The notes: generated by a model from the sequence alone, not told the origin. Shown: positions 1-22,274, counted from the first letter of the stretch. The stretch: 22,274 bases of DNA from an uncultured bacterium (GCA_963978095.1 CAXBQP010000050.1:1-22274); one strand, 5' to 3'. Made by a program: numbers and translations.

Positions 1-369
1 GAGAGAATGATAATGGATCGGAAACTCGCGGATGAGCCGTGCCTTGGCCTGCTCGAAAGCGAGCTGGTCACCGCGGGCACGGGCGGCACGGGCCGCGAGG
101 TCCGCCGTCAGGGTGGGGGTCCCAAGCACGACCAAGGTGTCACCTCGGTGGACGGTCGCTCCCTCCTCGACCAGCACGCGTGCCACGCGCGCGGCCACAC
201 TCGGTGAGACCGAATACTCCACCACGTCGAGCGTCCCGGTCGCCTCTATCCCGCCTCGGGCGGGCTGCGTACAGCCCGCGGCGCCGACAAGCGCCGCGGC
301 GAGCGCCGCAAGAAGCGCCGCGCCCGGACGAGGAGGCAGGCGACGCACGAAACCAATCGACATCATCAT
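1..369 (-). CDS. HlyD/efflux membrane-fusion (periplasmic adaptor) lipoprotein, 5' part only; runs off the left edge
   Basis: Not in the ORF track because there is no stop in the window. Manual translation from ATG 369 (alternatives 366, 363): MMMSIGFVRRLPPRPGAALLAALAAALVGAAGCTQPARGGIEATGTLDVVEYSVSPSVAARVARVLVEEGATVHRGDTLVVLGTPTLTADLAARAARARG... It has a hydrophobic signal ending in a lipobox-like AAGC, the lipoyl-like half motif 'RVARVLVEEGATVHRGDTLVVL' and then an Ala-rich helix. Confidence 0.85.
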   Translation of the reverse strand, partial: MMMSIGFVRRLPPRPGAALLAALAAALVGAAGCTQPARGGIEATGTLDVVEYSVSPSVAARVARVLVEEGATVHRGDTLVVLGTPTLTADLAARAARARGDQLAFEQAKARLIREFPIHYHSL

Positions 370-375
370 GCTCCG

Positions 376-381
376 AGTGTA
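376..381 (-). promoter_or_regulatory. -10-like element TACACT, 6 nt upstream of ATG 369 (leaderless-type)
   Basis: The minus strand reads TACACT-cggagc-ATG and no SD-like purine run is present. Confidence 0.5.
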
Positions 382-556
382 TCGAGAAATCGTCGCGGCC
401 GCCATCGGTAAAATCCCGACACAGCGGGACGCGAACAGGGAACAGATCGGTGCGAAACGCGCTTCGTTAACTTGGAGAACGTGCCGTCGAGCTGACGTAC
501 CGCCAGTTGCCAGCTCAACTTACCACCTTCCGCCCTCGACCCTCCGAAACCCCACC

Positions 557-997
557 ATGTCCGAACCACGCACGCAAAGCTTCGAATCGCACGCTGCCAT
601 TCACCCCATGTGGCATTACGTCGCCTTTCCGATCATCGCCGTGAACTTTTTCAATGAGTTCCGGAATCTGTTCAATGCGCCGACCGCGGCCCACATCTGG
701 GACACCATCGTTGCGCTCGGCCTCGTGCTGTGGATGTTCGCGGCGCGCACGCAAACGCTCGTGGTGCAGAACCGTGTGATCCGCCTCGAAATGCGCCTCC
801 GTCTCCGTGAACTGCTCTCGCCGGAGCTCGCCGCGCGGATCCCCGAGCTCACCACCGGTCAGCTGATCGGACTGCGCTTCGCCAGTGATGCCGAACTCCC
901 GGCGTTGGTCGAACGTTGCCTCAAGGGCGAGCTGCCCACGGGCAAGGCCTGCAAGCAGGCCGTCACGAACTGGCAGGCCGACTTCCTCCGCGCATGA
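557..997 (+). CDS. DUF6526-like small membrane protein (146 aa)
   Basis: MSEPRTQSFESHAAIHPMWHYVAFPII...VQNRVIRLEMRLRL...LTTGQLIGLRFASDAELPALVERCL...VTNWQADFLRA has two hydrophobic segments followed by QnRvIRLE and LRFASD.E motifs that I recall for DUF6526. The start was trimmed from ORF 32..997, whose upstream part is the antisense of the HlyD gene. Confidence 0.8.
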   Translation: MSEPRTQSFESHAAIHPMWHYVAFPIIAVNFFNEFRNLFNAPTAAHIWDTIVALGLVLWMFAARTQTLVVQNRVIRLEMRLRLRELLSPELAARIPELTTGQLIGLRFASDAELPALVERCLKGELPTGKACKQAVTNWQADFLRA

Positions 998-1254
998 GCG
1001 ACACGGTGAGTGGTGCCGCCGACGCGGTCGTGATCACGGTTCGCAAGAACGGCTCCCTGGGGATCGTCGGGAACGTGCGGTTGCAGGACCACGACGGGCG
1101 CGAGATTCCGCGCATCAACGACAAACCCACCATCGCGCTCTGTCGGTGCGGCCATTCGGCCCGGAAGCCCTTTTGCGACGGCGCGCACAAGGCGGCGGGA
1201 TTCATCGATCCGCCGGACGCCGCCGCGGACGGCGGTGCGTCCCTCCCCGTGTAG
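994..1254 (+). CDS. CDGSH-type iron-sulfur domain protein (86 aa)
   Basis: Contains ALCRCGHSARKPFCDGAH (C-x-C-x9-CDG[S/A]H) preceded by the 'ITVRKNGSLGIVG' strand segment. Its start overlaps the upstream stop (ATGA, 994-997). Confidence 0.92.
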   Translation: MSDTVSGAADAVVITVRKNGSLGIVGNVRLQDHDGREIPRINDKPTIALCRCGHSARKPFCDGAHKAAGFIDPPDAAADGGASLPV

Positions 1255-1265
1255 CACCCACGTGG

Positions 1266-1301
1266 CGGTGCGCCCGGTGCGCCCGGTGCGGCCGGTGCGC
1301 G
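1266..1301. repeat. Tandem 9-bp repeat, 4 copies (CGGTGCGCC x2, CGGTGCGGC, CGGTGCGCG)
   Basis: Read directly in the 59-bp gap between the convergent stops at 1254 and 1314. Confidence 0.8.
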
Positions 1302-1313
1302 GCGCGGACAGGG

Positions 1314-1808
1314 TCAGCCGGCGAGCAGCTGCGCATGCCAGCTCTCGCCGGCTTTGCGTTCGAAGCGTGTGCGGTACTCGCCGGCGGTCGTGACGGTGGT
1401 ATCGAAAACATGAGACTCGGCATCCACGCCTCCCTGCCGTGCAAGCCGGACGAAGTCGTCGCGCGTCATCGAGTGGACGAGGCCGATGCTGTCCCGAAAG
1501 TGCACGAGGCCGCTCGTGAGCAACGAGGTCCCGACGACTTTTTCCAGCGCCTGCAGCGTGCGGAAGAGTCCATCGATGGAACAGCCCGACGCGCCTTCGG
1601 TACGCTGATCGACGGCCACCGCCAAGAAGCGGTCATCCCGCCACTGGCGGGCCGAGGTGAGCGGATGCCCGTGTGCCGCCCAGCTCGCGAGGAACAGATC
1701 GACGTTGTGCAGCAACTTGGGGGCGTCTTCCGCGTCGACATCGGCGGCGGCGGCGAATACCCAGAGCCGGGCGTCGTCCGGGAGCGCTTCGAAGGGAATC
1801 ACGGGCAT
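1314..1808 (-). CDS. Conserved hypothetical protein (164 aa) with W-x2-HG, SGCSID and terminal SWH motifs
   Basis: MPVIPFEALPDDARLWVFAA...FLASWAAHGHPL...RFLAVAVDQ...ASGCSIDGLFRTLQALE...HVFDTTV...AGESWHAQLL resembles a family I recall from Bacteroidota that is often labelled 'ABC transporter ATPase'. No Walker A/B motif is present. ATG 1808 was preferred over 1952. Confidence 0.8.
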   Translation of the reverse strand: MPVIPFEALPDDARLWVFAAAADVDAEDAPKLLHNVDLFLASWAAHGHPLTSARQWRDDRFLAVAVDQRTEGASGCSIDGLFRTLQALEKVVGTSLLTSGLVHFRDSIGLVHSMTRDDFVRLARQGGVDAESHVFDTTVTTAGEYRTRFERKAGESWHAQLLAG

Positions 1809-1961
1809 GGCAACAACCGCTGGGGGCGGCAGCAGGGGGAGTACAGCCACCGTGCCGTCACGGGCACAGGATGGCAGTCCGGCAAACGCGGGCCGAAGAG
1901 AAGATAACAAACACGGCTCACCTGAAGTGCTCCGCGGATTATGTAACGTCAACTCGGCCTG

Positions 1962-1988
1962 TTGTACTTTATCCCGACAGTGTATAAT
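1962..1988 (+). promoter_or_regulatory. Sigma70-type promoter: perfect TATAAT (1983-1988) with TTGTAC (1962-1967)
   Basis: A consensus -10 hexamer lies in the most AT-rich patch of the window. The -35/-10 spacing is only 15 bp, so the -35 call is weak. Confidence 0.55.
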
Positions 1989-2034
1989 AACTGGATAGTC
2001 CGAGTTTCATGCTCAACGGCGCACGACACGCCGC

Positions 2035-2068
2035 CAGCAGTCCGCGCGGCCGTGGTTGCTGTTTCCTT
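2035..2068 (+). terminator. Intrinsic terminator-like hairpin with a short U-rich tail
   Basis: CAGCAG(T)CCGCG-CGGC-CGTGGTTGCTG followed by TTTCCTT gives an 11-bp stem with two G-U pairs and one bulge. The U-tract is imperfect. Confidence 0.35.
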
Positions 2069-2200
2069 GCGCTCGCTCGACCGTCCATTTTGTAGAAGCG
2101 TGAATGACCCCGTCCGCGGCCGCGATGCGTACGCTGCGCATGCATCACCCGTGCACGAGCCCCCTGCCATTCGCTCCGACTCATCCGCGTAGAGACCAGG

Positions 2201-3046
2201 ATGCCTCCCTCGTTCATACCATGCGGTTCGCGCCTCGGGCGCCTGCCGATTTCGTTGGCCCATCGGATGGCGGCCCTGTTGATCGCCACCGCAGTGCCGG
2301 GCGCGCTCAGTGGCCAGGCCGCACCGCCTGCCCCCGCGGGTATCCCCACCGTCACGGCGACGGCTGCGGCCCCGGTCGAGCCGGTCGTCACGCCGTTCGC
2401 GAACTTCTACGTCGCGGCTGGGCAGGCGAAGTTCGACGTGACGGGCATCAACTCCCGGCTCAACATCAACAACGGCTTCTTTGCCTTGTCCGGTGACGGC
2501 TACACCACGGGGCTCGGGTTCTATATCCCGGTCGGCGGCATCATGGCCGGCCTCGAGTACGACCTGCTCGACATGGGATACGAGTCGACGCCTGCCGGAA
2601 AGACGGATGTCCTCAAGGCGAACATGCTGCAGGGTCGCGTCAGCTTCCGGCTCCTGAGCACGTGGGACGTGACCCTCCATGGCGATCTCCAACTCGGCGT
2701 CGGCACGGTCTCGGCCAAGTTCCGGGATCGCGCCGGTGGAGCGTCACTGGCACCCGCGACCAACCCGACGTGGGACGAAATCCTCCTCAAACCGGGTGCC
2801 GAAAGCGAGATGCGCGGAACCTTCTACACCGTCGCGCCGGGGATGGGGATCGACTACATCTTCTTGAAAGACGCCAAGAGCCAACGCGGCTTCACCGTCG
2901 GCGTGCAGTTCGCGACGTCACTCGCGCCGCATCGCACGGCATGGACCTACGGCGGACGTGATGTCTTTGGTGCGCCCGACGGGGCTCCGGTGAGCACGCA
3001 GGTGCGCATCACCGTCGGCTACGGCGGATTCGCGTTGGCGCACTGA
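2201..3046 (+). CDS. Secreted hypothetical protein, probable outer-membrane beta-barrel
   Basis: Signal-like segment MAALLIATAVPGALSGQ (alternative start 2267), a Pro/Ala linker and then alternating amphipathic strands (GLGFYIPV, GLEYDL, RVSFRL, GIDYIF, FTVGVQFA, RITVGYGG). Confidence 0.7.
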   Translation: MPPSFIPCGSRLGRLPISLAHRMAALLIATAVPGALSGQAAPPAPAGIPTVTATAAAPVEPVVTPFANFYVAAGQAKFDVTGINSRLNINNGFFALSGDGYTTGLGFYIPVGGIMAGLEYDLLDMGYESTPAGKTDVLKANMLQGRVSFRLLSTWDVTLHGDLQLGVGTVSAKFRDRAGGASLAPATNPTWDEILLKPGAESEMRGTFYTVAPGMGIDYIFLKDAKSQRGFTVGVQFATSLAPHRTAWTYGGRDVFGAPDGAPVSTQVRITVGYGGFALAH

Positions 3047-4211
3047 GCCGCAGCTCCTCCAGCACGCGCGCGACCCCTGAACACATCGCCGCCACACTGA
3101 ACTGGGCGCGCGCCCGCGCCGCACCACGCGCGGCCATCGCTGCGGTACTCGCCGGCGCGTCACGAAGGGCTCGGATCGCGGCCGCCAGCGCGGGCGCATC
3201 CGCCGGCGGCACCATGCGCCCCGTCTCGCCCTCGGTGATGATCTCGGGCACGCCACCGGCGCGCGTAGCGACCACCGGACGTCCGGCGAGCATCCCCTCG
3301 ACCACGACGCGCCCGAAGGGCTCGGGAAGCACCGACGCATGCACGATCACATCCGCCGCGCGCATCAGCGCGGGAACGTCGTCGCGGAATCCGAGGAAGT
3401 GCACGCGATCAGCGATGCCCAGCGCTCGTGCCTGTTCGTGCTGCGCGGCTTCGAACGCCGTTTCACCGAAGAGCGCGGTCCCCACCACGAGGGCGTGCAC
3501 CCCGGGGAGTTCGGCGAGGGCCTGCAGCAGCACCGCTTGTCCTTTCCACGGGTGGAAACGTCCGAACAGCGCCACGACGAAGGCATCCGCCGGCACGCCG
3601 AGCGCATGACGCGTCGTCCGACCGGCGTCGGACGCGAGCGCATCGAACGGCGCCGCGTCGATCCCGTTGTGCACGACCTGTACGAGCGCCCGACGCCCAC
3701 CGGCCGCCACGAACGCTTCGGCGGTCGCGTGCGAGTTGGCGATCACGGCGGCGGCCCTCAGGTTGGCCAGTTGCGCGGCGGCGGTGATGTTGGCCCGGCT
3801 GAAATGCGGTTCCGCCAGGATATCGCGCAGATGCCAGACCACGGGCCGACGTGCCAGCACCCCGGCGGCAGCCGACACCACGAATGCCTTCTGCGTGTTG
3901 GCGTAGATCAGCTCGTGTGCCCGTGCGCGTCGCGCCACCTGTCTCGCAATGCCCGCCGCATCCATCAACGCACCGACGGATGGGAGTCCGGCATCTTTGC
4001 GCACGGCGCCGAGTGCGCCGAGCGGCTCCACGTCAACCGACACGCCCTTGCCCTCGAGCGCCGTCCGGAACGGGCCGTCGGCGAGCAACACGACATCCGC
4101 GTCCGCCCCGAACGACGACGCAAGATCGAGGAGCGACAATTCGGCGCCGCCCAACACGCCGGCGTGATCGACGAACAGGATGCGGCCCGCCGAGGCGTTG
4201 GTGCCGCTCAT
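3009..4211 (-). CDS. GT4 glycosyltransferase (400 aa)
   Basis: RILFVDHAGVLGGAELSLLDL, YANTQKA, GRFHPWKGQ and EPFGRVVVE (E-x7-E). ATG 4211 overlaps the upstream stop (ATGA). The 3' end overlaps the convergent gene by 38 nt. Confidence 0.93.
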   Translation of the reverse strand: MSGTNASAGRILFVDHAGVLGGAELSLLDLASSFGADADVVLLADGPFRTALEGKGVSVDVEPLGALGAVRKDAGLPSVGALMDAAGIARQVARRARAHELIYANTQKAFVVSAAAGVLARRPVVWHLRDILAEPHFSRANITAAAQLANLRAAAVIANSHATAEAFVAAGGRRALVQVVHNGIDAAPFDALASDAGRTTRHALGVPADAFVVALFGRFHPWKGQAVLLQALAELPGVHALVVGTALFGETAFEAAQHEQARALGIADRVHFLGFRDDVPALMRAADVIVHASVLPEPFGRVVVEGMLAGRPVVATRAGGVPEIITEGETGRMVPPADAPALAAAIRALRDAPASTAAMAARGAARARAQFSVAAMCSGVARVLEELRLSAPTRIRRSRR

Positions 4212-7200
4212 CGCTGGACCGCCTCGTATACGGCGCGTACGCGTGCGGCGATGACGGGCCAATCGTAGTGCTGTCGGGCGAACTCGCGACACGCCTCCGC
4301 GTCCGGCATGAGGCGCGTGCCGGACAACGCCCCGATCACGCCGTCGGCAATCGATGCGGCGTCCGCGCCACGCAGCACCAGCGCCGGCGAGAGCGCCTCC
4401 ACTGCGGCCGGCAGGCCGCCCACGGGGGTGACAAGACACGCGGTCCCTGCGGCCAGCGACTCGGCGACGATCAAGCCGAATCCCTCGAGCGCGTGCGTCG
4501 GCACCACCGTGAGTGACGCCGCACGATACGCCGCCGGCAGATCACCGTCAGGCACGAACCCCAGCAGGCGTACATGGTCCTGCAAGCCGAGCGCCGCGAT
4601 CTGTTGACGCAACTCACCCTCGATCGGCCCTGTCCCGGCGATGAGCACGAGGATGTCGGGAATCTGCGCGCGGATCTCGAGCGTGGCGGCGATCAGGGCG
4701 TCGAGCCCCATGCGGCGCATGAGGCGGCGAACCGACAGCACGATCGGGCGATCCGCCGGCCAGCCAAGCCGCTCGCGACAGGACGCGCGCGTGTCGGTGA
4801 TGGCGTAGCGCGGCACGTCCACACCGCCGGGAATCACATGAATCTTCTCCCGCGGGATTCCGAAGTGCCGGACCAGGATGTCCGCGAAGGGGGGCGACAG
4901 CACGATGAACGCGTCCGCGCGCGCATAGACGCGACGCTCGATGCGGGTCTTGGTCCGGACCACCACGCCGGCTTGGCGTTCGACGAGCCCTTCGAGACCC
5001 CACGGCCCCTGGAAGTGCACCACCAGCGGATGGTCGGCGATGGCGTCCAGCAGCGGGGCCGTGTAGAGCGCGAAGTGCGAGACCACGACCAGCGCGGGAT
5101 CGGCGTGCAGGATCGGCTGTCCGAGACGCCGCACGGCGAGGAGTCGCGGCCCCAACTGGCGGGAGTGCGGCGCGAACGCCTGGATGATTCCGTTGGAGTC
5201 CGCACCGACGCGCGTGGTCCCCGCGACGAGTCCGTGCACTTCCACATTGACATCGGGGAGATGACGCATCAGTTCGTAGTAGACGCGATTCAATCCCCCG
5301 GGTTTCTCGGGAAACCATTCCATGCCGATCTGCAGCGTGCGGACGGGAGCCGGGCGGGCGCGCTCGGGCCGCTGCAGGAGGGCATCCATGCGCGCGTCCT
5401 CGTCGAGCGAACCGTCGAGCACCAGCCGCGCCCACACCTCGAGCACGAGCATGGTCCAGATCTGCTCGCCCCAGTCGCGCTCCCCGGTGAAATGCTCGGC
5501 CAGCACCCGTCGCACGAACTCGGGGCGCACCCAGCCACGATCGAAAAAGGTCCGATTGTCGAGTGCCGCGCGCACGTAGGGGGAGAGCTCACCGCGCAAC
5601 CAGCGTGATGCCGGCATCACGAAACCGCGCTTGCGCCGATGCACGACCGACGACGGGACGTACCGTTCGGCGACGGCCTTCAGCAGGTGTTTCGTCTGGA
5701 ATCCGCGCAGGCGCATCGCACTGGGGATCGTGGCGGCATATTCGATCAGCGCACGATCGAGCAGCGGGGAGCGCGCCTCGAGACTGTGCGCCATGGACGC
5801 ACGGTCCGATTTCGCGAGGAGGAGATCGGGCAGGTAGGTACGGAAATCCCCTTCGAGCGCGCGATCGACATCGTCCACGCCGTCGGCGGCATCCCATACG
5901 GACCGATACCACGCGTCGGGTTCCGCCCCGCCGATGGTGGAGAGAAAGGATGGCTGATACGCCTCGAGGCGGAAATCACGAAACGCGCGATTGTACACGA
6001 AGGCGTCGCTCGCGGACTCGGCCCCGGCGTTCACGAACATGCCGATCCGCCTCAGCACACCGGAGCCGGGGGTGCCCAACGCCGCCGCGAGGCCGCGCCG
6101 AAGCGCGCCGGGGACGGCCGCGCGGTAGGGCGCGGTGGCGCGCGCCAGCATCGGGCGAGTATAGCCGCCGAAGAGCTCGTCGCCCCCGTCGCCGTTCAGC
6201 GCCACCGTCATCCAGCGCCGAGCGGCCTGCGCCAGATAGTGGCTTGGCACGATCGACACGTCCGCCAGCGGCTGTCCATAGTGCCACACGATCGAGGGCA
6301 GGTCCGACACGAGCGCGGGGCGCAAGGTCTCCTCGTGCAAGCGCATGCCGAGCCTGCCGGTGACCGCACGCGCATAGCGACGTTCGTCGAACTCCGGCTC
6401 ATCGAAGCCGAGCGTGACCGCCTCGACGGCATGCCGACTCTCTTGCGAGGCGAGCGCCGCCACCAGTGAGGAGTCCACCCCACCGGACAAGAAGATCCCC
6501 ACGGGTACATCGGAGTCGAGCCGCCGCCGCACCGCGGTGCGCACGAGCGCGTCCACATGCTCGAGCACCTCCTGTTCGGACTCCGTCGTCTTCCGCGCAT
6601 ACGAGACGCTCCAGTACCGTCCGCTCCGGTAGTCCCCGCGCTCGGCGTGGAACTCCAGAAAGTGTGCCGGGGGCAGTTGCTGCACCCCGCGAAACACCGA
6701 GAGCGGCGCCGGGACGCTCTGATACACGAGGAATGCGTCGATGGCCGCCGGATCGACGTCCGGCGTCCCCGGCAAGAGGGCACTCAGGGCGTTGAGCGTC
6801 GACGCGAAGTGCATCGTCCGCCCGTCACACCGGAAGAAGAACGGCTTCTTGCCGACGCGATCGCGTGCGGCGAACAAGGTGCGGGTCGATGCATCCCAGA
6901 TGGCGAAGGCGAACATCCCGTCGAGCCGCCGCACGAGCCCCTCGCCGCCCCACCGACGATAGCCATGCAGCAGCACCTCGAAATCGGTCCCGGTGGTGAA
7001 CACACATCCGGGCTCGAGCTCGGCGCGCAGCTCGCGATGATTGTAGATCTCCCCGTTGAACACCAGCACGCGCATGCCGTCGGCGCTGACCATCGGCTGG
7101 TGGCCGGCCGCGGAGAGATCGATGATCGACAGTCGCCGCGCACCGAGGCAGGCCTGATCGCTCGTCCACACGCCCGCGTCGTCCGGACCCCGGTGCCACA

Positions 7201-7276
7201 TGAGGTCGCGAGCGGTGATCAGTCGATCACGCGCCTCGGCCGCTCCCTCCCGAACGACGCCGATGATCCCACACAT
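4208..7276 (-). CDS. asnB: Fusion of an AsnB-type glutamine-hydrolysing amidotransferase (aa 1-~625) and a GT4 glycosyltransferase (aa ~645-1022)
   Basis: The N-terminal part has MCGIIG (Ntn Cys2), HRGPD, RRLSIID, FNGEIYN, SGGVDSS, GDGGDELFGGY and RRKRGF. It continues in frame into RTLQIGMEWFPEKPGG...VRRLMRRMG...EGFGLIVAE...YDWPVIA. Confidence 0.93.
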   Translation of the reverse strand: MCGIIGVVREGAAEARDRLITARDLMWHRGPDDAGVWTSDQACLGARRLSIIDLSAAGHQPMVSADGMRVLVFNGEIYNHRELRAELEPGCVFTTGTDFEVLLHGYRRWGGEGLVRRLDGMFAFAIWDASTRTLFAARDRVGKKPFFFRCDGRTMHFASTLNALSALLPGTPDVDPAAIDAFLVYQSVPAPLSVFRGVQQLPPAHFLEFHAERGDYRSGRYWSVSYARKTTESEQEVLEHVDALVRTAVRRRLDSDVPVGIFLSGGVDSSLVAALASQESRHAVEAVTLGFDEPEFDERRYARAVTGRLGMRLHEETLRPALVSDLPSIVWHYGQPLADVSIVPSHYLAQAARRWMTVALNGDGGDELFGGYTRPMLARATAPYRAAVPGALRRGLAAALGTPGSGVLRRIGMFVNAGAESASDAFVYNRAFRDFRLEAYQPSFLSTIGGAEPDAWYRSVWDAADGVDDVDRALEGDFRTYLPDLLLAKSDRASMAHSLEARSPLLDRALIEYAATIPSAMRLRGFQTKHLLKAVAERYVPSSVVHRRKRGFVMPASRWLRGELSPYVRAALDNRTFFDRGWVRPEFVRRVLAEHFTGERDWGEQIWTMLVLEVWARLVLDGSLDEDARMDALLQRPERARPAPVRTLQIGMEWFPEKPGGLNRVYYELMRHLPDVNVEVHGLVAGTTRVGADSNGIIQAFAPHSRQLGPRLLAVRRLGQPILHADPALVVVSHFALYTAPLLDAIADHPLVVHFQGPWGLEGLVERQAGVVVRTKTRIERRVYARADAFIVLSPPFADILVRHFGIPREKIHVIPGGVDVPRYAITDTRASCRERLGWPADRPIVLSVRRLMRRMGLDALIAATLEIRAQIPDILVLIAGTGPIEGELRQQIAALGLQDHVRLLGFVPDGDLPAAYRAASLTVVPTHALEGFGLIVAESLAAGTACLVTPVGGLPAAVEALSPALVLRGADAASIADGVIGALSGTRLMPDAEACREFARQHYDWPVIAARVRAVYEAVQR

Positions 7277-8461
7277 TCAGCCGGTCCTCGTGGCGGACGC
7301 GCGCGGGCGGATGGCGGCGGCCGCCTGGGTGAACACGGCGAACTGTTCGTCGGCGATGCGGTCCCAGTCATAGCGGGCCGCGCTCGCGGTGGCGGCGGCC
7401 GACATCCGCTGACACAGGACGTGGTCATCACGCAAGCGCAGCACTTTCTCACGCAGCGCCTCGGGACCGAACGGCACCAGCCAGCCGTTCTCCTCAGGCG
7501 TCACGAGCTCGTCCGTGCCGTTGATCGCATGGGCGATGATCGGCAGACCGGCGGCCGCCGCCTCGAGCGTCACCAGCGAGAAGGCCTCGTAGCGCGAGGG
7601 AAAGACGAAGCCGTCGCACGCGGCATAGTACAACTCCGGTGTCGGCGTCGGCGGCACGAACAGCACCTGGTCGCGGGCCCCGACACGTGCCGCGTGGGCC
7701 GAGAAGCGCGCGGTATCGCCGCGGCCCAGCACGACCAGCCGCGCATCCCGCACGCCGGCGATCGCGGCCATCGCGTCGCGCACCCCCTTGCGTTCCCAAT
7801 CGCCCCCCACGAACAACGCCAGGAACTCGTCGGCGGGCAATCCCAGCTGCTGCCGCAGCGCGCGCTTGTGGCGTCCATCCTCCGCGGGCTTGAAGACGGC
7901 TCGGTCCACGCCGTTCGGCACGACCGTGATCCGATCCTCGGCAACGCCGTAGAACTCGCGCAGTTCGCGCGCCGTTCCGTGGGACACGGCGATCACCCGC
8001 TGCAGGCGTGCGGAACCATACGCGTGCCGTTCCTCGGCGACGAACCGCGCACCGGACGCCCGTTGATACAGCGCGCGCAGCCCGCGTCCCCCGCGGAGTC
8101 CGCCGAATCGGGCCACGAACGCCGCGTGGCAGAACTGGGCCGTGATGACATCGGCGTCACGCGCGGCCGCACCGATGGCGTTCGTGATGGTGGCCCCGAC
8201 GCGCACCTCGGCCGCGCGGGCCGCCCTCGCAAAGGCCCAGGTGCGCACGACCGCGGGGCGCGCCGGCACCCGCAGCTGCTCGAACCGGATCGGCGCCCCC
8301 GGGACGTCGCATTCGCTCGCGAGCACCGTGACTCCGACCCGCCGAGCCACGCGCGACACCACCTCGGCGGCCGCTCGCTCCATCCCCCCGCGGCGGTGCA
8401 CCGCGTGCGCCACAACGGCGAGCGAGAAGGGGCCCGGATCCGGGGGCGCGGCGACGGTCAT
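7277..8461 (-). CDS. GT4 glycosyltransferase (394 aa)
   Basis: GGMERAAAE, VVPNGVD, LFVGGDWERKG, FPSRYEAFSLVTLEA and YDWDRIA. Its stop abuts the asnB-fusion start with no gap. Confidence 0.93.
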   Translation of the reverse strand: MTVAAPPDPGPFSLAVVAHAVHRRGGMERAAAEVVSRVARRVGVTVLASECDVPGAPIRFEQLRVPARPAVVRTWAFARAARAAEVRVGATITNAIGAAARDADVITAQFCHAAFVARFGGLRGGRGLRALYQRASGARFVAEERHAYGSARLQRVIAVSHGTARELREFYGVAEDRITVVPNGVDRAVFKPAEDGRHKRALRQQLGLPADEFLALFVGGDWERKGVRDAMAAIAGVRDARLVVLGRGDTARFSAHAARVGARDQVLFVPPTPTPELYYAACDGFVFPSRYEAFSLVTLEAAAAGLPIIAHAINGTDELVTPEENGWLVPFGPEALREKVLRLRDDHVLCQRMSAAATASAARYDWDRIADEQFAVFTQAAAAIRPRASATRTG

Positions 8462-8577
8462 GCACGCAAGATCGGCTCCGGACTTGCCCAGTCAAGGCAC
8501 AGCGGGGATAACTTTCCCTCGTTGTTCGCCCGGCCGCGGCCTGCGGCCCGGCCCCAGACCGTCCCCAGCCCCGGACC
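8462..8577. promoter_or_regulatory. Divergent promoter region (116 bp)
   Basis: Minus strand GATCTT-N6-ATG(8461); plus strand TAACTT at 8509-8514; imperfect palindrome CTTGcccagtCAAG at 8483-8496. Confidence 0.4.
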
Positions 8578-9402
8578 GTGCCTCCTCAGCCCTCCACGAT
8601 CCGCCCGTTCAACAGCCGCCTGCTCCCGGATTTCGGGGAACTCTGGCAGTACCGCGAACTGGTGTGGACCTTTGCGGCCCGGGACCTCCGGCTGCGGTAT
8701 CGGCAAACCGTCCTCGGCGTGCTCTGGGTGGTGATCCAGCCGATCATCGCCGCCGGGGTGTTCACGTTCGTGTTCGGCAAGGTCGCACAGTTGGATGACG
8801 GCGACGGCCGCTACTTCCTGCTGGCCTTTGCCGGCTACGCCGGATTCCAGGTCTTTCAGTCGACGCTCGCCAAAGCCGGGGCGTCGCTCCTGTCCAACTC
8901 GCACGTGCTGACCAAGGTGTATTTCCCGCGGCTCGTGTTGCCGCTGTCCGGGATCCTGTCGACGCTCGTCGACGTGGGCGTTGCGCTCGTGGTGTTCGGC
9001 GCGACCGCCCTGGTCAAAGGGGTCTCGGTGGGGTGGCCGGTGCTGCTCTTCCCGGTCTGGGTGCTCCTGGCGCTGGTGCTCGGGCTCGGGCTCGGATTGG
9101 TCGTCGCCGCATGGAGCGTGCGGTTCCGCGATGTGCAACACGTGCTCCCGATCGTGATGCAACTGCTCGTGTACGCGACCCCCGTGGGGTACGCGACCTC
9201 CAAAGTACCTGCCGCCTTCCGGCCGTGGCTGGCATTGAATCCGCTCAGCGGACTCATGGACGGGATTCGCTGGAGCCTGCTCGGGATGCAACCGCCGTCG
9301 GTGGGCGCGACGCTCTGGCTGGGTATCGCGAGCCTGTCGGCGACCGCCGCCGGACTCCTGGTCTTCCACCGCTTCGAGCAGGATCTGGCGGATGTCATCT
9401 GA
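8578..9402 (+). CDS. wzm: ABC-2 polysaccharide/polyol-phosphate export permease (Wzm-type)
   Basis: ELWQYRELVWTFAARDLRLRYRQTVLGVLWVVIQP, LTKVYFPR, RFRDV, YATPVGY and LNPLSGLMDGIR, with six hydrophobic segments. GTG start. Confidence 0.95.
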   Translation: MPPQPSTIRPFNSRLLPDFGELWQYRELVWTFAARDLRLRYRQTVLGVLWVVIQPIIAAGVFTFVFGKVAQLDDGDGRYFLLAFAGYAGFQVFQSTLAKAGASLLSNSHVLTKVYFPRLVLPLSGILSTLVDVGVALVVFGATALVKGVSVGWPVLLFPVWVLLALVLGLGLGLVVAAWSVRFRDVQHVLPIVMQLLVYATPVGYATSKVPAAFRPWLALNPLSGLMDGIRWSLLGMQPPSVGATLWLGIASLSATAAGLLVFHRFEQDLADVI

Positions 9403-10636
9403 CCGGATCGCGCTCCGCGCGCGCGGCATCGGCAAGCAGTACGACATCAGCGACCACGCCTCCGCGGCCACGACGTTGGCGGAAGCGATGGTGGATCGTC
9501 TCCGGGGCCGCGCGCGGCGCGACCGCAAGCTGCTGTGGGCGCTCGATGACGTGAGCTTCGATATCGAGGCGGGTTCCGCCTACGGCATCATCGGCCGCAA
9601 CGGAGCCGGCAAGAGTACGCTGCTCAAGATCCTGAGCCGCATCACACGCCCCACGCGTGGACAGGTCGAGGTGCGCGGGCGCGTGGGAAGCCTGCTCGAG
9701 GTGGGGACCGGATTCCATCCGGAGCTCACGGGACGCGAGAACATCTTTCTCAACGGGGCGATCCTCGGGATGCGCCGGCGCGAGATCGTCCGGCAGTTCG
9801 ACGCCATCGTAGCGTTCGCCGAGACCGAGGCGTTCCTCGATGTACCGGTCAAGCGCTACAGCAGCGGGATGTACGTGCGGCTGGCGTTCGCCGTCGCCGC
9901 GCATCTCGAGCCGGACATCCTGATCGTGGACGAAGTCCTCGCCGTGGGCGATGCCGCGTTCCAGAAGAAGTGCCTCGGCAAGATGGGGGATGTCACGCGG
10001 CAGGATGGCCGCACCGTGCTGCTCGTCAGTCACAACCTGGTGGCCGTGACGGGGCTCTGCACGCGCGCCATGCTGCTCGATCAGGGCCGTCTCGTGAGCG
10101 AGGGATCGGTCCAGGCGGTCGCTGCGGACTACATGCGGTCACTCGAGCAGCACGGCAGCAGCGATCTCGCCACCCGCACGGATCGCAGTGGAACGGGACG
10201 ACTGACGCTGACGAGCGTGCGCGTCACCGGACCGATGCCGCACGCGCCGGTACAGTCGGGCGCGGAGGCCATGATCTCGATCGGCTACGAGACCGCAGAC
10301 GGAAAGCCGGCGCGGAACGTCCACTTCTCCTGCGGCGTGCGCGGCATGCTCGATGAGCGGCTGTTCCATTTGTCGACCTCGAACGCCGGCGAAGACTTCG
10401 CCGAGGTACCGGCCAAGGGGGTCGTCCGGTGCCGCGTCCCCCGACTCCCGCTGCAGCCCGGGCGATACCATCTCGCGCTCTTCACGATGACGTCGCAGGA
10501 GATCACGGACTATGTCCCGCATGCGGGTGCACTCGACGTCGAGGCGGGGGACTTCTTCGGCTCGGGACGCCTTCCACCCGCGGACGAAGGGCAGCTGTTG
10601 GTCAACCACTCGTGGGAGGTCGACACCGGCGCGTGA
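9392..10636 (+). CDS. wzt: ABC exporter ATP-binding protein with C-terminal Wzt_C-type domain
   Basis: Walker A GRNGAGKST, signature YSSGMYVRLAFA, Walker B ILIVDE and H-loop VSH, followed by a ~155-aa beta-rich extension (DRSGTG...LPLQPGRY). Overlaps wzm by 11 nt. Confidence 0.95.
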   Translation: MSSDRIALRARGIGKQYDISDHASAATTLAEAMVDRLRGRARRDRKLLWALDDVSFDIEAGSAYGIIGRNGAGKSTLLKILSRITRPTRGQVEVRGRVGSLLEVGTGFHPELTGRENIFLNGAILGMRRREIVRQFDAIVAFAETEAFLDVPVKRYSSGMYVRLAFAVAAHLEPDILIVDEVLAVGDAAFQKKCLGKMGDVTRQDGRTVLLVSHNLVAVTGLCTRAMLLDQGRLVSEGSVQAVAADYMRSLEQHGSSDLATRTDRSGTGRLTLTSVRVTGPMPHAPVQSGAEAMISIGYETADGKPARNVHFSCGVRGMLDERLFHLSTSNAGEDFAEVPAKGVVRCRVPRLPLQPGRYHLALFTMTSQEITDYVPHAGALDVEAGDFFGSGRLPPADEGQLLVNHSWEVDTGA

Positions 10637-10646
10637 ATCGCCGCAT

Positions 10647-10667
10647 GCGCGGGGCCCCGCGCGGGGC
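10647..10667. other. Overlapping GC palindromes between convergent genes (possible bidirectional pause/terminator)
   Basis: GCGCGGGGCCCCGCGC (10647-10662) and GCCCCGCGCGGGGC (10654-10667) are both perfect palindromes. There is no U-tract. Confidence 0.35.
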
Positions 10668-11786
10668 TCAGCGCGCGGGGCGCACCAACTCCTGGACGGC
10701 GTGTACCACCGCACGCGCATAGCGGGGTTCGTCGAACGCCCGGGCACGTGCCACGGCGCGTGTGCCACAGGAAGCCGCGAGGATCGGATCGTCGAGAAAT
10801 CGGGTGATGGCCCGCGCGAGCGCGGCGCTGTCTCCGTAGGGCGCGAGCAGTCCATCGACGCCGTCCGTGATCACTTCCGCCGGTCCCCCCAACGATCCGG
10901 CGACGACGGGCTTGCCGAGCGCCATCGCTTCGATCACGACGATGCCGAAGGGTTCGCGATCGGAGGCGTGCACCACCACATCCATGGCCTGCATCCAGCG
11001 TGGGATGTCCCGCTGAAAGCCGGCGAGTGTCACCTGCGCGCCCAAGCCGAGCTGTGCGATCTGCGCCGCGAGTTCGCGTGCATACTCCGGCTCGGTCTCA
11101 TGCGCCCCACCGACGACCAGCAGGTGCGCATCGGGGTGTGCCCGGAGGACCTCGGGCATCGCCGCGATGACCACGTGCATCCCCTTCCACCGTTGCAAAC
11201 GGCCCACGATGCCGATCAGCGGCCCCTGCGGTGGGACTCCCAACGCGGCGCGCATGGCCGGCGGCGGCGGGAGCAGCGTCGCGTCGAACGCCGCGAGTGA
11301 CACCCCGGGGTAGACGAGTCGCTGCGGACGTCGTGGGCGCAGCGCCTGCTGCGCGGCCGCCCCGGCCTGCGAGAGCACGATCACCCCGCGCGCCGGGAGC
11401 ATGGTCGCGATGCGATCCAGCAGATCGCCCTGCGGCAATCCGACTTGGTACCAGACGGCGGGAATTCCGCTGAGCCAGGACGCCATTCCCACCATCAGCT
11501 GCGCGGCGACCATCCACGCGAGCAACGCATCGGCGTGCACCTCACGGGCGATCGCCACGATGGCGCGCACCGCGGCCCACCGCTGGCGCAGGTGGCGGAA
11601 TCGGCCAGCCTCCACCACGCGCACGTCGTGACCGTGTGCACGCGCCTCGGCGACCATGGGACCGTCGCGCAGGAAAATCACCGTGAAGGCCACGGCGGGG
11701 TCGTGCGGCTGCCGCAAGAGCTGCGTGAGCATGAGCTCACCGCCGCCCAGTTGCCGTCCCAGCGGCATCACCACGACGATTCTCAC
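10668..11786 (-). CDS. GT4 glycosyltransferase (372 aa)
   Basis: GTG 11786 (GTGA overlap) gives MRIVVVMPLGRQLGGGE, with VGRLQRWKGMH and EPFGIVVIEAMA. Confidence 0.92.
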   Translation of the reverse strand: MRIVVVMPLGRQLGGGELMLTQLLRQPHDPAVAFTVIFLRDGPMVAEARAHGHDVRVVEAGRFRHLRQRWAAVRAIVAIAREVHADALLAWMVAAQLMVGMASWLSGIPAVWYQVGLPQGDLLDRIATMLPARGVIVLSQAGAAAQQALRPRRPQRLVYPGVSLAAFDATLLPPPPAMRAALGVPPQGPLIGIVGRLQRWKGMHVVIAAMPEVLRAHPDAHLLVVGGAHETEPEYARELAAQIAQLGLGAQVTLAGFQRDIPRWMQAMDVVVHASDREPFGIVVIEAMALGKPVVAGSLGGPAEVITDGVDGLLAPYGDSAALARAITRFLDDPILAASCGTRAVARARAFDEPRYARAVVHAVQELVRPAR

Positions 11787-12730
11787 GCCCCACCTCGCGG
11801 GGCACGAACGCCGTCGAGGCGACCACGCATCGCGGCCGCAAAGTCGCGCCACCGCCACCCCTGCCCCATGAACAGGAGCCGCGGCATCTGCAGAACACCC
11901 GGCAACATGCGCGTGCCGACCAGCACCGCCCACCACAGAAACGCGGTGGCACGCCACGCGGGGAGGAACTCCAGCAGGATCATCGTCTCATTGGACGCCG
12001 CAATGCGCAGTTCGTCCGCGTTGAACAGGCCGCGGTGATACTGATCATCCACCTGCCGCGGCTCGATGTGATGATCGACACCGAGCGCCGGGTCGTACAC
12101 CAGGCGCCACCCGCGGCGCTGGAGCGCGAGTCCGACCCGCAGCTCCCACCCCCACTGCGATCCCGTTCCGCGCAGGTGTGTGCCGAATCCGACCTCACGC
12201 AGCGGTGCGGTGCGATACGCGCTGCATACGCCTTTGAGCAGATCCACGTCCCGTGCCGCGCCGTGACCCAGATGATGATTCCCGATCACACGACCGAACC
12301 ACTGCACGAGCCCCACCGGTTCGGCCGTCCCGCGTTCCCATGGCTGCCAGTCGCGTCCACCGAAGCCGCCGAGTGTGGCGTCGGCGTCGAAGGCGGCGAG
12401 AATCCGGGCGCAATAGTCGGGATGCGCCGTGGCATCGTCGTCGAGCAGTGCCGTGATGTCGCAGCGCGCGCTGACGTCGTGGAGCGCCGCAGACATCGCC
12501 GCCACGACGCCGGGAATCGTCGTCGTGACCGACCGCACGGAGAGTCCCTGCGCTGCCGCGGCGGCGATCACCGCGCGCGTCGGCGCATCGTCATCCCGTG
12601 TGCCGACCACGACCTCGTCGGGTCGTCGGGTCTGATCCGCCAGCGATGCAAGGCAACGGGCGAGTGCCGCCGGCCGGCGGAAGCTCGGGACGATGACCGC
12701 GAGGCCCGACGCGCGCGATCCCTCCGTCAT
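11783..12730 (-). CDS. GT2 glycosyltransferase (315 aa)
   Basis: ATG 12730 (ATGA overlap); AVIVPSFRRP, DXD-type LLDDDA, GGRDW, IGNHHLG and DLLKG. Confidence 0.92.
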   Translation of the reverse strand: MTEGSRASGLAVIVPSFRRPAALARCLASLADQTRRPDEVVVGTRDDDAPTRAVIAAAAAQGLSVRSVTTTIPGVVAAMSAALHDVSARCDITALLDDDATAHPDYCARILAAFDADATLGGFGGRDWQPWERGTAEPVGLVQWFGRVIGNHHLGHGAARDVDLLKGVCSAYRTAPLREVGFGTHLRGTGSQWGWELRVGLALQRRGWRLVYDPALGVDHHIEPRQVDDQYHRGLFNADELRIAASNETMILLEFLPAWRATAFLWWAVLVGTRMLPGVLQMPRLLFMGQGWRWRDFAAAMRGRLDGVRAPRGGA

Positions 12731-13467
12731 GCGGAGGGGGTAGCGCGCAGGGGAGTTCGGGTCGCGACCGCCGTGATCACCACGGGATAATCCGGATCGT
12801 GGGGGGCCAGTTCCGCGTCCGTCAGTTCGTCGGCGGCCATTCCCGCGAGATATGCGTGGGCGGCGATGTGATTGCCGCAGGCGCTGACCTGCACCTGATC
12901 CGCGCCGAACTCCGTCGCCAGCAATCGCGTGAGTGACTGCGGCGTGAGATGCCAAAACTCCCCCCACCGCACGACGTCGTACTGGCTCACCGGTGCGATC
13001 GCCGGCGCGGTGATCAGCACGGTGCCCCCGGGCGCGAGGGCCCGGTGGATCGTGCGCATCGCCCCCGGCAGATCGAACACGCACTGCAGGACCTGCGTCA
13101 GAATGATCGCGTCGAAGGCGCCCTCGGGAATCCCGGCTCCGGTCTGGAGATCGCCGACGATCGTCGCCGCGGGATTCCCCTCGACGACCATCAGCACGTC
13201 GGACCGGGTGACCCGCGCGCCACCGAACCGACGCGTGTAGTCGTTGCCGGCGACTTCCAGCACGCGTCCGTGGATGCCTCCCGCATGCGCGGCGAGAAAT
13301 CGCGTGATGTACCAGCGACAGATGGGTTGCCCGCGATCGCTGCCGAAGACGCGACTCAGGGGCTCCGGCGAGCGCAGGTCGCCGAGATTCACCGCGCCAC
13401 CGCGCCGCCACCAGACGCGGACCGCCAGCGGCACGAATCGGCGGACGATGCGGTCGACGATGCTCAC
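12727..13467 (-). CDS. Class I SAM-dependent methyltransferase-like protein
   Basis: PLSRVFGSDRGQPI.R.YI, GRVLEVAG, FDAIILTQVL and RALAPGGTVLIT. GTG 13467 was chosen because TAGCTT lies 7 nt upstream; GTG 13512 is the alternative. Confidence 0.85.
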   Translation of the reverse strand: MSIVDRIVRRFVPLAVRVWWRRGGAVNLGDLRSPEPLSRVFGSDRGQPICRWYITRFLAAHAGGIHGRVLEVAGNDYTRRFGGARVTRSDVLMVVEGNPAATIVGDLQTGAGIPEGAFDAIILTQVLQCVFDLPGAMRTIHRALAPGGTVLITAPAIAPVSQYDVVRWGEFWHLTPQSLTRLLATEFGADQVQVSACGNHIAAHAYLAGMAADELTDAELAPHDPDYPVVITAVATRTPLRATPSA

Positions 13468-13474
13468 GAGAGGG

Positions 13475-13480
13475 AAGCTA
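13475..13480 (-). promoter_or_regulatory. -10-like element TAGCTT, 7 nt upstream of GTG 13467
   Basis: The minus strand reads TAGCTT-ccctctc-GTG. It lies in the only real gap (75 bp) within the 15641-10668 block. Confidence 0.5.
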
Positions 13481-13542
13481 TGGGCGCGTCCGAGCGCCGC
13501 AAGCGGTGCCACGAACGCGACACCTTTGTCTCGCCATGCGCG

Positions 13543-14682
13543 TCAACGCGTGGGTGCGGTGGCGGCTTGCAGCAGAAGGTCGGCATACGCACCGCGAAGC
13601 CGCTCCCAACTGAAGCGGTCGAACGCGCGCCGGTGTCGCGCGCGTCGCATGAAGTCGTCCGCGCCGCCTGCGAGCACGCGTGCGAGCACGCCCGTCAACA
13701 ACGTCGACAGCGCGCCACTGGTGCGAAAATCCCCGAAGCATCCATCGTCACCCAGCAGTTCGCGCGACACCGCGAAGTCATGGGCCAGCACGGGGAGTCC
13801 GGCCGCCAGGGCTTCCACGTAGGCAAGACCGAAGCCTTCACGGAGCGATGCCATCACGAACACGTCAGCCGCCGCATACCACCGCGGCATCTCGGGATGC
13901 GGGACGTTGTGCCATTGAAAGCCGTCGGCGCCGAGCAGTTCCGTGGCGAGCGTCAGGACGGCGGGCGTCTCCGCGGTCGCTGCTCCGAGCAGCACCAGCA
14001 ATGGTCGTGGTGCCGGCAGGGCGGCCAGCTCGCGAAGCAGATACGGGAGATGCTTGGTCTGCATGTCGAGCAATCCGACCGCGAGCACCACGGGCCGGTC
14101 GCCCGGGAGCCCCAGCGCCGCGCGGAGCGCCCCACGCGGCGGGGCGTACAGGGCGCTCGGGATCGCGACCCCGTGGGGGAGTACCACGTTGCGCGCCTCC
14201 GGCTCACCGCGCGCGAGCGCCTCGTCCCGGTACACCGTCGCCAGATGCTGTACGATGTCCGCGCGGGTGAACGGTCGCGTGGTCGCTCCGCCGTTGTAAT
14301 ACAACAGCCGGTATCGTTGCCCGGAGATCCGGCGCCAATGCCAACAGGCGTTGCCCACGTTGAGATCCGCGAAATACACCAGGTCGGGGCGCCCCGTGAT
14401 CAGATACGGGAGCAGCGACGCGAAAAAACTCCCTTGCTCCACGAAGTACGGACTCCGGCGCAGCAACCGCCCGAGTCCTTCCGCCGTCCGCGACGAGCGG
14501 GCCAACGACGGCAGCACGGTGTCCGACGGTTCGGTCGTCGCGGCGCCGGCGAACACGCGAATGTCGAGCCGCGCATCGCCCCGCAACGCATCGGAGACCT
14601 CACGCGTGAACGTCTCGAAGCCTCGCGCGACGCGTCCGAGCCCGGAACAGGGAATGAACACGCGCAGCGGCGCAGGACTCAC
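13543..14682 (-). CDS. GT4 glycosyltransferase (379 aa)
   Basis: LRVFIPCSGLGRVARGFETF, VLPHGV, VLAVG, EGFGLAYVEALAAGLPV and RFSWERL. GTGA overlap at the start. Confidence 0.92.
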   Translation of the reverse strand: MSPAPLRVFIPCSGLGRVARGFETFTREVSDALRGDARLDIRVFAGAATTEPSDTVLPSLARSSRTAEGLGRLLRRSPYFVEQGSFFASLLPYLITGRPDLVYFADLNVGNACWHWRRISGQRYRLLYYNGGATTRPFTRADIVQHLATVYRDEALARGEPEARNVVLPHGVAIPSALYAPPRGALRAALGLPGDRPVVLAVGLLDMQTKHLPYLLRELAALPAPRPLLVLLGAATAETPAVLTLATELLGADGFQWHNVPHPEMPRWYAAADVFVMASLREGFGLAYVEALAAGLPVLAHDFAVSRELLGDDGCFGDFRTSGALSTLLTGVLARVLAGGADDFMRRARHRRAFDRFSWERLRGAYADLLLQAATAPTR

Positions 14683-15641
14683 CGCTGCCCTCCCGGCACC
14701 ACGCCGGCCATCAGACGGCGGGCGGCGCCAAGGGCAACGCGCGTGAGGAGACTCGGCGGATATCCCGCGACCGCCGCGCGGAACAGACGCCAGCCGGCCG
14801 GTGTGCCTTCACGCGCCGCTGCCGTCAGGGCATGGCCGTAGCGCACGGTCGCGCGCCGCATCGCCACGAGATGCCGCACGCGCGGCTGGTCGAGCCATGG
14901 CACGAGCGGGAGGTAGCGCGCGCGAATCCGTTCCCATTCGCGCTCGAACTTGTCTCCCTCGGAGACCGTCTTGCTCGTCTCGTGGAAGCGGTAGCTCGCC
15001 ACCGGTCGCGGAATCACCGCGCAGCGCTCGCCGGCGGCCAGCAGGCGCGCGTACCACTCGATGTCGAACAGGTAGCGATAACTCTCGTCGAACAATCCAT
15101 GGCGATCGAAGAGCGACTTGCGCCAGAAATGGCCAGGTTGCGCGGCGATGAAGCGTCCACCGAGACATTGGGCCAGTGAGCGTGGGGGGTGTGCCATGTG
15201 CCACTGTTGCACGGGCCCACCGACGCTGCCGTCCCGACCGAACCCGAGGACGCCGCCGGCCACCCAGTGGACCCCCGGCACGGAGAGCGCCGTCACGGCC
15301 GCATCGAACGCGCCCGGGAGATAGGTATCGTCACTGTTCAGATACGCGATGATCTCGCCCGTCGCGCGCGCGATCCCCTTGTTGATCGCATGGCATTGAC
15401 CACCGTCCGGCTCACTGACCCACCAGTCGATGCCATCAGCCATCCGCGCGATCAGGGCCGCGCTGCCGTCCGTGCTGCCACCATCCACCACGAAATGTTC
15501 GAGGTTGGCATACCCCTGCGCACGGATCGATCGCACCGTCTCCTCGAGGAAGGCGGCTTGGTTGAACGACGGCGTGACGATCGTGATGCGTGGTACCAGA
15601 ACCGCTGGGGGATTCCCCATGCACGTCGCCTCCCGGGGCAT
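14679..15641 (-). CDS. GT2 glycosyltransferase (WcaE/WfgS-like)
   Basis: RITIVTPSFNQAAFLEET, VVDGGSTDGS, SEPDGGQCHAINKG, YLNSDD and QPGHFWR. Start at 15641 or 15620. Confidence 0.92.
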   Translation of the reverse strand: MPREATCMGNPPAVLVPRITIVTPSFNQAAFLEETVRSIRAQGYANLEHFVVDGGSTDGSAALIARMADGIDWWVSEPDGGQCHAINKGIARATGEIIAYLNSDDTYLPGAFDAAVTALSVPGVHWVAGGVLGFGRDGSVGGPVQQWHMAHPPRSLAQCLGGRFIAAQPGHFWRKSLFDRHGLFDESYRYLFDIEWYARLLAAGERCAVIPRPVASYRFHETSKTVSEGDKFEREWERIRARYLPLVPWLDQPRVRHLVAMRRATVRYGHALTAAAREGTPAGWRLFRAAVAGYPPSLLTRVALGAARRLMAGVVPGGQR

Positions 15642-15703
15642 CCGTCACGTTAGTCCGCGACCTGCGCGTGGCGCAATGGCTGTGCGGGTCCTAATTTGCG
15701 CAG
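15642..15703. promoter_or_regulatory. Compact 62-bp divergent promoter with back-to-back -10 boxes
   Basis: Minus strand TAACGT(15652-15647)-N5-ATG; plus strand TAATTT(15692-15697)-N6-GTG. Confidence 0.55.
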
Positions 15704-16402
15704 GTGCCCATCGCCCGCCGCTACCGACTCGCCGCTGGGCTCGCGCGGCTCTTCCCGGGACTGGGACGCTGGGCCGCTGCACGACGCCGATCCCGGGTCT
15801 TCGCACGGATCTTCGAGACCAATTATTGGGGCAGCCCGACCTCGGTGTCCGGCCCGGGGTCCGAGCTCGACCAGACAGCCGTGGTGCGGGACGCACTCCC
15901 CGCGCTCCTCGCCGCACACGGGGTCACGAGCATCCTCGACGCTCCGTGCGGCGATTTCCACTGGATGCAACACGTCGCACTCGGGGGCATCGGGTACACC
16001 GGCGTCGACATCGTGCCGGCTCTGATCGCGCGCAACCACGCAACCTACGGTTCCGAGGCGCGACGCTTCGCGTGCTGCGATCTGGTCGAGGGCGATCTCC
16101 CGCGCGCCGACCTGATCGTGTGCCGGGACTGTCTCGTCCACCTCTCCTACGACGAAACACGACGCGCCCTCGACAACTTCCGACGCAGTGGTGCCACCTG
16201 GCTGCTCACGACGACCTTCACGGGTGACCGGGCCAACCACGACATCGTCACCGGCGACTGGCGCCCCATCATGCTGCACAAGGCCCCGTACGGCTTCCCG
16301 ACACCGGTCGCGCTCATCGTCGAGGGATGCACCGAGTTCGAGGGGCGGTACCCCGACAAGTCACTCGCCCTCTGGCAGCTCGCGGACCTCCCGCAGTGGT
16401 GA
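15704..16402 (+). CDS. Class I SAM-dependent methyltransferase (232 aa)
   Basis: N.WG...SVSGPGS, motif I SILDAPCGDFHWM, YTGVDIV and DLIVCRDCLVHL. Confidence 0.9.
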   Translation: MPIARRYRLAAGLARLFPGLGRWAAARRRSRVFARIFETNYWGSPTSVSGPGSELDQTAVVRDALPALLAAHGVTSILDAPCGDFHWMQHVALGGIGYTGVDIVPALIARNHATYGSEARRFACCDLVEGDLPRADLIVCRDCLVHLSYDETRRALDNFRRSGATWLLTTTFTGDRANHDIVTGDWRPIMLHKAPYGFPTPVALIVEGCTEFEGRYPDKSLALWQLADLPQW

Positions 16403-17820
16403 CCCACCGGGCACCGTCGGCACCCCTCCGGGTACTCACCCTCAGCACCAGCGACGTGGCCGGGGGCGCCGAGGCGATGGCCCGCAACCTGCACCGCGCG
16501 TATCTGGCCGCAGGGACGCGTGCGGTCATGGCGGTCGGCACCAAGCAGACCCGCGACCCGTCCGTGATCGACCTCACGTCGCGCGAGCCGTTCTCGACAT
16601 GGCGAGCCGCCTGCGACACGATCGAAGGGGCGGCCCGCCCCTTGGCCGGCACGCTTCCAGGCGCGGGAGCGCTCACACGGGCTGCGCGGCGCTGGCGCCA
16701 TCCCCAGCGCGCGCGCGACCAACGCGCAGGCATCGAATCCTGGGACTTCCCGGCCTCACGGGCGATCCTCGACCTCGCGCGGGAACCGGGAACGGTCGTT
16801 CACGCCCACAATCTCCACGGCGATTGGTTCGACCTGCGCCTGCTCGCCCAACTCCGCACCATCGCGCCGGTCTTCCTCACGCTCCACGATGCCTGGCTGC
16901 TGTCCGGTCATTGTGCCCACTCGTTCGACTGCACGCGCTGGCAATCCGGCTGCGGTCAGTGCCCGGATCTCACGATCTATCCGCCCATCGCGATCGATGC
17001 GACCGCCGAGAACTGGCGCCGGAAGCGCGACATCCTCGCCGCCAGCCGGCTGCACGTGGCCGCTCCCGCGCATTGGCTCATGGACAAGGTGGATGCCTCG
17101 ATCCTTCGACCCGCGATCGCGAGTGCGCAGGTGATTGCGAACGGCGTCGATCTGGCCACCTTCTGCCCGGGCGACCGAGGGGCGGCGCGCCGGACCCTCG
17201 GCCTTCCCGCTGGCGCGGCGGTCGTGCTCGCGTCGGCACACCGACTCCGCCACAACATGTGGAAGAACCCCGCGCTACTGCGCGACGTGATCGCGCGGGC
17301 GGGCGCCGCACTCCCGCGCCGTGAGATCATTTTCGTCGCGCTGGGCGAGCGTGCCCCGACCGAGACCATCGGCGGCGTGCAGTTCGTCGCGGCCTCCTAC
17401 GAGCGGGACAGCGCACGATTGGCGCAGTGGTATCGCGCGGCGGATGTGTTCGTGCATCCTTCACGGATGGACACGCAACCGCTCGTGCTGCTGGAAGCGT
17501 TGGCCTGCGGCACCCCCGTCATCGCGACCGACGTGGGCGGCGTCGCCGAGACATTGGGCCACCCCTTCGATGCCGAATCGCTGGCCGCCTGCCGCGACGG
17601 CGCCGAGGCGCCGAGCGGGGGCGTCCTCGTCCCGGCCGGGGATGCATCGACCATGGCGCAGGTGCTGATCACGCTCCTCGAGCGTCCACCGCTCCGCGCC
17701 GCCATGAGTCGCACCGCCATCGCCGACGCACGCAAGCGGTTTGACCTCACCCAGTGCGCCGCGGCGTATCTGGAGTGGTTCGCGATGCACCCGACGGCTC
17801 CCTCCGGCGACGCGGCCTGA
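16399..17820 (+). CDS. GT4 glycosyltransferase, WcaC-like, with a four-Cys insert (473 aa)
   Basis: GTG 16399 (GTGA overlap); VLTLSTSDVAGGAE, VHAHNLHG, TLHDAWLLSGHCAHSFDCTRWQSGCGQCP and DTQPLVLLEALACGTPV. Confidence 0.9.
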   Translation: MTHRAPSAPLRVLTLSTSDVAGGAEAMARNLHRAYLAAGTRAVMAVGTKQTRDPSVIDLTSREPFSTWRAACDTIEGAARPLAGTLPGAGALTRAARRWRHPQRARDQRAGIESWDFPASRAILDLAREPGTVVHAHNLHGDWFDLRLLAQLRTIAPVFLTLHDAWLLSGHCAHSFDCTRWQSGCGQCPDLTIYPPIAIDATAENWRRKRDILAASRLHVAAPAHWLMDKVDASILRPAIASAQVIANGVDLATFCPGDRGAARRTLGLPAGAAVVLASAHRLRHNMWKNPALLRDVIARAGAALPRREIIFVALGERAPTETIGGVQFVAASYERDSARLAQWYRAADVFVHPSRMDTQPLVLLEALACGTPVIATDVGGVAETLGHPFDAESLAACRDGAEAPSGGVLVPAGDASTMAQVLITLLERPPLRAAMSRTAIADARKRFDLTQCAAAYLEWFAMHPTAPSGDAA

Positions 17821-17822
17821 CG

Positions 17823-19751
17823 ATGTGCGGAATTTCGGGACGCCTCTCCGCGGTACCACTCACCGCCGCTGATCACGCGGCCTGTGCGGCCATGTCGCAG
17901 GCGCTCGTGCATCGCGGACCGGACGGCGAGGGCGGACTCCAGGACACCCACGTCCGGCTCGACAATCGCCGCTTGAGCATCATCGACGTCGCCGGTGGCG
18001 CGCAGCCGCTGTACAACGAGGACCGATCCATCGGCGTGGTCGCCAACGGCGAGATCTACAACGCGCGCGAACTCGCCGCCGAACTCACCGCGCGTGGTCA
18101 TGTGCTGCGCACCGGCAGCGACATCGAAGTCATCGCCCACCTGTACGAAGAACTCGGTGACGACTGCGTGCATCGCCTCCGCGGGATGTTCGCCTTTGCC
18201 GTGTGGGATGCCAGGCAGCGGCGCGCGCTGATCGTGCGCGACCGCATGGGCGAAAAACCGCTCTACGTACATGAGCGCCCGGGCACCGTGACGTTCGCCT
18301 CGGAGCTCCGGGCGCTCGTGCGCTCCGGCGCGCCCTCGGGCGCGCTCGACGAGGAGGCGATCGACCACTATTTCCACTTCCTCTGGGTCCCCGAGCCGCG
18401 CACGCCGTTGGCGGATGTCCGCAAGCTGGACGCTGGCCATCGGATGGTGGTGGAAACCGCCCCCTGGCGCGTGCGCATCTCGCGCTGGTGGAATCCGGAG
18501 GATGCGCCACCACTGGAGCGCGATCCTGCCGCCACGGTGCGCACGATGTTCGAAGAAGTCGCACCGCTGGTCGTGCGGAGCGATGTGCCCGTGGGCGTCG
18601 CGCTCTCGGGAGGGCTCGACTCCAGTACCGTGGCCGCACTCGCCGCGCCACACTGCCCAGGACTCGTCGCGTTCAGTGTCGGCTACGAGGGACGCCCGCC
18701 CTGTGACGAGCGCGCGGACGCCGCGCAGTTGGCGGCGGATCTCGCGATTCCGCTGGTCGAGATCGAGTGCCGCACGGCGGACGTGGTGGAAAGCTTTCCC
18801 CACCTCTGCCGCGCCAAGGATGATCCGATCGCCGACATCTCGGGCTTCGGTTACTGGGCGCTCATGCGCACGGCGCGCGAACACGACGTGCCGGTCCTCC
18901 TGCTGGGCCAAGGGGGCGACGAGCTCTTCTGGGGCTACGGCTGGCCTCAGGAAGGGCTCCGCCAAACACTTCGCAAGCAGCAGGCGCTTGCGCGTGGCCG
19001 CTTCCCGCTCCACGAGTACGTGCGCGTCGAAGCGCCACCGCGGCTGTCCCCGTGGGGACTTCGCACGTGGTGGCAGCGCCGCTTCGGATGGGCCGACGGT
19101 CTCGCCGAACGTGCGCGCGACATGCGAAGTCCGGCCGGCCAGTTCGTCGCGTACGACATCAATCAGCATTTCCGGCAAGCGCGTGCGATGATGGCGCAGG
19201 TCTACGGTCCCGCGATGCAGCGTCCGCGCCAGCCTGCCGAATCGTGGTTCACCTTCGACCACACGCCCGATCGCGCCGATATCCGCATGACGACGCTCAT
19301 GACCGACCTCTTCCTGCGTGAGGACGGGATCGCCCAAAGCGACCGGTTGGGCATGGATGCGTCCGTGGAGGTGCGGCTTCCGCTCGTCGATTACCGGCTC
19401 GTCGAGACCGTCATCGGACTTCGCAAGGCACACCCGGACTGGCAGCAGCCGCCCAAGACATGGATGCGGGATGCCGTGCGCGGCCGTGTGCCGGACTATG
19501 TCCTGGCGCGACGCAAACGCGGATTCGAACCACCGTATGATGCGTGGCTCGGCGCACTCACGGCACGCTACGGTCCGACACTGCGGGACGGCGCCTTGGT
19601 GCAGGCGGGACTCCTGAGCGCCGAGGGCGCCGCAACGCTCGCGGCACAGACCTCATGGAATGCCACGTGGGGCTACCAGCCGTTCGCCGCGCTGGTGCTC
19701 GAGCAGTGGCTACGCGGCATGATCGACGCCGGCCTGCGCGTCCGCCCCTGA
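17823..19751 (+). CDS. asnB: AsnB-type glutamine-hydrolysing amidotransferase, stand-alone (642 aa)
   Basis: ATG 17823 gives MCGISG, with HRGPDG, RRLSIID, ANGEIYN, SGGLDSS, GQGGDELFWGY, EVRLPLVD and RRKRGF. Confidence 0.93.
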   Translation: MCGISGRLSAVPLTAADHAACAAMSQALVHRGPDGEGGLQDTHVRLDNRRLSIIDVAGGAQPLYNEDRSIGVVANGEIYNARELAAELTARGHVLRTGSDIEVIAHLYEELGDDCVHRLRGMFAFAVWDARQRRALIVRDRMGEKPLYVHERPGTVTFASELRALVRSGAPSGALDEEAIDHYFHFLWVPEPRTPLADVRKLDAGHRMVVETAPWRVRISRWWNPEDAPPLERDPAATVRTMFEEVAPLVVRSDVPVGVALSGGLDSSTVAALAAPHCPGLVAFSVGYEGRPPCDERADAAQLAADLAIPLVEIECRTADVVESFPHLCRAKDDPIADISGFGYWALMRTAREHDVPVLLLGQGGDELFWGYGWPQEGLRQTLRKQQALARGRFPLHEYVRVEAPPRLSPWGLRTWWQRRFGWADGLAERARDMRSPAGQFVAYDINQHFRQARAMMAQVYGPAMQRPRQPAESWFTFDHTPDRADIRMTTLMTDLFLREDGIAQSDRLGMDASVEVRLPLVDYRLVETVIGLRKAHPDWQQPPKTWMRDAVRGRVPDYVLARRKRGFEPPYDAWLGALTARYGPTLRDGALVQAGLLSAEGAATLAAQTSWNATWGYQPFAALVLEQWLRGMIDAGLRVRP

Positions 19752-20615
19752 TCACCGCCGCTCGAGACGCCACTGCGCAGCGTAGGGATCGTACCGCAGC
19801 TGCGGTGCGGGATCGCGCAACCCCACCCGCGCCTGCCAGCGCCAGGTGAGCTGACGACGAAGACGGGACCCCCACCGCCCGTGCCGCTGCCCGCCCGCCG
19901 CGCGGAAGCAGGCATCCGCCTCACCGCGATACCGCTCCCCGGCGATCGCGGTCCGCTGCGCCGGCTGACGTCGAAACCCCGCGAGCGGCACCGTCACCCC
20001 TACCAACTCTGTCAGTGCGGAGAATCGCATCCAGAGCCCGAAGTCCGCCGCCAGCGTCAGCCTGACGTCGAGTGCGCCGCCGGCCCGCTCCCAGAGTGAC
20101 CGCCGCCAAAAAGTCGACTCCTGCTGGATGAATCCCTGCGCGTATGTCCCCGCCTCGGGCAGGAACTCCCCGGCCAGCAGCGCGCGGCGCGAGAATCCCT
20201 GCAACGGCTCGCACGCCGTGAGCGCGCCGGCGGTGTCCCAGTACAGCGGGAACAGCGACGAGATCCATTCCACCTCGGGAAACCGCGCGAACAACTCCCC
20301 CACCGTCCGCAACGTCCACGGCGTGTGCAAATCGTCGCTGTTCAACCAACCCATGATCTCGCCATCGGTATGCGCGAAACCGGCGTTGATGGCCGCGTAC
20401 TGTCCCCCGTCCGGTCGACTCTCCCAGTGCGTCAATGCCGACGCATGGCGCTCGATCGTCGCCACGCTGTCGTCACCGCTTCCCCCGTCCATGACCACAT
20501 ACTGCAACGCCGGATACCGCTGGTCGAGCACGGAGCGCATGGTGGCGTCGAGCCACGTCCCCTGATTGAACGACGGCGTCACCAGCGCGATGGTCGGCAG
20601 CGGGCGGGCGTTCAT
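19752..20615 (-). CDS. GT2 glycosyltransferase (287 aa)
   Basis: ATG 20615 (ATGA overlap); IALVTPSFNQG, VMDGGSGD, DGGQYAAINAGF, GWLNSDD and IQQESTFWRRSLW. Confidence 0.92.
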   Translation of the reverse strand: MNARPLPTIALVTPSFNQGTWLDATMRSVLDQRYPALQYVVMDGGSGDDSVATIERHASALTHWESRPDGGQYAAINAGFAHTDGEIMGWLNSDDLHTPWTLRTVGELFARFPEVEWISSLFPLYWDTAGALTACEPLQGFSRRALLAGEFLPEAGTYAQGFIQQESTFWRRSLWERAGGALDVRLTLAADFGLWMRFSALTELVGVTVPLAGFRRQPAQRTAIAGERYRGEADACFRAAGGQRHGRWGSRLRRQLTWRWQARVGLRDPAPQLRYDPYAAQWRLERR

Positions 20616-21571
20616 GCGCGCCCTCGCACGGCTTGCTTCAGACGCGGCAAGAGCGCGCGCCACCCGCGACGCGGGGCGAACCGCTCCCGCAACTCCTTCC
20701 CGTGGAAGGCCCAATCGAACTCGAACATGTCCGCTGCCTTGTGGCGCACGATGACCGAGGGGTGCCGGAGTTCCCCGAGCGGCTCCAACGGCAGATCGTG
20801 CAACCGCGCGGAGAGATTGGGATGCGTCGGATCGTCCGCGCCCCCGATGTTGGTCACGAGATTCTTGTTGGGACGGACGCAGAGCGCCCCCGCCGCCAGA
20901 CAGTTGAAGGCCCACGGGTACGCCCAACTGTTCAGCTCACCGTGGAACGCCTGCGTGTACAAACGGGTCCAGTACGACGCCTCATACGGATCGTCCGTGA
21001 CGGTCGCCATGCCGCCCGCCGCCACGAACTCGGGCCAGCGCGTCATCGCCAAGTCGAACTGCTGCCACGCCCGACGCCAGGACGCCCACCCCCAGACGTG
21101 ATGCCGATGCGAGAAGTAATAACTCGCCTCGGTGCGGTGGTGACCGTTCTGGAAATTCGTCCCCGTGATCGAACTCACGCGTTCATCCGTCGCGAAGCGG
21201 TCGAGCAGCGCCTCGCAGAACGGGAAGAACGTCGGATGCGGCAGGCAATCGTCTTCGAGCACGATCAGGCGCTCCTCGGCCGCGAACGCCGCCGACAGTC
21301 CGGAGGCCACACGGCGCCGGAGCCCGAGATTGGTGTCGGAGAAATCGCGCACGACGTCACACGTCCAGGGGAGCGCATCGAACAAGGCGCGCACCTCCGC
21401 CACCAACCGCACGTCGTCCGGGTGATGGGCGCGCGGTCCATCGCTGACCACGTACAACCGTGCCGGGGCCGCGACCGCGACCGCGTCAAGGACGCGACGG
21501 GTCAGCGCCGGCCGATTGAAGGTCAGCATCACCACCGGCGTGCGCAACGCGGCTGTGCGGGACTCGTTCAC
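20612..21571 (-). CDS. GT-A fold nucleotide-diphospho-sugar transferase (family often labelled 'HlpA-like')
   Basis: GTG 21571 (GTGA overlap); TPVVMLTFNRP, SDGPR, NLGL, IVLEDDC, WGWASWRRAW and NLVTNIG. Confidence 0.88.
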   Translation of the reverse strand: MNESRTAALRTPVVMLTFNRPALTRRVLDAVAVAAPARLYVVSDGPRAHHPDDVRLVAEVRALFDALPWTCDVVRDFSDTNLGLRRRVASGLSAAFAAEERLIVLEDDCLPHPTFFPFCEALLDRFATDERVSSITGTNFQNGHHRTEASYYFSHRHHVWGWASWRRAWQQFDLAMTRWPEFVAAGGMATVTDDPYEASYWTRLYTQAFHGELNSWAYPWAFNCLAAGALCVRPNKNLVTNIGGADDPTHPNLSARLHDLPLEPLGELRHPSVIVRHKAADMFEFDWAFHGKELRERFAPRRGWRALLPRLKQAVRGRA

Positions 21572-22274
21572 GCGCGGAACCAACCCTCAAGATGGGAACG
21601 GAACGTCGCCCCGTCCCAGTCGCGCACCAAATGACGCGGCAGTCGGAACGGATCGCTGTCGCACCACGCCGCTTCCGGAACATTGGCACATGCCAAAGAG
21701 TAGCCCGCCGCGCGAACGGCGTCCACGGCAGCCTCGGAGATGTCCCGCACCGCCCCGTACGGATACGCGAACGCCGTCGGCGCCTCTCCGCCGAGCACCT
21801 CGGCGAGCTGTGCCCGACACTCCGCCGTCTCGCGCAGCAGTTCCCGTGGCGATTGCCGCGACATCACCGAATGCGTGACCGTATGTCCACCCAACCGGAT
21901 GCCCGGCATCGCGGCGAGCGCACGCAGATCGTCGCGGTCGCAGGCCCGCGCCACGGAGGGATCAGGCAGCGGGTGCCCGAGTTGCCGTGCGAGCGTGTCG
22001 ATGGCGCGATCACGCGAGTCCGCGGACGCCTCGCGGAGTCGCGCGGTGAGCATGGCGTGTACCGCCGGCGCAAGAGCCGGTGTGAGGTCGATGGTCGACG
22101 GCCCTCCGTCCTCGAGCACCAGCGAGAGCGCACAGGTCGGGGCCGTTGCCGTCAACAGCATCGCGGCGAGTTCGTCCCACCAGAACCCGCGGGCCGCGCC
22201 GGTGCGGCCGGTGGTCACGAAGATCGTGGCGGGGATATGCGCCCCCGCCAACGCCGGCGCCGCCTCGGTGAGGT
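21568..22274 (-). CDS. Polysaccharide deacetylase (CE4/NodB-like), 3' part; start lies beyond the right edge
   Basis: The frame is open to the edge (...LTEAAPALAGAHIPATIFVTTG) and contains FWWDEL, GGHTVTH, FAYPYG and FRLPR. Confidence 0.9.
   Translation of the reverse strand, partial: LTEAAPALAGAHIPATIFVTTGRTGAARGFWWDELAAMLLTATAPTCALSLVLEDGGPSTIDLTPALAPAVHAMLTARLREASADSRDRAIDTLARQLGHPLPDPSVARACDRDDLRALAAMPGIRLGGHTVTHSVMSRQSPRELLRETAECRAQLAEVLGGEAPTAFAYPYGAVRDISEAAVDAVRAAGYSLACANVPEAAWCDSDPFRLPRHLVRDWDGATFRSHLEGWFRA

Follow-up and report, generated by a model that had tools for sequence, protein, structure and literature searches.

One gene in the window analysed here, a whole stretch of 22,274 nucleotides, joins an AsnB-type amidotransferase to a GT4 glycosyltransferase in a single polypeptide. 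The reading that we favour, with some reserve, is that the product unites in one chain two enzymes of a cell-surface polysaccharide pathway; it would amidate a sugar carboxylate and carry out one glycosyl-transfer step.

Architecture and authenticity of the fused gene

The fused gene (protein P0001; 4208..7276, minus strand) has 1022 codons and a TGA stop, and both the ORF listing and the translation give one stop-free frame of 1022 aa. The protein begins with M-C-G-I-I-G, the cysteine directly following the initiator methionine, and carries the Pfam domains GATase_7 (residues 47-165, 1.7e-40, 138.2 bits against a gathering score of 25 bits), Asn_synthase (PF00733; residues 241-617, 7.2e-92, 309.2 bits against 21 bits), Glyco_transf_4 (residues 659-821, 2.5e-20, 73.6 bits) and Glycos_transf_1 (residues 834-1002, 1.5e-30, 106.4 bits), the last two also above cut-off. 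Hence, from the N-terminus and always on the minus strand, it is divided into a class II (Ntn) glutaminase domain with Cys2 as nucleophile (residues 1-190, 6707..7276; Pfam GATase_7/GATase_6), an Asn_synthase (PP-loop ATP pyrophosphatase) domain (residues 191-620, 5417..6706), an inter-domain linker (residues 621-645, 5342..5416), a GT4 N-terminal Rossmann domain (residues 646-825, 4802..5341) and a GT4 C-terminal Rossmann domain (residues 826-1022, 4211..4801). In GT4 enzymes, the N-terminal Rossmann domain is usually the acceptor side and the C-terminal one the nucleotide-sugar side. The motifs SGGVDSS (264-270), NGDGGDE (361-367) and E931-GFGLIVA-E939, an E-x7-E motif, are read directly in the translation. 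The first-pass annotation had described an uninterrupted 1022-codon ORF with a Cys2 glutaminase, a synthetase, a short linker and a complete GT4, all of which are seen in the translation and the Pfam matches, the linker (residues 621-644, DGSLDEDARMDALLQRPERARPAP) being about 25 residues long.

All conservation figures were taken from an alignment of 110 fused homologues. Cys2 is found in 108 of the 110 rows, the remaining two being gaps, and the glutaminase residues R48, N74, G75, E76 and D98 are invariant, as are the PP-loop residues S264-S269 and the motif residues G362, G364, D366 and E367. The glutamine-site and PP-loop residues also align with those of E. coli AsnB, and their roles (R48, N74-G75-E76 and D98 in the glutamine site) are presumably those given in the AsnB literature. 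In the GT4, G661, H734 and H754 are invariant in the N-terminal half and R850, R851, R855, G857, G932 and G934 in the C-terminal half, while all homologues (110/110) have both E931 and E939. Column conservation is equal across the four domains (0.71-0.75), compared with 0.58 in the linker. The invariant catalytic residues of both halves and this equal conservation suggest that both activities are under selection.

The predicted structure of the fusion has a pLDDT of 92 and a pTM of 0.72, and pLDDT falls below 50 solely at residues 638-642, inside the linker. In split relatives, the counterpart of the linker is the C-terminal tail of AsnB together with the N-terminus of the GT, and across homologues it is between 29 and 114 residues long. 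Because it is weakly conserved and length-variable, and because pTM is 0.72, a loose tether fits better than a fixed channel.

We give virtually no probability to the explanation that an assembly or sequencing error joined two genes. Nothing was found to support it; the window is a single 22-kb MAG contig. Independent metagenome contigs from three other sequencing runs, belonging to three studies, span 5330-5440 without insertion or deletion. They carry four substitutions over this interval, all synonymous; hence the check for a stop or frameshift near the junction revealed none. Independent genomes also share the architecture: of the best 120 database clusters, 110 have a length of 990-1110 aa with AsnB as well as GT domains listed, and among the 401 Gemmatimonadota genomes sampled, nine, from two genera, carry an uninterrupted 1022-1029-aa frame. 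An assembly or read-through artefact is thus refuted by the independent contigs, the eight other genomes with the same open frame and more than 100 protein clusters.

Family placement and gene neighbourhood

The best NCBIfam model for the AsnB half is TIGR03108 (eps_aminotran_1), matched over positions 1-624 of 628 with 519.1 bits. This score is below the curated cut-off of 816.9, so that by the curators' standard the AsnB half lies outside the WbpS/WbqG family; the generic model TIGR01536 (asn_synth_AEB) is passed (443.5 against a cut-off of 267.1). In the available text of PMC7468200, WbpS, WbqG and PGN_1234 are placed in the eps_aminotran_1 family and PGN_1234 is genetically required for uronamide. 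A wbpS knockout of H. pullorum is reported to alter a HexNAcAN-containing glycan (PMC6025236). The fusion shares with the WbpS/WbqG-type enzymes the Ntn-glutaminase plus PP-loop synthetase design of about 620-630 residues, TIGR03108 as the best-scoring model, matched end to end, and a location in surface-glycan clusters with flanking GT4 genes (PMC3684757, PMC7468200). However, those enzymes are stand-alone as described in these sources, whereas the fusion is covalently joined to a GT4, scores below the family cut-off (519 against 816.9) and belongs to a genome in which no exosortase/PEP-CTERM system was found. There was no PF09721 match, and hence no exosortase, in this 91%-complete genome, the XrtA exosortase/PEP-CTERM association having been taken as a criterion for eps_aminotran_1 from the name of the TIGR03108 model.

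With E. coli AsnB (1ct9) and human ASNS, the AsnB half shares the fold (TMt 0.83-0.85), the nucleophilic Cys, the residues that bind glutamine and the SGGxDS PP-loop, but it is only 22-24% identical to them and about 70 residues longer; unlike them, it is fused to a GT4 and belongs to a glycan operon, and congeners can do without it. Among solved structures, TsnB9 (7ylz) is the nearest in sequence (1.1e-48) as well as in fold (TMt 0.86); it is of similar length (623 aa), and we take it to belong to trichostatin biosynthesis. TsnB9 is a hydroxyamidotransferase by its PDB title and differs in having neither a glycan context nor a fused GT. The GT4 half shares with the retaining GT4 enzymes MshA, PimA/PimB', BshA and HepE the GT-B fold (TMt 0.75-0.81, with 0.75 for MshA 3c4q and 0.81 for PimB' 3oka), the EX7E motif and the Pfam pair Glyco_transf_4 and Glycos_transf_1. 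In contrast to these enzymes, it matches every specific NCBIfam model far below cut-off, so that its donor and acceptor are not inferable from these models.

The fused gene is part of a tightly packed operon of the order GT4 - AsnB::GT4 - GT4. The TGA stop of the upstream GT4 gene (7277..8461, minus strand) abuts the ATG of the fusion (TGAATG), and the start of the downstream GT4 gene (3009..4211, minus strand; 400 aa from the ATG at 4211) overlaps the fusion stop (ATGA). On the plus strand lie genes for a Wzm-type ABC-2 permease (8578..9402; Pfam ABC2_membrane 3.9e-20, with a weak NCBIfam galactan_ABC_perm match) and a Wzt-type ABC ATPase with a Wzt_C domain (9392..10636; Pfam ABC_tran and Wzt_C). 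The flanking GT4 genes and the Wzm/Wzt genes confirm the glycan-locus setting proposed earlier. Further along the window, a GT4 gene (16327..17820, plus strand) directly precedes a gene for a second, stand-alone AsnB-like amidotransferase (17823..19751, plus strand), which begins M-C, shares 35% identity with the AsnB half of the fusion and also passes TIGR01536. Methyltransferase and deacetylase genes of the cluster suggest a heavily decorated glycan. The order GT1 - wbpS - GT1 - GT1 is tabulated for EPS clusters of Rubrivivax, Thauera and Rhodoferax (PMC3684757), and the operon order around the fusion is the same as in this tabulation.

No UDP-sugar dehydrogenase or other carboxylated-sugar-making gene was found in the window, nor in the 20-40 kb around the fused or split gene in three relatives (G204, G362 and G077). 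Two UDP-sugar dehydrogenase genes in tandem lie on other contigs in this genome and in all five fusion-bearing genomes checked, the comparison being confined to fusion-bearing genomes. A Pfam scan of the window detected no pyruvyl-transferase or nonulosonate-synthesis gene.

Distribution and origin of the fusion

The host is a freshwater Gemmatimonadota bacterium. In split relatives (G077/L090, L004 and L005), AsnB is followed by an orthologous GT4 (54-58% identity) whose start overlaps the AsnB stop by ATGA. Since the halves are separate, ATGA-overlapping genes in these sister lineages, the fusion appears to derive from a translationally coupled pair. In the congener G055, the orthologue of the upstream GT4 (71% identity) is itself joined straight to the GT half (64% identity), AsnB being absent. 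The AsnB module is missing from both G055 and the congener G085, which are 98-100% complete, and the count of strong Asn_synthase genes differs between congeners; a divergent third Asn_synthase gene (G000:C23:12471-13514) is common to all congeners checked. The AsnB module of the fusion is accessory, not housekeeping. GT4 orthologues of 46-52% identity had no AsnB within the 1.5-kb flanks examined in G344, G262, G395 and G294, or within the ~10-kb flanks examined in L002 and L006.

More distant proteins, at 32-40% identity, also join AsnB to a GT4, and one of them belongs to an Elusimicrobia MAG. The GT4 partners in these fusions are different ones: they reach just 29-36% identity to the GT half studied here, compared with 53-65% for stand-alone GT4s. 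In the AsnB-domain tree, constraining all fused and split rows to one clade was not rejected (p-AU 0.154), and the tree is no proof of independent fusion events. The first-pass annotation had known of no characterised protein of this architecture. A literature search found no paper describing an AsnB-GT4 protein, but public databases already contain the architecture itself, from several lineages, under the bare name 'asparagine synthase'.

Proposed function and alternative readings

In the proposed mechanism, the N-terminal 620 residues would form an AsnB-type amidotransferase that belongs to the WbpS/WbqG-like ('eps') branch and depends on glutamine and ATP. Ammonia would be released at Cys2, and a carboxylate, most likely the C6 carboxylate of a (2-acetamido) hexuronic acid, would be adenylated at the PP-loop site and then turned into a primary amide, giving a uronamide. 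The flexible linker of ~25 residues would tether this amidotransferase to a retaining GT4 performing the glycosyl-transfer step tied to the amidated residue, either by transferring the nucleotide sugar once it has been amidated (donor route) or by extending the chain from an amidated terminal residue, as Cj1438 does (acceptor route). The protein would act in its GT4 - AsnB::GT4 - GT4 operon adjoining the Wzm/Wzt exporter, in a Wzm/Wzt-type glycan pathway, and would have arisen by loss of the ATGA stop/start overlap in a translationally coupled asnB-like/GT4 pair. The substrate, the reaction order and the kinetic or physical coupling of the halves are what we infer. The earlier 'amidate-and-transfer' reading is made plausible by the nearness of the AsnB half to the WbpS/WbqG model and by the translational coupling of split relatives, and it is retained at that strength.

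As a correction to the first-pass annotation, a characterised but non-homologous fusion of amidation and glycosyltransferase functions is already known. In Cj1438 of C. jejuni NCTC 11168 (capsule HS:2), an amidating domain and a polymerising glycosyltransferase form one polypeptide, and the glycosyltransferase is described as accepting only an amidated glucuronate acceptor, which places amidation before chain extension (PMC11800379). This working model provides a template for the acceptor route of the fusion. However, Cj1438 consists of an N-terminal inverting GT2 and a C-terminal TupA-like ATP-grasp ligase, the reverse domain order, and it adds serinol or ethanolamine, whereas the nitrogen source proposed for the fusion is glutamine-derived ammonia. 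Pfam detects neither an ATP-grasp nor a GT2 domain in the fusion, which is an analogue of Cj1438 built from non-homologous parts and not a member of its type.

The same bifunctional enzyme might amidate a carboxylate other than the C6 of a hexuronic acid, for example a ketal-linked pyruvate, a lactyl ether, a nonulosonic/ulosonic acid or an amino acid that decorates the glycan or its precursor, which we regard as unlikely but deserving of serious attention. The score below the TIGR03108 cut-off, the cluster without a uronic-acid-forming gene and the decoration suggested by the methyltransferase and deacetylase genes are in its favour, as is the plasticity of a family whose nearest solved member, the AsnB-type TsnB9, acts on a non-sugar carboxylate. 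However, TIGR03108 still scores highest and matches from end to end, the window lacks pyruvyl-transferase and nonulosonate-synthesis genes in the Pfam scan, and the glycan-locus AsnB-type enzymes with genetic evidence make uronamides, as described in PMC7468200 and PMC6025236.

It is less probable still that the tether is neutral, with both halves active at unrelated steps, no channelling or checkpoint, and a loss of the ATGA overlap that became fixed in one clade. The coexistence of split, fused and AsnB-less forms among close relatives is compatible with this, and so are the weakly conserved, length-variable linker and the pTM of 0.72, but the split forms retain the AsnB-then-GT4 order with its stop/start overlap and AsnB-GT4 fusions recur with other GT4 partners, which argues for a functional link beyond chance adjacency. 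A mechanistic link of this kind is exemplified by Cj1438, whose GT takes amidated acceptor only in the description of PMC11800379. Finally, the AsnB half could be the asparagine synthetase of the cell, its place in a glycan operon being incidental. TIGR01536 is passed, public annotation is worded accordingly, and the genome contains AsnRS while AsnA was not found in it. We nevertheless consider this very improbable: the gene is fused to and co-transcribed with glycosyltransferases, it is absent from the nearly complete G055 and G085, what all congeners checked have in common is the divergent Asn_synthase gene, and GatB is present, making tRNA-dependent Asn formation possible. In addition, Glu348 of E. 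coli AsnB, which we take to have a role in that enzyme, aligns with Asp363 of the fusion.

An extension of the favoured two-enzyme reading, offered as a tentative possibility, is a checkpointed 'amidate-then-extend' machine whose parts are unrelated to those of Cj1438. Its AsnB module might amidate the terminal uronate of a lipid-linked chain or pass UDP-uronamide directly to the neighbouring active site, and the tethered GT4 would take only the amidated species, so that the amide would be set at a single fixed position within the repeat unit. If so, the fused, ATGA-split and AsnB-less GT4::GT4 series would be a cassette switching the surface glycan between anionic and neutral, and the AsnB-GT fusions with differing GT partners would mean that coupling of amidation to transfer has evolved repeatedly.

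More than 100 proteins of this kind are named 'asparagine synthase (glutamine-hydrolyzing)' in public databases, a name that conceals the glycosyltransferase and probably points to the wrong pathway. Whether AsnB-type enzymes amidate sugar acids at the stage of the nucleotide sugar, the lipid-linked intermediate or the polymer is still an unsettled question, amidation at the nucleotide-sugar stage being described as likely or proposed, short of demonstration, in the available text of PMC2615507 and PMC6025236. The covalent join of amidotransferase and GT4 names the partner glycosyltransferase step and offers one recombinant target for this question, for which the naturally split and AsnB-less forms are built-in controls.

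Integrity of the fused gene and of its two halves

The ORF at 4208..7276 (reverse strand) forms one frame of 1022 codons, translated without an internal stop, in which all four Pfam domains are recovered far above the cut-off: GATase_7 (residues 47-165), Asn_synthase (residues 241-617), Glyco_transf_4 (residues 659-821) and Glycos_transf_1 (residues 834-1002). The first-pass annotation had claimed an uninterrupted AsnB-GT4 polypeptide from the DNA alone, and the observation of a single-frame fusion is confirmed. The motifs that it listed each lie in the translation where they had been placed, namely Cys2, SGGVDSS (residues 264-270) and GDGGDE (within NGDGGDE, residues 361-367) in the AsnB half, the linker (residues 621-644) and the E-x7-E pair (E931 and E939) of the GT half.

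The source MAG (G000) has a size of 2.98 Mb in 101 contigs and is 91% complete, the window being one entire contig (C50, 22,274 bases). In three other public runs, which stem from three studies, assembled contigs cross the junction at 5330-5440 with an intact frame and no insertion or deletion, and the bridging contigs differ from the window across 4900-5900 at four positions, all synonymous. In a fourth run (X8), contigs end at 5375 and restart at 5577, leaving the junction unbridged. Among the best 120 clusters of a 5.8-billion-protein collection, 110 are proteins of 990-1110 residues with AsnB and GT4 Pfam domains, 48-84% identical to the fusion. Those named by their sources are called 'asparagine synthase (glutamine-hydrolyzing)' and come from Gemmatimonadota MAGs; the fused clusters also include 'hypothetical protein tb265_15640' (58% identical) from Gemmatimonadetes bacterium T265. 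An uninterrupted frame of 1022-1029 aa, matching residues 1-1020 or more, is present in 9 of the 401 sampled genomes of the phylum. The bearers belong to two genera of the same family, g1 (G000, G204, G286, G230, G307 and G349) and g14 (G362, G234 and G392), so that close relatives do not all carry two separate genes and the architecture is common to independent genomes. The sample counts three unpublished genomes, G057, G157 and G182, with best E-values of 1.2e-121, 7.0e-113 and 6.0e-70, respectively, full-length matches having E = 0, and none of the conclusions depends on these three. Because contigs bridge the junction, 110 of the 120 best clusters are fused and nine genomes hold the open frame, the fusion is real.

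An alignment of the 110 fused homologues revealed invariant residues on both sides of the linker. These include R48, N74, G75, E76 and D98 of the glutaminase, the PP-loop S264-S269, G362, G364, D366 and E367 and, on the GT side, G661, H734, H754, R850, R851, R855, G857, E931, G932, G934 and E939. Cys2 is found in 108 of the 110 rows, the remaining two being gaps. Judging from this conservation, both halves look active. Mean column conservation is 0.71-0.75 in all four domains versus 0.58 in the linker, whose length spans 29 to 114 residues and is most often 33 (62 of 110 sequences). The AlphaFold2 model of the fusion has a pLDDT of 92.2, with only residues 638-642 below 50, and a pTM of 0.72. 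Structural matches include TsnB9 (7ylz, TMt 0.86) and E. coli AsnB (1ct9, TMt 0.83-0.85) for its N-terminal part and MshA (TMt 0.75) and PimB' (TMt 0.81) for its C-terminal part, and no PDB chain spanning both halves was found. A complex prediction of residues 1-620 against residues 645-1022 scored 0.02 versus a mark of 0.32, a value that, in the absence of control runs, speaks neither for nor against binding. The variable linker and the moderate pTM of the model fit a flexible tether.

Genomic setting in a glycan cluster

The fusion sits in a tightly packed operon, whose genes are annotated by their Pfam matches. The stop codon of the upstream GT4 gene (7277-8461, reverse strand) abuts the ATG of the fusion (TGAATG), and the start codon of the downstream GT4 gene, on the same strand, overlaps its stop (ATGA at 4208-4211). 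Wzm (8578-9402) and Wzt (9392-10636), the latter with a Wzt_C domain, are encoded on the forward strand of the window, which further holds at least four other GT4 and four GT2 genes, a methyltransferase gene and a polysaccharide deacetylase gene. Where the window has this Wzm/Wzt ABC exporter (8578-10636), the related loci L093 and L096 carry Wzy_C, Wzc-like, Wza-like and Bac_transf genes in addition; these additional genes are found in the equivalent neighbourhood of G204 and G362. This combination reflects either two export routes or two interleaved glycans.

A second, stand-alone AsnB-like gene (17823-19751, forward strand), whose product starts M-C-G, begins 2 nt after a GT4 gene (16327-17820, forward strand). 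The pair, also present in G204, is in the reverse order compared to the fusion, with GT4 first and AsnB following the 2-nt gap. This second AsnB shares only 35% identity with the fused AsnB and scores 353 bits against TIGR03108. That a single glycan cluster holds two amidotransferases suggests amidation at two positions. At the contig edge lie a gene for a DUF6526 protein (32-997, forward strand, 7.8e-33) and an open-ended ORF with a Biotin_lipoyl_2 (HlyD-like) segment (1-405, reverse strand), and several ORFs between 885 and 3046 are without a Pfam match.

Split, fused and AsnB-less relatives

With the GT half as query, an orthologue at E <= 1e-80 was found in 15 of the 401 genomes, and nine of the 15 are AsnB fusions. 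In G077, AsnB (643 aa) and GT4 are encoded by separate genes, the TGA stop of the former overlapping the start codon of the latter (ATGA). The gene directly upstream of this split AsnB (L097, G077:C7, 15282-17999) encodes a 905-aa protein with two GT4 modules. Orthologues of the GT half at 48-52% identity occur in G344, G262, G395 and G294, and AsnB was not found inside the 1.5-kb flanks of these GT4 genes. A congener of G000 encodes a 787-aa GT4::GT4 protein (L091, G055:C53, 304-2664) in which the window's upstream GT4 (7277-8461) corresponds to residues 11-382 (71% identity) and the GT half of the fusion to residues 402-787 (64% identity), the AsnB module being cleanly missing between the two GT4 parts. 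The same two-GT4 architecture is seen in the database protein P0171 (793 aa), and GT4-GT4 fusion seems common in these operons.

The split form was also found at two other related loci, L004 and L005, the latter from a Gemmatimonadetes MAG, where an ATG overlaps the AsnB stop; at L005 the GT match starts only about 190 nt further downstream. The closest AsnB and GT4 pair outside the Gemmatimonadota, at 54% and 46% identity, is from an Armatimonadaceae MAG (L003, 10001-12967), in which frameshifts spread the AsnB part over three frames, pointing either to a pseudogene or to several errors in assembly. Compared with the split relatives, the fused linker reads as two joined pieces, first the C-terminal tail of their AsnB and then the N-terminal end of their GT4. 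The simplest history would be that the two genes were translationally coupled and became fused when their ATGA overlap was lost. The AsnB module is cassette-like in its behaviour: it can be present, separate, fused or missing.

Beyond the phylum sample, the best 150 matches among 1.84 billion cluster representatives include 11 AsnB-GT4 proteins, each in a 50%-identity cluster of its own (P0075, P0113, P0121, P0123, P0126, P0129, P0130, P0131, P0139, P0156 and P0165), the architecture being checked by Pfam for ten and by precomputed domains for P0075. P0139 originates from an Elusimicrobia MAG. P0130 (1846 aa, an NCBI/ENA metagenome record) is a three-enzyme version, AsnB-GT4-GT4, whose C-terminal ~480 residues have no strong Pfam match. 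In eight distant fusions, for which the GT4 halves were compared, the AsnB half is 31.5-38% identical to that of the fusion. Their GT halves are only 29-36% identical to its GT half in pairwise comparison, less than stand-alone GT4s, which reach 53-65% and include one from a Bacteroidota MAG, and AsnB has therefore been joined to different GT4 lineages. In a tree of the AsnB domain with 82 rows, fused proteins fall in at least four places, with 8 changes of state. Nevertheless, the claim that this tree proves independent fusions was dropped, because the AU test does not reject (p-AU 0.154) a topology that keeps every fused and split row in one clade, a group named after the tree had been seen. 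Independent origins are thus supported by the differing, non-orthologous GT partners, as judged from pairwise identity, and not proven by the tree. At least 80 related loci from a separate search, mostly stand-alone AsnB genes of other phyla, form a skewed sample and were left out of the frequency figures.

Predicted function and significance

Among NCBIfam models, TIGR03108 (eps_aminotran_1) ranks first for the AsnB half, matched over positions 1-624 of 628 at 519 bits versus a curated cut-off of 816.9; scores of 515-597 bits were obtained for the other fused proteins tested. Placing the locus in an XrtA/PEP-CTERM system was rejected, since no exosortase was found in the 91%-complete genome. 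With the score below the cut-off and no exosortase, the fusion cannot be filed as a member of this family. In PMC7468200, P. aeruginosa WbpS, E. coli O121 WbqG and P. gingivalis PGN_1234 are assigned to TIGR03108, and deletion of PGN_1234 abolishes the uronamide. In H. pullorum, a wbpS knockout alters the HexNAcAN-containing N-glycan, and the same study cites a proposal that WbpS makes UDP-GalNAcAN (PMC6025236). The EPS clusters of Rubrivivax, Thauera and Rhodoferax, as tabulated in PMC3684757, have the order GT group 1 - wbpS - GT group 1 - GT group 1, which is the order around the fusion. Considering the best-matching model, the WbpS and PGN_1234 literature and the glycan-cluster setting, the fusion probably ties a WbpS-like amidotransferase to the very GT4 that carries out the step involving the amidated residue.

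That the AsnB half is instead a housekeeping asparagine synthetase is a weak alternative. The genome encodes AsnRS and GatB, and AsnA was not found in its 91%-complete sequence. Two nearly complete congeners (G055 and G085) lack the fused gene, and the copy common to all congeners checked is a third, divergent Asn_synthase gene outside the window (G000:C23:12471-13514, 95 bits, in a 615-aa frame). This gene has counterparts in G085, G230 and G055 and may encode the housekeeping enzyme or have an entirely different role.

For the WbpS-like tethered enzyme, two routes can be proposed. In a donor route, UDP-uronate would be converted to UDP-uronamide and then transferred by the GT4; in an acceptor route, a chain-terminal uronate would be amidated and then extended by the GT4. 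A characterized precedent for the acceptor route is Cj1438, in which GlcA is amidated by an ATP-grasp domain and only the glucuronamide is used by the fused GT2 (PMC11800379), although these domains are not homologous to AsnB and GT4. NCBIfam matches of the GT half give no clue to donor or acceptor. No sugar-acid-forming gene, UDP-sugar dehydrogenase included, was found in the window or in the flanks of the G204, G362 and G077 loci; a tandem UDP-sugar dehydrogenase pair lies on another contig of G000 and is present in 5 of 5 fusion-bearing genomes checked.

The first-pass annotation knew of no characterized protein with this architecture. No description of an AsnB-GT4 protein was found in the literature covered, which excludes most subscription journals; the architecture itself is already in public databases, uncharacterized and named only as asparagine synthase. 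The fusion joins two well-known kinds of enzyme, and Cj1438 already offers a known example of its putative principle, glycosyl transfer coupled to amidation. It is chiefly useful for probing the stage and place at which sugar acids are amidated, a question for which the natural split and AsnB-less forms serve as controls.
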